Shown here piece by piece: positions 1 to 64,000 of a stretch of DNA of 64,000 bases. Position 1 is the stretch's first letter, and each line of letters starts with the position of its first letter. The notes below the pieces were generated by a model. The model did not search any database and had not been told where the DNA came from. It saw only the letters and a list, made by a program, of their open reading frames with translations. The DNA comes from a virus (lineage: Duplodnaviria > Caudoviricetes). The stretch spans positions 96,001-160,000 of IMG/VR virus record IMGVR_UViG_3300013947_000021, one strand, 5' to 3'. The position numbers and the translations under genes were made by a program.

Positions 1-33
1 CCCGCAGATTACACCAACGGTCTCATTGTCCAT
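1..33 (-). CDS. N-terminus of a gene running off the window (MDNETVGVICG...)
   Basis: ATG at 33 with AAGGAGA SD upstream; early-type promoter motif near 124-138. Confidence 0.5.
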   Translation of the reverse strand, partial: MDNETVGVICG

Positions 34-258
34 TATTTTTCTCCTTTCTTGATATATAGCTTGGAGGTGATATATACATATTGGCTTTCGTGTAGATATT
101 ACATCTCCCTTATAAGGATATATCATATTTATAATATCTTGTTATAAATAGGAGAAATTCCAGTCTGGTCAATTTTCATACTAGAAGGGTGGAGCTTCAT
201 AACCGCCACCCTTCTAGGTTTATTTTAAAATATATTTTATTTTTTTATATAAAAAAGA

Positions 259-287
259 ATGATCCATGGGAAATTCCCATGGATCAT
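259..287. terminator. Intrinsic terminator hairpin
   Basis: atgatccatggg-aaatt-cccatggatcat after the XkdX stop, U-tract on minus strand. Confidence 0.7.
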
Positions 288-295
288 ATTTATAC

Positions 296-442
296 TTATA
301 CGTTCGGATAATCGAGTCCAGTAATGGACTTGTACTCTTCCTCAGTAAGAGCACCCTTCTTGCAGAGAATCATAATATGACGGTTAGTATAATAACCCTT
401 GTCATAATATCTCTTGATCTTAGCATAATACTTACTATTCAT
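296..442 (-). CDS. XkdX-like small phage protein, 48 aa (MNSKYYAKIKRYYDKGYY...LTEEEYKSITGLDY)
   Basis: Translated by hand (not in ORF track); GGAGG SD; IKRYY..G.Y / LT.EEYK.ITG pattern typical of XkdX. Confidence 0.75.
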   Translation of the reverse strand: MNSKYYAKIKRYYDKGYYTNRHIMILCKKGALTEEEYKSITGLDYPNV

Positions 443-467
443 TATAAGTTCCTCCAATCATTAAAGA

Positions 468-623
468 TTAATAATCTTCACCAGTCTGATTCTCAAAGAA
501 GAGCTGAGCGTTCTCCTTCTCAATCTCATCAGACGTGTCCTTCTTAGCATCAAGGACCTTAGAAAGAACAAATACACCAATAATAAGATTAGCAACTCCA
601 AGAATAGTATTTGCAACCTGCAT
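468..623 (-). CDS. Small membrane-anchored protein, 51 aa (MQVANTILGVANLIIGVFVLSKVL...ENAQLFFENQTGEDY)
   Basis: Translated by hand; AAGGAGG SD; hydrophobic N-terminus; C-terminal motif shared with 2493-3056. Confidence 0.65.
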   Translation of the reverse strand: MQVANTILGVANLIIGVFVLSKVLDAKKDTSDEIEKENAQLFFENQTGEDY

Positions 624-701
624 AATAAATTCCTCCTTATATAAGTATTACTAAAATGTTTAGTAATAATAGTAAAAAAGATTTCTAAAATTATATATTT
701 T

Positions 702-1419
702 TTAGTTCATCTTTTTATAATAAATGTATTGTGAATTTAAATTTAAAGCATCTTGTTTATAACTATCAGATCCAAGAGAAAATAAACTTTGACTAGAATT
801 ATCTGTATATGCATTAGGATCAGTAGAACTAACATATTCTACTGTGCATTTATATAAATGAGTAATTCTACTAAATTTTCTTGTACTATATAAAGGATTT
901 ACAAGAGAATATCTAAGTGGTGATGATATTGATGATATTTTACATGCTAATTCTTGTTGATCATTTTTAACTGTAATAGATGTTGAGGTAGGACTATACT
1001 TAATAACCCAATATCCACTTAATGCACTTATATTTCCATCTGATTCATAATATTTTTTTCCATTAAATGTTATACGACACATATCATCAAGGTTTACTGA
1101 TTTTGGTGATGACAAATATAAAGTTACTGATGATCCATTTGTTTGAGTATATGTACCAGATCCTACATATATGGCGCTATTACTACTTACAGAAATACCA
1201 TCACTGCCAGAACTCATATCTATAATATCATATGAATATTCAGAATTATCTTTAGTATAAGTATATTTAGCCCATTTATATAATTTACTAAATATTAATT
1301 TACTAGTACCATTTATATTTCCATAAGCAGATATTAATTCTTTATTACTTCCATTATTATTAATATAGAGGGAGGTTAATTGTTTTGACCCCCCCCCCAA
1401 TATTTGTATACATTGACAT
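702..1419 (-). CDS. Poly-G cassette 1 (type A), putative adhesin/tip protein, phase OFF (G10)
   Basis: SD AAGGAG, ATG 1419 (MSMYTNI), C10 at 1389-1398 on + strand; span 718 = 3n+1; G9 would give MSMYTNIGGGSKQLTSLYIN. Confidence 0.85.
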
Positions 1420-1451
1420 TTTAATAATCTCCTTTAACAAATATTAGGATT

Positions 1452-2238
1452 TTAATATGTAGTACCATTATATCTATAAACATATGCTGCAGCCATACTA
1501 GATGAATTATATGTACTACTAGAATATTTATAGTCAGCATTAAGTACAGAATCAGACGACGCAGTATAATCATTTTTATTTTGTGTTAGAATTGAACGTT
1601 GGAATCTATACCTCCATAGATAATATGGAGTATTGTAGTAACTTAATTCAAAATAATCATATCTATATTTTACATATAAATTTTCAGTTTGTGATGGGCT
1701 ATAGCGTAATAAATATAATAAATACCATGCGTAATGAGCATATGATGGAGCACTAGGAGCATATTGACTAGACCAGTCTATACATGTATTATCTCCTCTT
1801 TCACCAGCTAATATAGCATAATAACCACTATATCTACTATTTGTAGATCTATCTGTTAATTCAGTATATGATACTAATGATGGATTATTTAATGTAATCT
1901 TTTTTGTACTATGATTAAAATTATAAGATCTTGCTACATAAAATTTAGCATCTGTATTTTCATCACCACTATTAGATGTATATCTATAAATACGATAATC
2001 TTCAGTGGATAGTCCAGTACGCCTCATTTCCGTTTCTACAAGATCCCACATTTTATTTCCATCGGTTGTAAGTTTATATTCTCCATAATTATGATATGAA
2101 ATTCTTCCATATATTTCTTTCTTACTTCCATTTATATTAGCATAAGCATTATTTAATTGCTTATTTGTTCCATTTTTATTTATATAGAGGGAAGCAATTT
2201 GACGTTGCCCCCCCCCCAATATTACTGTACATTGACAT
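1452..2238 (-). CDS. Poly-G cassette 2 (type A), phase OFF (G10)
   Basis: ATG 2238 (MSMYSNI), C10 at 2208-2217; span 787 = 3n+1. Confidence 0.85.
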
Positions 2239-2328
2239 AATAATCTCCTTTAACACAACAAATATTGAGGTTATAAAAATATTTTTATAAAAAATAAATG
2301 GGATTACATATGTAATCCCATTAATCAT

Positions 2329-2475
2329 TTATGCCTGATAATCTTCGCCAGTGATCAACTTATACTCTTCTTCGGTAAGATTACCAGTTCTAACAAAGGC
2401 CTTAATATGAGCCTTCTTATAAATCTTCTTATCATAATACTTCTTAATAGTATTAAAATACTTAGACTGTGCCAT
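2329..2475 (-). CDS. XkdX-like small phage protein, 48 aa (MAQSKYFNTIKKYYDKKIY...LTEEEYKLITGEDYQA)
   Basis: Translated by hand; GGAGG SD; paralog of 296-442. Confidence 0.75.
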   Translation of the reverse strand: MAQSKYFNTIKKYYDKKIYKKAHIKAFVRTGNLTEEEYKLITGEDYQA

Positions 2476-2492
2476 AATTAATACCTCCAATA

Positions 2493-3056
2493 TTATTCAG
2501 TGGTAGTTCCAGAATCGGCAGATGGATCAGTCGTCGGATCCGTTTCAGAACCAGATTCATTACCTGTATCGGTTGTAGGATCAGTATTTTCATCTGTACC
2601 AGGATCAGGCATATCTGGATCAGTTTCACCAGTAAGATTCTCAAACAGAAGCTGTGCATTCTCTTCCTCAAGACGCTTAACCTCTTCTTCATGAGCAGTA
2701 AGCTTACCCATATAAACAGTAATCTTTCCATCCTTATGGCAGACAATGTCACCAAGAATAGAATAATCAGTCTTGGGATAATCTACATCTCCATAAACAT
2801 CGTTACCTTCAGTATCCTTACCAGTAACCTCATTCTGCCTAATAGAAAATTCTGCATCATCCTTAAAGTAAGTACAAACTTCTCCATAATTAGTATCAGC
2901 AAGGGTAATACGAAGCACATCTCTATACTGCTGATCAACCATAGCCTGTTTATCAAAAATGCAAGGCTCAGTCTCTACAGGATAAGCAGCAGTAGTAAAG
3001 AGCTTTTCATTACCATCTTTATCCTTAAATACTACTCTATTCATAATAGTACTCAT
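2493..3056 (-). CDS. Tail-fibre-region protein upstream of XkdX (possible assembly chaperone), acidic T/D/P-rich tail
   Basis: ORF with AAGGAGG SD and late motif at 3090-3101; position before an XkdX-like gene. Confidence 0.6.
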   Translation of the reverse strand: MSTIMNRVVFKDKDGNEKLFTTAAYPVETEPCIFDKQAMVDQQYRDVLRITLADTNYGEVCTYFKDDAEFSIRQNEVTGKDTEGNDVYGDVDYPKTDYSILGDIVCHKDGKITVYMGKLTAHEEEVKRLEEENAQLLFENLTGETDPDMPDPGTDENTDPTTDTGNESGSETDPTTDPSADSGTTTE

Positions 3057-3154
3057 ATTTAATTTTATCCTCCTTAGAAAATAGATTTTTATCTAATTGT
3101 TTGATTAATATAATAATGTCTTTAGTAAGAAAAAATATTTATAATACCATTATT

Positions 3155-4001
3155 CTAGCCAATTAAATAATATGCAGAATTTATATTGTCTATAAGCGTT
3201 GTTGGTGATAATGATATAATTGGACGAATAAATATATTACTTATTGTAGCAATAATATCATGACCATTATAACTACTACCATTGTATGTTACTGTAAAAA
3301 CATAATTATCGCCATAATTACTACCAACATCACCACCAGGACTTCTCATCCAATAATAAGGTGCATAATCAGTTTTATCACTTTTTACTACTGATATTCT
3401 TGCTTCATCATCCATTGATGTTCTTCCAGCAGCTATTTTTAAAGCATCTAAATATGAAATACCTTCATCAGATAAATAACTATAAGAAGTAGAACTATAT
3501 CCAAGTTCAGAATATGATGGCAAGAATATATCTCTATTAATATTTATAATTTTTTTATTACTAAAAGAATAAGATTTTACACTAGTTTTAGTCAATCTGT
3601 TTCTAATAGATTCATCTAGTTTAGATCTATAATTATCTGTAGTTGAAACTTCTGCTGATAAATAATTATCTATAGTTGATGCATTATATTCTGAACTAGA
3701 TATGCTATTAAATGCTCTTAGTTCATACAAGTATCTTTGTAATAATAGTACAGTATCATTATTATAAGATGTACCTAATACTATAAAATCAGTAAGATTA
3801 TTAGAACCAGATAAAGTAGTATTAAACTTAATTATAGAACCAGCAGTTATACTACTTAAATATGCAAATTTCTTAAATATTTCTTTACTATTACCATTTA
3901 TATTTCCATATGCATTATTTAATGCTTTATTAGATCCATTATTATTTATATAGAGGGCGGCCAAAAGTTTCGACCCCCCCAATATTTATATGCATTGGCA
4001 T
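3155..4001 (-). CDS. Poly-G cassette 3 (type A), DUF6273-like domain, phase OFF (G7)
   Basis: ATG 4001 (MPMHINI), C7 at 3974-3980; ATG frame reads MPMHINIGGVETFGRPLYK*; body has IFLPS..E, YWMRSP and IRPII motifs. Confidence 0.8.
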
Positions 4002-4035
4002 AAGATAATGCCCTCCTTTACAAAATATTAGGGTT

Positions 4036-4853
4036 TTAAGCATAATATCCAAGATATTCATAATAATATCCATCACAATAATATGCTCGTGAACAAGTTT
4101 TAGGATAGTCATCACTATAATCAGAATCATCACTATACCAGCCTATTTTATATCCTGAATTACCACTAGTAAGATCAGTAACTACAGTACGGGAAGAACT
4201 ATATTTAGAAGCTCCAGTTGTAACTGTATTTAGACTAAGTTTACTATTATATTTAACTGTATTAAAATTAGTAGAATAGGATTTTGGTACTTTATAATAA
4301 ACACCATTTAACCTAAGTAATGCCCTATATTCAACATATGTATCATGATAAATGACTTCAAGTGATGAACCAGAAGATGAAACTTTAAATGCAATATTAT
4401 TATTAAATCCATAACCTGGAAAATAATATCCATCATATGAAGGATTAAGATAATAATAAATATCATTATCACTAGACTCAGTTCTATTGTAATCAAAATT
4501 TACACTATTATATCCAGAAAATTGTAATGATCCACTACTATTAGTATATGACATAGATGAATAAAGCGGTATAGTATCACTTGTACTAGAAAAACTTTTA
4601 GGACATAAATAATTTACAACTCCTTCATATGAATATCCAGTACTATCTTGCCAATATTGTATACTACATAATGTATATGAAGATACTGGATACTGTTTAT
4701 ACCAATAATATTTAGTAGCACTAAATATTACTTTACTGCTACCATTTATATTAGTATATATATTATTTAAAGCTTTAGAAGAGCCATCTTTATTTATATA
4801 GAGGGAGGCTAATTGTTTTTGCCCCCCCCCCCAATATTTGTATACATAGGCAT
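4036..4853 (-). CDS. Poly-G cassette 4 (type A), phase OFF (G11)
   Basis: ATG 4853 (MPMYTNI), C11 at 4822-4832; frame from 4821 (QKQLASLYINKDG...) stays open into ORF 4036..4554; span 818 = 3n+2. Confidence 0.85.
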
Positions 4854-4900
4854 TTTTATTATACCTACCTTTCTTTACAAAATATTAGGGTTTAATATAT

Positions 4901-5348
4901 TTATGATAAAATTATATAAAATATGGTTAAGTTATCACAAAATGATGTAAATATATTTCCAGTCATAGTTCCAATATTACAAAATTCCCATTGACGAACA
5001 AATTCAGTAGATGAATTCCCTTTATTATGAAAATATGCACGTATATTTATATTTGTTGTACTAGCAGTTGAAGTTGATACAATTGGACTTGATAAGCAAA
5101 GTATTGTATTATTTTGTTTGTCATAAATAAAAGAATCATTTTCTGATATATAAGTATTTGTATACATTGTTGCAGATGATCCATAATAATCTTTTTCATA
5201 TTTATAATTAAAACCAAATAATACATTATTAGAAAAAGTTATAGACTCATTTTTTGAAAGAACTTTAGTTTGTATTTTTCCTATTAAGGAGCTACTGCCC
5301 CCCCCCCAAGGATTTGCATACGCCGTTAATATTAGCATAAAGACTCAT
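4901..5348 (-). CDS. Poly-G cassette 5 (type B), phase OFF (G10)
   Basis: SD AAGGAG, ATG 5348 reads MSLYANINGVCKSLGGGQ*; C10 at 5298-5307; G9 fuses it to the downstream ORF. Confidence 0.8.
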
Positions 5349-5417
5349 AATTAATAATCTCCTTTATAAATTTATTTTTTATATAAGTGTTATAGATAAT
5401 GAAATTTATATAAAATT

Positions 5418-5443
5418 TCTCAGGTAGATTAATCTACCTGAGA
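5418..5443 (-). terminator. Terminator after cassette 6 (similar hairpins near 7399-7425 and 8088-8115)
   Basis: tctcaggtaga-ttaa-tctacctgaga. Confidence 0.7.
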
Positions 5444-5452
5444 TTAAGTTAT

Positions 5453-6403
5453 TTAAGCATGATACCCATCATATATCCAATAATATCCATTAAATATATA
5501 AATACCATAACTTGAAGCGCTACCACCAGATGGCAAATAATCTTGTGCATAACTTGATGTATCCATTGTACCATAATAACCATTTGTATCATCGTAATAA
5601 TCTCGAGCATATGATATATTTATATTTTTACTAGAAAGTATAGAAGTTGTATCACTAGATGATACAGTAAATTTTATAAACCTCATAGAGTCAAAACCAA
5701 GACTACTAGAATTATAGGTAAGCACATTAATTTTTGATGATGATAATGAATTTGGTGCAAAGAATGATCTTGGTAAATAATGTGCAAAATTTAAATAATA
5801 TGATGAATTTAAATTAGGAGCATGAATTACTACTGTTGAATATGCATTTTTATTATAATCTCTAGGAATTACAAAGTATGCTTTTGTAATACTAATATTA
5901 AGCTGATCAAATGTATTTCCATTATCTGTTCCTGTATCAAAATACGCATTAGTAAATTTATATACAGTTTCGCGAGTATAATCTGTACCAGTGTTTGTTA
6001 ATGTAGGTGTAACCAAACCCCTATCAACAGTCATCAATCCAGTAGTACTATAATAACCAATACTAGATATTGATGGAGTAACACCGCCAAGAACTTTCAT
6101 ACGTCCATCTGATTCCGGTGTTGGAGATATAGAAGAATATACTTTCTTACTGTTCTGATATGCACTCTTTAAATATCTTATATCATAATGACATGTGCCA
6201 TCATCAACTTCATATTCACATAATTGCCATTTAGTAACTGGATAAGCTCTCCAATAGCAATATTTAGTAGCACTAAATATTTCTTTATTGGTTCCATTTA
6301 TATTAGCATATGCATTAGATAATGCAATATTACTACTATCTTTATTTATATAAAGGGAAGCAATTTGTTTCTGCCCCCCCCCAATATTTGTATATAATGA
6401 CAT
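5453..6403 (-). CDS. Poly-G cassette 6 (type A), the only phase-ON copy (G9), 316 aa putative adhesin
   Basis: ATG 6403, MSLYTNIGGGQKQIASLYINK; C9 at 6374-6382; span 951 = 3n. Confidence 0.9.
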   Translation of the reverse strand: MSLYTNIGGGQKQIASLYINKDSSNIALSNAYANINGTNKEIFSATKYCYWRAYPVTKWQLCEYEVDDGTCHYDIRYLKSAYQNSKKVYSSISPTPESDGRMKVLGGVTPSISSIGYYSTTGLMTVDRGLVTPTLTNTGTDYTRETVYKFTNAYFDTGTDNGNTFDQLNISITKAYFVIPRDYNKNAYSTVVIHAPNLNSSYYLNFAHYLPRSFFAPNSLSSSKINVLTYNSSSLGFDSMRFIKFTVSSSDTTSILSSKNINISYARDYYDDTNGYYGTMDTSSYAQDYLPSGGSASSYGIYIFNGYYWIYDGYHA

Positions 6404-6487
6404 TTTAATAATCTCCTTTAACAAATAATGAGGTAAAATATAAGAAATATGAGATATGAAATTAATTTCATATCTCATTTAATATTT

Positions 6488-7330
6488 TTAACTGTATACT
6501 CCTAATATACTACCATTACCTGTAGGTGTACTAGCACTAGTATTTAATGCTATATTTCTTACTTGATAAGTAGTATAATTAGTATTAGCTTGTGCTACTA
6601 AAGCACCAGTTAATGTACCACCAGACTTAAGTAAATACTTATCTAATTCAGCAGCAACAGCTTTTCCACTTACTGGATTATCACTATTACTATTAAAAGT
6701 GCTATCTATTACAAGTCCACCATCTGGTATACTATCAATTTTGGTTCTATCAGAAACACTAATAAGCTTATCATCAGTAATATTATCAAGTTTCTTCTTA
6801 TCCTCTGCACTAATTAATCCTGGAGTTGTATCAGTAGCTTCAGGAGTATAATCTTTAGCAGCTTCAGCTAAATCACCAACAATCTCATATGCTCCACCAG
6901 TATAAAACATATGATATATCTTATTAATCTGAATATAATTTGCTTCTACATTAGTACCTCTATACTTAATATTCTTAGCTCCAGTAGCATTGATATTGAG
7001 TGTAGGAGATGCTGCAGTATTAGCATTAGTAAATTTTATATAAATATTATTTCCATCTTTTAATGCATAATTCTCACAGTCAACTGTTTTTGCAGCAGTA
7101 GCTCCAGCAGTAGTACATGTAAGAAGAGTATTTGTAGTATAATTAATAATAGTAGTATCTCCACCAGTAGAAGAACCACTACCAGAAATTTCTACTACAG
7201 CTCCAGCAGAATCTTTCATGTAAATTTTATGATTATCCCAGTCAGCTATAAGCTCTTTATTAGTAGCTAAACTAGCATTTGCATAAGATAAAGGCCTAAA
7301 TGGTATTCTAGCCGTAGCTTCATGACCCAT
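6488..7330 (-). CDS. Short tail fibre / fibre adaptor with shared C-terminal module
   Basis: TCTTAGATAAKTV...KFTNANTAASPTLNINATGAK fibre motif; C-terminal KSGGTLTGAL...GNGSILGVYS. Confidence 0.75.
   Translation of the reverse strand: MGHEATARIPFRPLSYANASLATNKELIADWDNHKIYMKDSAGAVVEISGSGSSTGGDTTIINYTTNTLLTCTTAGATAAKTVDCENYALKDGNNIYIKFTNANTAASPTLNINATGAKNIKYRGTNVEANYIQINKIYHMFYTGGAYEIVGDLAEAAKDYTPEATDTTPGLISAEDKKKLDNITDDKLISVSDRTKIDSIPDGGLVIDSTFNSNSDNPVSGKAVAAELDKYLLKSGGTLTGALVAQANTNYTTYQVRNIALNTSASTPTGNGSILGVYS
6495..6629. repeat. 135-bp perfect direct repeat, copy 1 (copy 2 at 11994-12128)
   Basis: Identical DNA encoding the C-termini of two fibre genes. Confidence 0.9.
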
Positions 7331-7476
7331 ACTATAACCTCCTTGATATAATTAAATTTTTATATAAATGTTATTAGAAGCAAATAATAGCCAAAAATAT
7401 CTCGGGTAGAAAAATCTACCCGAGATCTATCTATATGAATTCTAATTTATATAAATTAGAAAAATAATTTTATTTT

Positions 7477-8012
7477 TTACCAAGCTATATAATAATATTT
7501 TTCATTTGTATTATTATAAAGAGTAGCTTCTATATTATTATCACTATTATTACTATCATATGTACTATAAATATGCTGTAATGAAAAAAGTAATGTTCCA
7601 CCATCACTACAATCTGTAGTTGTTACTCTTGACGTATTTATTAATTGCAATTTATTATCTGAAATAGATACTGCGCTGTATTGAATTGGTCCGATAGTTT
7701 TATTACTACTTGATCCACTTCCATTACTCGACCATGAATCAACTCCGGATAAATAATAATATAGTGATGTAGAAGGTGTAACAACAAGAATAGATTGTGC
7801 AGAATCAGAAATTAATATTAATGTATTTATGTTAATGGGTAATATAATTTCTCTAGGAGTTGATGAAATACAACCTACGCTTCTATAACTTCTATTTCCA
7901 CTAACTTTTAAATCATAATATCCAGTTCCATCACCACTGTAATAACCGCTTACAATATTACTGCCCCCCCCAAGGATTTGCATACGCCATCAATATTAGC
8001 ATAAAGACTCAT
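7477..8012 (-). CDS. Poly-G cassette 7 (type B), phase OFF (G8)
   Basis: ATG 8012 reads MSLYANIDGVCKSLGGAVIL*; C8 at 7964-7971; span 536 = 3n+2. Confidence 0.8.
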
Positions 8013-8130
8013 AATTAATAATCTCCTTTATAAATTTATTTTTTTTACATAATTGTTATAGATAAAGAAAATTATATAAAAATAATATCTCAGGTAGAAT
8101 TAATTCTACCTGAGAAAATATAAAATTTAA

Positions 8131-9040
8131 TTAACTATGATATCCATCATAAACCCACCAATATCCATTGAATATATAAATATACTCAAGTACAGAATTG
8201 GTAGCACTTGGCATATATCCATCAGTATAGTTAGATGTATCCATTATTCCATATCCACCTTCATAACTGCTAAATGTATCTCTGACATCTGCAACACCAT
8301 CGGAAACTAGTGTAACACTTTTTAATGAATGTAAGCCTTCTACGTTTTTAGAAGGATAATTATATACTTGCTGAAGTGAGTTTGGACTTGCTACATCATC
8401 TGGAAGATATACTCCAAATGTACTTCTTAAAGACCCATCATCATCTGGAACATAAAATCTTACTGTTGTATATGTATTTTTATTATATGATTTAGGAACT
8501 ACATAATATGCTTGTGTTATTTTTATATTAATTGTATCAAATATATTACCAGTACCATCATTTGCAGTAGATAAATACGCATTAGTAAATTTATATACAG
8601 TTTCGCGAGTATAATCTGTACCAGTGTTTGTTAATGTAGGTGTAACCCAACCCCTATCAACAGTCATCAATCCAGTAGTACTATAATAACCACCACTAGA
8701 TATTGATGGAGTAACACCGCCAAGAACTTTCATACGTCCATCTGATTCTACTGTTGAAGATATAGAAGAATATACTTTTTTACTGTTCTGATATGCACTC
8801 TTTAAATATCTTATATCATATTCATAATAACTACTTCCTGCACTACTGCAATGAACTAATTCCCATGCATTAACAGGATAAGCTTTCCAACAATAATATT
8901 TAGTAGCACTAAATATTTCTTTATTGGTTCCATTTATATTAGCATATGCATTAGATAATGCAATATTACTACTATCTTTATTTATATAAAGGGAAGCAAT
9001 TTGTTTCTGCCCCCCCCCCAATATTTGTATATATAGGCAT
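8131..9040 (-). CDS. Poly-G cassette 8 (type A), close paralog of cassette 6, phase OFF (G10)
   Basis: ATG 9040 (MPIYTNI), C10 at 9010-9019; span 910 = 3n+1. Confidence 0.85.
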
Positions 9041-9082
9041 AATATATAATCTCCTTTATTAAAATATTAGGATATATTTTAT

Positions 9083-9812
9083 CTAAATAGATTTATAAAA
9101 ATACTGTGTTCCAGACTCACTACTATACCAGTTTAAATAAAAATCTGATCCCAAATCAGTTCTATTACTTGATGAATATTCTGATTTATTAGTTGAATAT
9201 ACTTTTGTCTGACTTTGATATTGCATTAATCGCACAGTTCCGTTGCGTATTGTTCCATTACATCTTATTTCTATAGGATTGACCGTTATTTCTGAAATTC
9301 TATATCCATAAGCTCTCTGTGTATAACTTGTATCAGAATAATCTACACTAGAATCACTAAATTCAAAATTACTTTGTATTAAAGTCCACAATGGCACTGG
9401 TGCTATACTAGATAAGTATTGATAATGATATGTAGTGCCATTATAATATAATGAACTTGAGCCAACTGACTCTAGTAATTTATAATTATTAAGCGATATA
9501 GTTTTCTTAGATGTATTTATTGTGTATGATTGAGATACCCATAATCCTGCAGACTCATCTAATAGATATGCTAACTCTGATGTATAATCAGATCCTTCAC
9601 CAGACCATGTAGACACATCTGGTTGTGTTTCACTTGTACTAGAGCCATAATAAGTATATCTAATCCAGCCATAAAGTGGGGCAAATATTTGTTTACTTGC
9701 TCCATTTATATTAGCATAAGCACTATTTAGTACTTTTCTAGTACCATTATTATTCATATAAAGGGAGACAATTTGTCGTTGCCCCCCCCCCAATATTATT
9801 GTATATTGGCAT
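9083..9812 (-). CDS. Poly-G cassette 9 (type A), phase OFF (G10)
   Basis: ATG 9812 (MPIYNNI), C10 at 9782-9791; span 730 = 3n+1. Confidence 0.85.
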
Positions 9813-9847
9813 AACCATATACCTCCTATTAGGGATTTATAATATTT

Positions 9848-10535
9848 TTAATTAGCTCCAATATATTCATATTTATAATTACCATATTCTCCTTCAGAAT
9901 ATGCATTTCTATTTGTAGAAGTTAATGTAGTATCATATTCCCATCTATATCCATCAGATGTATTTTGTACATCCAATTGATAGGAATCAGAATAATTACA
10001 TTTAATATCACTATCTCCAATAATAGATTCAAAACTAGAAATTTCAAATAAATAGATATAGCTTGGAGCTGTATCTGATCTACTGCACTGATATTCTTTT
10101 ATTGGAGAAGGCTGATATTGAGATCGCGTACTAAATGGGTCTTCATATAAGAACAAATATCCAGAATATGTAGTTACTTTATAATATACAGTAGCAGCTC
10201 CCGATGTATGCTTTACTTCACTGTCAATACGTACATTATTATCATCACAACTTATACTATATACATAAGTGCTTGAGCTTAATGAATAATTACTAGCATA
10301 ATAAAGCGTGCCAAAATAATTTGTAAAAGAACCAGAACCCAAAGATTCTGATAATCCTTTTTTACTTACTTTTTTAATATATCTTTTCCATATATAAACT
10401 AATGCAGGGAAAATTTTCTTACTAGTGCCATTTATATTGCCATATAATGCATTAGTAGATCTTCTTGTACATTGTTATTTATATAGAGGGAAGCAATTTG
10501 TTTCTGCCCCCCCCAATATTACTGTACATTGGCAT
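9848..10535 (-). pseudogene. Poly-G cassette 10 (type A), G8 plus a second 1-nt deletion near 10470
   Basis: ATG 10535 (MPMYSNI), C8 at 10507-10514; AAT GTA CA where paralogs have AAT GGT AC; tract change alone does not restore the frame. Confidence 0.75.
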
Positions 10536-10588
10536 ATAAATGCCTCCTTTACAAAATATTAGGGTATTATTTTTTAATATAAAATTAA

Positions 10589-11417
10589 TTAAATTAATTG
10601 ATAATTTTTATCTATAACAGTAGATTTACTAAATGATAGTGCTGGACGAACATATATACCTGATACAATAGGATAAGCTTCAGCCCTATCGGCATCTTTA
10701 TTTTCTGAGTTACCATTATAATAGTTGGAATATGGAACATCTTTATTTGTACTATACTCATCTCTCAACCAATAATTTCTATAATATTCCTCTTCAGTTT
10801 TAAATTGCCTTGCTTTATATGGTACAGTTTTCCCAGTAGCTATCTTTAAAGCATCTAAATATGATTTACCCATTCCATATCCAAAACTGGCACCAAGACT
10901 CCAACCAACTTCTGCCATAGATAATAAAAATATATCTCTTAATTCTTTTATAACAGGATATGTACTATCTTCTATGCATTGTATCATTATTTCAGTCTTT
11001 ACCAATTTACTTCTAATAGATGAATCTAATTTAGATCTATAACTATCTGATGCTGAAGCATCTGCTGATAAATATTTATCTATATTAGAATCATAATAAT
11101 GAGGACTACCATTCGAATCAAATACTCTCGAATTACCATATGAATATCTTTGTAATAATAATATAGTATCATTATTATAAGATGTACCCAGAACTATAAA
11201 ATCTGTAAGTTTATTAGAACCAGATAAAGTAGTATTAAATTTAACTATAGAACCAATTGATATATCAGCTAATGGTGTTCCTAAATTAAATATTTCTTTA
11301 CTACTACCATTTATATTTCCATATGCATTAGATAATGCTTTAGATGAACCATCTTTATTAATATAGAGGGAGGTTAATTGTTTCGACCCCCCCCCCAATA
11401 TTTGTATATAATGACAT
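10589..11417 (-). CDS. Poly-G cassette 11 (type A), DUF6273-like domain, paralog of cassette 3, phase OFF (G10)
   Basis: ATG 11417 (MSLYTNI), C10 at 11387-11396; IFLLS..E, YWLR and VRPAL motifs. Confidence 0.85.
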
Positions 11418-11458
11418 TTTAATAATCTCCTTTAACAAATATTAGGGATATTAATTAT

Positions 11459-11873
11459 TTATGATAAAATCATATAGCTTAAATTCATAATTATACTTGA
11501 AAAGTTTGCATTTGGAGTAAATATTCCATTGTTAATATTACATATTGTTATATCATCAGATCCACTAGTAGATGTTGATGATGCAGCACTAATAGTTATA
11601 TTATTAGAAGAATCAACAGAAATTATTCCAATATAATTAGAGTTGTTGGTGCAATATGATCCTATAATTTTATTTGTATTTCTATTATAATAAATATTCA
11701 ATACATTACTTCCAATATAAGCAAATTGTAATATCAATATTATAGTAGTACCATTAAATGTAACACTATTATACCTATTAGTGACATTATATGTAGTTCC
11801 TATAATATAAGAACCATTATTACCCCCCCCCCAAATCTTTGGAGGCTCCATCAATATTAGCATAAATACTCAT
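11459..11873 (-). CDS. Poly-G cassette 12 (type B), phase OFF (G10)
   Basis: ATG 11873 reads MSIYANIDGASKDLGGG*; C10 at 11823-11832; span 415 = 3n+1. Confidence 0.8.
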
Positions 11874-11986
11874 TTTAATTAATCTCTTTTATAATAAATT
11901 TATTTTTTTTATTTAAATGTTTTAAAGTTAAAATATATAGAGATATGGATGTTCTCCATATCTCTATATTCTTTATTATCTTTATA

Positions 11987-12643
11987 TTACGAATATACTC
12001 CTAATATACTACCATTACCTGTAGGTGTACTAGCACTAGTATTTAATGCTATATTTCTTACTTGATAAGTAGTATAATTAGTATTAGCTTGTGCTACTAA
12101 AGCACCAGTTAATGTACCACCAGACTTATCGAGTTTATTTGCTAATGCAGTTGTAGTAGCATAAGTACTATGAGTATGATTAGTATCAGACTTTCCTGCA
12201 AGTGCAGCAGCAATTACTTTATTCTGAACAGGATTCTCTGAAGTAGTAGACATTGCAGTATCACATTCTACTTTACCTCCTCCACCACCTTCATACCATG
12301 CAGACCAGCTAGTACCATTATACTCACGATATGCGATAAGTCTAGAATTAGTTCCATCTGCAGTAGTACCGAGTTTTTCAGCTTCCTGAATAATATACTT
12401 AGAATAATTTGTTGCCGAAGAACTATTATCAGGATCAGGAGCATATACTCTAAGAACCCATGCACAAGCACTGCTGCAAGTTAATGGCGTAGTAGTAGTA
12501 CCAATGAATATATACATACCTGTTTCAAGCACAGTATCAAGTAATGTAGAATTAGATGATAAACTGCCAAGTAACACAGATCCATCAAGATAACCATTTT
12601 GAGCAAGTTTTGATATACCTGCTATTATTTTAGGTTGTGCCAT
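11987..12643 (-). CDS. Short tail fibre / adaptor with shared C-terminal module
   Basis: TGMY...IIQEA...YREYNGTSWSAW fibre-knob-like domain, HTH repeat, C-terminus identical to 6488-7330. Confidence 0.75.
   Translation of the reverse strand: MAQPKIIAGISKLAQNGYLDGSVLLGSLSSNSTLLDTVLETGMYIFIGTTTTPLTCSSACAWVLRVYAPDPDNSSSATNYSKYIIQEAEKLGTTADGTNSRLIAYREYNGTSWSAWYEGGGGGKVECDTAMSTTSENPVQNKVIAAALAGKSDTNHTHSTYATTTALANKLDKSGGTLTGALVAQANTNYTTYQVRNIALNTSASTPTGNGSILGVYS
11994..12128. repeat. 135-bp perfect direct repeat, copy 2
   Basis: Identical to 6495-6629. Confidence 0.9.
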
Positions 12644-12678
12644 ATATAAAATCTCCTTTCAAGAGGAATGATAAATTA

Positions 12679-14913
12679 TTAAGTAGTAATTTTAAATTTA
12701 AGAGAGTCATTATAATTATGCTGAGAAATATCCTTAAGATATTTAACATCAACCCATGATGTACCAGTAGGAACAGAAAGTGTAACAGTCTGCACACTAG
12801 AGGATGAACTGCCCTTAAATAATTTGGTATAAGTACTATCTGCAGAATTACTAGTCCCAAGAGCTGTACCGATTTTACCTATAATACCATAGTCATAATT
12901 TGCTTCAGCATAGTTTATACAATTAAATGTAACAGTATATGCAGCTCCAGTATTATTAGTAAAGTTTATACGGCAAACAGCAGCGGAACTATTTACTCCA
13001 GCATTACCAGATGTATAATAACCGTCAGATGTAAGACTAAATCCATAAGATGCTCCAGATACTTTGGAAGTAACTGTCCAAGTAGGAACAAGTGCTTCTG
13101 CAGTAAATGCTTTACATGAAATAGATCTTACATCACATAACTTTATTAAGCTATTCTTAAATTCAACAGCAGTAGTATCACCTGCGGTAAAATACCTGCT
13201 TGCAGTATCTATTTTAGTAATTGGTATATCAAATTTACAAGATACCGAGTTTCTAGATACTGTAATAGTTATTGTATAAGTTCCAGCAGCTGCAGATGCT
13301 AATGCGGTTGAAGTAATACTATAATGCATTCTATGATTATCATCAACAAACATTACTGGATAACTTGATGATATCTCTGTGCCAGATGAATTAGTAACTT
13401 TTATTGATACTAATGTACAATCTGATGACTTAAGATTCTTATGAGGTTCAGCATATCCATAATCATAATTATATTTAGCAAATTTATTTGCATCACTAGC
13501 ATCATGAGCTTCAAGTATTTCCGCTACTCCATTAAGTTCTCCATCTGAAGCCATAAATACTTTTGCATTAGCAGCATAATTACTAGTATTATTATACACC
13601 CATTTAGCATTAGTATTATGATCACTACTTGCATAAGTTGTTTTTATGCAAGACCTTTTAGAATAAGGAATCTTATCAGCAGTAGCAGAATCACTACAAT
13701 AGAATTTATTTTCTATTTTTTCATAAAGTCCAACCATTGAATCAATTCTTCGTATTACTGGAACATAATCTCGTATAGTAACTCCATTTTTAACCATTTT
13801 AAAACTGTAAAGTTTAAAACGTCCATTATAAGTTGTTTCTGTTCCAGCACCTCTAATACTTTCAACATCAGATGTTGTAAATATATAAATATTATTTGTA
13901 CTATTGGTTCCAGTAGGAGTAAATGTATAAGCTGTACCATTAACTGTAATACCACTCTTAGAACATGAAGCAGTAATACGTGTAGTAGCATCTATACTAA
14001 CATCTTTTTGTGCTCCACCATAATGCCATCTTATTCCTCCGCCAGATTTATATGCATTAAATAGATATCCATTAACTGTCCAGGAAGAACCAAATATACA
14101 ATTATCTGTAATTCCATCTGATAAGCATTGAAAGTCTACAGTAGTTACAAGATCATCAGATGGCTTAACTCCAGTATCTATCTTTTGTATACCATTAGAT
14201 TGAATATAGTCAAGAAGTGTATATTCTTCATTTTTAAATATATAAGATTCTATAATTGGCTTATATGATTCACTTATATTTATATATCCATTGGTAATAG
14301 ATTTATAATTACCACCGATATTTATATTTCCATTAATTGGCTTATTTATACTAAGGGTAGATGTTTGTGAACCATTAGCTCTATGAAATATATCTGTAGC
14401 TCTATCATATAATCCAATATGCCCAGAGCTCTCCTCAAGGCAAGGAACAAAATCTCTTACAAGAGTACCATTATCATATACTTGCATAGAAAATATTCTT
14501 ACTTTACAAGGATACTGAGGACTATTAGCATTATTTGTATCACCAATATGCATACTATATGAGTTAGTAAATGATGTAGTATCATTAATAGTAACCGCAG
14601 TACTATCTACTTTAAATTGAGATTTGTCCAAAGATACAGTATGCCTATCAGAAACAGATTGAGATGAGAATGAGATACTATATTCTTTTGTACCCCATCT
14701 TCCCATCCAAATATTTTTACTATTATCTACATAAAACCATACCTGTTGAGTAGAGCTATTTCTAGATCCACATATTGCACTATACTGTGAAGAAAGAGAA
14801 ACAACTTGACAATCAACAACTATTTTTGTATTACTATTAGGCTTGAATTTTGTACTTATATATTCTCCACCATAAAATTCAAAATAATCTGCCTGAATGA
14901 ATCCGTCACGCAT
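12679..14913 (-). CDS. Large receptor-binding/tail protein with two lectin-like (ConA/LamG-type) repeats
   Basis: Two repeats (YISTKFKP...VRDFVPC...GLYD and KIDTGVKP...IRDYVPV...GLYE); internal NIGGNYKSITNGYINI motif resembles cassette N-termini. Confidence 0.65.
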   Translation of the reverse strand: MRDGFIQADYFEFYGGEYISTKFKPNSNTKIVVDCQVVSLSSQYSAICGSRNSSTQQVWFYVDNSKNIWMGRWGTKEYSISFSSQSVSDRHTVSLDKSQFKVDSTAVTINDTTSFTNSYSMHIGDTNNANSPQYPCKVRIFSMQVYDNGTLVRDFVPCLEESSGHIGLYDRATDIFHRANGSQTSTLSINKPINGNINIGGNYKSITNGYINISESYKPIIESYIFKNEEYTLLDYIQSNGIQKIDTGVKPSDDLVTTVDFQCLSDGITDNCIFGSSWTVNGYLFNAYKSGGGIRWHYGGAQKDVSIDATTRITASCSKSGITVNGTAYTFTPTGTNSTNNIYIFTTSDVESIRGAGTETTYNGRFKLYSFKMVKNGVTIRDYVPVIRRIDSMVGLYEKIENKFYCSDSATADKIPYSKRSCIKTTYASSDHNTNAKWVYNNTSNYAANAKVFMASDGELNGVAEILEAHDASDANKFAKYNYDYGYAEPHKNLKSSDCTLVSIKVTNSSGTEISSSYPVMFVDDNHRMHYSITSTALASAAAGTYTITITVSRNSVSCKFDIPITKIDTASRYFTAGDTTAVEFKNSLIKLCDVRSISCKAFTAEALVPTWTVTSKVSGASYGFSLTSDGYYTSGNAGVNSSAAVCRINFTNNTGAAYTVTFNCINYAEANYDYGIIGKIGTALGTSNSADSTYTKLFKGSSSSSVQTVTLSVPTGTSWVDVKYLKDISQHNYNDSLKFKITT

Positions 14914-14938
14914 AAGTATAATTCAACTCCTATCTTTA

Positions 14939-16636
14939 TTAGGAATTACTATAAACAAGTACAATGTCTCCATCATTTCCACTAGTAGGAAGTGTAGCAT
15001 CACTTGCATATACAGAAATATTTCTTACATGATTACCAGTACTAGTAGCCTTAGCGATAAGATTGCCAGTCATAGTAGCACCAGTTGTCTTTACGACATT
15101 AGTAATATTTACTACACCACTTGTAGAAGGAGTAACAGTAGTACCATTAACCTGGATTGTAGGAGAAGCAACATCGACAACACCACTAGAATCGGGCGTA
15201 GCAATAGTTCCATTTACTCTAACTCCAGAAACAACTCCACCATTAAGCTTTGCACCAATCTTAGCAATTGCACTCTCAACATTATTTACCGAATCAAAAT
15301 ATCCAGCTGTATTAACAAGTGTAACATTAGCACCAGTAGCAGTAAGTGCAACATCAGTACCAGTACTCTTACTTACTACTGTAAAGATATCCCCGTCTTC
15401 AGCAGTATATCCATTAAGAGCAATATTTCCAGCAGCATTTATAGTATAATGAGTATTCTTTGTAAGAAGTATACCATTCTGATAAATTTGTGCAGCATCA
15501 GATATAGCTACAGAAAGAGGATTAGTGATAACAGAAGCACCAGCGGTAGCTGTAGTAGAACCAGAAACTATTGTTCCAGTATCAATAGTCTGCCAAGTAC
15601 CATCACCACGAAGAAACTTAGTATTTGCACCAGCAGCAGGAGCAGGAACAAGGCCCTTAGCACCTGCAGAAGATGCAGTAGCAGCGGTCATTATAGAATC
15701 AGAAGCTATACCAAGTCCAGTAATATCAGACTTAGTAATTGCTGTAGCTGCAGATATATGTCCAAGCGTATCTACAGTAATCTTATACATGCCGCTTGTC
15801 TTAGCAGTATGTGTAGGATGACTATATACAGTATCGCTAAACTTTGCATTTGCAGGAACAGATTTTGCAATAGTATATTCAAGTGCAGTAGGCTTACCAT
15901 CTACAAAATATACAGGAGTTGTAGCATCACCAGCGGTAGATGTACTTAGCTTAGTAGCTGTTTCTACACTAGTCTGAAGAGGATGAACATGATCTGCTCT
16001 TGCAGATCTAGTAAGTGTGCCTACTGCAGCAGTTCCATTTTCCTTAGGAATATCTGCAGTTCCAGCAAGGCCATATATAGTAGGCTTATTATCAAGATCA
16101 TTATAGCTATTACTAGTAGCCACAGTACCAAGTCCAGAGACTATACTAGCAGGAACACCAGTAACATTAATATTTACATCTTTACTTCCATCAAAAGTAG
16201 CAGCAGTAGCAGTTATACCACCACTAATTCCGATACTTCTTGCAGTTTTAAGTTTATCAGCAGTTCCTGCATTACCAGAAACACTAGTTTGAAGAGGATG
16301 AACATGATCCCCTCTTGCTACAGTAGTTTCAGTTCCTACAGAAGCATTTGCCGCTCCAGGCTTAGGAGCAGTGGTTGAAATCTTTACAAGTCCAGGAGCA
16401 GCAGTAGTTGCATCTGGAATAGTTACATCAGTACCAGAAACAGGATCTACAGTTCCTATTGTAGTTTTGGCACTATTTAAAAGTTTTACACTTTTATTAA
16501 CTCTAACACTTGTAGATCCATCGGAACTATATACATATAATTCGCCATCTTTTTCTACAAGCTCATCAGGATAATAAGTTTTACCTGTCTCAAGCTTTCG
16601 AGCTCTAACAGGTTGCTTTATATTATTAGAAGCCAT
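14939..16636 (-). CDS. Tail fibre protein
   Basis: A/T/G-rich; ARGDHVHP/ARADHVHP repeats, GLVPAPAAG..KFLRGDGTW; C-terminal PTSGNDGDIVLVYS. Confidence 0.85.
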   Translation of the reverse strand: MASNNIKQPVRARKLETGKTYYPDELVEKDGELYVYSSDGSTSVRVNKSVKLLNSAKTTIGTVDPVSGTDVTIPDATTAAPGLVKISTTAPKPGAANASVGTETTVARGDHVHPLQTSVSGNAGTADKLKTARSIGISGGITATAATFDGSKDVNINVTGVPASIVSGLGTVATSNSYNDLDNKPTIYGLAGTADIPKENGTAAVGTLTRSARADHVHPLQTSVETATKLSTSTAGDATTPVYFVDGKPTALEYTIAKSVPANAKFSDTVYSHPTHTAKTSGMYKITVDTLGHISAATAITKSDITGLGIASDSIMTAATASSAGAKGLVPAPAAGANTKFLRGDGTWQTIDTGTIVSGSTTATAGASVITNPLSVAISDAAQIYQNGILLTKNTHYTINAAGNIALNGYTAEDGDIFTVVSKSTGTDVALTATGANVTLVNTAGYFDSVNNVESAIAKIGAKLNGGVVSGVRVNGTIATPDSSGVVDVASPTIQVNGTTVTPSTSGVVNITNVVKTTGATMTGNLIAKATSTGNHVRNISVYASDATLPTSGNDGDIVLVYSNS

Positions 16637-16775
16637 GATTATACCTCCATATTATATAAATTTTTATTATTATGTTTTGAGTTTATATATAGGCAATATT
16701 AAATTTAAATACCAGAAAAATGAGATTGCTGGTAAACATAATAATAAGTATTTTCATAGTAAAGGAGTATTAGAC

Positions 16776-17759
16776 ATGTGGATTCGGTCATTATATAGTA
16801 CCATCTCATCAGATGGAGTTACATCTCCTATAGGAACTCCATCTGAATCTGTTGATGCTGCCATAAAACTTACAGAAGCTTTAGAAAAATATGGGCCTTT
16901 TTTAGTTGGTATTGCAATAGCAATTACAATATTTATGATCATTGTGATTGCAGTCGTAGTTATATTTTTATATGATAAAATTTGTAATAGTAAAAAGGGT
17001 GAAAGAATATTTGGATTTAGTGAAAAAATTGTTGAAACTGCTATGGCAAATTATTTTGAAAAAAATAATAAGGCAGAAAATTCAGATCAACTTGTAGCAG
17101 TCAATGATAAAGAAACTAGATCATTCGTGGTTCAATGTATGGAAAAATTAGATTTTATTACAAATAAACTTGATATATTGAAACCACCTCAAAAAACCGA
17201 AGTTGTTAATAAAGATAGATTAAAAAACTATTGGAAAGCTAGAGATGAATTTACTAATGCATCCAAAGCATGCCTATCTGTATTGGAATGTAGTAGGGTA
17301 TCTATCTATGTTTTTCATAATGGAAACAAATCTCTTTACGGATTTCCGTTTTTTAAAATTACATGTGTATACGATTTAACTAGTAATGGTTCTAAGAGTT
17401 TTGCTAGTAAGAATCATGTAGATTGCCCATTGAATATGTGCGGATTTGTTGCTGATTTATATAGCCAAGGATTGTATATAAATTATAATATAGAAGAAAC
17501 AAAAAAAGAAAATGAAATAAACCATGTTGATGATAGAGGTATTTTAACATTTTTAGAATACTCTAAAACTAAATCAATATATATGGAAGCAATTAAAACA
17601 GACGATGATGCATTATGCGGATTTGCTGCAATAGAATTTGATACTGCACATGATCCTACTGATGATATGAATAATAGTTATATAATGAAAACTATAGAAA
17701 GTTATATAAAAGCAATTAAGCCAATTGTTTGTAATTATGGGGAATTTGATAAAGACTAA
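16776..17759 (+). CDS. Membrane protein with soluble C-terminal domain, possible T4-T-like holin
   Basis: AAAGGAG SD before ATG 16776; one TM helix; SRVSIYVFHNG motif. Confidence 0.5.
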   Translation: MWIRSLYSTISSDGVTSPIGTPSESVDAAIKLTEALEKYGPFLVGIAIAITIFMIIVIAVVVIFLYDKICNSKKGERIFGFSEKIVETAMANYFEKNNKAENSDQLVAVNDKETRSFVVQCMEKLDFITNKLDILKPPQKTEVVNKDRLKNYWKARDEFTNASKACLSVLECSRVSIYVFHNGNKSLYGFPFFKITCVYDLTSNGSKSFASKNHVDCPLNMCGFVADLYSQGLYINYNIEETKKENEINHVDDRGILTFLEYSKTKSIYMEAIKTDDDALCGFAAIEFDTAHDPTDDMNNSYIMKTIESYIKAIKPIVCNYGEFDKD

Positions 17760-17849
17760 ATATACATAAGTAAGTAGGTTTTCCTACTTACTTATTTTTT
17801 ATAGCCTGAACAATTTTATAAATTATTATTTAAAGGAGCGTAGACTATT

Positions 17850-18323
17850 ATGGAAAATATTAACCTTATTGCAGCTATAGGAATAGTATGTCTTATTGTT
17901 GTTGCTATAGTTATAAATATTATCATTATAATTTCTAAAAAGAAGGATAAAGAAGCTACTGTAGAAGAAATTCTTGATTTTATTTCCTCTCGTACCTCTT
18001 CTATTATTATAGCACTTCAAGATGCTGTTATTATTCTTCAGAAAAATGAAGCTGATTATAGTAATAAAACAGAGTATGAAATTGATGTAATTAATACTAC
18101 TCTTGAAGTGATTAAAGAACGTGGTAAAGATTTTGGAATTCCTGAATCTATTATTAATATATGTGATACTGCTAAGCTTGCTGAATTTATTGAAAATATT
18201 TTTAACTCTCACAAAGAAGAAGTTTATTCAGTGCTTCCTGCAGAAGTTATCGATAAGAATAAAGATCTTTATGATGATGAAACTGCGAATGTACTTGCTG
18301 AAGCTAAGGATGAAGAAGAATAA
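17850..18323 (+). CDS. N-terminally anchored membrane protein (holin-like)
   Basis: Hydrophobic N-terminal helix, AAGGAG SD, late motif 17809-17820. Confidence 0.5.
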   Translation: MENINLIAAIGIVCLIVVAIVINIIIIISKKKDKEATVEEILDFISSRTSSIIIALQDAVIILQKNEADYSNKTEYEIDVINTTLEVIKERGKDFGIPESIINICDTAKLAEFIENIFNSHKEEVYSVLPAEVIDKNKDLYDDETANVLAEAKDEEE

Positions 18324-18336
18324 ATACATAATGAAT

Positions 18337-18363
18337 ACCCATGGAGAATTAATCTCCATGGGC
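18337..18363. terminator. Bidirectional terminator between convergent genes
   Basis: cccatggaga-attaa-tctccatggg. Confidence 0.7.
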
Positions 18364-18367
18364 CATT

Positions 18368-19747
18368 TTATTTGTCTTCTTTTTTAGATTCTTTCAATCT
18401 ATCTTTATATCCAGATTGAGCTAATGAATAATTTGCAAGATAATCTTTATCTATATAAATTCCTATATAAGTACCTATAGCAGTAACTATTTCATCTGAG
18501 CTAAATACCATAGTGTCCCAATTAATAGTTCCTTTAATATAATTTCCACCATTATAAAAAATAAACTCGCAGAAAATAGATGGGGATATTCCCTGATATA
18601 AACAATCAGCGATGCATTTTTTTATATCTCCTTCTAGCAATTCAGAAAGATTTATAGAGAATTTCTTATCCATTACATCATTTTCATCCATCTCATATGA
18701 AGTAGAAATATATAAAGGCCAGCCATATTTATTCTCTTCAGGAATAATAGTTTCTTTAAATGTATAACATGTACTAATAGGTCCATTAGGCTGATACCAT
18801 GCTGTATAAATCTTTTCAAGATTATGGGCATTGTTAGAATAATATGCATACATCTTAGGAGCAGGAAATCTAACTTCTGCAGATAATTCTATTCCAAATG
18901 CGTTAGTCATTTGGCCATTTTGATTTCCATCATCTGCAGATAAATCTGTAGGACGTACATGTACATACATATTTTGCATTCTTAAAAAGAATTCATTTCT
19001 TCCATTAAGAGTTCTAAATTTATATAAAAAAGGCAAAGAACTATGCATATTAAGATATCTTAAAAATTTAGGGATGTCTTTTATTATCTCAGTATTATAT
19101 GCTTCGGTTCCTTTCTTTTCTAATTTAATAACTTCAAATCCATTATCTCTAGCAATTTGTATCATTAATTCATAAGGAATATGAAAATCCAAATCTACAT
19201 CTTCTCCACAAGTAAATCCTACTCTACAAGCCATCTTTATATATTTATATAAATCAAGCTGATGTGATCTAGTTTCTACTTTAATTCTAAAAGTAAAGGG
19301 CATAAGCAAAGTTTCCATTCCTATACCTAAATAAGAAGATGTTTCGGGGCATGAGAAAAATGATTCTTTAAATTTTCCTAATGGAGTATATAACTGCATT
19401 CCATAAGGATAAGAATCTACATTTTCATTATTAAAATCCCAAGTTATAGAAGGAGTAATTGTAAGAGCAGGAGTAGGACGTTTTAATAGCTCAAGTTTGC
19501 TCATTGATCTAAAATCATCATATATATTTTTTCCATCTACATAAACAGATTTGAATATATTCTTATTAAATTTGGAAAGAAACCATTTCTTCATATATTC
19601 AACACAAAGAGAATATGCTTGTGTAGTAGATGGAACACAAATAGATCTATATAAAGACTTAGAATGATTATTTGATTTTTCAAATTCATTTGGTGTAATT
19701 TCAACTATATTAGATGAATTAAAGTCCATATATTCATTCACCTCCAT
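18368..19747 (-). CDS. Conserved jumbo-phage protein, probably virion structural
   Basis: 459 aa ORF; function inferred from context only. Confidence 0.5.
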   Translation of the reverse strand: MEVNEYMDFNSSNIVEITPNEFEKSNNHSKSLYRSICVPSTTQAYSLCVEYMKKWFLSKFNKNIFKSVYVDGKNIYDDFRSMSKLELLKRPTPALTITPSITWDFNNENVDSYPYGMQLYTPLGKFKESFFSCPETSSYLGIGMETLLMPFTFRIKVETRSHQLDLYKYIKMACRVGFTCGEDVDLDFHIPYELMIQIARDNGFEVIKLEKKGTEAYNTEIIKDIPKFLRYLNMHSSLPFLYKFRTLNGRNEFFLRMQNMYVHVRPTDLSADDGNQNGQMTNAFGIELSAEVRFPAPKMYAYYSNNAHNLEKIYTAWYQPNGPISTCYTFKETIIPEENKYGWPLYISTSYEMDENDVMDKKFSINLSELLEGDIKKCIADCLYQGISPSIFCEFIFYNGGNYIKGTINWDTMVFSSDEIVTAIGTYIGIYIDKDYLANYSLAQSGYKDRLKESKKEDK

Positions 19748-19947
19748 TTATTTTAAATGTTCAAGTGTATTATAAATACAAAAAAATAAAAGAGCAGAGA
19801 TTTTTATTCTCTGCTCTTTCTTTGGCTCTTAACTCTTTATTTTATTTTTCTTCTTTATGAGTATACACAGTATTATATATAATGCAAAAATTATTATATT
19901 TTCAGTTATAGTCATTTGTAAAAATCTCCTTTAAATAAAATAATAAA

Positions 19948-20658
19948 TTATATATCCTTAAGAGTTGCACGTGCTACTATATCTGCAAGAAAATTAATAG
20001 CAAATTCTTTTTTCTCTTTATTTCTTTCACCATTAAATTTCTTTATAAATATATCATAAAAAGATTTTCCTACTGACTGACGGCAATAATCATTCAAATC
20101 TATCAATCCAATATCAGAAATTCTATTCTCAGAATAATATTCATTAAATTTCATTTCATATCCCATTGCCTGAAATGCATTACAAGGAATCATACTATTT
20201 GGATCATCATATAAGATATCAGGATTATCAAATGCATCTGAATTGTATTCTTCTATAATAATTTTATTCCATAATATAACTACATTTCTATTGATATTGT
20301 ATGGAAATGCATATATTACAGGAATTTTACAATATCTAGAAGCTGCAATAAATTCTTCAAAGTTCATATAAAATGGCGATATTATAATCTTCCATTTACT
20401 AGCTGCTTTAGATATTGCAGATATAAATCTAGATTCTATATTATTTATATTCATATCAATAAACATATGAAGATTTCCAATGCATTTATCCGAATTATCT
20501 TTTCCTTTTAAATTAGGAAGGCAAGGAATATTTTTATATTTATATCTCTTAGATGGATCTGCATCAGGAATAACTATAATTACACTCTTATCAAGATCTC
20601 CATTAATAAGATCTTCTTTCACTTTATTAAATTCCTCATTAGTCATAAATTCTCTCAT
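19948..20658 (-). CDS. Hypothetical protein, paralog family P1 copy 3
   Basis: Shares P..GNLH...IE.RF..AI.KA...I..P.Y pattern with the two upstream ORFs. Confidence 0.7.
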   Translation of the reverse strand: MREFMTNEEFNKVKEDLINGDLDKSVIIVIPDADPSKRYKYKNIPCLPNLKGKDNSDKCIGNLHMFIDMNINNIESRFISAISKAASKWKIIISPFYMNFEEFIAASRYCKIPVIYAFPYNINRNVVILWNKIIIEEYNSDAFDNPDILYDDPNSMIPCNAFQAMGYEMKFNEYYSENRISDIGLIDLNDYCRQSVGKSFYDIFIKKFNGERNKEKKEFAINFLADIVARATLKDI

Positions 20659-20694
20659 TTTTATTTCTCCTTTTAAATTAATTTTATTTTTTTA

Positions 20695-21357
20695 TTATTT
20701 AAATAAATTCATATCCACGAAATATCCATCTTTTAAAGCTTTAGAAATTAATCTTATATAAGTAGGATACCTATCTGTGAAATTGAAATTATTATATAAA
20801 TAATCTGTATCTATCTTCTTATCTTCCTTATATACAGGAATATGAAGATCATTTTCATCGATAAATTTATAGAACTCATCAATATCATCTGGTCTGAAAT
20901 ATGGTAAATGACCCATGAGATCATATACCGCTTTTTCAGAATAATCCGATGAAATCAATATATTGTTTTCTATCCAATTTTTATAATAGTCATCATGTAT
21001 ATTACTAATATTTTCGGGTAAATAGTAAATTACAGGATAATTGAGACTAATACAAACATGTAAAAAGAGTTTGTAATTCTTATAAAATGGTGCTGTAAGT
21101 ATAATGTGATTCTGCGCTGCATTTCTTATAGCAGCTTCGATTCTATCCCATCTTTCTTCTATTAAGGATTTATTATAAAAATGAATATTTCCTACTACAG
21201 GGTAATTAGTCTGAGATCGTAATGCTGGAAATTTTGCTAAATTAACACCATGACAATGTTTCTTAGGATAGGGATCAAATGTTACAATAATAGGTCTCTT
21301 GTCAAATTCATTCTTATTAAGAAGATCGACAACTGTTTTGTAATTAAAATTTGCCAT
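20695..21357 (-). CDS. Hypothetical protein, paralog family P1 copy 2
   Basis: Same motif; early promoter 21403-21420. Confidence 0.7.
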   Translation of the reverse strand: MANFNYKTVVDLLNKNEFDKRPIIVTFDPYPKKHCHGVNLAKFPALRSQTNYPVVGNIHFYNKSLIEERWDRIEAAIRNAAQNHIILTAPFYKNYKLFLHVCISLNYPVIYYLPENISNIHDDYYKNWIENNILISSDYSEKAVYDLMGHLPYFRPDDIDEFYKFIDENDLHIPVYKEDKKIDTDYLYNNFNFTDRYPTYIRLISKALKDGYFVDMNLFK

Positions 21358-21473
21358 TTTATTTCTCCTAAAATAAATATATTATGAAAATATTTTTTAT
21401 ATTTTCATATTTATAATATATAAACAAAAAAAATAAAAGGGAGAATAACTCTCCCTTTTATTCGATATGAGTA

Positions 21474-22154
21474 TTAGTTATCGAAAACTCTCATATCGAT
21501 ATAGAAGCTATTATTTATAGCCTCACTGATGATATTGTATACTATTAATATATCGCTATCGTTCATACGAGCGAAATAGCCGATGAATTCATCGATAGTG
21601 ATGGTGATATCATAAACACTGGGTACAGGGACATTGTTCGCATATACAAACTGTTCGAACGCAGCAGATACGAACTTTATATCCTGAGGAATAAGGCTAT
21701 TCATTCTAGCCTTATCCTCAGATGAACCCATAAGCTTGGAGTAAAGCGTATAATCGGCATTATACGCTTCCACGCTCTTCTGCTGAAGAGTGGTAAATCC
21801 ATCTTCAGCATTCTGCCGATAGAGATTGTTCCAATAAACCACTGGGTGGTTATTCATTGCAAGTACTTTAAGCAATGGCTTAAAGACCTTGTACATCGGC
21901 ACAAGAACAATCTTGTGCATCGATACAGCCTTAGCAATTGCTACATCGAACTTCTCCTCGATATCTGCGATAGAATCGTCGAGATACATATCGAGATTTC
22001 CAATGGCAGGAATTCCATCCCGCTTAATGAAGTTCGGAAGTCCCTCAATGTTGATGGGCTTCCATCTCTTCATAGGGCATCCATCATTATAAATGATGAA
22101 TACCGTCGGAAGGCTTTCAGGCTCATTTAAGAGCCTTTTGAAAAGGTCATTCAT
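21474..22154 (-). CDS. Hypothetical protein, paralog family P1 copy 1
   Basis: Same motif; early promoter 22244-22261; visibly higher GC. Confidence 0.7.
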   Translation of the reverse strand: MNDLFKRLLNEPESLPTVFIIYNDGCPMKRWKPINIEGLPNFIKRDGIPAIGNLDMYLDDSIADIEEKFDVAIAKAVSMHKIVLVPMYKVFKPLLKVLAMNNHPVVYWNNLYRQNAEDGFTTLQQKSVEAYNADYTLYSKLMGSSEDKARMNSLIPQDIKFVSAAFEQFVYANNVPVPSVYDITITIDEFIGYFARMNDSDILIVYNIISEAINNSFYIDMRVFDN

Positions 22155-22290
22155 TTTATTTTCTCCTTTGTTTTATTAGTCTTTAATTATAGGAAGAATC
22201 AAAGACTTATTTATGTATGAAATATAGAATATATCATTCTGTATTTCATATTTATAATATACAAGTAAAATTCAGTACTTTTACTTGTTA

Positions 22291-22533
22291 TTATTCATCT
22301 AATTCAATTTCTATTGAAGGTCTAAGATCAGTATATGTGACTAATACACCATTTACTTCATCATTATGTTTTTCTCTATTTGCAGAGTCTTCATCCATAA
22401 TATATATCCAATAAATATCATCATCATTTTCTCTTGGTTGTATTTCTATTGCTACTATATTTCCAAATAATTCACTATCCATTTCATCATAATAGCGAAC
22501 ATGTTTTCCTATAAGATTATTAATATTATTCAT
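22291..22533 (-). CDS. Hypothetical protein
   Basis: ORF with AAGGAG SD. Confidence 0.6.
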   Translation of the reverse strand: MNNINNLIGKHVRYYDEMDSELFGNIVAIEIQPRENDDDIYWIYIMDEDSANREKHNDEVNGVLVTYTDLRPSIEIELDE

Positions 22534-22555
22534 TTGTTTTATTCTCCTTAAAATC

Positions 22556-22894
22556 TTAATCTGATAAACCTATAACAATAGGTTTACTAGTATCATATAT
22601 TAACTCATCATACATATCATTGAGTCCATGTATAGATACATCTGTATAATAAATACGCTCTCCAGTATTTTTATCTATTACTATTTTATATAAAGATCTA
22701 TCTGCTATATGATCTATTGAATATAAACGTATTTTAAATCCATCTTCTGTATAGATTGCTTCTATAGCAACAGGTTCAAGTCCAGAATCTATTGATATTG
22801 AAGAATCAAATCGATCAAATCGCTTAGCATATACTGTAGGTTTAAGCATATTTTTATTTAATCGGCCAATATTATTAATTACTTCTGTATGCAT
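22556..22894 (-). CDS. Hypothetical protein
   Basis: ORF with AGGAG SD. Confidence 0.6.
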   Translation of the reverse strand: MHTEVINNIGRLNKNMLKPTVYAKRFDRFDSSISIDSGLEPVAIEAIYTEDGFKIRLYSIDHIADRSLYKIVIDKNTGERIYYTDVSIHGLNDMYDELIYDTSKPIVIGLSD

Positions 22895-22956
22895 ATTATC
22901 ATCTCCTATAAAATATTATACAGGGATAATTACTATCCCTGTATAATACTTATTGT

Positions 22957-25900
22957 TTAAAACATACTTGCTTTTTCTTTAGCTGCTTTAAGTTTTTCAA
23001 GCTGAGCAGAAGAATAATTAGATCTACTAAGATATGCAAGTGTATTCATATTAATAATAGTATCGCGCTTATGATTATAAGCATTATTAAACATACCATC
23101 ATTCTTACTAATATACATTGCATTTCTAGGATTAAATACATTCTCTGCAGCAACCTGGAAATCTTTATTTATTATTGCTAATATATTGAGCGTATCTCCC
23201 GTATATTCACATTGCTTCGCAACAGCAATGCAGTTCTCTTATGAACTTCCTATACTTATGATTTTATATAGAACTAGACTATATCATTCTCTCTTAATGT
23301 ATACATTAAGAGAGCATGGCATTTCGATTTAATAGGACTTATATTCTTTCCAATAATGCCTAACCCCATTAGCTTGGGCTCTACGTTCTTACGAACTAGT
23401 CGTTGAACTTTGAAAGGTTTTATATTAATATATAAATTTTTTAGTTATATGATTTCTAGTTTTTCTATGATATAATTTATAAATAAAACTTCCCAATGTA
23501 GAAGAATTATTATCATATTTATTCACATAACTTTTATATACATCAATATATGGTATTCCTTTTTGAAATTTTTCACATATTTCAATAGCTAAATTATCAC
23601 TATAAACAGAGTTATATCTATCTTCACCATGCTGATATAATTCGTTTATAGATGCATGATACTTATTTTGATTATTATTACACCATTCTAGATTTAAATA
23701 ATTATTATTTTGTTTATTTCCATCTATATGATTTACATCAGTATAAGTATCTGGAAATGGATTTATTATAAAACTATTTGCCACTAATCTATGAACAGAA
23801 AAATTTCGTTTACCATTATTAGTAATTAAGCAAATTCTAAAATATCCAGATTTATTTATATCAAACTGTAAATATTTATTTTTTAATCTACTATATATTT
23901 CTCCAGTTGGATATATCATATAATATGGCATTATATTATCATATACTAATAGAATTGGTTCTAAATTTGGTGTTATATTTTTATAAAATATAACTGGATT
24001 TGTTGTATGATCAAACATGTTTTTTCCTTTCAAAAGTGCTGATTATCTATAATAAACGCTCAATATTATAGATTCCCAGCTTTTAACCACCTATGGCATA
24101 TAAGAATCACTTCTTATATGGACAATCATTCATCAAAGTCTGCAGCTAATCCTTCAAGTATTTCAAGTGGTATAAGCATAGTATATCCTGTAGATATACC
24201 AGTACAATACATTTGGACAATTCCGCCGAGATTTATGGTAGGATTACGATTTATTAATATCGGTATTCCTCGTCCACTTGCTCTTATTATTCCTTCTATA
24301 ATTTGTTTTATAGTAGGATTTTCATCGTGTAAATTTGCATATACAAATTTATATGCATCATTATATCTCATAGAATAACTTTTATGCAATATATTAATTA
24401 TTCTCTGTTGAAGCAATCCACAAAGACAAGGATAAGATAAATGAACTTCATCTATTCTTAATTCTGGTCCAGGTGCTATAACAGATCGTGCAGTGAAGTT
24501 ATCGTATATTCACATTGCTTCGCAACAGCAATGCAGTTCTCTTATGAACTTCCTATACTTATGATTTTGTATAGAACTAGACTATATCATTCTCTCTTAA
24601 TGTATACATTAAGAGAGCATGGCATTTCGATTTAATAGGACTTACAATGGACCTTTATACCTAACCCCATTAGCTTGGGCTCTACGTTCTTACGAACTAG
24701 TCGTTGAACCTTCTTAAGATTTCTCTTAAGCTTGGCCACTGATTAACATATCCAGATTTCACCATTCTAGATAAGCATCCCAGTAATTAACCAACTTTGC
24801 ATATAAGAATTACTTCTTATATGGCCACTTTTACACAGCGTCCGCCAAATAATTGTTGTATCAGAATACATTATTGATTCCCTGACTATATCTTCATCTT
24901 CAGCTTTACCTGTTAAGAGTCTCCCATTTCGCTTGCGCTACGTTACTCGGTTATTCACAGAAGTTTTTCATTCTGTTACCCTTTTACTAGTCGATGAACC
25001 TTCCTAAGATTTCTCTTAAGCTTGGCTGCTGATTATCTATTGTAACGATGGTTAAGATTTTCATCCATACATCATCTCATAACTTATTTCTAACTTTCGT
25101 CTCCATATATATTATATATGGCATATGAGCATTAAGAACTCCCAGCAATTAAAGAGATTGTTTACTGCACATTTCTGTACAGGGAACCATACAACCGATT
25201 TGGTCTAGTTCCTTTTTTACCAGATAATATCTTAACTAACTCTCCATATAGATCTTGATACTTTTTTTGCATATCTATAAGAAGCTGATTCTTAGGCTTA
25301 TTCTTTCTAGACATGATGGTTTTATCATTATTAATAACACCAGCAAGTCTTGCTAAAATATTATATAATGCATTAGTACCTTCAAAATGGAAAGCACCGC
25401 CATCAATCTTATAAGGTCTAAGATGAATTGTATATACAGGAATACTCTGTATAAACACTTTATTTCTATTAGCCATAATATCATCATAGTAGTCTTGTTT
25501 AGCAGGTCTCTTGATTCGATAATAATTCATTATATCATCAAATCTCTCATAGAAACCTATTAAACCTATACCTGTAAATTCATTGTCTCCTTTACGAGGT
25601 GTAGTTATATCATGTCCATCCTCATCTTTTCTATCATCAGGGGTGATGATAGACATGAATTCTTTTTCACCAATAAATGATGCAAGAGAATTATACAGAT
25701 TCGGATGAATAAGATGATAAGGATCTTTAAGAACGATATAACCAAACATTTGGAAATTATCATCCTTAAATTCTACTTTAGTTCCACAAACTTCACAAGT
25801 AAGTCCATGATAGAATCTAGATGTTGTGTGTCCACATTTACATCTATATCTATTGCCAAATGGATTTGCATCCTGAAGTCCTGGACCATACTTGGTTGAG

Positions 25901-26076
25901 AATATTCCATTGGGGTCTTTTACATCATCCTTAATAGCTTTAGGTGCACTCACTATAAAACCATTTCCAGATAATACATCGTGTTTACGCTCATCATCAA
26001 GATTGAGCCTAACAAGATGAGTTTCATATTCAAACTCAGAAGAGTTTGAATATCTCGTGTTTACATTAAGTTTCAT
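22957..26076 (-). CDS. rpoC: Multisubunit RNA polymerase beta'-like N-terminal/catalytic subunit, 4 exons (26076-25207, 24861-24837, 24502-24132, 23199-22957), about 502 aa spliced
   Basis: Zn ribbon CKCG...CEVC; splicing restores LSGKKGT|IQQLFGGRY|NFTARSVIAPGP...INRNPTI...LAADFD|GDTLN. Confidence 0.85.
23200..24131 (-). mobile_element. Group I intron 3 (932 nt) carrying an HNH homing endonuclease; interrupts the DFD|GD motif
   Basis: GAT|...G|GGA GAT boundaries; R and S motifs; internal ORF. Confidence 0.85.
23425..24033 (-). CDS. Intron-encoded HNH homing endonuclease (I-HmuI-like)
   Basis: VHRLVA..FI.NP...VNHIDGNKQNN...NLEWC motif. Confidence 0.9.
   Translation of the reverse strand: MKGKNMFDHTTNPVIFYKNITPNLEPILLVYDNIMPYYMIYPTGEIYSRLKNKYLQFDINKSGYFRICLITNNGKRNFSVHRLVANSFIINPFPDTYTDVNHIDGNKQNNNYLNLEWCNNNQNKYHASINELYQHGEDRYNSVYSDNLAIEICEKFQKGIPYIDVYKSYVNKYDNNSSTLGSFIYKLYHRKTRNHITKKFIY
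24503..24836 (-). ncRNA. Group I intron 2 (334 nt, no ORF)
   Basis: U|...G boundaries restore the TAT codon; GUUCAACGACUA (R) and GAUAUAGUC (S) motifs. Confidence 0.8.
24862..25206 (-). ncRNA. Group I intron 1 (345 nt, no ORF)
   Basis: 5' exon ends in U, intron ends in G; R-like GUUCAUCGACUA and S-like AAGAUAUAGUC motifs. Confidence 0.8.
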
Positions 26077-26174
26077 ATGTTATTGTCCTCCTTCGAAATT
26101 ATAAAAATGTTGAAGCCTTGATAAAAACATACCTAGATAGCCATATTTCAGGCTATCTAGGTATATTAGGTAAA

Positions 26175-26477
26175 TTAAAGCATTTTCTCTATAATTACTG
26201 AAGCTGCTTTATCAGAAAACTTGCTCAATACTTTTGATACTGCTTCAGATCCATTGTCGAGCATATTCTCAATGGACTTCTTTACCTCTGCTCCTATCTT
26301 GTCTCCGCATACAATAACTCTTTCAGAGACTCTAATTGGTTCATAACAGGTAGAGTCTGCTTCAAGTTTTTCATTCAAATAATTCAATAGTGCATTATTG
26401 TTCTCACTATCGAAATTTGAATTGAGTTTAATAAGTGCTCGTCTCGAAAGGTCCTGATAAGATTTGTTGTTTTTCAT
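26175..26477 (-). CDS. Hypothetical protein
   Basis: ORF with GGAGA SD and early-like motif upstream. Confidence 0.6.
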   Translation of the reverse strand: MKNNKSYQDLSRRALIKLNSNFDSENNNALLNYLNEKLEADSTCYEPIRVSERVIVCGDKIGAEVKKSIENMLDNGSEAVSKVLSKFSDKAASVIIEKML

Positions 26478-26591
26478 TTTGTTTCTCCTAAATTAAAAAA
26501 ATATTTTTAACCAATCTCTTGGTCAATATTATAATATATGTTTTAGATGTCATTTACAAAAAATAAAGTAGATATATAAAATCTACTTTAT

Positions 26592-27047
26592 TTACCAGTG
26601 AATTACTGGTAAAGAATTATAATAATCAAATAGTGATATATCAAAATTAGTTTCTATTATTTCTATATCACTAATTGAAGTTATAATTCTAGGGATATAA
26701 ATAGTATCAAAATTGTTATCTACTTTTATATATTTAAATATCCCTAGCATAGAATTATCATATATAGAAACTTTATCTCTAGGAGTCTTAAATAATATAG
26801 ATGCTAAAGCAGATTTTTGATTTATATCTCTATCAAATAATATAATAGAATGCTTTGCTTCTTGTCTAATACAATTTCTTCTTATTTTAATAAAATAAAT
26901 AAGAAGATTTTTATTCATAAAATACTTATTAAATTTTACTAAAGACTTACTTAAATACTTTGATGAATTTATAATAGAATTAAAATAGGATTGTTCTATA
27001 ATTATATTATTTGGAACTGATGAATTATGTATAATTTCTTGTCGCAA
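26592..27047 (-). CDS. Hypothetical protein (TTG start)
   Basis: AAGGAG SD before TTG. Confidence 0.5.
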   Translation of the reverse strand: MRQEIIHNSSVPNNIIIEQSYFNSIINSSKYLSKSLVKFNKYFMNKNLLIYFIKIRRNCIRQEAKHSIILFDRDINQKSALASILFKTPRDKVSIYDNSMLGIFKYIKVDNNFDTIYIPRIITSISDIEIIETNFDISLFDYYNSLPVIHW

Positions 27048-27258
27048 TTTAATTATTCTCCTTAAATAATAAAAATAAAATCATTTATTAAAATAGCCCC
27101 AGTAGATTTTTCATCTACTGGGGTAAAAGAAAGGAAAAAAGGATGAATGAGGATGAAAGAAATTATATTACACTAAATAACACCATATATGTAATATAAA
27201 CCTCACTCACCCATTGGTATTAAAAGAGTAATTATAAATTACTCGTTTTAATCGATTG

Positions 27259-27396
27259 TTATCGATGCATTTCACCAATTGCACCGACAAGCGTTCCTAT
27301 GGCTTTACCCATGAAGAACGCTGCAGAAATTATTCCTACATATATTACAAGAATAACTCCGCAGATTTTTAACTCCGACTTTTTGTCGAGCTTCAT
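27259..27396 (-). CDS. Small hydrophobic protein, 45 aa (MKLDKKSELKICGVILVIYVGIISAAFFMGK...)
   Basis: Translated by hand; ATGA overlap with the upstream ORF. Confidence 0.55.
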   Translation of the reverse strand: MKLDKKSELKICGVILVIYVGIISAAFFMGKAIGTLVGAIGEMHR

Positions 27397-27710
27397 AATC
27401 TTATATCCTCCATTTTAATTTTCTTCATAAGACCCCATGCAGTAAATTTTTGCATAGAATCCATACTACAGATAGATTTATCTATATCTATCTTGCTAAG
27501 GCCATCGATATGATCTTCATTTTCGAAGATCATATCTCTAAAATTTTTGCAGAGCTCTAAAGCTCTTATAGCGAGCTTTAATTCATGAAGAGATATTGCT
27601 ATCTCTTCATCCGAAGATGCATTGTGCGCATTGAACGCAACATGAGATGATAATGCATAAGCATTATTTATAATCTCATTCATTCTATATGCCTTAATGA
27701 CATTAGTCAT
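27393..27710 (-). CDS. Hypothetical protein
   Basis: ORF coupled to neighbours, GGAGG SD. Confidence 0.6.
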   Translation of the reverse strand: MTNVIKAYRMNEIINNAYALSSHVAFNAHNASSDEEIAISLHELKLAIRALELCKNFRDMIFENEDHIDGLSKIDIDKSICSMDSMQKFTAWGLMKKIKMEDIRL

Positions 27711-27711
27711 C

Positions 27712-28203
27712 TTACATGCCTCCTTGAAAGATATCTGTTGAATGAGGTGAAAACTGAACTGCTCCAGGAAATGGAGTAGAGTAGCATGGAGGTTGATGCA
27801 TATTATGCATTGCTATTTTAACTTCTTCGAATATAGATTTAAAATAATCTACATCGAATTTAGAAGTGTACTTTAGCACCTCATTATCTATTGCACTTAT
27901 AAAATTAAGTGCATAAAAATACTGCACCGGATTTCTAAACTTCATCAGTTCAGAAATTATTTTATGAGCTCTTCCAGACTCATTGAATATTCTCATTAGT
28001 GATGCTTTTGTTTTTACCCCATCACCAATTTGAGTGAAGTTGCTAACTTTACCTGCTTCCTCAAGCTCCTTATTAGAAGGGGTAAAGTTTATAACATCGA
28101 TACTTAAATCTTTAAGTATCGAGCTAAGCTCATCTTCGAGCTCTTTTCTTTCTTCATCGTTCTCTTCACCTGATAGCAATAAAAGAAAATCGGTATCGTA
28201 CAT
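27712..28203 (-). CDS. Hypothetical protein (likely start MYDTDF at 28203)
   Basis: AAGGAGA SD directly before ATG 28203. Confidence 0.6.
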   Translation of the reverse strand: MYDTDFLLLLSGEENDEERKELEDELSSILKDLSIDVINFTPSNKELEEAGKVSNFTQIGDGVKTKASLMRIFNESGRAHKIISELMKFRNPVQYFYALNFISAIDNEVLKYTSKFDVDYFKSIFEEVKIAMHNMHQPPCYSTPFPGAVQFSPHSTDIFQGGM

Positions 28204-28461
28204 TTTTATTTCTCCTTTTCTTTTCATATACCTAAAGTATATGCATATTAATATATCTCAGAATTTATATATCAATATGGAAATCCAGTATCGTAGGAAA
28301 ATGCTATGAAATAATTATCTAAATAAAGTAGTCAATTTTATTTAGATGAGTAATATTTTTATTATATTACTCTCTTTATTTCATATTTATAATATATTAT
28401 CATAATCAATAAGAATTACAAAAGAATATAGAAGGAGAATATTCTCCTTCTATATAATATT

Positions 28462-29724
28462 TTAATCATTAATACAAAAAGCCTTTATAGGATCCATCTC
28501 AGTAAAGTTAAGCTGATCATCATGGAAAAGTTTCATAGAAAGAACCTTGAGTCTGGATGGAATCTGAGGAGTAGACGCGCCTATATTTCTAATACCTAAT
28601 CTATAAAAAAGGTTTCCAGCACATTTATTACAGATACCATCTTTAGCTTCACACATAGATGAAAATCTAAGTTTTACTCGCTTTCCAATAAACTTATCTT
28701 TATTTTCAGATGTAATCTCAGTAAGAGATCCATCATCATTAATTACATAACAATACATAATAGATCCAATATTCTTATCAGTTACATCCATTGTAATATG
28801 TCTTGTAGTTCCACAATCAGAATCGGGTTCAAGAAGAACTACATGCTCAAATGCAGGAAGGAACAACTTTTCCCAATATCCACCAAGCTCAGTTTTCTTA
28901 GCACGAGAATAAGGACCTGCAGCAAGAGTATTAGCAATCTTAGAATATTCTTCTTTAGAAATTCCATCTACATAATTAGATGTAATAATATTATAAGACT
29001 TTCTAGGATCAGGATCCTGAACAGATCCTCTCATGATAAACATATTCTTGAAGTTATTTTCAAATGATCCACCAGCACCAGACATAAACATATCCATCGC
29101 AGGATCATCTTTCATAATACTTCTAGCATATTCAAGAAGTTCCTTAGAAATTTTATCAACAACCTTTACATCACCTTTATCAAAAGCTTCTTGATTTGCT
29201 TTAATTAATTCTTGTTTCTTTTTATCAATAAGCTTAGTACAAGTAAGCATATTATCAGAATAACTAGGAGCAAGAATACTTACATAAGGCATAAATTTCT
29301 GAGATTTCTTACAGAACTTTTTATAACAATCTACAGAAATTCTATTTTCAAGAACTGCATAGCCCAATGAATCAAATATCTTACCATATTTCTTTTTTCC
29401 AATATCATCATTCACATATCCTAAGAAATTAAGCAACTCAGGCTCACATTCAATAAAATATTTATTAAAAATGAATCTGCCTATAGTAGTAGTAAATTCA
29501 TTCTTATTTCTTTTTTCAGTTCCATCGGGAAGTTTTCCGCCATATCCTCCAGTAGGAATAGTAATTATATCATATGGATTAAACTTCTGATTTCCGTTTC
29601 CAAAATCTCCGAAAGTTTCCATTATAAAACTAGTAGTTATATCATCTTCGGTAAGAGCAATAAATTTATCTATAATATTTTTATCTGTTATAGTTTTAGA
29701 TTTTCTTATAGTCTTATCAGCCAT
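28462..29724 (-). CDS. RNA polymerase beta'-like subunit, middle/C-terminal fragment
   Basis: TTIGRFIFN, SGAGG, DCGT and Zn-binding LR.S.MC...GICNKCAG motifs. Confidence 0.8.
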   Translation of the reverse strand: MADKTIRKSKTITDKNIIDKFIALTEDDITTSFIMETFGDFGNGNQKFNPYDIITIPTGGYGGKLPDGTEKRNKNEFTTTIGRFIFNKYFIECEPELLNFLGYVNDDIGKKKYGKIFDSLGYAVLENRISVDCYKKFCKKSQKFMPYVSILAPSYSDNMLTCTKLIDKKKQELIKANQEAFDKGDVKVVDKISKELLEYARSIMKDDPAMDMFMSGAGGSFENNFKNMFIMRGSVQDPDPRKSYNIITSNYVDGISKEEYSKIANTLAAGPYSRAKKTELGGYWEKLFLPAFEHVVLLEPDSDCGTTRHITMDVTDKNIGSIMYCYVINDDGSLTEITSENKDKFIGKRVKLRFSSMCEAKDGICNKCAGNLFYRLGIRNIGASTPQIPSRLKVLSMKLFHDDQLNFTEMDPIKAFCIND

Positions 29725-29817
29725 AATAGTATTACCTCCATAAGGTTTATATTATTCATTTGTTCAAGATATCAAATAAAAGACCAAGTAGGATTTCCTA
29801 CTTGGCCTAGTGATTTA

Positions 29818-30660
29818 TTACATGTAAATATGATAAATAATTTCAATTCCCTTAGTGACATCAATAAGAGATTCATTCGGAATATTAAGCTTTGTAATAG
29901 GACGAATTTCTTTAAAATAAACCTGTCCACTTTCTTCAACAGGATATCCAGTACAAAGAGAAATACTATTAATCTTCGCTTCATCAATACCAACAGTTGC
30001 TACAAAGTAATCTCTAATATCTTCCTTAGTAATCTTAAGACTAAGTTCAACAAATGTTTCTGCAGAAGTGGTCTTTACAGAATCATATACCGTAGCATCA
30101 ATAGGAGTACCATCAATATACTGCTGAACAATCTTAGGTTCAGTTTCAAATCTCTTAAAGTAATAAGCTATGTACTTTCCATCACTAGTAGTAGCACGAC
30201 CAAAATAAGTTTCCTTAAGAGCATCAGTAAGATCATTACTTGCAAGCTGATATCTAAAGGGAACAAGATCAGCAGGTTTAATCCACTTAGTATAATTTAC
30301 AGGATAAACCTGAGAAGATTCAGATCCGCATCCATCAGTACCGCAACAGAAGAGAACTACCTTCTGATTATTTTTGGTAGCAGTAGTACCAAGATCTTTA
30401 CTAGGAGCAGTCTCTCCAGTAGGAGTATAAATATTAAGAGCGGTATTATAAGATGGAGTAATCTCATCAGTAGTAAGATCAAAAAGCTTTTTAGCAACAA
30501 ATCCAGAGCCAGGAATAATTACCTTATTCTTAAGACCCTTAAAAATAACTTCTCCAGTTTCAAGATTCTTTATATCAATAGAAGTTTTAAATGTAGTATA
30601 TTCTCTACTATATTCTTCATGTGCATTAACACCATCGAAGGCGACTAATGTCTTATCCAT
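29818..30660 (-). CDS. Virion structural protein (baseplate/tail-like)
   Basis: NKVI..G and C-terminal K.IEIIYHIY pattern; late motif 30691-30702. Confidence 0.5.
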   Translation of the reverse strand: MDKTLVAFDGVNAHEEYSREYTTFKTSIDIKNLETGEVIFKGLKNKVIIPGSGFVAKKLFDLTTDEITPSYNTALNIYTPTGETAPSKDLGTTATKNNQKVVLFCCGTDGCGSESSQVYPVNYTKWIKPADLVPFRYQLASNDLTDALKETYFGRATTSDGKYIAYYFKRFETEPKIVQQYIDGTPIDATVYDSVKTTSAETFVELSLKITKEDIRDYFVATVGIDEAKINSISLCTGYPVEESGQVYFKEIRPITKLNIPNESLIDVTKGIEIIYHIYM

Positions 30661-30711
30661 AATAGTCCTCCTTATAGATTTATTTTTAATTATTTATATG
30701 TTTTATATCCT

Positions 30712-33255
30712 TCAAATTTCATTAATCCAGAGAGAATCCTTAATTCCAAGTTCATCAGATGAAGTAAAAATTACATTATTAGCATTAATAAAATCTAAAG
30801 GTTTAATATATTCATTAGAACTCTTCTTTATTACCATTTTGATATCTTCTTTAAATCCAAGAATAGTATAAAGTATAATTCTAGTAATCTTTTCATAGAG
30901 TTCTTCATTTATAGTAATTCTATCATCATACTGTTTATTAACCCAAGTACGTATATCAAGATAAATTCTATCATGAAGTCTAATCTTTTCACTAGGACTA
31001 ATATCTATATTATTCTTAGCAAAATAATCATGAAGCTCTATATATTCCCTCTTATCAAATAAATGATTCAGCTCCATATCATCAATAATTTGAATTATAG
31101 AATCTAATTCATCATCCAAAGTATATATAGTATTCATTCCCAAAAAATCTACTTTATAAGATTTATAGAAATTAATTACAGTTGCTATATACTGTTTAAC
31201 AGATTCTGTACTCATAACAGGAAGATTGGAGAATAACCCCTGAAATTCCTTAGTATCTATAAATTCTTCCAATACATATATTATACTATCTATAAGATTT
31301 CCTATATACTGATTTCTAGATGCTTCATCTTCAAAATCTTGTATATTAAGTATAGTATAATATAATGAATTATCTCTATGCTTAAGAAATTCTGTATATG
31401 TAGCATCACCTTCAGCATCTCTATAAAAATCTCCAGTTTCAGGATTTTTATAGTAATCAAAGGTAAGCTCTAATGTCATAAGAGAATCATAAAGATTCTT
31501 ATATACATCATATACTCTCTTATTATCCGCTTCTCTCATTCCTTTAATAAGCTCATCTCTTACAGCCATATTATTTACATAAAGATCCATGAGCTCATTA
31601 AAACTAGGAATATTACTTTCAGGTACTTTAAATGCTTTTAATTGTTCCTGAGCATGAAGTGTACTACCAGTCTTCTTCATATCTTCAGCTAATGCTGCAA
31701 GATCAGCTTTAAAGTTAAATCCATTTACATAAAGCACTTTACTCTGAGTATCCATTATAGTATCTTTTACTCCATAATAGTAATAAGTGAGTACAGTAAG
31801 TAATGTAAATACATCAGATACTCTAAAGTTTTTACCTGCTTCTATATAAGGTATTTGAACCGTTATAGCATCTTCCAATTCTATATTATCAAATAGCATA
31901 TTAAAGAAATATGATTGCTGTGCAGACATTTTTGCTATTTCATAAATAGTATCTATAGAAATATACTTAGTTCTACTGAAATTAAATTCTTCTTTAAGAA
32001 TATTCTTTAAAACTTCTTCATGATCAAGGTCTCCATCCCATTTAGAATCACTAGAAACTACTTCATCATAATCAAGATAATTAGTTCCAGATCTTATATA
32101 ATCATTAAGATCATCTTCAAGAGGAAGTTTAAGAAATTTAAGAGTATATTCTTTTTCAAGATCTTCATTTCCATCTTCATCGGTAGCAGTGACATATTCT
32201 CCAGTAGTCAGATCAATATTTCTATCTCTAAGTAGATAATACTTAAAGATCTTTATATTATTAAATCCAAATAAAGAGCATATGTCTACCATACATTTTG
32301 ATGTAGATTTATACTTCAATAAAGTATGAAGATTCTTTACCATACTTATTTGATATTTAAGAGGAATCCTTTCAAAGAAAGGAATTCCATTCGATCTAAA
32401 TATATATTCAACTGATCGTATATCAAATATTTCTTTTCTAGCAATAAATTCTTGTACTCTAGATATAATATCAATCATAGTTATAAGTACAATAAATATT
32501 GCTATAAAATTATCATAATAAGCAGAATCATACTTATAAGCTTCTGAATAAACAGTTCTAAGTACATAAAATTTATTCTCATCAAGTCTATCCTTATACA
32601 TCTTTTCTATAGCATCAGAATCTACACTAGGTACATATAAAGGATCAAATCTTTGAGATTTTCTGGCAAGATAATAATCTATTTTCTTTTTTCCAAGAAA
32701 TCTCATATATTGTCTATTCTTAGGATCTTCTTTCATCATTCTATCAAGAACACCATATCTATCAAGAAGTAATACCTCGGAATTATCCATTTCATGAATA
32801 GGCTTAGTTAAGTCAATATTGATTCCATCCGGTGGAATCCAATCTGTAACATAATCTTCTTTTCCTAAAGCAGGTAATCCATGCAGCATTCTATAATAAG
32901 AATTCATTTCAACATATTTTGATATAAATTCTTCATTCATAGCTTTAACTACAAGAGCTTTCTTATCTTCAGGAAGTTTATTAGGATAAGATAAATAATA
33001 ATTAACACTAACAGAATCCACTATACCAGCAGAAGCTAATGCTGATATAGATATACCTGGATATAAATCAATAGTTGCAGTTCCTTCTATAGCAGAAATA
33101 TAAATTCCTGCTTGTTTTAAAGATTCAAGAGTTTCATTATCATCAGCTTGCTGCTGCATTTTCAATACTGTTCCCATAGCAAGAGTTTTAGTATAATATA
33201 CCATCTCATCTACATATGGATTTTCTGTATATATCTTACTAATCTCGAAAGACAA
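30712..33255 (-). CDS. Large virion structural protein (baseplate-like)
   Basis: 847 aa ORF with LLKYKST...ICSLFGF; function inferred from context. Confidence 0.5.
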   Translation of the reverse strand: MSFEISKIYTENPYVDEMVYYTKTLAMGTVLKMQQQADDNETLESLKQAGIYISAIEGTATIDLYPGISISALASAGIVDSVSVNYYLSYPNKLPEDKKALVVKAMNEEFISKYVEMNSYYRMLHGLPALGKEDYVTDWIPPDGINIDLTKPIHEMDNSEVLLLDRYGVLDRMMKEDPKNRQYMRFLGKKKIDYYLARKSQRFDPLYVPSVDSDAIEKMYKDRLDENKFYVLRTVYSEAYKYDSAYYDNFIAIFIVLITMIDIISRVQEFIARKEIFDIRSVEYIFRSNGIPFFERIPLKYQISMVKNLHTLLKYKSTSKCMVDICSLFGFNNIKIFKYYLLRDRNIDLTTGEYVTATDEDGNEDLEKEYTLKFLKLPLEDDLNDYIRSGTNYLDYDEVVSSDSKWDGDLDHEEVLKNILKEEFNFSRTKYISIDTIYEIAKMSAQQSYFFNMLFDNIELEDAITVQIPYIEAGKNFRVSDVFTLLTVLTYYYYGVKDTIMDTQSKVLYVNGFNFKADLAALAEDMKKTGSTLHAQEQLKAFKVPESNIPSFNELMDLYVNNMAVRDELIKGMREADNKRVYDVYKNLYDSLMTLELTFDYYKNPETGDFYRDAEGDATYTEFLKHRDNSLYYTILNIQDFEDEASRNQYIGNLIDSIIYVLEEFIDTKEFQGLFSNLPVMSTESVKQYIATVINFYKSYKVDFLGMNTIYTLDDELDSIIQIIDDMELNHLFDKREYIELHDYFAKNNIDISPSEKIRLHDRIYLDIRTWVNKQYDDRITINEELYEKITRIILYTILGFKEDIKMVIKKSSNEYIKPLDFINANNVIFTSSDELGIKDSLWINEI

Positions 33256-33380
33256 TTAAACACCTTCTCTCGATAATTTAATTTATTGATATGTGAGCTT
33301 ATTAAAAATAAGATGAATAGCTCTTATAGGATATGAATATGATTTTAACATTTTTGTAATATCATATAGGAGGTGATAAA

Positions 33381-34046
33381 ATGGGCAATTATAATCCGGT
33401 ACCAGGCATTGAATCTTATCAAGAGAATGCTAATCCGGTATTAAGTAGTCCAAATAGTGTATATGCTATAAGTTTCTATCAAACTAGAGATACTCTAATG
33501 GATATAGATACTTATAGAGTATTCCTAAAAAATTGCGAATCTAGATTTAGACATTCTGTTACATATACAAACTATAAAGGATATTTAATTGATATAGGAA
33601 TGAATAGATGCCAAGTGCATGGATATATTACATCTGATATGGAAGGTGTAAGTATCGAAATGCATCATGCTATTCTAACTTTATTTGATATATGCCTTTT
33701 AATTACAGAGCATATGCTTAATACTGTAGGATATGTAACTACATTTGATGTGGTTCAGGCTTTAAAAGAAGAGCATAAGGCTAATAATATAGCTCTTGTT
33801 ATGCTCTCTAAAACTCCTCATCAAATGTATCATGCAGAATCTTCTCAGTTTTTTATTCATCCTAGTATGTGCTTTGGAAATTGGCCTAAATTATTAGAGA
33901 AATATAAATTAGGCTTAACTCAGGACGTAGCTTTCAAAGTATTATATTATTTAAAGAAAGCTATAGAAACTGAAGGCACAACTGATAATGGATTATTAAA
34001 TTTGAGAGAAAAAATAAAAGAATGGAGTGGTTATTGCAATGCTTGA
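33381..34046 (+). CDS. Conserved protein with HNH-like IEMHH motif; paralog of 43321-44037
   Basis: C...IEMHH..LTLFDICL...LS.TPHQ.YH pattern shared with 43321-44037. Confidence 0.6.
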   Translation: MGNYNPVPGIESYQENANPVLSSPNSVYAISFYQTRDTLMDIDTYRVFLKNCESRFRHSVTYTNYKGYLIDIGMNRCQVHGYITSDMEGVSIEMHHAILTLFDICLLITEHMLNTVGYVTTFDVVQALKEEHKANNIALVMLSKTPHQMYHAESSQFFIHPSMCFGNWPKLLEKYKLGLTQDVAFKVLYYLKKAIETEGTTDNGLLNLREKIKEWSGYCNA

Positions 34047-34470
34047 TATGGTAATTATTGTACCATGTATTATAATTACATTGGCAGTATTATTAGCAAC
34101 AATTATTTGGGCTATTTGGCTTAATAATAGACATAATATAAAATTGGAGGAATTGGAGAAATATAAACTCCATCTTCAAACTAGAGTAAATGATATTCCT
34201 ACTATGCTTGAAGATCTTATTAATGAATCATTCATAGATTATAATGCTAAATACCTTGCATCATATACTGCATATATTACAGAAGAAAAAGAAAAAGAAA
34301 TTAGAACTGAATTAATTGATGTAATACTTGCTAGAATGTCTGATGTAGTATTGGAGAAACTTTATACATATTATAATCCAAAGGAAATTGGAAGTATTCT
34401 CGCTGATAAGATATATATTCTTGTATCTGAATATACTATACAGCATAATGAAAAGATTCTTAGTAAGTAA
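34039..34470 (+). CDS. Membrane-anchored hypothetical protein
   Basis: N-terminal TM helix; GGAG SD. Confidence 0.6.
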   Translation: MLDMVIIVPCIIITLAVLLATIIWAIWLNNRHNIKLEELEKYKLHLQTRVNDIPTMLEDLINESFIDYNAKYLASYTAYITEEKEKEIRTELIDVILARMSDVVLEKLYTYYNPKEIGSILADKIYILVSEYTIQHNEKILSK

Positions 34471-34534
34471 AAAAATAAATTGCTATAAGATTATATATCC
34501 CCATAGGTTACCAACCTATGGGGATATGTTTTCT

Positions 34535-34735
34535 TTAGTTGAAAAGTGCATCGAGTTCATCAAGAGCTTCATCAACACTCTTATTGTTCGCTTCGATCTG
34601 TTTTCCAGATTCGAAGAGCTCTTTTTCAAGCTCAGTATGTCTTTCTGCCATCATTTTTTCTCTTTTCATTATTTCTTCTATATATTGATCGTAGCTCTCT
34701 TTAAACACTTTAGGTCCATATTTCCTTTTTCTCAT
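34535..34735 (-). CDS. Small coiled-coil hypothetical protein
   Basis: ORF with ATGA overlap. Confidence 0.55.
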   Translation of the reverse strand: MRKRKYGPKVFKESYDQYIEEIMKREKMMAERHTELEKELFESGKQIEANNKSVDEALDELDALFN

Positions 34736-34911
34736 TTTACTATTACCTCTTTCTTCTCATTTGCTTCAGCTAATCTTCTGAAATAATCAGCTACTGCTGC
34801 TCTAAGTTCAGCATTGCTGGGAACGTTATTGCTAGTGTCGTTTCTCTGATTGGTATAGGTGAGGTTTCTTTCAACCTCATGGTTTTCGTGAATTTCTCCG
34901 AATCTTCTCAT
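34732..34911 (-). CDS. Small hypothetical protein, 59 aa (MRRFGEIHENHEVERN...)
   Basis: Translated by hand; AAGGAGA SD; early promoter 34958-34975. Confidence 0.6.
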   Translation of the reverse strand: MRRFGEIHENHEVERNLTYTNQRNDTSNNVPSNAELRAAVADYFRRLAEANEKKEVIVK

Positions 34912-35049
34912 TGTTATTTCTCCTTAAGTTTTTGCATATATTAATATATGCTTATTTATTCATAATTATAATATACAACTATATTTAAAGAGATTTACAA
35001 ATACAAAAAAAAATAAAGAGGATGCATTTAAGCATCCTCTTTTGAATTT

Positions 35050-35868
35050 TTATTTAAAGTATATTGAAGCTAATATTCTATTGAAGAATCTCAGTATATT
35101 TTCATTATAGGATATATCCAATAGATCTTTATCACTCTCTGTTACTAAGTCGGTGTACAATGGCGTTACAATAGAAAAAGATGGATTCAACCTAAACATC
35201 GAACCTGCATTCAATTCTCTATAGTATCCAAGCTTCATATCCTTGTTAATGTATTTCCGGTGTACATTATTCAACAAGTTGATAGCCATCTGGACTCCAT
35301 TCATCTGTATAGTATAACAGAGCTCGGATACAAAGTCTAGCATATATTCTTTATGATAAATATCTGCTTCTCCTAAGCCCTTAGTGTCTAGAACTTCCTT
35401 TTTTGTAACTGGATCATAAAAGTAGAAGAAGTCTACTCCTATCCCAGCATTATTGAATAGCATATTTGGCGTGGCATAGAATGATGTATAGGTTGCAGCC
35501 AATCTAAATACAACTCGTTCAGATACAGCTTGGAATTTCGCCTCCCTTCCTATAGTAGTTATAGCATCATTGCGTATGCTCAATATATCAGAATCTAAAA
35601 ATTCATTTTTTGTAATGAAGAATTTTCGTGCTTCTTCAATACCATTCTTAAGAATTTCGGTAAGATGTGGGTTCTTAGCTCGCATCTTACCCATCATGAT
35701 ATTTCTTTCAAGTTTTGGTGCTTGATACAAATATTGATATAAATCCTCAGAAATTGCATTCTTATCTCTTAGCACATTTATATTTGCTTTAGATAAGTCG
35801 TACTCATAAATTGGTGTATCTATAAGATATTGAATGTTTGCTCTATAAAGAACTTTGTCCCAAATCAT
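35050..35868 (-). CDS. Possible stand-alone DNA-polymerase-palm-like protein
   Basis: YEYDLSKAN and LSIRNDAI resemble PolB motifs A and C. Confidence 0.4.
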   Translation of the reverse strand: MIWDKVLYRANIQYLIDTPIYEYDLSKANINVLRDKNAISEDLYQYLYQAPKLERNIMMGKMRAKNPHLTEILKNGIEEARKFFITKNEFLDSDILSIRNDAITTIGREAKFQAVSERVVFRLAATYTSFYATPNMLFNNAGIGVDFFYFYDPVTKKEVLDTKGLGEADIYHKEYMLDFVSELCYTIQMNGVQMAINLLNNVHRKYINKDMKLGYYRELNAGSMFRLNPSFSIVTPLYTDLVTESDKDLLDISYNENILRFFNRILASIYFK

Positions 35869-36392
35869 ATAGCATACTCATCCTCTGTATAATAGCCTGA
35901 ACCGTACATCATTTCTCGATATCGGTTGACATCCTGATCTATATTTTGAACTCCATTTACATTCATGAAATCTGGATCATCTATACTTAGGAAATCTTCA
36001 GGTTCATATATATAAAAGATTTCATATCCATATCTCTGTTGAATTAGTTTTGCTAATGACTCAGAGATTGCATTTCGATATGGAGAATCTTCTATAAGAA
36101 CTTGTACTAATGAGTCTGGTTCCATATAAGCTGGAATCATTATACTCATAAAATCTACAAATGCACTATTGTTGTTTAAGATATACTGATGATATGCAAT
36201 ATCAAAATCAGCAGTATCACAACTTCCATTTAGTACATCTTCAGGAATATTATCTATAGATGGAATAAGAGAGTTTAAGTTTATAACTCCATCAGAATAA
36301 TATGATGTAAGATTATATACATAAACTCTCTTAATACCTTTTCTCTCCAAATAATATTCTGGTATTCTCAAAATATTTGTGAATATTATCAT
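35865..36392 (-). CDS. Hypothetical protein
   Basis: Operon with ATGA overlaps. Confidence 0.65.
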   Translation of the reverse strand: MIIFTNILRIPEYYLERKGIKRVYVYNLTSYYSDGVINLNSLIPSIDNIPEDVLNGSCDTADFDIAYHQYILNNNSAFVDFMSIMIPAYMEPDSLVQVLIEDSPYRNAISESLAKLIQQRYGYEIFYIYEPEDFLSIDDPDFMNVNGVQNIDQDVNRYREMMYGSGYYTEDEYAI

Positions 36393-37063
36393 ATGCTTAC
36401 TAATGGATCAATAAGAGGTTTATTAGCCTGTCTCATTGCTTCCTTTACATAATTGAAGTATTCTTCATAATGCTGATAATCCTTAACTGGTACACATGGA
36501 TTTATATCATATGCTAATTTAGGAATAATATTAGGATTAATCGGATTAATCGGATGATTAGTCATAAATGTCATATAGTCTATATATCCATAACTATATA
36601 ATCTAGCCAGCATTGGAGGTAATGCATCATTAAGAATTATACTTCCATTTTCAGTTACAATTATACCATAATTATCTTGAAGAATATTTATAAACATTGC
36701 TGGAAATTCTGTTTGCATTTCATCCTTGCCAAATGAAATTCCAATCAGATTATTTCCAAACATTGCTGCTGTTACCATAATAGCAATATATCTATCTGGT
36801 ATTTCTGTTGCAAGATATGATGCATAAATATCTCTTGCAGCATATCTATCATCATTAAAGAATGACTGCACAGCTTCAAATGGAGGAAGTAAAGCTGTAG
36901 CACTATTGATTAATGGATGATTTCTCATCTCTGGATTTATAGAATCTGATTCGGCGATAAATATAAGTTTACCGCCAGAATTCAGAAAATCTATTTGATG
37001 ATTCTCATTTACATAACAGAGATGAATGGGCCTACTATCTCTTGGTAATGGAATCATATTCAT
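36389..37063 (-). CDS. Hypothetical protein
   Basis: Operon with ATGA overlaps. Confidence 0.65.
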   Translation of the reverse strand: MNMIPLPRDSRPIHLCYVNENHQIDFLNSGGKLIFIAESDSINPEMRNHPLINSATALLPPFEAVQSFFNDDRYAARDIYASYLATEIPDRYIAIMVTAAMFGNNLIGISFGKDEMQTEFPAMFINILQDNYGIIVTENGSIILNDALPPMLARLYSYGYIDYMTFMTNHPINPINPNIIPKLAYDINPCVPVKDYQHYEEYFNYVKEAMRQANKPLIDPLVSI

Positions 37064-37070
37064 AATCTAC

Positions 37071-38960
37071 TCAGTCTCCCTCTTCTTCATTAGGACGGAA
37101 CCTCTTAATATGCTTTCCTGTTCCAGACTTGATTCTATACTTAGGAATATTTTCATATTCTTCAAATTCATTATCGTAATCATTAAGATCATCTCTATGA
37201 TCAAGATCATCACGAGTTACGATATTTCCATTTGTATTAGAATAACTCATATTAGTATCCTCGCTTTCATCGTCTTTATTGTCTTCCTCAGTATCTTCTT
37301 CTGAAGTTTCATCACTATCATATTCTTCATCTTCAGACACTTCCTCAGATTCTTCATTATTGCCAGAAACTTCATCAGCATCTGCAGATTCAATTATATC
37401 AGAATTAGTATTGTCTTCTGTTTCTTCATTTTCATCAGAAGATGCAATTTCAAATGTATTATTATCAGTTACATCTTCATCAGTAGATTCATCAGATTTA
37501 CTTTCTTCTGCAAGCTGCTTAATCTTTTCAACTTCTTCGTCTTCATTTACATTTTCATCTTTGTACTTGAAGTTGAAGAGCTGCTTAATCTTAGCAATAG
37601 TTGCAACAATATCGCCCTTATTCTTATAAATGATCTCAAGAAGTTTAAGCTGATATCCTTCAGCAGCATTCGCAGGATCAAAATACTTTGCGATATCTTC
37701 AAATGTAGGAATCTTGTTTTCCTTTGTATAAGAATTCTGATTGTTATTATTGAATTTATTATTAAGCTTGGATTTCTTAATACGGTCCATTTCATTAAGA
37801 ACAACTTCCTGGCTCTTAATAGAAATTTCCTTACCGTCATCATTAGTAATGACACTAGATGCTTTATTCTTATAATCATCCATAGCTGCATTAAATTCTG
37901 CAGAATCAGAATAATTAGTTACATTATTCTGAATAGGAGTATTTCTCTTAATGATATTATTCATAGCATTAAGAACAACATCTCTTGCGCTCACAGCAGT
38001 ATTATTACCGTTCTGTGTTGCAGGAGCTCCATTATTGGTAGAAGAATTATTAATCGGAATTCTAATAAGTTCAGGCTTCATAGATTCATTTGTCTCCTTT
38101 TCGATTTTAGGTTCAGGTTTCTTCATAGTAGAAGTGGTTTCATAGTTGCTAGCAATTACCTTGTTTCCGTACATAAGTGTGATTTTCATTGTATTTTCTC
38201 CTCTTACTAATTTAATATTTTTCTGATTGGTTTGCCCTACTTCAGAAGCAGGGTATATTTTTCCACATTTATAGCATACTAGATGGTTAAAGCCTTTATC
38301 ATAATCTATTTCCCCATCACAGCATTCACCAGTATCTGTGGGCTTAGTACAATATAATTTATTGTGATCTAGTTTATAAAGATATGGATAATCGAGTAGA
38401 ACCGGCCCAAATCCTAATCGAATTCCCCAGTTCATAAAATACTTAGAACCTATATCCTCCATAATATATTCTCCAAGTATTTTATTTACTATTACTTCAT
38501 AAATATCTCCAGCTACTTCTTTGAATTCTTCCTCATTCTTAATAGGAAATACTTTCTCAGAAAAAGCAACTGTACCACATGGTGTAACTTCAAATGTCTT
38601 TGCAACAAAAGGTTTTAACAAAAATTGATTTCTGAATTCAGCAGGATTATCATTTAATGCTACTCTATCCATTGCAATCTTTGCTATAAATCTATCATCT
38701 GTTGTACATTTATATATAACTCTATTTGTTCCTGCAGAAAATCTCTTAAATCCTCTATTCTGCATTATAGCATCTATGAGTCTATATTTCTCTTTAACTT
38801 TTCCATTTAAAGATGCACTTGTTGCTATACGATTTAATTCTCCAATATCCATTGGTGATAAATAACTAGATATTGGTGGAACAGTCATCGTATCAAAATT
38901 GATTTCAGATATAGACATATTTTGAGATTGTAATATGTCGTAATCTTTTATAATCGCCAT
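37071..38960 (-). CDS. Protein-kinase-like domain + Cys cluster + acidic disordered tail
   Basis: AGTNRVIY (Gly loop), AKIA (catalytic Lys), N.AE, EDIG...NWG, LLDY; C..C Zn-like motif. Confidence 0.6.
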   Translation of the reverse strand: MAIIKDYDILQSQNMSISEINFDTMTVPPISSYLSPMDIGELNRIATSASLNGKVKEKYRLIDAIMQNRGFKRFSAGTNRVIYKCTTDDRFIAKIAMDRVALNDNPAEFRNQFLLKPFVAKTFEVTPCGTVAFSEKVFPIKNEEEFKEVAGDIYEVIVNKILGEYIMEDIGSKYFMNWGIRLGFGPVLLDYPYLYKLDHNKLYCTKPTDTGECCDGEIDYDKGFNHLVCYKCGKIYPASEVGQTNQKNIKLVRGENTMKITLMYGNKVIASNYETTSTMKKPEPKIEKETNESMKPELIRIPINNSSTNNGAPATQNGNNTAVSARDVVLNAMNNIIKRNTPIQNNVTNYSDSAEFNAAMDDYKNKASSVITNDDGKEISIKSQEVVLNEMDRIKKSKLNNKFNNNNQNSYTKENKIPTFEDIAKYFDPANAAEGYQLKLLEIIYKNKGDIVATIAKIKQLFNFKYKDENVNEDEEVEKIKQLAEESKSDESTDEDVTDNNTFEIASSDENEETEDNTNSDIIESADADEVSGNNEESEEVSEDEEYDSDETSEEDTEEDNKDDESEDTNMSYSNTNGNIVTRDDLDHRDDLNDYDNEFEEYENIPKYRIKSGTGKHIKRFRPNEEEGD

Positions 38961-38975
38961 ATTATTTCACCATCC

Positions 38976-41213
38976 TTATAGTGGAAGATCATTCGAGTGC
39001 AAAGATCTATAAAATTCATCTTTTGCTCGATCTTTAAATCTTGCTACAAAGTTTGGTGGAACTACTGTTGTTTGTGCTAATGCCTCCTTATTTTCTCTAT
39101 CTATTTCTTCATCTGTCTTAAAGTCATCAAAGTTCTCAGGGCAAGTCAGGAACATTTGACCACTTTGAGGATCATATGAGAATGATTTAGCTATATTTGG
39201 ATTATTACCAGGGCTTACAGGTCTTCCATCTGGCATAACTCCATAAGATCCGTAAATTCTTCCTATATGTGTTTCCCTTTCTGTATTAAAATTATAATTT
39301 GTATTATCTCGTAAATAATTCATAAACCCATCAGGATTATAGACTTTACGAATATCCCTTCGATGCAATGACCTTATTTCAGCCATTTTATACATCATTC
39401 CTATTTGGTTAAATGCATCTCCATATAGATATGCATCTCCGCCTACACCATAAAACATTCGCTCTGGAGCAGAATTTCTAATAGCTTCAAACTGCCGCTG
39501 CATCATAATCTTATTTTGCTCAAATCTCATAAGCTCATAATTATTTACACGGCCACAATATTTTCTGCGATCTGCTTCAATACGCTTTCTTCTCTTAATC
39601 GGATCTGTTTCAGGAGTAAGAGTGATTATCTTAGTCTTTTCATCCAATGTTGCATTCCATACTGGAATATAATCATAGTTCTGCTTATCTGCTGTAAATC
39701 TATTATCATTTTCCTCCTCTTTAACTTCAGGATATGGATCAGGATCAAATAAAGTCTTTTCAAGAGTCTCTATTTCTTCTTTACTCTTATCTTCATAATT
39801 GCACATCCATATGATCTGCTTGCAAAGAGCTATCTGAGTTCTTAACTGAGAAACAAAATTAACTCTATTGCGGGTATTCTTTTCAAAATATGCACATGCT
39901 TCAGGATTAATGTTGCAGATATTCCTTATAAGAGCATCCATATTTCTAATACTCTTTAAGAAATTATCTTCATCAATCATATCTTCGATAAATCCTTCAC
40001 CAGTTATAGGATTATACATTCTTCCATAAGTATAATCACCTGTATTATGGCAAGGAATATAATCTGAATCAGGTCTTGAATTAGGATTATACCAAGGGGA
40101 CATCATAACTCCACGCTCAAGTAACTGATCTTGAGTCGGAAGTCCATATGAGCCTAAAAGATGAGGAGCAATATATTCAGGCTGTCTTTCTGTACCAGGA
40201 ACTTTATATCCATATATAGGACGGCCATATATATCTACTCCAGCTAAAGAAACTTGATTAAAACTCGGACCATTATTTACAGACCCATACATACTATTAG
40301 GCTGATAATAGTATCCAGGCTGATAAATATTTTGAGGTCCATTATATCTGTATCCCTGATTTGTACCATAGACAATTTCTTCGATGCTACGATTTCTTTC
40401 AGGTCTTGTAGGAAAATTAGTATTTCCATACTGAGATTGCTGCGCATAAGTCGGCACTGTATTAATCTGCTGCTGCGGATAATATGGTTTATAAGAAAAC
40501 ATAGTATTCATCTGAGGCTGAGGAGTATATTGTGGCTGCTGAGCCTGCTGCGGATAATATGGCTGATATGAGAATGCTGGATTTTGTGGTATTACTTGCG
40601 GTTGCTGATATTGTGGAATCTGCTGATACATCTGCTGTGGTGTTGGAGCAGAATTATAATAGAAACTATTAGTAACCTGCTGCGGCTGTAGACTAGGAGC
40701 TCTTGTATTATCAAGAACTCTACCAAGAAAATCTGGTTCGGTATATGGAACTAATTTATGCTTAATTCCATATTCATAAACAGATTGTGGCTGCTGTTCA
40801 TTAGAATTAATATTAGGTGTATTTTGTGTTTCCATTTGCGTATTTTGCAGTTGCCTCATTTTATCTCTTTCATCACAGAATTGCATATAATCTTCGTATG
40901 CTTCTTCCTCTTCTTTTCGTCTTTTTTCTTCAGCTTGCTGATATTCTTCTTCAGAGAGAAGTTTTACATCAGCATCTGGGATAGCTCCTGCAGTAGCAGC
41001 ACTAATATAATTATTAATCGCTTCCTGTCCTTGAGCTTTTACCTCATCTGGTATTTTAATATCAAAATGCTCTATTTTGGCATTAGGTGATGGAATATAT
41101 CCTCCATTCATCATACCACCAAAATCAAGATTTCCTGTTCTCGGATTATTAGCAACGGAATCTAGCATTGCCTCTACTTCCGGAGATACATACTGCTTAA
41201 GTATCTCGTGCAT
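38976..41213 (-). CDS. Large hypothetical protein with Q/P/Y-rich low-complexity region
   Basis: FSYQPYYPQQ / FSYKPYYPQQ repeats. Confidence 0.7.
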   Translation of the reverse strand: MHEILKQYVSPEVEAMLDSVANNPRTGNLDFGGMMNGGYIPSPNAKIEHFDIKIPDEVKAQGQEAINNYISAATAGAIPDADVKLLSEEEYQQAEEKRRKEEEEAYEDYMQFCDERDKMRQLQNTQMETQNTPNINSNEQQPQSVYEYGIKHKLVPYTEPDFLGRVLDNTRAPSLQPQQVTNSFYYNSAPTPQQMYQQIPQYQQPQVIPQNPAFSYQPYYPQQAQQPQYTPQPQMNTMFSYKPYYPQQQINTVPTYAQQSQYGNTNFPTRPERNRSIEEIVYGTNQGYRYNGPQNIYQPGYYYQPNSMYGSVNNGPSFNQVSLAGVDIYGRPIYGYKVPGTERQPEYIAPHLLGSYGLPTQDQLLERGVMMSPWYNPNSRPDSDYIPCHNTGDYTYGRMYNPITGEGFIEDMIDEDNFLKSIRNMDALIRNICNINPEACAYFEKNTRNRVNFVSQLRTQIALCKQIIWMCNYEDKSKEEIETLEKTLFDPDPYPEVKEEENDNRFTADKQNYDYIPVWNATLDEKTKIITLTPETDPIKRRKRIEADRRKYCGRVNNYELMRFEQNKIMMQRQFEAIRNSAPERMFYGVGGDAYLYGDAFNQIGMMYKMAEIRSLHRRDIRKVYNPDGFMNYLRDNTNYNFNTERETHIGRIYGSYGVMPDGRPVSPGNNPNIAKSFSYDPQSGQMFLTCPENFDDFKTDEEIDRENKEALAQTTVVPPNFVARFKDRAKDEFYRSLHSNDLPL

Positions 41214-41244
41214 GGTTTGTATATCATCCTTTCAATTATTTAAA

Positions 41245-41697
41245 TTAACTATCAATTCTTGTAAGCATTACCGTGAGTAAATATAAATACTCATGTAATG
41301 ACTGAAGGAAATATGCATCTTGTTCACTTATAAGTTTATGCCTCTCTTTCAATTTCTCTGGGAACTCAAATATGGATTTTATTGTATATCCAGTTATATA
41401 AGTTCCATTTATTAATGCCTTTAAATACATTAATATAGTATCTACTTCAGTTTGATATTCATCATCTTCTGATAGAAGTTCTCTTATGTATGATTGAATA
41501 TCGATTCGTATTCGATTAATCATTTTCTCTCTAAAATGATTAACAACTTTAGGATCTTTATTTTTCTTAATATTTGTAGAATAAGATATGCAATATCTTA
41601 AAGTAGTATTTGCACTAAGAAAAAGTCCGACCCCTTTATCTGTAAATTTCTTGCTGCTTGTAGTAAACCGATCAAAAATTGCTCCACTTTCTAACAT
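41245..41697 (-). CDS. Hypothetical protein
   Basis: ORF with AAGGAGA SD. Confidence 0.6.
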   Translation of the reverse strand: MLESGAIFDRFTTSSKKFTDKGVGLFLSANTTLRYCISYSTNIKKNKDPKVVNHFREKMINRIRIDIQSYIRELLSEDDEYQTEVDTILMYLKALINGTYITGYTIKSIFEFPEKLKERHKLISEQDAYFLQSLHEYLYLLTVMLTRIDS

Positions 41698-41712
41698 GAT
41701 AATTTCTCCTTT

Positions 41713-42441
41713 TTATCTACGTAATATTGTATTACGATCTATTAAATTTAAATATTTCTTAACTTTATCTGCGCGAATAAAATATGTCATAGGATCTTCT
41801 CCTATGACCGTTATATTTTCAGATGGTACTTCTATTCGTTGATTGATATAGTCATATAATACTGCTCGTGAAGTATTATCTACTAAATCATTATACTTGC
41901 ATAAATATTCCATATTTACTCCAAGATATTCTGGAGCTATACCATTCTCATGTATAAATGATCGTTTAGCATCATTTATATTGCATGTAGATCTATGATC
42001 TAATACATGTCCTCTTTGGTGATAGAATTCTACTTTCATATCATTAGAGACTATTGTATTAAATACTTGAATAAATCTTTGTTGATTTAAAACTGGATTT
42101 CCTTGTGCTGAATAAAGTATATTATTATTCATATTCTTTATCCAGCTAGGAATCCATTCTCTTAATCCAAAAATAGATATTCTTGAATCTGAAAATATTC
42201 TAAATAGAATATTCTTATCTTTTTGATATAATTCAGCCGCTTTATTTACTGCTGTGAGTATTGCTAGGATTTCTGCTGAATTATTTGTTGCATTTTTTTC
42301 AATTGTACAAATTACATCCTCATATGAATGTAAAACTTGTTGTGTCTTAAAATCTTGTACAGACATTGAGTATGCTGCGCAAGCAATCTTAAGAGGTGCA
42401 TCAATAGATGCATCACAATAAAAATTAATAATTTTGTCCAT
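41713..42441 (-). CDS. rnhA: Ribonuclease HI
   Basis: YCDAS, TNNSAEILAI, IFSDS, QRGH, NDLVD catalytic motifs. Confidence 0.85.
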   Translation of the reverse strand: MDKIINFYCDASIDAPLKIACAAYSMSVQDFKTQQVLHSYEDVICTIEKNATNNSAEILAILTAVNKAAELYQKDKNILFRIFSDSRISIFGLREWIPSWIKNMNNNILYSAQGNPVLNQQRFIQVFNTIVSNDMKVEFYHQRGHVLDHRSTCNINDAKRSFIHENGIAPEYLGVNMEYLCKYNDLVDNTSRAVLYDYINQRIEVPSENITVIGEDPMTYFIRADKVKKYLNLIDRNTILRR

Positions 42442-42639
42442 GATAAACTCCTCATATATTTAAAATTAAGTAAGATAAATAATAATCTTACTCATGAATA
42501 TAATATGCAACCATATTCGATAATAAAAAATAAATACTAGTAGCAGAAATGCTACTAGTATTTATCAGAAAGTGAGTAAAACGAATGACAGATTTTTAAT
42601 TAGAGGGCAACTTCTAACTACTATATTGTTATATAGTAT

Positions 42640-43212
42640 TTAAGCCTTTACCATTGCAACCTTACCCTCAAGCTCCTTAACGGTATCAAGGGTCTTCTTA
42701 AGCTTCTTCTTACCCTTGCCCTTCTTCTTGCCACACTTGGACTCAAGAATAGCGGTCTCTGCAAGGAAAGCGCATTCAGACGAGATAACAACAGCAACCT
42801 GATCCGGCTCAACGCCATTCTTCTTAGCGATATCATCGATAACGCTAGCAGCATCCGGCTCATTAGCCTCAACGTCTGCCTCAGACGGCTTAGTATCCGG
42901 CTCATCCATCTGCTCAGCAGCCTTCTCTTCACCTTCGGCCTCCTTAATAGCAATAACATCCTCAAGCTTAACGAGGTACTTAATATTGCTATTACGGTAC
43001 TTACCATTAGCTCTCATAAGAGCAACAGACTCAGTTGTTACCGGGATACCACCATTAGTAGTCTTATCCTCAGGCTTAACTTCTTCAACATTATTCGAAA
43101 GAACATCCTCAAGCTCGTCAACAGTATCCTTTACTTCATCCGAAACCTCAGGATCAAGAAGATCAGCAGTAGCTGCTTCAGAAAGCAGTCTTCTATTAGT
43201 CTTGAAAATCAT
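42640..43212 (-). CDS. Acidic late protein, probably highly expressed
   Basis: AAGGAGG SD, late motif 43285-43296, strong codon bias. Confidence 0.65.
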   Translation of the reverse strand: MIFKTNRRLLSEAATADLLDPEVSDEVKDTVDELEDVLSNNVEEVKPEDKTTNGGIPVTTESVALMRANGKYRNSNIKYLVKLEDVIAIKEAEGEEKAAEQMDEPDTKPSEADVEANEPDAASVIDDIAKKNGVEPDQVAVVISSECAFLAETAILESKCGKKKGKGKKKLKKTLDTVKELEGKVAMVKA

Positions 43213-43320
43213 AGTTTATTTCCTCCTTTAGGATTATTTATATAAATATTTTTTGATATTTATTCCAAAATATGTACTGGAATTTATCTATATGTTGTAG
43301 CTTGGGTAGTTTTAATTTAT

Positions 43321-44037
43321 TTATTTTGTATTTATAATATCATTAATTCTATCTTTTACCATGGAAATAATATCTTCTGTCTTAGGTAATTTATAAAAAC
43401 CAGATATATCTACATAAACATACTGCTTAGAAAGTATAGTCTTTACAAGATCATCATTATAAATTTCAGTAGATTTCTCAATATGCTCAAGAGTTTCTAA
43501 TTGTTCAGGAAGCATAAAATCTCTATACCTATCAACAAATTCTTTATACTTTCCTAATACAGCAGTAGTAGGAACAAAAAGATATTGTGCATGAACTAAT
43601 TCATGAACAGTTTCTGCAAGAGGAATAAGTCCAACCATAAGATTATAATGAAGATACATTACTTCTTTAGCAACCCATTCTTCTTCTATAGATTCATGAA
43701 ATGCTACTCTCTTATTATAAACTATAAGGCAAATATCATAAAGAGATAAAGGTTCATGATGAATCTCTATATGTACTTTAGGATTATCTATATTATTAAT
43801 ATTCTGATAGAATGCACATTGATTCATATCCATATATTCTCTAAGATAATTAATCATAGATTTATATTCAAATGAACCACGTACATCTCTTTCCACATTC
43901 TGTATATATTTCTTAAATTGTTTCTCATCAGCAAGATCATAGTCTTGAAAATTATATTCAGGAATATCTTTCATTTCTATAACTGCCGGAGGAGCTTCCA
44001 ATTCATATGACTTTGCTATATTATCAGGATCACGCAT
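43321..44037 (-). CDS. Conserved protein with HNH-like IEIHH motif; paralog of 33381-34046
   Basis: C...IEIHHEPLSLYDICL...L.ETVHELVH. Confidence 0.6.
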   Translation of the reverse strand: MRDPDNIAKSYELEAPPAVIEMKDIPEYNFQDYDLADEKQFKKYIQNVERDVRGSFEYKSMINYLREYMDMNQCAFYQNINNIDNPKVHIEIHHEPLSLYDICLIVYNKRVAFHESIEEEWVAKEVMYLHYNLMVGLIPLAETVHELVHAQYLFVPTTAVLGKYKEFVDRYRDFMLPEQLETLEHIEKSTEIYNDDLVKTILSKQYVYVDISGFYKLPKTEDIISMVKDRINDIINTK

Positions 44038-44175
44038 GATTACACACCTCCATTACCAAGATGTTCAATTTCAATCAATTAGAAAAAAAAATAAAATTTA
44101 ATATATTCATTATCGGTATGGTAAGATAATCCTTACCATACCGTATAAGTAATTTAAATTTTATTCAATTTTAAA

Positions 44176-44601
44176 TTATTTAAGACCAAGTTTATTTTTC
44201 ATAAACTGATATCGCCTATTATGATATATATCTGAATGAGTTGCATACCAAGTATTCATCCATTTTCCGCTTGCATCATTATTCCATGGAGTAATTACAA
44301 GATGGCCATCTGAAATATATCTATGATAGCAATCACCATCAGATGAAAGTATTGAAATATACTTGCTACATGAATGTAGATAAAATCTATATTTATATTT
44401 ATTTGAAATTATAGAATTACGAATATAATATTTTCCATAATATGTTGGTAATGTCCATTCTCCTATAGTATTAAATGTATCACGTAACTTTCCATTAACA
44501 AGACTAAGCATATACTTAATTCTTTTATATGACATAGGCTTGGATTTAATTATAGATGTTTTCATTTCTTTTTCTTGTTTCTTTGCTATTCTCTTATTCA
44601 T
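44176..44601 (-). CDS. Basic hypothetical protein (likely start MNKRIAKK)
   Basis: AAGGAG SD before ATG 44601; early motif 44663-44680. Confidence 0.55.
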   Translation of the reverse strand: MNKRIAKKQEKEMKTSIIKSKPMSYKRIKYMLSLVNGKLRDTFNTIGEWTLPTYYGKYYIRNSIISNKYKYRFYLHSCSKYISILSSDGDCYHRYISDGHLVITPWNNDASGKWMNTWYATHSDIYHNRRYQFMKNKLGLK

Positions 44602-44726
44602 TTTTATTCTCCTTTTGTTTTTTTTAATGATATAGAATTCATTATTCAAAAATATATTTATCTTTCATAATTATAATATACAAATAAAAAATAAATAGGG
44701 ATTGAATATTCAATCCCTATTTATTC

Positions 44727-45083
44727 TTAGAATATAGCATAATAGAGTTCTGCTATATTCAGCCCGAAGGTTTTTTCGAAAGCCTGGCCTTTCTTCGTAT
44801 TGATGAAATCTTCAATACGGCTCATTTCATTGGAAGCATCATCCATGCTTCCAAAATTGAACTGGAAATTATCACTTCCAGAAATTATTTCCAAATATTC
44901 ACGGGAACCAAAATCTCCACATGAGGTATTAGAATATTTGATCATTGCATAGTGATCAAATATTCTGACAATCATCCAACCCTCAGGCTGGCTATATCCG
45001 CCGCCATTACTGGCAACTTCTGAATTGGCATAGGGGTTGCTTTCATTAAACTCATACCCAATCATTTCTAATGCTTCTTTCAT
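44727..45083 (-). CDS. Hypothetical early protein
   Basis: AAGGAGA SD; long structured leader. Confidence 0.65.
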   Translation of the reverse strand: MKEALEMIGYEFNESNPYANSEVASNGGGYSQPEGWMIVRIFDHYAMIKYSNTSCGDFGSREYLEIISGSDNFQFNFGSMDDASNEMSRIEDFINTKKGQAFEKTFGLNIAELYYAIF

Positions 45084-45334
45084 AATATTTTCTCCTTTAC
45101 ATTTCCATATACCATATGTATATACATATTAATATATCTAATATTTATATATTAATATGGAATTTATTCTTATACGTACTAATGAAACTACTGTATCCAT
45201 ATATAGTCAGTATATGGAGAGATGTATTTTTATTATACATCTTCTTTATTTCATAATTATATTATATAAATAAAATAATAGAATATTGCAAAAAAAAAAT
45301 AAAAGGGTAGAATATCTTTCTACCCTTATTACTT

Positions 45335-45922
45335 TTACTCTACATTAAACTGAAACTGTATATCTCTTTCATTCTTATATTTCTCATCAATTAAAGTTTT
45401 TAATTTATTAAATGATGATATAAAATTAAATTTATCATTATCCATCATATCTACAAAAATATATACATTATCAGTTTCATTATTAATATTATATTTCCTA
45501 TAGAATATAGAAATTATAAATTGATTAGCGAATGGATCAAATACAATTTCAATTCCATAAGAATATAATTTAGTATTTGAATTATCATAAATATTCTTAG
45601 TTATAAAGATAGTTTTAGTTTTATAATAATCATCAGTTATAGATGAAATATTAATCGATTTATCTTCAACTAGTGATTTATGATGTCCTAAAGCAGTTAT
45701 TAATTTATCTATAACACCTTTTATAGAATAATTAATAGACAATCCAGTTATTTCATTTTGAGGAAATACAAGATTAAATATTGGAATAAATTTTTCGATT
45801 AAATTATCTAATTCTTTATTAGAGATATTAAAATAATAACAATTATATTCATCTGAATTTGGTATGCTATATTTATTAGATAAAGTTTTTATAAAAATAC
45901 TATTTTTTAATTGTGCTACCAT
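45335..45922 (-). CDS. Paralog family P2 (~190 aa)
   Basis: IEKFIPIFNLVF motif, divergent member. Confidence 0.55.
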   Translation of the reverse strand: MVAQLKNSIFIKTLSNKYSIPNSDEYNCYYFNISNKELDNLIEKFIPIFNLVFPQNEITGLSINYSIKGVIDKLITALGHHKSLVEDKSINISSITDDYYKTKTIFITKNIYDNSNTKLYSYGIEIVFDPFANQFIISIFYRKYNINNETDNVYIFVDMMDNDKFNFISSFNKLKTLIDEKYKNERDIQFQFNVE

Positions 45923-46478
45923 TTTTATTACCTCGTATTCTCATATATTCATTTTCATCAATCAATTCTATTTCAAGATTAGATAGAGATAGAGTTCTAT
46001 TACAAACCATAATTAAAAAATCTCTGATATTATCAATAAAGTAGTATTGTGCAATTTCAGTAATATTAAGTTTATATGAAAATTCTAAATCAATATTTTC
46101 ATATATATCAATATTTTTATTATCGCATTCATACGTATAATATCCTGAACTAATTACAATACCAGCATTATATACATTTTCACTAATTTTTGTTAAACAT
46201 ATACAGATTACATCTTTGTCATTAACCATTCTATACAGTCCAATATAGAATGATGAAATACATGATTCATCTGCACTAGTATTTGATACTAACTTGCAAT
46301 GTCTTCTTGCTGTTTCAATCATTTTTGAGGTATTATCTGAATAATATTCAAGCTTTGGAATATTTTCAGATTCATTATATAATAAATTTACAAGATCTTT
46401 AAATACTATCAGTGCATCATATAAATTATTTATATCCGATGTTTTAAATGTCTGAAGTTCTTTTTTTGCTTTAATCAT
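45900..46478 (-). CDS. Paralog family P2
   Basis: LYDALIVFKDLVNLLYNESE. Confidence 0.65.
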   Translation of the reverse strand: MIKAKKELQTFKTSDINNLYDALIVFKDLVNLLYNESENIPKLEYYSDNTSKMIETARRHCKLVSNTSADESCISSFYIGLYRMVNDKDVICICLTKISENVYNAGIVISSGYYTYECDNKNIDIYENIDLEFSYKLNITEIAQYYFIDNIRDFLIMVCNRTLSLSNLEIELIDENEYMRIRGNKNGSTIKK

Positions 46479-46480
46479 TT

Positions 46481-47065
46481 TTAATTCTCCTTTTCATTAT
46501 TAATAACCACATCTTCTTCAGTACCAAAATAAGCAGACATAGATATTAAATACAATTTATTATTTTCGATCATTTCAAAAAATCTTATTCCATTATCTTT
46601 AAAGAATTCATATCCCATTTTTGCAAAATCACAATCATATGTAATTTTTGCAAATTCATTTCGATTACGATATTCTTCAAATGGATCAGATGCTAATTCC
46701 ATAACTGGATGTATAATTCCAATTCCAGTAGCAAATTTCTCATCATGGCCAATTATATATACTATAAAATAGTAATTTCTAACTCCCTTAGAGAAACGTA
46801 AAAATACTGTATCTTGATAATTAAATACATTAGATACTGCAGCATCATATATTTTATTACTTCCATCTTTATCTGAAAATAATATAGCATGATTTGCTGA
46901 TTCAGTGATTAATGTAGTCATATTATCTGTAGAATAATTAAGCAATTTATCAGTTTCAGATTCATCAAATAATAAATTTACAAGATCTTTATACATTAAT
47001 AAAGCATCATGTAAAGACATCTGATGACTCTTAAATACAACTGCAGCTTGAGTGTACTTAATCAT
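46481..47065 (-). CDS. Paralog family P2
   Basis: LHDALLMYKDLVNLLFDESE. Confidence 0.65.
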   Translation of the reverse strand: MIKYTQAAVVFKSHQMSLHDALLMYKDLVNLLFDESETDKLLNYSTDNMTTLITESANHAILFSDKDGSNKIYDAAVSNVFNYQDTVFLRFSKGVRNYYFIVYIIGHDEKFATGIGIIHPVMELASDPFEEYRNRNEFAKITYDCDFAKMGYEFFKDNGIRFFEMIENNKLYLISMSAYFGTEEDVVINNEKEN

Positions 47066-47066
47066 T

Positions 47067-47633
47067 TTATAATACCTCAGTTTTATTATCTATTAAACCA
47101 TTAGATTCGCATAATGATTTAAATTTAGAAAAGTAATCTCCGTATAAAGTTGCACGTAATTTAGTTCCTATCTTTGTCATAGCATTTATTTGCTCAAGAT
47201 TTACATCATCTTTATTCATATTAGATACTATAGAACTTGCATGTGCTTGAATAAACCCAATAATCCTATTATTATCAATAATAGGACTAATTGATATTGA
47301 TAAAGATTTATGTATATCATTATTATCTATTGGCTCATATTTAAAACCATAAATTTTTAATGGCTTATTCTCATTCTCTATTGGACGTATGAAAATAGTC
47401 AATGGACTCTTCTTTTTATTAAGCTTTGAATTTGCTTTAATATCAGAAGACATTTTATTTATTTTTTCATAGATTTCATTATATATACTTAATTCATCTT
47501 TAGCATAATCTATTTCAATATGATTATACTCTTTAATATCCTTAAAAGTTTCATTTAAGATATTTATAAATATCTTAAAATTAGTAATGTAATCATCTTT
47601 TTTAGATTCAAATCTATTATAAAAACTTACCAC
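47067..47633 (-). CDS. Paralog family P2
   Basis: YITNFKIFINILNETF...YNHIEI. Confidence 0.6.
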   Translation of the reverse strand: MVSFYNRFESKKDDYITNFKIFINILNETFKDIKEYNHIEIDYAKDELSIYNEIYEKINKMSSDIKANSKLNKKKSPLTIFIRPIENENKPLKIYGFKYEPIDNNDIHKSLSISISPIIDNNRIIGFIQAHASSIVSNMNKDDVNLEQINAMTKIGTKLRATLYGDYFSKFKSLCESNGLIDNKTEVL

Positions 47634-47700
47634 TTTAAATTCTCCTTATAAAAATAAAAATGCAGTGTGAATTTAATCACACTGCATTCCTTTTATTAAT

Positions 47701-48279
47701 TTATCGAATAGTAATACTAGTACGATTCAAACCGTACTTATCACAAATATTCTTAAGCTCTGCATAATTCATTCCAAGAGCCTTATCTACTCCTGCAGGA
47801 GTATTAAGGGAGCGAACGAAATATGACATAGCTTCTCCACTCTTTTCTATAGTATAGAAGTATATAAATACTACAACCTTAGCACTCATATTTCCTCTAT
47901 GTATTTCAGGAATAAGTCTAACTTCTATAGACTTATACTTTCCATCTTCACTATAGGGAGTAATATACTTATATGCACAATAAGTATAAATATTATCAAG
48001 GAAATTTTCTTTATTCTGATACTTTTTAGGAAGAGTATCTACATTAATACAGGAAGGGAGTGCACGACACATAAACATGTCATTTTCATCCATCTGCTTA
48101 ACTACTACTTCCATCTGTTCTTTAGCATCATCAAAAGTCTTTGCATCAAAATCTATATGAGTATATCCATCAGTCTTATCGAAAAGTTCATTTGTCAAAT
48201 CAGTGAACTTTTTAAGAGCTTTAATATATCCAGAAGGATTTTCCTCGATACTAGTAATAAAAACTTTACGCATTTCCAT
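47701..48279 (-). CDS. Paralog family P2
   Basis: YIKALKKFTDLTNELF...YTHIDF. Confidence 0.65.
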   Translation of the reverse strand: MEMRKVFITSIEENPSGYIKALKKFTDLTNELFDKTDGYTHIDFDAKTFDDAKEQMEVVVKQMDENDMFMCRALPSCINVDTLPKKYQNKENFLDNIYTYCAYKYITPYSEDGKYKSIEVRLIPEIHRGNMSAKVVVFIYFYTIEKSGEAMSYFVRSLNTPAGVDKALGMNYAELKNICDKYGLNRTSITIR

Positions 48280-48299
48280 TTTATTTATCCCCTTTTTAA

Positions 48300-48869
48300 T
48301 TAAAATTTTTCAATATCAATTTCAGGTACATCAAGTCTCATATATTCGCTAAAAAGCTTCTTATATGTATTGAAATCAATTCCAAATATTTTCTTAAATT
48401 CAGTTGCATTATTAATTTTACTGATATCTTCAAAAACATCATCGGAATCAGATGTTTTACTAAAATTAACCATCATATCGAGATACAATCTCTTATGTCT
48501 ATTCTTTGTATATTTAGCATCTATAATGGTTGGGCAAAGATTTATAAATGTATTTGCATCATGTAAATTAGTAAACTTAACCACAAGATCTATCAGGTTT
48601 TCATCTTCAGAACGAGGATATGTAAAGACTTCTACAGTTCCAAGTTCATTATGATTAATATTACCAGCAAGATCTTCAATCTGCCAAATAACCTCTTTAA
48701 GAGCTCCAAGATTCTTTTTCTGTGTAATCTTTATCTCCTTATAAGTTTCATTCTTATCACGCTCAAGAATCTTATTAAAAAGATTAACAAATTTCTTGAG
48801 TGAATTCATAAATGATATAGATTCTGCATCATCGTAAAATTGTCGGAAAAGGAAGTTTGTTGAGATCAT
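48300..48869 (-). CDS. Paralog family P2
   Basis: FMNSLKKFVNLFNKIL...YKEIKI; early promoter 48919-48936. Confidence 0.65.
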   Translation of the reverse strand: MISTNFLFRQFYDDAESISFMNSLKKFVNLFNKILERDKNETYKEIKITQKKNLGALKEVIWQIEDLAGNINHNELGTVEVFTYPRSEDENLIDLVVKFTNLHDANTFINLCPTIIDAKYTKNRHKRLYLDMMVNFSKTSDSDDVFEDISKINNATEFKKIFGIDFNTYKKLFSEYMRLDVPEIDIEKF

Positions 48870-48951
48870 TTTGATTTCTCCTTAAAATATATTTTATTAA
48901 AATAATCATTATTGATTATTTCATATTTATAATATATCTTTATATATGTAT

Positions 48952-49578
48952 TTAAATAATTACTCTAAATAAATTTTCATCACTACTTATAATATTCCTA
49001 TTACCAATATTAAAGCCAACAAGATTGAATTTCTTATTAGTTAAATAAGTATTATATTTTGCAGAATTTTCACTAAACGGTTTATTAGAACTAAATGTCT
49101 TCATAATCTCTTTAAGAAGGATATTATTAAATATTGAAGATGTATTTTTAATATTATTATCATTAGCATCGTTAGAACAGAATTCAAATGATATATTTAT
49201 TTTATATCTATCTACTGTTCCAGATATTACTTTTAATGAAATATTAGTTACTATAAGATCTCCGCAATTACTAGAATTCACATCATAACCCCAGAGATAT
49301 TTAATATGATAACCTTCATCACTAGATTCAGAAATATCAATACATTTCTTACTAGTTTTATACTTTACATTAGAATGTATTTTTCGTAATGCAGATGTAA
49401 TATAATTACTATCATATTTTGCATTCTTTACAATATCAGCATCAATTATATCAGAGCCAATATTCATTTTAATAAAATCAGAAATTATTGTAAAGAATGA
49501 TCGAGCTGCATTAGATGAATTTGTAAATATTTTATAATAGTTAATGACTATATCATTATTCCAATTTTTATTGTTCAT
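48952..49578 (-). CDS. Hypothetical protein (likely start MNNKNW)
   Basis: GAGG SD before ATG 49578, right after the thyX stop. Confidence 0.55.
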   Translation of the reverse strand: MNNKNWNNDIVINYYKIFTNSSNAARSFFTIISDFIKMNIGSDIIDADIVKNAKYDSNYITSALRKIHSNVKYKTSKKCIDISESSDEGYHIKYLWGYDVNSSNCGDLIVTNISLKVISGTVDRYKINISFEFCSNDANDNNIKNTSSIFNNILLKEIMKTFSSNKPFSENSAKYNTYLTNKKFNLVGFNIGNRNIISSDENLFRVII

Positions 49579-49579
49579 C

Positions 49580-51004
49580 TCAAACCTCTTCATTATTTTT
49601 ATAATTATTTTCGGAAGATATATCTTTATAATCTTTTTCAACCTGCTTAGTATCTATTCCAAAATTATTAGCAATAATTTCTTCTACACTCTTTACAGGT
49701 TCACCGACAAATTCTTCAGTATCAATATCTTCAGCAATATATTCATCAATAGCATACTTAGGTCTAATAAGCTCATTGATAAATTCATTATGCTCTTTAC
49801 ACCAATCATATAAAGATGATGCAAAAGTTCTAATCTCTGCCTGTGCAGCAGTATCTACTCTAAGTATAAAGAACATGAAAAGATTACTAAATGTAAACGT
49901 CATAAATATCTTTCCACATTCTACATTACTAGGAAGAAATGCTCTTGCATCTTCCTTAAGAAGTGCCTGTTTAATACCTTCCTCTTCATTAAGAGATTTA
50001 TTAGTAAGATCTTTATATATTCCAATTTCTGCTTTGCCAATATCAGCTAAAGTCATAGAATATTTGTTTCCACCAAATTCAAAGTTATACTTAGTATTTG
50101 AATCGTATCTGTCTGTAAATCTATCAGGAGATGCAAATGAAGCATCACTATAATTTACATATCTCTGGCTTTCCTGTGTAATAGCATTTCTATGTCTTAC
50201 AAGCTGATGAGTACAAGTTCTACTCATATTCTTAAAAAGTATAGTAACCGACAAGAAGTCATATACATCTCTTTCATTAAATATCTTCTTAGTCTCTCCA
50301 TAAGTAAGTAATGCATTATTAAGTCTTTCAAGGAAGATATCGATATTATCAATCCAGAGTATATCAAATAACTTTGTAGATACTCTATTAATTCCTTCAG
50401 CAGGTCTTATACTCTTAGAACAATTATACATAAGAACTTTATCAGTATTTTCAAAGTCTTCTTTTTGTAATATGGAACTTAAATGTTCGTCTTTCAGAAT
50501 ATCTTCGAAAAAACAACTATGAGCACAGCTCTTAAGCTGTCTAATAATAAACTTTAATACAGTATTGCTATAGATATTATCAATATTCTTTATAAGATCA
50601 CTGTATGCTCTATAAGAACCACCAATAAGTAAATACCAAGCAGTATTATCAGTAGACTTCTTAATAGCAGTGCGAAGATATCTACAAGCAGATACAAGCT
50701 TTATAAGATCATCAGAATATTCATTGGGAATTTTAAGAAGCATAACACAATTGCTATGCTCAGTAACTGATGTATGTCCAATTCTAGATCTCTTAGCTAT
50801 ATATTCAGCCTGAGTATCATAGGAAGTTGGAATTGGTCTGTTCCAGCAACAAGCACAAGCTTCTGCTACAATTGGAACTGCATGATTTTCAGATATAATG
50901 GTTCCTTCTATAGAACCAATATATGTATTCTCTTTCTTTTTAGAATTCTTGGTAAAAATCTTTCCAAAGAAATTCTTATTATCACCAATAGGATTATTTG
51001 TCAT
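49580..51004 (-). CDS. thyX: Flavin-dependent thymidylate synthase with duplicated ThyX fold
   Basis: GHTSVTEH in the N-terminal half; SRTCTHQLVRHR..ITQESQRY, EDARAFLP, AQAEIR in the C-terminal half. Confidence 0.9.
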   Translation of the reverse strand: MTNNPIGDNKNFFGKIFTKNSKKKENTYIGSIEGTIISENHAVPIVAEACACCWNRPIPTSYDTQAEYIAKRSRIGHTSVTEHSNCVMLLKIPNEYSDDLIKLVSACRYLRTAIKKSTDNTAWYLLIGGSYRAYSDLIKNIDNIYSNTVLKFIIRQLKSCAHSCFFEDILKDEHLSSILQKEDFENTDKVLMYNCSKSIRPAEGINRVSTKLFDILWIDNIDIFLERLNNALLTYGETKKIFNERDVYDFLSVTILFKNMSRTCTHQLVRHRNAITQESQRYVNYSDASFASPDRFTDRYDSNTKYNFEFGGNKYSMTLADIGKAEIGIYKDLTNKSLNEEEGIKQALLKEDARAFLPSNVECGKIFMTFTFSNLFMFFILRVDTAAQAEIRTFASSLYDWCKEHNEFINELIRPKYAIDEYIAEDIDTEEFVGEPVKSVEEIIANNFGIDTKQVEKDYKDISSENNYKNNEEV

Positions 51005-51767
51005 TTTTAGATTTCCTTTCATATTTTCCATTCATTGAATTTACTACAGTAGATACTTCTTCCCATATCTCAAATGTAAGTTTGTCTCTACTTTTTATCT
51101 GTTTGTTTCTTTCATCACAATATATCCAAACTGGAGTGATTCCAGCTCGTTCAAATATCTTTCCATTTTTTATATAAGAAATCTTATCCCATACTTCTCT
51201 AAGCATATTAGTATCATTCTCATTCATATCTCTATTCTTCTTTTTCTGAAGCTCAGAGATATAAAAATCAAAATTATGATACATAAGCCATACTACAATA
51301 TCTGGGCTAGGAACTTCCATAGATTCCTCACTTCGAAAATCTTCAGGAGTGATCCTCTTATTATTATAAAGAATATTCGATACATTATATCTATCGAATA
51401 TAAATGCATGTGGATGATTTTCAGATTTATAAAGTTCTATATTAGTTGTATATCCAAATTCACGAGAGAATATTTTAGAATTCCAATATGCAACTCTATC
51501 TATTGTAAAGAATGATTTGATTACTTCAGGGCACTGCTTAAGAAGATCTCTGTCAAAATCTCCATTAAGCCACTTTTTAAGTAATGCACTAGACCAATCA
51601 TCATATCTAGGAAATGATTCATATTCTATTCTTCCAAATGGAAAAGTTGTTGCAAGCTTTTCAGCAAATGCTCTTGCATTAGTTTCTTTAAAACAATTGT
51701 CTAATCCTTCAAATGCTATAATTTTTCCTCCAGGGAAATATTCCATTGACATAAAAGTTGCCTCCAT
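50994..51767 (-). CDS. tmk: Thymidylate/dNMP kinase
   Basis: IIAFEGLD..FKET P-loop variant, SFPRY, IFDRY..SN, PDIV. Confidence 0.8.
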   Translation of the reverse strand: MEATFMSMEYFPGGKIIAFEGLDNCFKETNARAFAEKLATTFPFGRIEYESFPRYDDWSSALLKKWLNGDFDRDLLKQCPEVIKSFFTIDRVAYWNSKIFSREFGYTTNIELYKSENHPHAFIFDRYNVSNILYNNKRITPEDFRSEESMEVPSPDIVVWLMYHNFDFYISELQKKKNRDMNENDTNMLREVWDKISYIKNGKIFERAGITPVWIYCDERNKQIKSRDKLTFEIWEEVSTVVNSMNGKYERKSKNDK

Positions 51768-51861
51768 AAAAATTAATTTATATTAATGTGCACCTTTAAG
51801 TAATTTGATAAAAAATGGTTCATATTTATATATTATAAATATGAAATGGAGGTTATGAAAA

Positions 51862-52680
51862 ATGACACTTAGCGAATATTCAGCATATTCTAATATCACA
51901 AGAAACATATTTAATTATATGAATGGAAAAATAAACCCATATAATATATGCAAACTTAATATAGCTACTTATAGTGTAAAAGGATATAATGGCTTTATTA
52001 AATATCCTAATTTGGTTACAATTTATATTGGAACAATTTTAGATAGTTGGGATGATAAATACTTTGATCAAGGATTAAATAAAATAGATTTTTGTTGTAC
52101 TTATATTGCTTGGGTTGTAGCGCATGAATTATTTCATTCTGAGCAATCAATGAGTATGTTTAATTATTCTAATAATACCAATTATAGAACTATTTGTGAA
52201 AATGATGTTAATAGAATATCATGGAATTGGGTTAACGATCATAAAGAAGAAATATCTAGGCTATTTGATTTTAATTGTATTATTAAAGATCTTACTGTTG
52301 ATAATCTTCCTAAAGAATCAAATTATGCAAAAGTTTCATCATTAAAAGAATTTTATTTACAGAATATAATTAATATAGGGTCATCTGCATATTGTGATTT
52401 AACTAATAAAATTATTGAAGCTATGGATAAATATAAAAATATAGGATTTGAAGTAAATCTTGCTGATAAATTCTGTAGAGGAGTATGGATAAAACGAGAT
52501 AATGAATTTTTATTAGATTCATTAAAAGCATTTACAGCTATAATTAATGACTTCTGTTCTCCATATTCTACATTTAAAATACAACATAAGATTTCAGTAT
52601 TACAAAATGATGAATCAACAGCTTTTATAGAGATCAATATAGCAGATCCTATAATAGAACCAATGGAATTTTATAAATAA
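51862..52680 (+). CDS. HExxH protein (metallopeptidase-like)
   Basis: VVAHELFH..Q and downstream E; early motif 51829-51846. Confidence 0.55.
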   Translation: MTLSEYSAYSNITRNIFNYMNGKINPYNICKLNIATYSVKGYNGFIKYPNLVTIYIGTILDSWDDKYFDQGLNKIDFCCTYIAWVVAHELFHSEQSMSMFNYSNNTNYRTICENDVNRISWNWVNDHKEEISRLFDFNCIIKDLTVDNLPKESNYAKVSSLKEFYLQNIINIGSSAYCDLTNKIIEAMDKYKNIGFEVNLADKFCRGVWIKRDNEFLLDSLKAFTAIINDFCSPYSTFKIQHKISVLQNDESTAFIEINIADPIIEPMEFYK

Positions 52681-52781
52681 AACAAAAATCCCATCTACCT
52701 GAAATATGGTAGATGGGTCATTTTTATTTTTTAACTTTTTAATAAGGACTTTATTAATTTTTATATAGGGAGATGAATTAA

Positions 52782-53282
52782 TTGCATATACTTAATACTA
52801 CGATAACAAAAATACCTGAATTTAATGTATGTATATTTCATAACTTATATCAGTTATTAATTGATAACTGTATTAGTTATAAGGACTTGAGATATAAAGA
52901 TTTTATTGAATGCTCAAATTCTATGTATATTAATACTCATAATATGAAAAGTAATAATTACGTATATAATGAGATTATAGGTGTAATAGGTGTACGTTTA
53001 ATAGATTTTCATGATGCCATTTCTTCTAAGTTAGATTACTACCCTATGAGAAAAAAGCATATGTATAGAGTAGAATTTTTACATCATAAAGAAATAGCAT
53101 CGGAAGATGATATCTATTCTCTCATTCATGAAAGTATAGCTGATAAAAATAATGGATTTATTGAATTTGTTCAGAAATGTGAATTGATGGATGAAGAAAT
53201 TTCTGCATTAGAACGTAATAATTTTCATAAAGAAACTGTTGGTACAAATACTATATGGATAAGAAATCCACTTACATTATAA
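52782..53282 (+). CDS. Hypothetical protein, possibly degenerate GNAT
   Basis: IIGVIG...ALERNNF weak similarity. Confidence 0.45.
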   Translation: MHILNTTITKIPEFNVCIFHNLYQLLIDNCISYKDLRYKDFIECSNSMYINTHNMKSNNYVYNEIIGVIGVRLIDFHDAISSKLDYYPMRKKHMYRVEFLHHKEIASEDDIYSLIHESIADKNNGFIEFVQKCELMDEEISALERNNFHKETVGTNTIWIRNPLTL

Positions 53283-53331
53283 AAAAAAGAAAGACCAAAG
53301 GTACAAATAGTACCTTTGGTTTATTTTTTAT

Positions 53332-53865
53332 TTACTTAACCCAAACAGGGCACGGAGCAATTACTCGAACACTCTCATGTGCCGGAACAGTAGTAGGAGT
53401 CTTAGAATAACGATCAGTTCCATCATCATTTACACCAACCTTAGTCGGATAAAGTCTAGTAGACTCAGGAACATTCTTAAGGCTAATCGAAACATCAGAA
53501 AGCTCTCTTGCACCAAGAGGAAGCTTGCGATTAGTGTGAATATAAGTATTGATAAATTCCTTGGATACATCTACCATAGTAGTTGCATCACTCTTAGTAA
53601 CCTCATACTTATCTACAAGGCCAGTTGCCTCAGAAGCAGAAATCTTTGTAGCCTTAGAAATAATGTTTGCACACATATTTCTAAAGTCCTTAGCCGGAGT
53701 ATATACACCCTCAGCTCCATCCTTACCATAAATATTTACTTCATAAGATGTATCGTTAAGCATTGCCTGCATAACCTTAATCTCATCCTTACGAGAAGCA
53801 CTCTTCTGAGAGAGGTTGCTCTTAATATCATTTACAAGTTCAGTTACAGTAATACGATCTGCCAT
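53332..53865 (-). CDS. Conserved protein, possibly HU/IHF-like DNA-binding
   Basis: C-terminal arm VPESTR...TVPAH..VRV resembles the HU beta-arm; low certainty. Confidence 0.4.
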   Translation of the reverse strand: MADRITVTELVNDIKSNLSQKSASRKDEIKVMQAMLNDTSYEVNIYGKDGAEGVYTPAKDFRNMCANIISKATKISASEATGLVDKYEVTKSDATTMVDVSKEFINTYIHTNRKLPLGARELSDVSISLKNVPESTRLYPTKVGVNDDGTDRYSKTPTTVPAHESVRVIAPCPVWVK

Positions 53866-53893
53866 TTTGGTTATCTCCTTTTAATATAAAAAT

Positions 53894-54055
53894 TTAATCT
53901 TTATTGTTGAAAAATATAAATGGTTCTTGTAACTTTTTAGGTTTACCTTTTTCCAATATATATTTATCAATTTCTTCAGGTGTTGATTTTGCCAAAAAAT
54001 CTATAAAATTTTCTTTAGATATTTTTGGTTTAGATTCTTTTTTGCTCATAATCAT
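53894..54055 (-). CDS. Small hypothetical protein, 53 aa (MIMSKKESKPKISKENF...)
   Basis: Translated by hand; AGGAG SD. Confidence 0.55.
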   Translation of the reverse strand: MIMSKKESKPKISKENFIDFLAKSTPEEIDKYILEKGKPKKLQEPFIFFNNKD

Positions 54056-54181
54056 TCTCCTAAATTATATAATAGTGAGCACTTTGATAATTTACTATTA
54101 CACATATGTATTTGACGTTGTAAAGGTTAATTCAGAGTATTTTAATAATCTTAACTTATTTATAAAGAGGTGATCTAACTT

Positions 54182-56587
54182 ATGAAAATGATAAATGAAC
54201 TTAGACCACTATATCTATATTCTGCAGGAAAGAAGTTTTATGCACCAATAAATGTTTCGGAACGTAGAAAAGGTGCTGCTATATTATTGCTCTCTCCAAA
54301 TCTAGATACTAGTGCTAAGATGATTCAACTCCCTTACATGTATAATCCAGGATTATTTTCCTCTTTCTTTATAGATAGAAATATAACTGCATATATATCT
54401 GATCTTACTGATGAAGATGTAGACTTTGATGAAAAAGAAGAAGAATCTTTATCTGAATCTCTTGTTTCACTTGGAAATTCTAAGATTACATTTGAATATG
54501 ATAGTGATGTACCTGTTCTTGTAAAAAGGCATTGCTATAATATCTTCAATTCAAATGTAGCTAAGTATCTTGCCAATAAAATTGGACTTAAAGATCTTCC
54601 TAAGAAGCTTTTCATTAAAGTACATAATAATCTTAACGAATTATCTTCTGGAGTGGACTATAAGGATCTTAAAATTAATTTATTCTCATATACAAAAGAT
54701 AATGTAATTAATATAATTCCTAAGTCTGTGTTTAATGAAAGAGAATTCGGCGGTGAATATGATATATATCTTGCTACTGAATTACTTAATGCTATAATTT
54801 TAAATACTAATCCTAAAATAAATAAAATATTAGCTGAAGCTATTGGAGCAGCAGTATCTGGTAGAATAGAATGGGTATTTGTTTCTAAGGAAACTAAAGG
54901 ATTATTTACTGGATCTTCTTCTGACCTTATTCTTAAATATGGAAAGATATTCTATAATATCTTAAATTCAAATAGAGGGCATGATATCGGTAAATTGATT
55001 CTTACTAATGATACATCTATTCTTACAGATGAAATTAGAAATGAAACAATTAATTCATTTAAAGCTACTATATATGGATACGTTGGGCTTATTAAATCTT
55101 TTCTTCCTGAAAAGAAGGTTAATGAAGCTACAGTAATTGCTGAAAATGACCCATATAATGATATCCTTTCTATATGTAAAACACTTTCAGAAGATGAAAT
55201 GAAAAAGATTTCATTCTATCCTGAATATAGAAATTCTCAGTTTGTAATCAAGAGAATTATTCATAAAATTAATGATGAGCCTGCAGGATTCCTTGATGTG
55301 TATCAATTCCCTTCTAAACCTGAAATTGCTCAAATAACTCTTGCTGTTAATAGTAATTATAGGCATATGGGCGTTGCAGATTCTATGGTTAAAGAGATGC
55401 TTGATTCTAATCTTGAATCTGAATATGGATTTAGTACTTATTGGTGGACTGCTCATCCAGATAATATTGGTTCTCAGAAAACTGCTCTTAAGAATGGTTT
55501 TATTAATACTGATTTGATTGATAAATATGGTAGAATGGTATTTATAAAACCTGTAAAAGCAATTACAGAATCATCTGAAATTCCTACTTATACTCTTATG
55601 AAAAAATGTCCTATTCCTGAACTTGAATTTGGAGAATATGGAATACAGATTAATACTGAAAATAGAGAAACTGTTTTCAATGAAGTTAATGATGAAGCTA
55701 TGTATTCCAAGAGAATTAGAAAGTTCTTGTATATGGAACGTTTAAAGAATAAGAAGCAGGTTATGGAAGAATATGATAAAATTCGTCCAAGTATTCCTAT
55801 GATAAAAAGAATGTATCCTAAGATTGAAATGTATAAGAGATTTAATCTTTTTGTAGATACTTCATATTATCATGCTATATTCTTAAGAAAGAATAAATTT
55901 AAGAGAGATAGAGCAGTAAACTTCTATTTCAATTTCTTAAATAGACTTCTTAATAATCCTGATGTAAATGATGTGTATAAGACTCGTACTATATTTATTC
56001 CTATAGATAGTGGAATTTGGAATGAAATACCAGGATCTGATATAACAGACTGGAGAACTAATTTAAATCCGATTTCAATTTTCTTTAGGCTTGTACGTAC
56101 CAATTTACCGTTACTTAGGAAAGAGTGGGGAAATAAAACTATAGTTTTTGTAGGATCTAGAGGTTACTTTACTATAGATTTCTCTACTATCGAATTTAAG
56201 AATCTTCAGAGAATAAAAAGAAATCTTATCAAACTCAGGTCTACTACTGAAAAGATAGAGGATGAGTATGAAGTAGATGACGATGATACTCTTTCTGAAG
56301 ATGAAGATAATACAAATTCTTCTAAAGCTACAGCATTGAAAATCATAGATACAATAGAGAATAAAACTGGTATAGAAATAAATAATGCTTCTCAGATTAA
56401 TAATATTTCTAAACAGAAAGTTTCTACTGTTGGATTGGTTGATTCTCACATGAAGATATCTTCTAAAATAGTAACTATTAAAGATAGTTCTAATCCTACA
56501 CTTGTTATCTCTATAGATAATGATGTATTAACTACTAATTCACCTTTGGATATTAAGGGATTTAATAAATATTATAGTGAAGATTAA
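54182..56587 (+). CDS. Large late protein with internal GNAT acetyltransferase domain
   Basis: LAVNSNYRHMGVADSMV (motif A) and NIGSQKTALKNGF (motif B). Confidence 0.7.
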   Translation: MKMINELRPLYLYSAGKKFYAPINVSERRKGAAILLLSPNLDTSAKMIQLPYMYNPGLFSSFFIDRNITAYISDLTDEDVDFDEKEEESLSESLVSLGNSKITFEYDSDVPVLVKRHCYNIFNSNVAKYLANKIGLKDLPKKLFIKVHNNLNELSSGVDYKDLKINLFSYTKDNVINIIPKSVFNEREFGGEYDIYLATELLNAIILNTNPKINKILAEAIGAAVSGRIEWVFVSKETKGLFTGSSSDLILKYGKIFYNILNSNRGHDIGKLILTNDTSILTDEIRNETINSFKATIYGYVGLIKSFLPEKKVNEATVIAENDPYNDILSICKTLSEDEMKKISFYPEYRNSQFVIKRIIHKINDEPAGFLDVYQFPSKPEIAQITLAVNSNYRHMGVADSMVKEMLDSNLESEYGFSTYWWTAHPDNIGSQKTALKNGFINTDLIDKYGRMVFIKPVKAITESSEIPTYTLMKKCPIPELEFGEYGIQINTENRETVFNEVNDEAMYSKRIRKFLYMERLKNKKQVMEEYDKIRPSIPMIKRMYPKIEMYKRFNLFVDTSYYHAIFLRKNKFKRDRAVNFYFNFLNRLLNNPDVNDVYKTRTIFIPIDSGIWNEIPGSDITDWRTNLNPISIFFRLVRTNLPLLRKEWGNKTIVFVGSRGYFTIDFSTIEFKNLQRIKRNLIKLRSTTEKIEDEYEVDDDDTLSEDEDNTNSSKATALKIIDTIENKTGIEINNASQINNISKQKVSTVGLVDSHMKISSKIVTIKDSSNPTLVISIDNDVLTTNSPLDIKGFNKYYSED

Positions 56588-56631
56588 AAGAATATACCCA
56601 TCTAGGATGTACCTAGATGGGTAATTTATTT

Positions 56632-58389
56632 TTACTTCAGAATATATACATTATTTGCAGGATTCGGAAGAATAAACTGATTGCAAGTAATCATAAGAGT
56701 AAGAATCTTAGCAACAGCATCAAGAATAGTAATATCGGACATAATAGAAGACTTTACATTATCAGTCCATATATTTTCTCTAATATTATAAGCAGTATTA
56801 TTAATAAGCTTTTTCTTAATAAGATCCATAATCTCATCAGGAGTATTATCAGCAAAGCTATTAGAATAAAGTCCACTTACAAGCTTATCATATGCATCTG
56901 CAAATGCTTCTATAATAGGCTTGGTATATTCTGTAAATGTGTAATCCTTAAAGATATCTGATTCATAATTAGTTATATTCTTATAAATACGAGTAATAGA
57001 ATCAACTGCAGAAAGGTTTGCAGCATATCCTACACCATTAGCATCTGCAGAACGAATATTAAGAACAGCATCTTCTACAAGATCTCTAATAGTATCTCTA
57101 TCAGTCTGAGTTGCTCCACCAACAAATATCTCAACCATATTAGACTTAAGAGAATTATATCTTCTCTTTACTCGTCCAATATCTCGTACATCCCCTTCGG
57201 CAGTAAGATTCTTAATTTCAGATTCAAGATAAGAAAGAAGGCTCTTATAAAGATTACTATAAGAACCATCCTCATTAAACATCTCATGAGGACGAACAAA
57301 TGTAGTCTTATCAGAATAAGCGATCACTCTATCACAAGTACCTGCCCAATCAAATACAGTATCAGGAGTAGGAGCAAGCCCATTCTTTACATCCTGCTCA
57401 AATACTCTAGGATCAAGATACTTTCTAATAAGTTTAGCTCCACACATCTTAGAAAGATCTGCAAGCTGATCAGGATCAGAAAAATCAGTGATAATACAAA
57501 TAGGAAGTCTATTGTTTATAGGCATCTTTGCCATATTAGCAACAAGGGAATCCATAATACTCGAAGAATCCTGAGTAATCTTTGGTGCAAAAATTACAGT
57601 AGGAATGATCTCATCATACTTCTGAGCATTTACAGGAGTAATAATATTATGAGAAAGAATGGAATCAAAATATACTCCAAGCTCACGAGTATCAATAGGA
57701 TGCTCAAAGAAATATACTTCAGGCTTATCAATAACAGAAGTATTCTTACTTGCATCAGTAATATAACAAGTATCTGCATAACCCGCATTAATTGTCATAC
57801 CATTATAATACTTTACGTATGTATCATTTCCTATAGCAGGAGTTACATCAATAAATACTCCTCTTCCCATAGTATTATAAACTTCCTTAAGAAGATTAGA
57901 CATTTCAACGTTTCCATTAGTAGAAATCATTGCAATATCATATGCATCATCGACGATAAATTCCTTTGCACTATTCTTAATGGTATCCTTAATAAGTTCT
58001 ACCATACTCTTAATCTGTCTAGCAAATTCTGCAGGCTCAATATAATTAAACTTTTCAGACTTATAAATAGTATCATAAAAATATGCAGAAAGAAGAACTG
58101 CAGAAGTTGTGCCATCACCAACAGTCTTTACAATATAACGAGTAATAGATTCAATATCTTCTCTAACAGAATCTTCAATAACTCCATTATATCTTACTGC
58201 TCCGATAATACTATGTCCATCCTTAGTATATCTAGGAAGATTATTATCCTGCTTAATACAAGCATTAGATCCATTTGGTCCAAAAGAAAGCTTAAGAATA
58301 TCTGCAAGCTCAAGAAGAGTATTATGATAAATTTCTCCAAGCTTTTCCTTAGGTACTACATTATTAATTGCACTACTAATAATCGCCAT
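56632..58389 (-). CDS. groEL: Phage-encoded GroEL-like chaperonin
   Basis: SFGPNG, TKDGHSI, VGDGTTSA, ISTNG, VGGAT, VEDAV motifs. Confidence 0.9.
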   Translation of the reverse strand: MAIISSAINNVVPKEKLGEIYHNTLLELADILKLSFGPNGSNACIKQDNNLPRYTKDGHSIIGAVRYNGVIEDSVREDIESITRYIVKTVGDGTTSAVLLSAYFYDTIYKSEKFNYIEPAEFARQIKSMVELIKDTIKNSAKEFIVDDAYDIAMISTNGNVEMSNLLKEVYNTMGRGVFIDVTPAIGNDTYVKYYNGMTINAGYADTCYITDASKNTSVIDKPEVYFFEHPIDTRELGVYFDSILSHNIITPVNAQKYDEIIPTVIFAPKITQDSSSIMDSLVANMAKMPINNRLPICIITDFSDPDQLADLSKMCGAKLIRKYLDPRVFEQDVKNGLAPTPDTVFDWAGTCDRVIAYSDKTTFVRPHEMFNEDGSYSNLYKSLLSYLESEIKNLTAEGDVRDIGRVKRRYNSLKSNMVEIFVGGATQTDRDTIRDLVEDAVLNIRSADANGVGYAANLSAVDSITRIYKNITNYESDIFKDYTFTEYTKPIIEAFADAYDKLVSGLYSNSFADNTPDEIMDLIKKKLINNTAYNIRENIWTDNVKSSIMSDITILDAVAKILTLMITCNQFILPNPANNVYILK

Positions 58390-58409
58390 TTTAATTTATC
58401 TCCTTTTGA

Positions 58410-59069
58410 TTAATTTATATCTCTATAAGGTGATACTACTTTAATATCGCATATATCGCCTAAATTAACAATAAGTTCAGGGTCTAAAATTCTACGTTCA
58501 TCGTTAAGGAAGTTATCTGCATAAGAAAGCACAAGAATATTCTTAGGTTTATCTATTTTATATTTAAGAATAGATTTTGAATCTCCTGATATAATTCTTC
58601 CATATTTATCAGTATCAACATTTGATCTATCCAATTCAAGAATATTATCTGGATAAATTTTATATCTATTAAGAATATTTCTAGATATATTATCTCCAGG
58701 ATCTATTCTGACTGCAGTCGTTATAGTCCCATTTCCAGCTTTCTTATATGCACTAATAAGAATAGCCATAGATGTAATAAAAATATTTCCATCAGTAGAA
58801 GCATCATATATATTATCTATTATAGATAAATCATACATTTTATCAGTATCATCTATTATAAAATCTCTAAATAATCTGGATCTATGTATTCTGCCCCATT
58901 TAATTTTAGTATCATCTAATTTAGATAAATAATCCATATGATAAATATTATCTAACGAATTACGATTATTTTCTTGATTATTATAAAGATCTCTTAGAGC
59001 CCCCAATGCAGTTGCTTCTTTATCTATAATAGAATCTATATCAAATAATACAGAATTATCATTATTCAT
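58410..59069 (-). CDS. HAD-like hypothetical protein
   Basis: N-terminal VLFDIDSII (DxD). Confidence 0.45.
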   Translation of the reverse strand: MNNDNSVLFDIDSIIDKEATALGALRDLYNNQENNRNSLDNIYHMDYLSKLDDTKIKWGRIHRSRLFRDFIIDDTDKMYDLSIIDNIYDASTDGNIFITSMAILISAYKKAGNGTITTAVRIDPGDNISRNILNRYKIYPDNILELDRSNVDTDKYGRIISGDSKSILKYKIDKPKNILVLSYADNFLNDERRILDPELIVNLGDICDIKVVSPYRDIN

Positions 59070-59132
59070 ATAAATTACCTCAAAAATAAAAAAAAAGAAA
59101 GTGATGGTTAATCACTTTCTTTAAATTTTTAA

Positions 59133-59939
59133 TCAATAGATATCATCAATATCTACAGATTCATACGTTGTCTTGGTTTCGTAATTACTAGGAGAAGATG
59201 AATCAGAATTGCTATTAGCAAAATGAGAAGTACTATTATATCTAGAACCACCATTCTTCTGATAAGTAACAGAATTCTTAGTTACTTCTACACCAAGCTT
59301 ATCTGCAATAGCTTCAATCTTCCCTTCAACTCTATTAAGAGAATATTTACGCTGATCCATAACAGTAAATGCTACTGCATTTGTTACAGCCTTAATGTAT
59401 TCATCAAGAACCATTATTACCTGCTCAATTTCAAGATACTTATAATCCTCATAATCAGTATCATGATTTTCAGTACCAGTATAATTTCTTACAGAGTAAT
59501 AATAGTTGGTCTTAAACTGATATGCAAAACTTGCAGTAACAGCTCCATTCTCTCCAAGCTTTCTAATAATCAGACAAGGACTATCAGGAGAGCCAAGTTC
59601 AGAACCATTAGAAATAGTTATAATTGCAGAGCCAGAAGGAACTCCGCAACCATTATACTGCTTAGGATCTTTAATAAAGTTTGCAAGTTCATCTCTAAGA
59701 ATTCTTGCCTTAGTATGAGTAAGGAATATTGTAATTCCATTATCCATATCAAATGCAATCTCATCATTACCAGTATTTTTCTTAGGGAAGATTCCAATAC
59801 AAAGACTTGTTCTCCAATACTTAAAAGTAAGACAAGTTGCATCAATCTTAGACTCTGCATTATTCATGCGATAATTCGAATAAACACTATACTCGATTGT
59901 ATTATTATTCTTATTATTTGAGTAATTATTAAAAGCCAT
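59133..59939 (-). CDS. Putative ssDNA-binding protein
   Basis: Beta-rich core, S/N-rich linker, acidic C-terminus DIDDIY. Confidence 0.45.
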   Translation of the reverse strand: MAFNNYSNNKNNNTIEYSVYSNYRMNNAESKIDATCLTFKYWRTSLCIGIFPKKNTGNDEIAFDMDNGITIFLTHTKARILRDELANFIKDPKQYNGCGVPSGSAIITISNGSELGSPDSPCLIIRKLGENGAVTASFAYQFKTNYYYSVRNYTGTENHDTDYEDYKYLEIEQVIMVLDEYIKAVTNAVAFTVMDQRKYSLNRVEGKIEAIADKLGVEVTKNSVTYQKNGGSRYNSTSHFANSNSDSSSPSNYETKTTYESVDIDDIY

Positions 59940-59999
59940 TTTTGTTTCTCCTTAGTTATTAAAATTACTTATACGTTAAACAGCAAGTCAAGAGTTACA

Positions 60000-60740
60000 T
60001 TACTGCTTATAAACATTATTATCAGCTAATGCCATTGCTGTTATAGAATCTATCTTGTAATAAAGTTTAGTTGAATAGGTTTTTATATCTTTATTATATA
60101 TGCTTCGTGAAGCATATATACCCGGCACTATATTTTTATTATTAGAACTACATTCAGAAATACTAATAATTTTATTTACCCATTCATATGGCTCAGGTAA
60201 TTTAATATCGAATAAATCAAAAATGGAATCATAATTTTTTCCTATTTCTTCATCATACCAACAAGATTCCATAAAGTTTGTAGATAACAGATCTTCAATT
60301 CTATAATTAACAGTGCAGAGTTCTATATGAGGATATATATTAGATGTAGCTTCAATATCCTTAATTGTTTGATCGTAGTTCTTTGTTATATACCTATATG
60401 CTGCATAGTTTTTATCTCGCTCATCAGAAGGACCAAATGCAAATCTCTTTCTAAGTTTATTATCCCAATCTTGTACGATTAAATCACTTGGATAAATTAT
60501 AATAAGGTCTGAATTAGGAACTCTTGCCATAAGTTCTTCTTGTACTTCTTTATGTGTAGATGTAAATACATAATGATCTTTTGCAAGATGTATTGCTGTA
60601 TTAGCATATACCTCTGCCCAATCTTGAACTTTACCTTTATTATTACTTAAATTAAAGCAAGATGATTCAAGATCGATAAAATGTGGGTCATTCATTGATG
60701 ACTTTCCTACTCCGGGATATCCCATAATAATTTTGTTCAT
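60000..60740 (-). CDS. P-loop NTPase / nucleotide-kinase-like protein
   Basis: GYPGVGKS Walker A; IDLESS. Confidence 0.7.
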   Translation of the reverse strand: MNKIIMGYPGVGKSSMNDPHFIDLESSCFNLSNNKGKVQDWAEVYANTAIHLAKDHYVFTSTHKEVQEELMARVPNSDLIIIYPSDLIVQDWDNKLRKRFAFGPSDERDKNYAAYRYITKNYDQTIKDIEATSNIYPHIELCTVNYRIEDLLSTNFMESCWYDEEIGKNYDSIFDLFDIKLPEPYEWVNKIISISECSSNNKNIVPGIYASRSIYNKDIKTYSTKLYYKIDSITAMALADNNVYKQ

Positions 60741-60885
60741 AATTATTTCTCCTTAATAAATTATAAAATTTAAATAGTAAGATTTTTATCTTACTATTTC
60801 ATATAAATAATATATCATTGTATGGTGCTTTATTTTTTTTTATTACTTTATTGAGGAAAACTTATTAATAAAAGGAAGTGATATT

Positions 60886-61446
60886 ATGAATAACACTAAT
60901 AATTTTTATGATGAACTTGAATTACACGATACAGAAATTGCTATAGCGATGGATGATATAGATAGAGCTAAGCCTGAAAATATAAAATTTATTATACCAG
61001 TACTTACTCCATATATGGATAATTCAAAAATAGCTAAAAATACTATTCATCAGAATAAAGAAAATCTTATGAATGCAGATACATCATCTGTAGAAATTAA
61101 TAATCTAGAAAATACTAATTATTTTATTACTTCTATTCCTAAAGAATTATGTGCAGTATCTGATGGTGAATTTGAAATAACTGAAGGTGAATTAGTTACT
61201 ACTAATAATATTAGTTCAACAAATGGATCAATTTCAATGAGTGGCTCAGTATCAGAAGAAACTGGAAGTGTATCTGTTTCTGGCAATATTACTATAAATA
61301 ATGCAGATACCAAGACTACAAAGATTACCGGAACATTAAAAATAAGGCCTAAAGATAGGATAATAAAAGCTCCTAGTAAATGGGCCGTTACATTTATAGG
61401 TGGAGATATATCAAAGCCTAGAATAATTTGTAGATTGTTAGATTGA
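60886..61446 (+). CDS. Baseplate hub/spike-like OB-fold protein
   Basis: KFIIP...WAVTFIGGDISKPRII resembles gp5/gpV OB-fold ends. Confidence 0.5.
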   Translation: MNNTNNFYDELELHDTEIAIAMDDIDRAKPENIKFIIPVLTPYMDNSKIAKNTIHQNKENLMNADTSSVEINNLENTNYFITSIPKELCAVSDGEFEITEGELVTTNNISSTNGSISMSGSVSEETGSVSVSGNITINNADTKTTKITGTLKIRPKDRIIKAPSKWAVTFIGGDISKPRIICRLLD

Positions 61447-61460
61447 AGGAGGAAAATATT

Positions 61461-62504
61461 ATGTCAGTAATTATTTGTCTTGACCCTGGTCATGTACGTA
61501 ATTATAATCATGGTGCATATGATCTTTATTATGAAGGTACCAAAATGTATGATCTTGCAGTAATGCTTAAACAAGAAATTGATAAGTATCCTGGTATGGA
61601 AGCTATCATTACCAGAAAGAATGTCGATGATAATCCTGAACTTCATATCAGAGGAAGAATTGCAAAGAATGCTGGGGCTAGATGCTTTATATCTCTTCAT
61701 ACCAATGCCGCAGTTAATCCCAATATTAATCAGGTTACTATATTTAGATCTATTAAAATGCCTGGTACTGAAGCTCTTGCATGGAAACTTGAAAATGCTA
61801 TAGCAGATCTTATCGGTAAGGATGTTCCTACCACTAAGTATCCTAGAATTGCTACTAGACTTATTTCATCTGGTCCTAAGGCTGGACAGGATTATTATGG
61901 AGTACTTAGAGGAAGTACTGATGGATCTATTAAGGAATCCATGATAATTGAGCATGTTTATCATACTAATTATAAACAGGCTGAATGGATGTATAACAAT
62001 AATAATCTTAGACAGCTTGCTATAGTAGAAGCTAAGGTTCTTGCAGATTATTATGCTGATCTTAGAGCTCAAGAAATAAATAAGCCTACTAATAATACTA
62101 ATAATAACAATACAACTACTGTTGGAAAAGCTTATATTGTAAAATCTGGAGATTCATGGTGGTCAATTGCTGCTAATCAGATGGGTTCAGGAGCTAAGAT
62201 GTATGAACTTGCTGAATATAACAATTGTACTATAAAGTCTGTACTTGCTGTTGGAAGTACTATAAAGATTCCTACTATTGCAAGCAATAATGATAAGTCC
62301 AATAATAATTCTAGCAATACTAATACTACTAAACCTGCTACTGGTTATAAATTCTATACTGTTAAAATAGGTGATTCTTGGTGGGGAATTGCTGCTAGAG
62401 AAATGGGTAATGGAGCTAAATATAAAGAACTTGCTGAATATAATGGACTTAAGACTACTAGTATTATAAAGCCTGGTCAGACTATAAAGATTCCTGTAGC
62501 ATAA
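61461..62504 (+). CDS. Endolysin: Amidase_3 + two LysM domains
   Basis: ICLDPGH, E, FISLHTNA, YGVLR, IIEH; two YxVKxGDSWWxIA LysM repeats; SD AAGGAGG before ATG 61461. Confidence 0.9.
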   Translation: MSVIICLDPGHVRNYNHGAYDLYYEGTKMYDLAVMLKQEIDKYPGMEAIITRKNVDDNPELHIRGRIAKNAGARCFISLHTNAAVNPNINQVTIFRSIKMPGTEALAWKLENAIADLIGKDVPTTKYPRIATRLISSGPKAGQDYYGVLRGSTDGSIKESMIIEHVYHTNYKQAEWMYNNNNLRQLAIVEAKVLADYYADLRAQEINKPTNNTNNNNTTTVGKAYIVKSGDSWWSIAANQMGSGAKMYELAEYNNCTIKSVLAVGSTIKIPTIASNNDKSNNNSSNTNTTKPATGYKFYTVKIGDSWWGIAAREMGNGAKYKELAEYNGLKTTSIIKPGQTIKIPVA

Positions 62505-62509
62505 AAATA

Positions 62510-62535
62510 TCCCCTAGGAGAAATTCTCCTAGGGG
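62510..62535. terminator. Bidirectional terminator after endolysin
   Basis: cccctaggaga-aat-tctcctagggg. Confidence 0.75.
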
Positions 62536-62542
62536 TTTATAT

Positions 62543-63691
62543 TTAATATCTATTCTCAACTATATCGGGATAATTAACAAATATACCATAATTTTTATTC
62601 TTATATACGGCTGTATTGGCAAGTTTCTCTCTCATAGCTTTAAATTGTTCGAGAACTTTTATCCACTTCTGCCGCATATCTTCATCTTGTTCTTCCATCG
62701 CATAATCATCAAGAATAGATATATTGTTATTAATAACTCTCATGAGATAAAGAGCATCTGCTTCTTCTTCTACATTCTTAATCTGCATAAGAAGTTCACA
62801 GTATGTACCTTCAATCATCTTGAGATTATTAAGTCTATGTTTTCTCTTCTTTTCTGCAATTCTTTCTTTAATAGTAGATTCAAGAACCATATTATCATCA
62901 ATATGCTTAATTCTCTTAATCATATTCTCATACTCAGTCTGCTCAATTCTAGATGCAGTAAATGCTCTTGCTCTAGCAAGTGTATTAATTGCTCCAACTC
63001 TTCTTATCTTAAGATTTCTATAAATAGAGAGAGCCCATGCAAAAATAGCAAACTTACTTACCTGAGCATTTGCATAAATAGAACCGAAATTTCTATATAT
63101 AGTATCATGAGCCATTCCAAGATCATATGCAAGTCCATATGCATTAAGGAATTCATTAGAATAGAATACATCACTATCTTCTATATAGAAGAAAGAATTA
63201 ACTTTAGAAAGATAATCTCTAAGTCCAAATCCAAGAATATCTTTATAGTGAATAGAATCAGATATCTTTATATTATCTCTATTTGCATAAAGATATGCAT
63301 TAAGTGTATCTCTAGTATTCTCCATAGGAGTAGAATCATTTACAAGTCTAGAAACTTCATAAAGAAGAATAGAAATAATCTTTTCTATATCAAGATTAAG
63401 AATAGGATCAAAAAGCTTAGAATCAAATTCTATCATATAAGTATTTATTCTATAAGGATCATCATCAGAAATGAGATCATAAATACTCGATACATTGACG
63501 ATAGGCATTATTTTAATACCAAAAAACATTCTATCAATATTAGTAGTATAAAGTACCTCTTTACATTCAGAATCAGTAAAGAATTTATTAAGTTCATTCT
63601 TAATAGTTTTAAGATCAGAGGTATTTATATCGAATTTATTTTTCAGCCTACTAATAGCATCAGCTAAATTAGTAAAGTCATATTTAATCAT
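62543..63691 (-). CDS. Conserved jumbo-phage protein (probable virion protein)
   Basis: 382 aa ORF, GGAGG SD, late-like motif AACT-N6-TA. Confidence 0.55.
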   Translation of the reverse strand: MIKYDFTNLADAISRLKNKFDINTSDLKTIKNELNKFFTDSECKEVLYTTNIDRMFFGIKIMPIVNVSSIYDLISDDDPYRINTYMIEFDSKLFDPILNLDIEKIISILLYEVSRLVNDSTPMENTRDTLNAYLYANRDNIKISDSIHYKDILGFGLRDYLSKVNSFFYIEDSDVFYSNEFLNAYGLAYDLGMAHDTIYRNFGSIYANAQVSKFAIFAWALSIYRNLKIRRVGAINTLARARAFTASRIEQTEYENMIKRIKHIDDNMVLESTIKERIAEKKRKHRLNNLKMIEGTYCELLMQIKNVEEEADALYLMRVINNNISILDDYAMEEQDEDMRQKWIKVLEQFKAMREKLANTAVYKNKNYGIFVNYPDIVENRY

Positions 63692-63833
63692 AACTAACCT
63701 CCTGCTAGCAATTATTAATTACATAATAGTTGGCCTATTTTAGCTATATATAAAAAGAATGAAGAGAGCAATTATGCTCTCTTCATCCCTGTTGTTCAAC
63801 AAATTAGAAGTTTTGTAAATAATTAATTTTTAA

Positions 63834-64000
63834 TTAGCCGTTATTCGTGATAAGGTTGAAATCCGACATATGGTTGCCAGTCTCATAATGAGTATCCTTA
63901 TCAAACGGATCGGTGTTGGGAGCAATGTTCTCAAGTCCAGTCGGATGAAGGATCTTAATACGACCCTGAACAGGCTGATACTCATAGAACTTCCAACGCT
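63834..64000 (-). CDS. C-terminal end of a highly expressed gene, possibly major capsid protein (...RWKFYEYQPVQGRIKILHPTG...NNG*)
   Basis: Open frame to TAA at 63834, strong codon bias, terminator downstream; identity tentative. Confidence 0.45.
   Translation of the reverse strand, partial: RWKFYEYQPVQGRIKILHPTGLENIAPNTDPFDKDTHYETGNHMSDFNLITNNG

Follow-up and report, generated by a model that had tools for sequence, protein, structure and literature searches.

An array of poly-G switched genes

The sequence examined is a 64-kb window (positions 96,001-160,000 of IMGVR_UViG_3300013947_000021) within the 221-kb genome of an uncultured gut phage. The window contains an array of twelve phase-variable genes, encoding putative tail-fibre tips, each of which is switched by poly-G slippage near its 5' end. 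All twelve poly-G tracts lie on the minus strand, and they are the only runs of G or C of at least 6 nt in the whole 221-kb genome. Seven of the twelve are G10, the count given by an earlier, sequence-only reading of this DNA, and G10 is the modal length in relatives as well.

Nine tracts belong to type A cassettes (cassettes 1-4, 6 and 8-11), where the ATG lies 21 nt upstream of the tract and the reading frame is ON only if the tract length is a multiple of 3; the remaining cassettes (5, 7 and 12) are type B. Cassette 6 (G9) is the only ON type A gene in the window. The ATG-proximal peptide of type A is the true N-terminus, since MPIYANING is also how paralogs lacking a poly-G tract begin. 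Most type A genes are internal members of polycistronic units, and they follow the preceding stop codon by 2-32 nt. Promoter-like motifs precede the type B cassettes and the fibre gene; they do not precede the type A cassettes.

Tract lengths vary among relatives. The tract of cassette 6 is G10 in the near-identical contig L089, and that of cassette 8 is G12 (ON) in L087. Cassette 10 has a further 1-nt deletion ~33 nt after its tract and is thus dead at any tract length; in L087 this tract is G11, and the same downstream deletion is present. The on/off switching is ordinary DNA slippage, for which the fold is not required.

A predicted double hairpin at the type A start regions

In all nine type A start regions the RNA is predicted to form two neighbouring helices, with the G run divided between them (Table 1). 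In stem 1, a motif of the leader shortly before the Shine-Dalgarno sequence (SD), YYYY-AATATT-T(T)GT, is complementary to codons 5-7 and the first 3-4 G, closing a loop of ~30 nt that contains the SD and AUG. In stem 2, the remaining G pair with a C-rich patch of three rare C-ending codons, located 13 nt downstream in all nine cassettes (the sequence-only reading had placed it at about 12-15 nt). The patch consensus, 13-21 nt after the tract, is [A/G]C[C/T][T/G]CCCT[C/T]. The double hairpin is the minimum-energy (MFE) or centroid fold in 8-9 of the nine cassettes. Stem 1, proposed earlier as a duplex of leader and coding sequence, is recovered in all nine, with duplex energies of -10.2 to -17.7 kcal/mol (z -2.8 to -5.7); leaders that were shuffled give -5 to -7 ± 2. 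We did not identify a terminator-like tail after the type A helices. In cassette 3 stem 1 occurs in the centroid only, as both stems compete for the short tract.

Table 1. Coordinates and fold statistics of the twelve cassettes (all on the minus strand; window positions).
Cassette	Type	Tract, state	Span	Leader arm	ATG	Coding arm	G tract	Patch	Fold z	Recoding p	Remarks
1	A	G10, OFF	1368..1448	1437-1448	1417-1419	1395-1407 (with first G)	1389-1398	1368-1376	-2.73		Double hairpin in MFE fold; duplex -14.4 kcal/mol, z -4.4; model R1 110.4 bits
2	A	G10, OFF	2187..2270	2254-2270 (with GTTGTG extension)	2236-2238	2214-2226	2208-2217	2187-2195	-3.02		Stem 1 of 10 bp, internal loop, 5 bp; covariance model 63.2 bits; preceded by terminator-like hairpin 2322-2297
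3	A	G7, OFF	3953..4033	4020-4033	3999-4001	3977-3989	3974-3980	3953-3961	-1.16		Inner hairpin GGCAU:AUGCC buries AUG (accessibility 0.03)
4	A	G11, OFF	4801..4890	4877-4890	4851-4853	4829-4841	4822-4832	4801-4809	-3.84		0/200 shuffles as stable; inner hairpin UAGGUAU:AUGCCUA
5	B	G10	5298..5348		41 nt upstream of tract				-0.40	0.17	
6	A	G9, ON (gene 5453-6403)	6353..6433	6421-6433	6401-6403	6379-6391	6374-6382	6353-6361	-2.73		One mid-stem mismatch in leader (ATTATT), U-U; duplex -13.8 kcal/mol; preceded by terminator-like hairpin 6478-6449
7	B	G8	7964..8012						+1.32	0.50	
8	A	G10, OFF	8989..9072	9061-9072	9038-9040	9016-9028	9010-9019	8989-8997	-1.50		Weakest stem 1 of window, -10.2 kcal/mol, z -2.8
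9	A	G10, OFF	9761..9834	9827-9834 (truncated, CCCTAATA, abutting SD)	9810-9812	9788-9800	9782-9791	9761-9769	-2.57		8-9 bp plus second helix, spacer with codons 2-4; covariance model 49.6 bits
10	A	G8, OFF	10486..10564	10550-10564	10533-10535	10511-10523	10507-10514	10486-10494	-2.56		Inner hairpin GGCAU:AUGCC
11	A	G10, OFF	11366..11447	11435-11447	11415-11417	11393-11405	11387-11396	11366-11374	-3.10		Duplex -17.7 kcal/mol, z -5.7; covariance model 109.4 bits
12	B	G10	11823..11873						-1.36	0.11	Small local hairpin only

A type A-like double hairpin is absent from the type B cassettes. Cassette 5 has neither the leader motif nor a significant fold, and the hairpin of cassette 12 (CCUCCAA/UUGGGGG) involves the 5' side of the tract. 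As a group, type B cassettes have a predicted G run pairing of 0.49, equal to the value with shuffled flanks. The leader motif also precedes three type B-like cassettes that lack an adjacent G partner.

Signs of selection on the RNA

The 116-nt type A start regions fold with -23 to -35.5 kcal/mol, compared to -15.8 ± 5.4 in 166 other genes; eight of the nine rank in the top 4 for stability against these genes, and cassette 4 (-35.5 kcal/mol) is the most stable among the 166 start regions. The leader motif does not occur elsewhere in the 221-kb genome, and a covariance model built from it picks out only the nine type A sites within the 64-kb window. The mean fold z is -2.6 for the sense RNA; it weakens to -1.7 when DNA parameters are applied and to -0.5 on the antisense strand.

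Codon choice follows the helices. The patch codons had been described as unusual for this genome, and indeed C occupies 106 of 123 third positions and purines none, whereas C3 is 6.7% genome-wide (codon shares: ACC 8%, GCC 3%, GTC 5%, TCC 3.8%, CTC 6%). In the patch, Thr is always ACC (21/21) and Val always GTC (4/4); Ala is GCC (10) or GCT (6) and never GCA, Ser is TCC (36) or TCT (4), and Leu is CTC (34) or CTT (7) and never TTA. In contrast, 25 of the 28 Leu codons in the loop are TTA. Ile is encoded by ATT 40 times and ATC once inside stem 1, compared to ATT 19 and ATA 18 outside the stems. The rare codons of the patch end in C or T, never in G, although G-ending codons are equally rare in the genome. 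Synonymous recoding abolishes stem 2 (observed -14 to -20, recoded -5 to -8.5 ± 3; p <= 0.015 for all clade cassettes), and in distant clades p < 0.02 was obtained for three of eight cassettes. In silico, these results show that the type A complementarity is genuine and specific to one strand, that the choice of codons enforces it, and that one phage clade has conserved it. The RNA-level selection suggested by the sequence-only reading is thus supported in silico by the asymmetry between sense and antisense, by the patch codons and by the recoding null.

Covariation between the arms

The double hairpin was confirmed; the examples of covariation put forward with it were not. The base next to the tract, said to covary with its partner, pairs in all nine window cassettes, but added relatives bring mismatches: 43 distinct clade cassettes have UA 16, CG 14, UG 6 and the CA mismatch 7 times (haplotype Fisher p = 0.39). 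The leader extension GTTGTG of cassette 2 pairs as described. It is not a clean compensation, because the same coding change, AGT, is also found beside a standard leader in cassette 10 and L081:7743.

Other comparisons of the arms point to moderate covariation besides these examples. Cognate leader/coding pairs reach -588, swapped pairs -533.5 ± 10.6 (0/5000 permutations), and with one representative for each of 12 leader types the median z is -2.7 and the median p 0.002. In a model-fitted alignment of 53 distinct sequences, which is biased towards structure, 94.9% of cells pair (slid controls, 54-75%) and pairs changed on both sides number 7 (shuffles, 2.8 ± 1.1). A double compensatory change may have occurred at L095:13084, where leader GT>AC accompanies coding ACA>GTA relative to its ortholog, although it is ambiguous in its own sequence background (the four leader/coding combinations give -19.9, -17.7, -17.5 and -19.9 kcal/mol). 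The cassette counts are not independent, as the sequences are recombining paralogs or orthologs. Strict covariation also has little room, because the coding arm, which encodes Asn-Ile-Gly plus the tract, is nearly invariant.

Distribution in relatives

Both the leader motif and the C-rich patch recur in related 220-kb gut phages with differing tract lengths. Among the first 27 distinct clade cassettes, 24 have a stem 1 duplex z of -2.2 to -6.8. Stem 1 is confined to this one clade: it is absent throughout the more distant clades II and III, where the tract is retained. The leader motif is also absent in six cassettes of the same clade (L081:17917, L085:9258, L085:12865, L095:5358, L096:3481 and L100:3892). 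Changes that disrupt the stem include the mid-stem A>T of the ON cassette (6382), L100:777, L095:11512 and L107:329. C-rich patches are present in two paralogs without a G run (L104:4060 and L103:3958). The cassettes show visible reshuffling of their leaders and coding starts, and tract lengths are equally variable in type B cassettes and other clades, where the repeats are absent.

A possible role for the fold

The explanation that we favour, by somewhat better than an even chance, is that a selected sense-strand fold masks the G run in type A start regions and leaves the true ribosome binding site open. The sequence-only reading had offered masking, tuning of initiation by tract length, or promotion of slippage or frameshifting; of the first two, it is masking that fits the model. 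The predicted probability that a G is paired is 0.97 in type A, compared to 0.72 with shuffled flanks, and the modelled run is ~97% paired at each length from 6 to 13. Predicted SD-AUG accessibility (0.41-0.65) is no lower than in the 166 other genes (0.49 ± 0.15) and is flat for n = 5-13, which argues against tuning; AUG accessibility is 0.03-0.04 where an inner hairpin buries the AUG. Masking is favoured over tuning because pairing of the run is near complete at every length while SD/AUG accessibility is ordinary. The fold would keep a strongly SD-like, sticky G run of ~6-13 nt double-stranded, while the real ribosome binding site would be as accessible as that of an ordinary gene. Only the real AUG would then serve for initiation, and the tract would be kept from acting as a decoy anti-SD site or a pause site, or from entering harmful RNA or RNA-DNA contacts.

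A general need for masking is argued against by the type B run, which is half unpaired, and by the distant clades, which keep the tract without stem 1. The disruptive stem changes, the six clade cassettes without the leader motif and the type B-like cassettes with the motif but no adjacent G partner also count against this explanation. Furthermore, transcripts of cassettes 2 and 6 might begin inside or after the leader arm, as terminator-like hairpins precede both.

The alternative that survives best, although we consider it unlikely, is that there is no functional fold. The motif would be a cis element of another kind (a promoter specific to the cassettes or a binding site for a protein) or a leftover of unit duplication, the C-ending codons would have some other use such as a rare-codon ramp or out-of-frame stops, and the complementarity would be inherited from one ancestral cassette. 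The cassettes do all derive from one module and their arms barely vary. The motif includes a -10-like TAATAT, and cassettes 2 and 6 need some promoter because both sit behind terminator-like hairpins. Stem 1 is dispensable in six cassettes and two clades, patches occur in paralogs lacking the G run, and the covarying pair first proposed is not significant. Against this, the same G run has two independent complementary partners, one on either side, the signal differs between strands, and the rare patch codons end in C or T but never G while adjacent synonymous sites vary freely. Cognate arms also outdo swapped arms at the level of leader types, and the motif is not found elsewhere in the genome. 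Sigma-70-like sites are not enriched (90, compared to 98 in shuffles).

It is doubtful that the fold instead locks the starts of internal genes in read-through polycistronic RNA, to be opened by upstream ribosomes or by transcripts starting in the hairpin. In T4 genes e and soc, the start region is freed in transcripts whose 5' end lies within the hairpin. Such a gate would suit the short distance from the prior stop codon and the lack of the type B/fibre promoter-like motifs, the inner hairpins that bury the AUG in several leader types (GGCAU:AUGCC, UAGGUAU:AUGCCUA, GGACAUU:AAUGUCU), and the two type A-like unit heads that have a promoter-like motif and no leader arm (L095:5358 and L085:7673). 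However, six of the nine cassettes have average predicted SD-AUG accessibility, the most frequent leader type has no inner hairpin, and anything from 2 to 32 nt separates the stop codon from the arm. If the gate worked by translational coupling, expression would depend on the phase of the upstream gene, and strict coupling across 4-5 mostly OFF genes would shut down nearly all of them. Stem 2 and the rare C-ending codons would be left unexplained.

We regard action at the DNA level as quite improbable. The inverted repeats might form single-stranded DNA hairpins that alter slippage rates, undergo quasi-palindrome template switching, in which one arm is overwritten by a copy of the other and the result looks like compensation, or guide cassette recombination. 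Some cassettes are still predicted to fold when DNA parameters are used (z -4.1 and -2.75), the exact dinucleotide swap of L095:13084 is the expected product of quasi-palindrome correction, and leaders and coding starts are reshuffled. DNA z-scores are weak in seven of nine cassettes, however, many positions are G-T, a poor DNA pair, the complementary strand has no fold, and the tracts of type B and other clades vary as much without the repeats.

Very unlikely, finally, is an aid to recoding, by which the fold and the SD-like G run would promote +1 ribosomal frameshifting or transcriptional slippage so that the G10 OFF state leaks in-frame protein: G10 is modal in the window and relatives, and tRNA-Gly can re-pair on the run in any frame (GGG is rare here, at 2.9% of Gly codons), but type A runs lie inside helices where masking would hide them from the anti-SD, type B has the G10 mode without the fold, and the mode may reflect mutational equilibrium or homopolymer assembly bias.

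Comparison with known systems

Programmed frameshift signals include the +1 site of E. coli prfB, where an SD-like element immediately 5' of the shift site is the stimulator, and the -1 site of dnaX, with a downstream hairpin; the structures known to stimulate shifting begin 5-9 nt 3' of the slippery site. Type A regions share with prfB and dnaX an SD-like G-rich element, a run on which tRNA could re-pair and a nearby hairpin. They differ in that the hairpins contain the slippery run rather than following it, as -1 stimulators do, and the shift site has no defined hungry or stop codon.

Start-region hairpins on polycistronic mRNA are found in T4 genes e and soc and in the MS2 replicase and lysis genes. 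As in type A, an internal gene has its SD and AUG enclosed by pairing of an upstream leader with early coding sequence. Those hairpins hold the SD or AUG itself in a helix and prevent translation, whereas the type A SD and AUG are mostly looped out, their predicted accessibility is average, and it is a hypermutable run on which the helices are built.

Campylobacter Fletchervirus phages have hypermutable polyG tracts in their receptor-binding genes (Sorensen et al. 2021, Cell Rep 35:109214, as cited in PMC10877375), and contingency loci are described in T2/T4 (Gomez et al., bioRxiv 10.1101/2025.10.21.683753, abstract). As presented in that citation and abstract, these loci resemble the array in having a 5' homopolymer tract in host-recognition genes, where slippage sets the frame, and in tract lengths that differ between otherwise identical genomes. 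An RNA fold around the tract is not mentioned in the PMC10877375 citation or the preprint abstract. Unlike the loci so described, this phage has twelve tandem cassettes, in nine of which the tract pairs with both a leader arm and a rare-codon arm. In pil1 (2014, PMC3894217), a hypermutable repeat near the start codon likewise acts with an RNA stem-loop: the point at which the ribosome stops destabilises a transcription terminator. The GCAGA repeats of pil1 are in a separate leader peptide, whereas the type A tract is inside the gene and is part of both helices.

Phage and array organization

The IMG/VR source record, of which the window spans bases 96,001-160,000, is 221,227 bp in length, with a G+C content of 29.6%. 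Genes in the window encode a GroEL-like protein and a virion structural protein, and relatives encode split RNA polymerase subunits; thus, we assign the record to an uncultured jumbo phage. The related phages were recovered from metagenomes of the human gut.

Twelve runs of at least six G or C are present in the whole genome. All of these fall at window positions 1389-11832 and all are poly-G in the sense of the minus-strand genes, here numbered as cassettes 1-12, that encode putative tail-fibre tips. The tracts are G7-G11 and lie 21 nt downstream of the ATG in nine cassettes (type A: 1-4, 6 and 8-11) or 41 nt downstream of it in three (type B: 5, 7 and 12). The ORF resumes in frame right after the tract, so that cassettes of either type are ON only if the number of G is divisible by three. 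Only one of the twelve, cassette 6 (G9), is ON. The N-terminus of the tip proteins consists of three xYxNIxGxSKxL repeats common to the array, with the glycines of the first repeat supplied by the tract; in tract-less relatives, the protein begins MPIYANINGNSK. DUF6273 is the only Pfam domain found, and the other tips lack a Pfam or PHROG match. Structure prediction for the ON protein (mean pLDDT 49.6) was too poor for a fold search. In relatives, XkdX-like genes of 48 residues occur between cassette groups.

Coordinates of features in the window and on related contigs (L-numbers)
Feature	Sequence	Position	Strand	Match
GroEL-like chaperonin	window	56632-58389	minus	PHROG 5725, E 7e-61
Protein with thymidylate-synthase-like region	window	49580-51031	minus	
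Cassette 3, with C-terminal DUF6273 domain	window	3155-3973	minus	Pfam, E 1e-18
Cassette 11, with C-terminal DUF6273 domain	window	10589-11386	minus	Pfam, E 8e-14
Gene of cassette 6 (ON)	window	5453-6403	minus	
Fibre gene heading a unit	window	6488-7330		
Cassette 10, region with 1-nt deletion	window	10432-10514	minus	
Cassette 12, tract and small hairpin	window	11832-11873	minus	
Terminator-like hairpins splitting the array into units (six)	window	11969-11935, 8115-8088, 7426-7399, 6478-6449, 5443-5418, 2322-2297	minus	
In-frame tract-edge TTG	window	1398-1400, 2217-2219, 3980-3982, 9019-9021, 9791-9793, 11396-11398		
Paralogs with tract absent or interrupted	L085	7673-7760		
	L103	3958-4040		
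	L107	329-410		
Tyrosine integrase or large serine recombinase	L075/L076	1840-2844, 4955-5959		
	L097	25-1446		
	L098	7612-9033		
	L103	739-2160		
	L104	1691-3112		

Between the window and the near-identical contigs L087 and L089, which stem from other samples, tract pairs differ in length (G8/G11, G10/G11, G10/G12, G9/G10 and G8/G10). Examples are cassette 10 (G8 in the window, G11 in L087), cassette 8 (G10 in the window, G12 in L087) and cassette 6 (G9 in the window, G10 in L089). Three tracts are also of unequal length in L081 and L082. A mutable tract, a frame set by its length and length polymorphism identify the array tracts, at the level of sequence, as genuine contingency loci. The modal length is G10, followed by G9, in every relative (window 702-11873 compared with L087, L089 and L081/L082), and in each assembly the majority of cassettes are therefore nominally OFF.

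The last two T of AATATT and the first G of the tract form a TTG that is in frame with the long ORF at G10 and G7. Public gene callers start at this codon, giving proteins that open MGGG or LGGG. We did not take it for a real start, because it is inside stem 1 and no SD is suitably spaced from it.

A predicted double fold around the start codon

The sequence-only reading had proposed that two stems surround the start codon of type A cassettes, and both complementarities were found in all nine. Stem 1 joins a leader motif (four pyrimidines, AATATT and T(T)GT, ending 0-6 nt upstream of the SD) to codons 5-7, ACA-AAT-ATT, plus the first 3-4 G of the tract. In the nine cassettes, this duplex has energies of -10.2 to -17.7 kcal/mol, compared to about -6 +/- 2 kcal/mol for shuffled leaders. 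The leader motif is absent elsewhere in the 221-kb genome. A covariance model of the element identifies only these nine sites in the window, with scores of 49.6-110 bits, and the next best score is 20 bits. In stem 2, the remaining G pair with a patch of three codons encoding (Thr/Ala/Val)-Ser-Leu, written ACC/GCC/GCT/GTC, TCC and CTC/CTT. C-rich codons untypical of the genome had been noted some 12-15 nt past the tract; they are located at 13 nt in all nine cassettes and are indeed rare by genome codon usage.

In eight to nine of the nine type A cassettes, the minimum-energy or centroid fold takes the form of the double hairpin, and its z-scores relative to shuffles are -1.2 to -3.8 (-2.5 or lower in seven of nine). 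The type B cassettes have values of -0.4, +1.3 and -1.4. We also identified inner hairpins, not previously noted, in which the spacer pairs with its own AUG and codons 2-3 (GGCAU:AUGCC, UAGGUAU:AUGCCUA, GGACAUU:AAUGUCU and UUUCUA:UGGGAA). Cassette 12 is the only type B cassette with a C-rich partner touching the G run: rare GCC and TCC codons occur just upstream of the tract, and a small hairpin (CCUCCAA/UUGGGGG) includes it.

Evidence beyond chance and ancestry

Five independent lines of evidence (genomic background, strand, codons, recoding and relatives) indicate that the fold exceeds what chance and shared ancestry provide. It is unlikely that the complementarity is inherited and without function. 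First, when 116-nt start regions are compared, eight of the nine type A cassettes are within the four most stable of 166 genes. Second, the sense RNA folds with a mean z of -2.6; its reverse complement reaches -0.5, and a calculation with DNA parameters -1.7. This asymmetry is the pattern expected if G-U pairs matter and agrees with the earlier suggestion, drawn from such pairs, of selection at the RNA level.

Third, codons ending in C make up only 6.7% of the genome total, and those used in the patch are scarce (TCC 3.8% of Ser, CTC 6.1% of Leu, ACC 8.3% of Thr, GCC 3.0% of Ala and GTC 5.0% of Val). Among 123 patch codons, drawn from 41 distinct clade cassettes, 106 end in C and none ends in a purine. 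Within stem 1, Ile is encoded by ATT in 40 cases and ATC in one, and Thr is ACA in 26 of 26, though the genome prefers ACT. TTA accounts for 25 of 28 Leu codons in the hairpin loop, and Ile just outside the stems is ATT (19) or ATA (18). The synonymous sites have thus not been frozen by recent ancestry. Synonymous choice is restricted exactly where pairing requires it.

Fourth, we redrew the twelve post-tract codons from genome codon frequencies and folded them with a G10 run. Recoded sequences reach -5 to -8.5 +/- 3 kcal/mol, whereas those observed reach -14 to -20 kcal/mol (p <= 0.015 in every type A cassette of the clade). Under the same null, three of eight cassettes from two distant clades reach p < 0.02, and the type B cassettes are not significant. 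Fifth, both elements are also found in relatives L081/L082, L085, L095, L096, L100-102, L087, L089 and L093. All of this support is in silico.

Covariation

Evidence for covariation is moderate. The base next to the tract, said to covary with its partner, does pair in all nine window cassettes, but counted by distinct haplotype the association lacks significance (p = 0.39); in 43 distinct cassettes, the pair is UA in 16, CG in 14, UG in six and a CA mismatch in seven. A leader extension in cassette 2 was thought to match that cassette's changed coding sequence. GTTGTG does pair with TACAG, but the same coding variant occurs with an ordinary leader in cassette 10 and at L081:7743. RNAalifold, on a plain MAFFT alignment, recovered stem 2 but not stem 1, because the G runs are right-aligned and a 1-nt bulge shifts the leader register. 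Thus, we used a covariance-model alignment and custom scripts.

Each leader was folded with the first 21 coding nt plus GGGG, taken from its own cassette or from others. Cognate combinations sum to -588, compared to -533.5 +/- 10.6 when swapped, and none of 5000 permutations reaches the cognate sum. With one representative for each of 12 leader types, the median z is -2.7 and the median p is 0.002 (90th percentile 0.028). Part of this signal is accounted for by the inner hairpins. In a model-fitted alignment of 53 distinct sequences, which are related and which the fitting leans towards the structure, 94.9% of cells pair, compared to 92.8 +/- 0.3% after shuffling and 54-75% when the partner is slid. 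There are seven two-sided pair changes in these related sequences and structure-leaning alignment, compared to 2.8 +/- 1.1 in shuffles. A single double change, of ambiguous meaning, is seen in L095:13084: compared with the ortholog L081:18660, its leader has GT>AC and the codon paired with it ACA>GTA. Against the ortholog background, the four combinations give -19.9, -17.7, -17.5 and -19.9 kcal/mol, a textbook compensation; in its own background, the double change is neutral, through an alternative register.

Possible roles of the fold

Partition-function models place the G run in pairs with a probability of about 0.97. The probability is 0.72 when the flanks are shuffled, 0.49 for type B and 0.84 for the distant clades. 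The predicted type A value holds for any tract of 6 to 13 G, since the two pyrimidine arms can between them absorb about 12-13 G. Predicted accessibility from SD to AUG is 0.41-0.65, compared to 0.49 +/- 0.15 in other genes, except in three cassettes where an inner hairpin buries the AUG. With the run paired and the SD-to-AUG segment as accessible as elsewhere, the predicted fold conceals the run but leaves the ribosome binding site within a loop. We infer from these models that the fold serves to neutralise the tract in RNA form, where it is the best match to the anti-SD in an AT-rich message; the number of G would then count only through the reading frame. Masking of the SD-like run had been one of the roles first proposed, and the models agree with it. 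Tuning of initiation by tract length had been another and is not borne out, as exposure of the ribosome binding site is unaffected in the same models.

It is possible but improbable that the fold promotes frameshifting or transcriptional slippage, also suggested earlier. A G run of at least seven trivially satisfies the slippery-site pattern X XXY YYZ. The arrangement is otherwise a poor fit to the usual geometry of frameshift signals: both helices contain the run, and no separate stimulatory hairpin is predicted 5-9 nt downstream of it.

The polycistronic layout of the array and the inner hairpins suggest a translational gate for internal genes, operating by coupling or by a mechanism like that of T4 e/soc; we consider this improbable. 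More doubtful still is a dedicated RNA switch device, in which the run, held in a fixed helical frame, would set how ribosomes or RNA polymerase read the 'wrong' lengths (e.g., by +1 recoding of the prevalent G10) and may also tie a cassette's translation to the phase of its upstream neighbour. Were this true, twelve binary switches would become a graded or hierarchical host-range rheostat. A hairpin or quasi-palindrome acting at the DNA level is very improbable.

Phase variation by homopolymer slippage is usually viewed as purely DNA-level, yet in this array selection appears to act separately on the tract as RNA, with rare codons and a dedicated leader motif spent to keep it base-paired. If confirmed, this would show that an mRNA with a long G run bears either a cost, which genomes pay to neutralise, or an exploitable signal. 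A further consequence would be to make a leader complement with a C-ending codon patch a signature for functional contingency loci in uncultured phages, and the array a compact system for the interplay of SD-like runs, hairpins and reading-frame maintenance.

Phage receptor-binding genes with poly-G contingency loci are already known, as are start-region hairpins in phage operons. Such loci are described in Campylobacter phages (Sorensen et al. 2021, as cited in PMC10877375), and a preprint has lately claimed contingency loci for T-even phages (bioRxiv 10.1101/2025.10.21.683753). The switchable array of twelve tips adds to this recent evidence of host-range hedging by phages. A repeat-plus-hairpin attenuator is known from pil1 of S. 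gallolyticus (PMC3894217). A conserved mRNA fold that incorporates the hypermutable run itself was not found described in Rfam or in the literature, of which our coverage was incomplete, and the elements have no match in Rfam 15 at E <= 1.

Terminators and promoters

Eleven terminator-like sites were identified in the array and none coincides with stem 2. The sequence past the patch is UAUAUUAAU, with no terminator-like tail, and stem 2 was rejected as an intrinsic terminator or attenuator. Six terminator-like hairpins split the array into units headed by type B cassettes and by a fibre gene, with AACA(N6)TA-like motifs upstream. Type A cassettes are mostly internal to units; cassettes 2 and 6 are directly behind terminator-like hairpins.

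In a scan limited to sigma-70-type sites (-35/-10 hexamers with 16-18 nt spacing), there are 90, compared to 98 +/- 9.5 expected, and none recurs at the leader motif. The leader motif itself, found in the array only, was rejected as a general promoter. In 169 ORFs from the whole genome, the 7-mers AACTTAT and AAACATA / AACATAA / AACATTT are enriched 6- to 9-fold at 30-45 nt upstream of starts. The multisubunit RNA polymerase of the phage may use these 7-mers as promoters; they are reminiscent of the late promoters of phage AR9, which have the form AACA(N6)TW. The calls are tentative because the loose pattern AACA(N6)T(A/T) is about as frequent as chance in AT-rich DNA.

Distribution, exceptions and further variation

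Most cassettes of one clade (five related contigs) have stem 1. It is missing from six cassettes there, which have other leaders, some clearly recombinant with type B leaders, and from the more distant clades II and III, where the stem 2 patch is partly retained. These two distant clades (the 226-kb contig CACVEC010000001 and a 235-kb contig) have the tract in the same place with no complementary leader and z about 0. Disruptive substitutions exist in the stems, including a mid-stem mismatch in the sole ON cassette, and the leader motif precedes three type B-like cassettes that lack an adjacent G partner. Across IMG/VR, the DNA pattern AATATT + G8 occurs at 66 loci, none related. Searches for related loci with the ON protein gave no matches, those with an N-terminal profile gave only the clade II contig, and megablast against GenBank phages gave no match.

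Parts of the arms are retained in paralogs in which the tract is interrupted (GGTGGTGGTGGG, GGGGGAGGGG) or absent; with the tract lost or broken, such paralogs, one of them with GGAGGGAGT, are locked-ON forms. At L085:7673, GAGGGA is the perfect Watson-Crick complement of a downstream UCCCUC patch, and L103:4926 has the same GGAGGGAG without such a partner. Cassette 10 has a 1-nt deletion about 33 nt past the tract (GGT to GT in an NNNGT motif), with both fold arms kept. L087 shares this deletion, and no tract length would therefore turn the gene ON.

The fibre-tip cluster of the more distant clades has a neighbouring tyrosine integrase or large serine recombinase (Resolvase/Recombinase/Zn_ribbon_recom), and gene content beside this enzyme differs between L075 and L076. 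These enzymes may provide a second, recombinase-based layer of tip variation in those clades.
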